Assembly: GCF_006345805.1 (NCBI RefSeq) | Contig: NW_021829526.1 | Span: 1 to 6,040, forward strand | Direction of reading: 5' to 3' | Origin: Octopus sinensis | Lineage: Eukaryota | DNA: 6,040 bases | In this document: positions 1 to 6,040 of the stretch, one piece after another | How the letters are laid out: each line of letters starts with the position of its first letter | Numbering within the stretch: position 1 is the first letter of the stretch | Translations under genes and position numbers: made by a program | Notes under the pieces: model-generated | Databases searched by the model: none | What the model was told of the DNA's origin: nothing | Seen by the model: only the letters and a program-made list of their open reading frames with translations

Positions 1-1
1 G

Positions 2-463
2 AAACCATTTCTCATCCTCAGTCACTATTTGGCCCCAAAACGGTTCATTCGTGACATGTGACAACAAAGAAGAGCTCACATTCACTCTCTGCGAGCGATT
101 AGACTCGGGAAGTTTGAGGAATCCATTGACCCAATTTGCTGACTTTTCGAAGGCATGCAGGTATCGATGAATGGTTGAATGACCAAATCCAAGCTTCTCT
201 GCTAGTTCTTCAACAGTTACGATGGGATTTTGTTCCACCAGGGTTTGCAGGACATCCTCGTCAAACTCTACAGATCTTCCAGTACGAAGCTCGTCTTCTA
301 GGTTGTAGTTTCTGGCTCGGAATTTTTGGAACCACCGTTGATACTGGCTTATGTTTATTGTTCGATCCCCATATACTGCATTAATATTCCTCGCGCTTTC
401 CGTTGCGTTTTTGCCTTTATTGAACTCATAAAGCAAAACTTGCCGAATATGCTCTTTTGTCAC
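2..463 (-). pseudogene. Mariner transposase N-terminal half (two HTH regions, linker, first catalytic Asp); no ATG, internal compensating frameshifts
   Basis: Manual translation, 154 stop-free codons: VTKEHIRQVLLYEFNKGKNATESARNINAVYGDRTINISQYQRWFQKFRARNYNLEDELRTGRSVEFDEDVLQTLVEQNPIVTVEELAEKLGFGHSTIHRYLHAFEKSANWVNGFLKLPESNRSQRVNVSSSLLSHVTNEPFWGQIVTEDEKWF. RWFQKF..LEDE.R.GR and IVTEDEKW match mariner motifs (consensus IVTGDEKW). The WVPHEL-type linker appears only in a shifted frame (KVSKLGQWIP, ~118-148). No in-frame ATG lies between 463 and the upstream stop at 515-517. Confidence 0.88.
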
Positions 464-611
464 TATAATGATTATAGCTTTGATAAAATAACTTTTAAAA
501 TCGAACTGCACTCTTCAAGGACAAGCTAAAATTACTGCCTGCTGTTATAGCAAGTTGATGCAGGTAGATTATCCTGTCTGCCTCCGACTTTTAGTTCATG
601 CAATTGAAAAA

Positions 612-637
612 ACTGCATTATTTATGGGATGACCCAG
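612..637 (-). repeat. Putative left terminal inverted repeat of the mariner element
   Basis: Minus strand reads CTGGGTCATCCCATAAATAATGCAGT, resembling mariner TIR starts (TTGGGT...). It sits ~150-170 bp upstream of the transposase start region. The expected flanking TA is not intact and the partner TIR is outside the window. Confidence 0.6.
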
Positions 638-730
638 CACACACACACACACATGCACACACACAGACACACTCACATACACACACATACACTCATACAT
701 GTATCTATGTATGAGTATATGTGTGTGGGT
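638..730. repeat. Degenerate (CA)n/(TATG)n simple repeat
   Basis: Seen directly. Confidence 0.85.
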
Positions 731-826
731 CTTTGTGTCTGTGCTTGTTCCCCTCCCCCATCACTGTTTGACAACAGGTGTTGGCGTGTTTACGTGTGCA
801 TGCAAATTAGCGGTTCTGCAAAAAGA
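720..826 (+). mobile_element. Degenerate internal fragment of a probable cephalopod SINE
   Basis: gtgtctgtgcttgttcccctcccc...ttgacaacaggtgttggcgtgtttacgt...ttagcggttctgcaaaaaga resembles, from memory, the block that follows the internal GT microsatellite of an abundant octopus SINE. Not verified by search. Confidence 0.55.
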
Positions 827-838
827 ATCATTATGTGT

Positions 839-840
<2 letters not shown>

Positions 841-915
<75 letters not shown>

Positions 916-925
916 AGTATATATA
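841..925. repeat. Compound microsatellite (AC)20 followed by (AT)n
   Basis: Perfect AC repeat at 841-880, interrupted AT repeat at 881-925. Confidence 0.97.
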
Positions 926-1441
926 AATCAGAGAAAAACCACTATTATGTACTTCAAACAATGATAGACATAAACCAAATCATAAAAAAAAACATATTAC
1001 AAAACATATAACTAGATCACAAAAAGTACAAAAAAATGAATAAACAATATATAATAAGTAAGAAGACTACGTATATTTCATGGTTATGACTTCAATTCGA
1101 ATTACAATTAAATTTAAATTTAATCGAAAAAACAATTCAATTTAAAAGTATAGTCACTCCTCAGGTCAACAATAATAACAACAATAGTTAAATAAATAAT
1201 CAAATAGAATTAAACAATATTTCTTAAAGAAATAAAATCATAATTGTTCTTATAGAAGAAACTCCATTAACTAAATTTGAAACTTAAAAAGTAGGACCAG
1301 GTGTCTATAATACATTTATCATGTTAAAAATCTAAGGTAAAAAAAATATAGAGTAAATAGATAGAAAAATGTATTTATCTGTGAAGATATAATTTAGCTT
1401 TGAGAATAACATTAACAAACTATAGAATATATTTCCACTTG

Positions 1442-1940
1442 CTATACTCTAATATTTTACGATAAAACTATTTTACAAAACGATCACACTAAATACTTTT
1501 AGATTTTAGTTCACATATAATAATTATAAAATAATAAAATCAAATAAATGTACGTTTCTAAATTATAATTAACAAATATAGCAATTAGAAATCCATATTT
1601 TTCTATCAATAAACATATAAGTAAATAAATAAATTACTCCATTATTTCTTAAACAAATATTATACTTATCGTTCCGATGAATTTATAAATGCTAATACGT
1701 TTTTCGTTTTGAAATTTTTTAGTTTATAATATATCTTCGGTAAGATAAGTATACAATTTATTTAAGAAATAATAATGTAATCTGTATGATTATAGATTGA
1801 TAAATATGGATTTCTAATTTTTTTAATTTGTTAATGATAATTTAGATACGTACATTTATTTAATTATTATATGTGAACTTAAATCGAAAAGTATTAGTTC
1901 GGCTACTTTGTGAATTAGATTGTAAAATTTTTTAGTATAG
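1442..1940. repeat. Long imperfect inverted repeat (arms ~1442-1690 and ~1722-1940, spacer ~30 bp)
   Basis: Collinear blocks shared by the left arm and the reverse complement of the right arm: ctatact; aatactttt.gattt.agttcacatataataatta; aaataaatgtacgt.tctaaattat.attaacaaat; aattagaaatccatattt; attatttcttaaa.aaat..tatacttatc.t.ccga. Confidence 0.9.
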
Positions 1941-1970
1941 GTAAAGTTTTTTTATATTTAGTACTATTAA

Positions 1971-1972
<2 letters not shown>

Positions 1973-2034
<62 letters not shown>

Positions 2035-2049
2035 TAATAATAATAATAA
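1973..2049. repeat. (AAT)n microsatellite
   Basis: Seen directly, with one interruption near 2031. Confidence 0.97.
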
Positions 2050-2054
2050 GTACT

Positions 2055-2190
2055 TTTATAAACGAGAAGTAATACGTTTTTAGTTTTGGAATTTTTAAAA
2101 ATTTTTAATTTTTTTAAATTAAAAAAAATTTATTTCATAAATATTTTCGGAACGATAAGTATAATATTTATTTAAGAAATAATGGAGTAA
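2055..2190. repeat. Third partial copy: direct repeat of ~1682-1780; 2147-2190 is a near-perfect inverted copy of 1634-1677
   Basis: taatacgtttttagttttggaattttt (2070) vs taatacgtttttcgttttgaaattttt (1693). 2147-2190 matches the reverse complement of 1634-1677 at 43/44 positions (manual count). Confidence 0.9.
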
Positions 2191-2363
2191 CAGATAAAAA
2201 ATAGAGATATGTATCCTGAGCATTTGTTTAAAGTTTTTTTTAGCAAAGCTAGACTTTCTTTCGAAGAAAGCATAGAACCTACACACAAGTCAGGTCAGCT
2301 GTTTCTTTAAATTTGTTCACCACACTCTCACATCTGGATACACGAGTTCACACGGTCACATGT

Positions 2364-2485
2364 GCACACAGAAAGAGATAGACACACACACACACACATA
2401 TATGTATTATATATATATATAAGTGTACACACATATTTACGTGTGTCACATATATGGATACACACACGTGCGCACACACATATGT

Positions 2486-2529
<44 letters not shown>

Positions 2530-2659
2530 ACGTATAGACACACACTTTCTCTCTCAGGCAGACTTACAGTTACACATATGCATATGCATATATGTACACA
2601 CATGCTAAAATACATACACACACATACACCCACACACACTTTCTCTCACACGTATATAC

Positions 2660-2692
<33 letters not shown>

Positions 2693-2699
2693 TATATAT
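2364..2699. repeat. Compound degenerate (CA)/(TA)/(CT) microsatellite field
   Basis: Includes (TA)n at ~2490-2527 and (CT)n at ~2659-2680. It is the source of several spurious HT/YI/CV ORFs. Confidence 0.9.
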
Positions 2700-2759
2700 T
2701 TAGTCGCGTGGGAATTTTCCCACAGCCCACCCGTCTATACCAGAATCGAATTGAGGGAA

Positions 2760-2792
2760 ATGAGAGAGATAGCTATGAGAGAGATAGCTATG
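2760..2792. repeat. 15-bp tandem duplication (ATGAGAGAGATAGCT)x2 + ATG
   Basis: Exact copies at 2760-2774 and 2775-2789. Confidence 0.9.
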
Positions 2793-2802
2793 GATTTACA
2801 CA

Positions 2803-2836
2803 ACACACACACACACACACACACACAAACAAACAA

Positions 2837-2874
<38 letters not shown>

Positions 2875-2899
2875 TATATATATATATATATATAATATA
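2803..2899. repeat. Compound (AC)n/(AAAC)n/(AC)n/(AT)n microsatellite
   Basis: Seen directly. Confidence 0.95.
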
Positions 2900-2999
2900 T
2901 GTGCTAGTGAAAAACGTCACGTGCACTATTTAAATTTCATTCACAAAATTCATTGTTTCAATTTTTAGAACGAAAACCAAATAAATGTCATTTATGCGA

Positions 3000-3105
3000 G
3001 TGTGTGTGTATGTACATGTGTGTGGATGTCTGTGTGCGAATGCAAGTGAGTCTCTGTATGTGACTGTATGTCCATGTGTGAATGTACGCATGCGAATGTG
3101 TGTGT
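3000..3105. repeat. Degenerate (GT)-rich simple repeat
   Basis: Seen directly. Confidence 0.75.
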
Positions 3106-3425
3106 AAACTGAGAACAAGTTTTCTTTCAAAACATGTTTTTAAAAAAACACGACTATGTTCTTGTTTGATCTCCTCCGTTAAAGAAGTTTCATATTTTTT
3201 CATGAGTCTTTATATTTAGTTTGGAACAATAGCGTTCATAAATACATTATGATGAATCGAGACTTACACAATATTATTTTTTTGAAATAAGCTATTGATA
3301 ATGACGTGTTGTCCGCGCGTTCTGTGTTAAGTTGCAAAGGGGCTTGGGAATAATTTTATAAGTGATAAAAACATCAATACCGGACTTATAACCGTATAAT
3401 ATTAAGGCTTACTATATATATATAT

Positions 3426-3736
3426 ATCACCGTGATCACCGTGACCGACCAGGCTATCAGATGTTGCTACACGTCGCTGGTCACAATGCGCTTTTTTCAT
3501 TGTTTTAGCCTTCAAATGACGCCACCCCGCAGGCTAAGCGAGCAGGCCAACAGAAGAAAGAGTGAGAGAAAGTTGTGGCGAAAGAGTACAACAAGGATCG
3601 CCACCCCCCCTGCCGGAGCCTCGTGGAGCTTTAGGTGTTTTCGCTCAAGAAACACTCACAACGCCCGGTCTGGGAATCGAAACCGGCATTCCCACGACCG
3701 CGAGTCCGCTGCCCTAACCACTAGGCCATTGCGCCT

Positions 3737-3738
<2 letters not shown>
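3426..3738 (-). mobile_element. Full-length tRNA-derived SINE (possibly tRNA-Arg-like head) inserted in a (TA)n tract
   Basis: Minus strand begins GGAGGCGCAATGGCCTAGTGGTTAGGGCAGCGGACTCGCGGTCGTGGGAATGCCGGTTTCGATTCCC, with a Pol III A box (TGGCCTAGTGG, 3718-3728) and a B-box-like GGTTTCGATTCC (3673-3684). A ~240-bp body follows and ends in a tandem tail (CACGGTGAT)x2 at 3426-3443. TA repeats flank both sides. Confidence 0.88.

Positions 3739-3794
<56 letters not shown>
3739..3794. repeat. (AT)28 microsatellite
   Basis: Perfect repeat seen directly. Confidence 0.97.
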
Positions 3795-3796
<2 letters not shown>

Positions 3797-4010
3797 AATG
3801 TGACCGCGCGTGTGTACCGTTGGCGATGTTTTTCCTCCGTCTTCCCTTCTTTGGATCTTTCCTTTTCCTATGTTTCTGACGAAGAGCCCCGCTCGAAACG
3901 TTAACCCTCCTTCTTTCCTTCCTTCCTGAGCGTCCAATAATACTATATTTGCTCCACGCCTCGCGTTGTTGTGTTTTCTCTTTGTGTTTTTTTCATGTTT
4001 ATATAAACTT
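3795..4010 (+). mobile_element. Short (~215 bp) pyrimidine-rich element carrying a hammerhead-like motif (Penelope pLTR / retrozyme-like)
   Basis: Discrete block bounded by TA repeats on both sides, containing the hammerhead core at 3876-3902. The family assignment is an inference. Confidence 0.6.
3872..3905 (+). ncRNA. Minimal type I hammerhead ribozyme-like motif
   Basis: GTTT-CTGACGA-A-GAGC-CCC-GCTC-GAAA-CG-TT-AAC: exact CUGANGA and GAAA boxes around a 4-bp stem II (GAGC/GCTC). The stem III region is palindromic (AACGTT) and stem I is short and imperfect (GTT/AAC). Confidence 0.65.
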
Positions 4011-4030
4011 TATATATATAGTATATATAT

Positions 4031-4061
<31 letters not shown>
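4011..4061. repeat. Interrupted (TA)n microsatellite
   Basis: Seen directly. Confidence 0.95.
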
Positions 4062-4535
4062 GAAACAAAGTGAAGTTGTAAGATACCGCACGATGGAAAT
4101 AATATGAAAGAAGGTTTGAAAATGCAATTTTAAAAAGTGTTTATTCACTTGACCGGTTCCACTTTTTTAGAAAAAGATTGTCAATAGTAAAATCTAAAAG
4201 CTTTGTAAAAACCTTGTTGTGTTAAGTATTGGTTGTCACAAAATATTTACAATACATGTATACATTCTTTGATAATAATAAGAAAATGTTAAAAACAGTT
4301 TACAAGGAAAAATCTAGAGACAATATTAAAAAGTTCATAGAAAATATTAGGATTTCATTAAAAATCATGTTTGTTTGGAAGTATCTATACTTCTGTATAT
4401 ACATAGAAAATTATAAGTTCAGAAAGGTCATATTTTGGTGGTATATATATACAGAAGGAGATATATTTAGGAGTTTACAAAGAATTTGAGATAATCTGAC
4501 CTGCTTCACCATTTTTTCGCTTTCTGTCATTTAAT
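4062..4535 (-). mobile_element. Possible Penelope-like element terminal-repeat remnant (boundaries uncertain)
   Basis: Contains a degenerate hammerhead-like motif (4145-4190) immediately followed by AATAAA (4140-4145, minus strand), then a TA tract. No RT or GIY-YIG coding sequence was recognised. Confidence 0.4.
4145..4190 (-). ncRNA. Degenerate minimal hammerhead ribozyme-like motif (probably inactive)
   Basis: Minus strand: TTACTA-TTGACAA-T-CTTTTT-CTA-AAAAAG-T-GGAA-CCGG-TC-AAGTGA. Stem II CTTTTT/AAAAAG, palindromic stem III ACCGGT with a GUC site, stem I TTACT/AGTGA. The core has three deviations from CUGANGA/GAAA. Confidence 0.5.
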
Positions 4536-4657
4536 TTGTGTACGATATTATATTGTGTTGCAATGACTCTTTATTGTGAAAGCATAGTAGCCAACGAGTA
4601 AATATCATACATGTGTATTGTATATAACAGTTGTAGTCATGAAGTTTACCACTCACA

Positions 4658-4850
4658 TGGCAGAATCGTCGGGCAAAATGCTTAGCAGTATTTCGTCTGC
4701 CGCTACGTTCAGCGATCAAATTCCGCCGAGGTCGACTTTGCTTGTCATTCTTTCGGGGTCGATAAATTAAGTACCAATTGAGTACTGAGGTCGATGTAAT
4801 CGATTTATTCCCTCCCCCAAAATGGCTGCCCTTGTGGCAAAATTTGAAAT
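4658..4850 (+). mobile_element. tRNA-derived SINE, family 2, copy 1 (5'-truncated) with (CAT)n tail
   Basis: Direct repeat of 4944-5136. B box mutated (GATCAAATTCC, 4714-4724). Followed by a trinucleotide tail. Confidence 0.85.
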
Positions 4851-4858
4851 CATCATCA

Positions 4859-4894
<36 letters not shown>

Positions 4895-4928
4895 TATTAT
4901 TATTATTATCATCATCATCATCATCATT
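4851..4928. repeat. (CAT)n/(TAT)n microsatellite
   Basis: Seen directly; gives the poly-Met start of the spurious minus-strand ORF 4531-4893. Confidence 0.95.
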
Positions 4929-4931
4929 ACT

Positions 4932-5136
4932 AAGGTGGCGAGCTAGCAGAATCGTCGGGCAAAATGCTTAGCAGTATTTCGTCTGCCGCTACGTTCTGCG
5001 TTCAAATTCCGCCGAGGTTGACTTTACCTTTCATTCTTTCGGGGGTCGATAAATTAAGTACCCTTCAAACACTAGGATCGATGTAATCGATTTATCCCTC
5101 CTCCAAAATGGCTGCCCCTGTGGCAAAATTTGAAAT
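4932..5136 (+). mobile_element. tRNA-derived SINE, family 2, copy 2 (near full length)
   Basis: Starts AAGGTGGCGAGCTAGCAGAATCG (A-box-like TAGCAGAATCG), has B box GTTCAAATTCC at 5000-5010, and ends ...GTGGCAAAATTTGAAAT before an (ATT)n tail. Resembles, from memory, a very abundant octopus SINE. Confidence 0.87.
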
Positions 5137-5577
5137 CATCAGCATCTTCATTATTATTATATATTATTATTATTATTATTATGTTATCCTTATGATTATT
5201 ATTGTTAGATTATTTATTATATCATTATTATTATTATTATAATTATTATTATTATTTTTATTATTGTTATCATTATTATTATATTCATTATTATATTATA
5301 TTTTATTATTATTATGATATATTTTTAATATTATTATATTATATTATTATTATATCATTATTAATTATTATTATTATTATAATATTTATTATTATTATTA
5401 TTATTGTTATTATCATTATATTATATGATCATATATTATTATTATCATTATCATTATTATATATTATTATTATTGTTATTATCATCATTATTATTATTGT
5501 TATCATTATTATTATTATTATTATTATTGTTATATTATTAGTATTATTATTATTATCATTATTATTTATTATTATTA

Positions 5578-5616
<39 letters not shown>

Positions 5617-5623
5617 TTTATAA

Positions 5624-5682
<59 letters not shown>

Positions 5683-5688
5683 CTATTT
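5137..5688. repeat. ~550-bp degenerate (ATT)n/(ATC)n trinucleotide expansion
   Basis: Seen directly; explains the poly-Y/I/L ORF 5202-5690. Confidence 0.97.
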
Positions 5689-5705
5689 GATTTATATTTA
5701 CTTAC

Positions 5706-5825
5706 GTATTTATTTATTGCGTTGCATCCGTCGGTTTGCAACTGTACAAGAAGGTATTTGTTCTGAACCGCTTCGATCAAACCAGTCACGAAGGATCTAC
5801 GAGTGATGGGTGCAGCCCTTTCTTC
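5706..5825 (-). CDS. Putative internal coding exon (120 bp, phase 0/0) of an unidentified host gene: EERAAPITRRSFVTGLIEAVQNKYLLVQLQTDGCNAINKY
   Basis: Minus strand acceptor ...GAATTTGTCAG| (AG at 5827-5826), with a candidate branch point GATTAAC ~20-25 nt upstream. Donor |GTAAGT (5705-5700) is the perfect intronic consensus. Length is divisible by 3, only frame 0 is stop-free, and complexity and GC are higher than in the flanks. Protein family not recognised. Confidence 0.72.
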
Positions 5826-6014
5826 CTGACAAATTCAATATTTTTGTTAATCACTTAAAAACATTTCAAGGGTCTGTAAAGGTTTTGATGTTTGTTGTCT
5901 TCCATTTGTTATGAATCAAATATATATTTGTTCGGGTGTGGTTATTATGTTAGCGTTGTTCAGATTGCTGGTTGTTTTGGGGGGGGGGGGTGGCGAGGCG
6001 CAATGGATGAGAGC

Positions 6015-6040
6015 GGGGGTGGGTTGCAATGGGGTAGGGG
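6015..6040 (+). other. G-quadruplex-forming motif
   Basis: GGGGG-T-GGG-TTGCAAT-GGGG-TA-GGGG fits the pattern of four G3+ runs with 1-7 nt loops. A G12 run lies nearby at 5979-5990. Confidence 0.55.

What the first reader, a model, noticed from the sequence alone, without database searches (positions are those of the whole stretch)
3795..4010. Short TA-flanked element with an intact-core minimal hammerhead ribozyme motif
Seen: CTGACGA-A-[GAGC-CCC-GCTC]-GAAA-CGTT-AAC at 3876-3905, inside a ~215-bp non-coding block with no tRNA head, delimited by TA tracts. Known: Penelope-like retroelements and non-autonomous retrozymes carry minimal type I hammerheads whose palindromic stem III typically works as a dimer. 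Inference: this is a non-autonomous, ribozyme-bearing mobile RNA family (solo pLTR or retrozyme-like). It has an extra A after CUGANGA, an ultra-short ACGT stem III that could only pair between two copies, and a non-GUC cleavage site. Stem I is weak in this copy.
Basis: partly seen in the sequence, partly recalled or inferred. Interest (0 to 1): 0.75.

Follow-up and report, generated by a model that had tools for sequence, protein, structure and literature searches.

The report
Penelope retrotransposon end with minimal hammerhead
This is one of thousands of short, cut-off tail ends of a Penelope-type jumping gene scattered through TA repeats of an animal genome; it carries a hammerhead-shaped RNA motif of a kind already described for these elements, predicted to cut only as a pair and likely inert in this lone copy.

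Summary
The motif is real and at the stated place. The block is not a stand-alone ribozyme family: it is the 3' end (pseudo-LTR) of an RT/GIY-YIG Penelope-like element with a Neptune/Nematis-type zinc-finger linker. The genome holds at least 5,316 copies; 11 of 15 loci picked by protein alone carry the block behind the ORF, 4 at both ends, and a 93%-identical block closes an ORF-bearing copy. The extra A, short stem I and loopless palindromic stem III are the published hallmarks of these minimal hammerheads (PMC4209133). This copy lost a stem I base. Beyond the known picture: most copies read CCGA, not CUGA, in the core (heritable; CUGA is likely a reversion) and a sister family has A6U; the motif is far better kept than its flanks between lineages; 62 of 90 copies start 99-115 bases upstream of the predicted cut, at a conserved AUG-stop motif, and none at the cut. 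Cleavage is untested. The scan noted the same kind of element before, in this and another genome. New member of a known kind; interest 0.3.

The parts
3739..3794 (.). (TA)n target tract, 5' side
   Evidence: 62 of 90 sampled copies have a dinucleotide repeat at the 5' junction
3794..4010 (+). 5'-truncated 3' end (solo pseudo-LTR) of a Penelope-like retrotransposon, U4 subfamily
   Evidence: 93% identical over 146 bases to the end of ORF-bearing copy L277
3794..3803 (+). Conserved TCA..ATG motif followed by a stop within 1-4 codons; coincides with the pile-up of 5' ends (function not shown)
   Evidence: present in 18 of 18 aligned pLTRs incl. sister family; 62 of 90 5' ends at -115..-99
3872..3875 (+). 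Hammerhead stem I, 5' strand (GTTT)
3876..3883 (+). Core C3-U4-G5-A6-N7-G8-A9 plus extra A between positions 9 and 10.1
   Evidence: extra base typical per PMC4209133
3884..3894 (+). Stem II GAGC/GCTC with 3-base loop (loop base 3888 differs from family)
   Evidence: invariant pairs in 14 of 14 rows
3895..3902 (+). GAAA core, self-complementary ACGT (stem III only between two molecules, predicted), U17; predicted cut after 3902 (GUU)
   Evidence: GUA and GUC in other copies
3903..3905 (+). Stem I 3' strand, one A short of the family's AAAC
   Evidence: stems I+II -0.3 against -4.6 kcal/mol in two sister copies
3923..3932 (+). Conserved TTCCTGAGCG motif downstream of the hammerhead, role unknown
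   Evidence: nearly invariant in all lineages and the sister family
4001..4061 (+). Fixed 3' end of the family (decayed here) running into the (TA)n tract
   Evidence: 70 of 90 copies end in TA-like sequence, 6 other, 14 end not found

Best explanation
The block is the 3' end (pseudo-LTR) of an endonuclease-bearing Penelope-like retrotransposon, left as thousands of scattered 5'-cut copies in TA microsatellites, and its minimal type I hammerhead is predicted to cut only as a dimer and is likely inert in this copy. Shown: full-length elements read pLTR - 5' leader - one ORF (RT, CX4CXXC linker, GIY-YIG) - long CA-rich 3' UTR - pLTR - (TA)n; copies share one 3' end that falls on a short TATA run inside the element; most stop about 210 bases in. 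Inferred: the element's endonuclease nicks (TA)n, the nick pairs with the TATA run of the RNA and primes reverse transcription, and synthesis usually ends near the conserved start motif, from an RNA that is uncut or re-ligated at the hammerhead. The hammerhead is likely under selection only in active master elements, where two pLTR copies in one transcript (possibly with protein help) would pair through ACGU; after insertion it decays like its flanks.
For: ORF link: L104 has RT+EN remains 2.7 kb upstream of the block. Of 15 same-family loci chosen by protein similarity only, 11 have the block on the ORF strand 2.4-3.3 kb behind the ORF, 4 of them also in front (L113, L114, L120, L121), 1 only in front, 3 not found. 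For the window's own subfamily, 3 of 20 longer copies reach the ORF; L277 is 93% identical to the window block. Protein: 28% identity over 739 aa, E 3e-74, to a Pfam RVT_1 + GIY-YIG protein of the same genome, with the linker and core cysteines aligned. 3' junction: 5' pLTRs continue through a TATA run into the leader in three lineages. Between lineages the motif is 91-97% identical against 47-89% for flanks, 81% against 48-50% for the sister family; one stem I pair covaries (G-C to C-G) and the cut-site base varies only among U, C, A. After insertion: 2.5% (20 of 794) change at catalytic bases against 3.4% (287 of 8,362) in non-diagnostic flank columns. Literature: PMC4209133 (features; monomer inactive, dimer weak), PMC11167929 (protein-assisted cleavage, not needed for insertion in vitro), PMC8557442 (linker, TA bias).
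Against: No cleavage data. Pfam support for L113 itself is weak (RVT_1 E 0.002, no GIY-YIG hit). Stem II never varies and the stem I covariation is one event, so structure support is thin. The predicted ACGU duplex is only -1.7 kcal/mol and the monomer prefers a hairpin that pairs the core with the palindrome. The sharp 5' pile-up is not what random truncation gives and leaves room for self-copying solos. No Neptune/Nematis reference sequences were at hand for a clade tree.
Confidence: 0.85

Rival explanations
1. The ~210-base solos are a self-propagating non-autonomous (SINE-like) family: transcribed from an internal start at the conserved motif and copied in trans by the Penelope-like RT.
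For: 62 of 90 5' ends fall in a 17-base zone; TA junctions at -110 number 266 against 11-28 at three other internal TA sites; only 6 of 90 copies are longer; Penelope has an internal promoter (abstract of PMC2377424); cis-acting pLTRs can mobilise in trans (passage of PMC3846280).
Against: All four subfamilies in the sample contain long copies (1-2 each) and 5'-end class is independent of subfamily (permutation p 0.52), so no solo-only lineage was found. That test cannot exclude solos re-starting at an internal promoter.
Confidence: 0.2
2. Non-LTR retrozyme: tandem units self-cleaved to monomers and circles.
For: Type I hammerhead, unit of about 210 bases, within the 150-450 range given in PMC7229834; retrozymes may derive from pLTRs (abstract of 10.64898/2026.07.22.740005).
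Against: 8 of 90 3-kb loci hold a second copy and none is a head-to-tail unit repeat (two pairs are the same locus seen twice); unit ends are not at the cut site; the hammerhead is the minimal, not the canonical form.
Confidence: 0.03
3. The motif no longer acts as a ribozyme in this lineage and is kept as a structural or protein-binding signal (for example the extended GACG/CGUY hairpin).
For: 81 of the first 100 exact matches and 52 of 79 scored unbiased copies carry C4; the sister family is fixed for U6; U4C lowers activity considerably in vitro (passage of PMC3088659); no copy starts at the cut (0 of 90; 11 TA junctions against 28 and 25 at control sites); the monomer minimum-energy fold is the hairpin; cleavage was dispensable in vitro in PMC11167929.
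Against: Stem I covaries, C3-G8, G5, A9, GAAA and the palindrome are kept, the cut-site base was never G in 64-92 alignments of lineages, and the hairpin is broken in the sister family while stem I is longer there. The same paper says U4C keeps enough activity for viroid infectivity. Re-ligated circles would also leave no ends at the cut.
Confidence: 0.25
4. Chance match to a short consensus.
For: 15 of 200 shuffles give one core match; no Rfam hammerhead hit.
Against: Thousands of copies, fixed place in pLTRs, conservation above flanks between lineages.
Confidence: 0.01

Closest known systems
Minimal type I hammerheads in pLTRs of metazoan Penelope-like elements (Cervera and de la Pena 2014, PMC4209133; read: parts 1-2 of 4 of the text)
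   Same: Extra base between 9 and 10.1, G10.1-C11.1, 4-bp helix I, no helix III/loop 3 with palindromic 15.2-16.2, mostly single dispersed motifs from truncated elements, few in full elements
   Different: Helix II is 4 bp rather than the 7-8 bp of the schistosome motifs; dominant core has C4 and the sister family U6, variants not mentioned in the parts read (U3-A8 is)
Neptune/Nematis clades of EN+ Penelope-like elements (Craig et al. 2021, PMC8557442; passages)
   Same: RT then C-terminal GIY-YIG, CX2-5CXXC linker, hammerhead near the 3' end, partial-tandem pLTRs, (TA)n bias
   Different: 1-3 kb CA-rich 3' UTR; which of the two clades was not tested
Poseidon element PAc of the green anole (Frangieh et al. 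2024, PMC11167929; read: parts 1-2 of 4)
   Same: pLTR hammerhead, internal start of reverse transcription just past the pLTR, AT-rich target, no genomic or RNA footprint of cleavage
   Different: There the start site is not homologous to the target; here the 3' end falls on a TATA run that matches the target, and the hammerhead does not overlap the ORF start
Animal non-LTR retrozymes (PMC7229834, passages; 10.64898/2026.07.22.740005, part 1 of 5)
   Same: Type I hammerhead in a short non-coding mobile unit, related to pLTRs
   Different: Not tandem, minimal rather than canonical hammerhead, unit ends not at the cut, continuous with an ORF in long copies

Membership tests
EN+ Penelope-like element (pLTR of) | Single ORF with RT followed by GIY-YIG endonuclease | tested here: met
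   1008-aa open frames in L113, L114; E 3e-74 over 739 aa to an RVT_1+GIY-YIG protein; Pfam hits on L113 itself weak
EN+ Penelope-like element (pLTR of) | Direct pseudo-LTRs made by a truncated upstream copy | tested here: met
   93-99% identical repeats of 259-554 bases at both ends of L113, L114, L120, L121
EN+ Penelope-like element (pLTR of) | Hammerhead motif inside the pLTR, sense strand | tested here: met
EN+ Penelope-like element (pLTR of) | Window block continuous with such an ORF in its own subfamily | tested here: met
   L277 (93%), L295 (91%), L284
Neptune/Nematis clades | CX2-5CXXC linker before GIY-YIG and two cysteines in the core | tested here: met
   CSRSRCNTC and CIKCNLC in the L113 frame
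Neptune/Nematis clades | RT phylogeny with reference elements | not tested
   no reference sequences fetched; the tree holds only this genome's copies
Minimal type I hammerhead (min-HHR) | Core, extra base after A9, helix II, short helix I, palindromic 15.1-16.1, H at 17 | tested here: met
   helix I damaged in the window copy
Minimal type I hammerhead (min-HHR) | Self-cleavage as a dimer | not testable with these tools
   needs in vitro assay; indirect genomic footprint absent
Rfam hammerhead families | Match to a covariance model | tested here: not met
   no hammerhead among 76 matches at E<=10
Non-LTR retrozyme | Head-to-tail tandem units each with a hammerhead | tested here: not met
   none in 90 3-kb loci
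Non-LTR retrozyme | Abundant circular monomer RNA | tested here: inconclusive
   only assembled contigs of runs not on record as RNA; no circular joint listed
tRNA-derived SINE | tRNA-like head | tested here: not met
   the 5' part is retrotransposon 3' UTR

The most novel reading that the evidence does not exclude
The solos are the Penelope counterpart of strong-stop DNA: reverse transcription primed at the TATA run behind the first pLTR runs off a defined RNA start at the conserved TCA..ATG-stop motif, and the hammerhead in between is a slow or retired ribozyme whose core has switched U4 to C4 and back (and A6 to U in the sister family) in successful master elements. The family would then be a natural allelic series for asking what Penelope hammerheads are for.
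Probability: 0.3. Interest if true: 0.55.

Novelty: new member of a known kind. Interest (0 to 1): 0.3.

Why it matters
As an identification it is ordinary: a solo pLTR with a known type of minimal hammerhead. Its use is as test material. The role of Penelope hammerheads is stated to be unclear (PMC8557442), and here three core states (U4A6, C4A6, U4U6) sit in closely related, highly amplified lineages with intact-looking ORFs, and thousands of copies record where reverse transcription starts and stops.

Tried and rejected
Rfam scan: no hammerhead hit. Generic GIY-YIG search found other Penelope-like families; only 1 of 42 loci held the block, by co-insertion. CpG decay as the source of CUGA in each copy: rejected, 27 of 79 against about 4% at other CpGs and tight linkage to diagnostic columns, p 3e-15. 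Single-founder origin of the 5' pile-up: not supported. Upstream hairpin as an RT stop: folds not better than shuffles, z -0.6 to +0.2, 4 of 4. Downstream GAGCG as an anti-hammerhead switch: pairing probability 0.00-0.26 in 7 sequences, not convincing. Intron ending in the hammerhead: no joint listed in four runs, not pursued. Expression: no RNA holder listed; runs are contigs only and cannot show ends. Whole-block fold z -1.86, not used. Protein atlas gave no answer. Lunse et al. 2017 is not held; only its title was seen. Rows dropped: 1 duplicate place of the first 91 listed; 9 of 90 copies too short for the core analysis; L124 skipped in the tree; alignment A2 had two mis-cut rows and was redone as A3.

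Full report
Observation. The motif is at 3876-3905 as written, between TA tracts. Alone it is barely above chance (1 match, 0.09 expected, 15 of 200 shuffles) and no Rfam hammerhead model matches (0 of 76 matches at E<=10). The host is a 2.72-Gb genome; the repeats look to me like those of an octopus, which is recalled and untested.

Family. The 216 bases match many dispersed places: 1,334 candidates, the 39 best other copies 90-94% identical. Exact counts are 4,603 for a 35-letter hammerhead pattern and 5,316 for a 35-letter pattern from the 3' part, 0 for both reversed controls; these are lower bounds. In the family stem I is GTTT/AAAC; the window copy lacks one A and has 13 other differences from the majority. 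Predicted energy of stems I+II is -0.3 kcal/mol here and -4.6 in two sister copies.

Parent element. Among 30 copies taken by the hammerhead pattern, some ran further upstream into CA-rich sequence, and one led to RT and GIY-YIG remains 2.7 kb upstream (L104). Searching the genome with those protein pieces gave 20 loci chosen without regard to the block. Of the 15 that belong to the same family, 11 have the block on the ORF strand 2.4-3.3 kb behind the ORF, 4 of these also in front of it as 93-99% identical direct repeats, 1 has it only in front and 3 not at all in the stretch fetched. The other 5 are a sister family, each with a related hammerhead 0.3-0.9 kb behind the ORF. L113 and L114 have 1008-aa open frames; L113 aligns over 739 aa (28%, E 3e-74) with a protein that passes Pfam RVT_1 and GIY-YIG, and has the CX4CXXC linker, which PMC8557442 gives for Neptune and Nematis (passages). 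For the window's own subfamily, 3 of 20 longer copies reach the ORF; the end of L277 is 93% and of L295 91% identical to the window block, both with CUGA. The block is therefore the pLTR of this element.

Ends. 70 of 90 unbiased copies end at the same 3' point in TA-like sequence (6 other, 14 not found). In upstream pLTRs of three lineages the sequence goes on through a short TATA run into the leader, so I infer priming by pairing between the nicked (TA)n target and that run. The 5' ends are not random: 62 of 90 lie 99-115 bases upstream of the predicted cut, 6 further up, 0 within 5 bases of the cut. Genome-wide TA junctions number 266 at -110, 28 at -35, 11 at the cut and 25 at a site further down; exact-match rates of the first three patterns are alike (10 of 30, 34 of 85, 29 of 87). 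So templates were not cut linear RNA; uncut RNA and re-ligated circles (the model of PMC4209133) both fit. The pile-up sits on a TCA..ATG motif followed by a stop within four codons, present in 18 of 18 aligned pLTRs including the sister family. It recurs in all four subfamilies, each of which also has long copies, with no association between end class and subfamily (p 0.52). A transcription start there is my favoured reading of it, but the five upstream pLTRs seen (other subfamilies) all begin further up, which counts against a single fixed start. A hairpin stop was not supported. No head-to-tail arrays were seen in 90 loci.

The ribozyme motif. Extra base after A9, 4-5 bp helix I, no helix III and palindromic 15.2-16.2 are described as the usual form in PMC4209133 (parts 1-2 of 4 read), where the monomer did not cleave and dimers cleaved weakly; PMC11167929 (parts 1-2 of 4) found protein-assisted cleavage that was not needed for insertion in vitro. 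Between lineages here the motif is 91-97% identical against 47-89% for flanks, and 81% against 48-50% in the sister family. Stem II is invariant; one stem I pair changes on both sides (one event) and another is U-U in one lineage; the cut triplet is GUU, GUA or GUC. After insertion, catalytic bases change about as fast as flanks (2.5% against 3.4%). The ACGU duplex is predicted at -1.7 kcal/mol and the monomer prefers a hairpin that hides the core.

Core variants. 81 of the first 100 exact matches (hand count, my note's 80 was off by one) and 52 of 79 scored unbiased copies read CCGA. CUGA is a subfamily trait (p 3e-15 with a neighbouring diagnostic column; CpG decay would give about 4%). Two ORF clades are all C4, the window's clade is mixed, and its nearest pLTR subfamilies are C4, so U4 is likely a reversion at a CpG; the three clades are unresolved in the tree and the sister family has U4, so this is not proven. 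The sister family is CUGUUGA (A6U). Both U4 and C4 forms are in contigs labelled as three organisms. PMC3088659 (passages) notes that U4C lowers activity in vitro yet supports viroid infectivity. Searches for a report on this family or these variants gave nothing that describes them, but Lunse et al. 2017, on small hammerhead variants of Penelope-like elements, is not held and no supplements were read, so I claim no novelty for the variants. Penelope-like families are annotated in an octopus repeat survey without mention of ribozymes (PMC13282606, passages).

Earlier notes of this scan, looked up after the reading was formed (one search gave nothing), describe solo Penelope ends with variant cores in this and another genome; they agree but are not independent support.

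Verdict. Real, explained, a new member of a known kind. Identity confidence 0.85; cleavage untested; interest 0.3.

Noticed in passing
window 2-514 (-): Open fragment of a mariner-type transposase (Pfam HTH_48, E 8e-21), running off the window's start.
   Followed up: partly
window 905-1070: Another TA-flanked repeat (5-13 hits per bin among held loci); by eye like the arm of a fold-back element in L039 that carries a different hammerhead-like motif.
   Followed up: no
window 3420-3738: Two abundant repeats abut the left TA tract (17-35 hits per bin); 3540-3738 looks like a tRNA-derived SINE on the minus strand (recalled; ARAGORN finds no tRNA). The same neighbour order is seen in L039.
   Followed up: no
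window 4650-4860 and 4935-5145: Two copies, 286 bases apart and 79-94% alike, of a very abundant SINE-like repeat.
   Followed up: no
window about 1620-1780 and 2050-2190: Imperfect inverted arms around the (TAA)n tract, seen by eye.
   Followed up: no
L062, L035 and related loci: A second large Penelope-like family (781-aa frames) has a U3-A8 core and a 6-base palindrome in its hammerhead (13 hits).
   Followed up: partly
L095:944-1099 and L289:980-1520: L095 joins an N-terminal piece of the element's ORF directly to a solo block at the -110 point; L289 stacks three pLTR pieces, one starting at the predicted cut.
   Followed up: partly
window 3923-3932: A 10-base motif behind the hammerhead is as well kept as the core in all lineages and the sister family; role unexplained.
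   Followed up: partly
L233 and L114:1400-1790 (turned): pLTRs of this family and of the A6U sister family are fused or stacked at the same TA sites.
   Followed up: no
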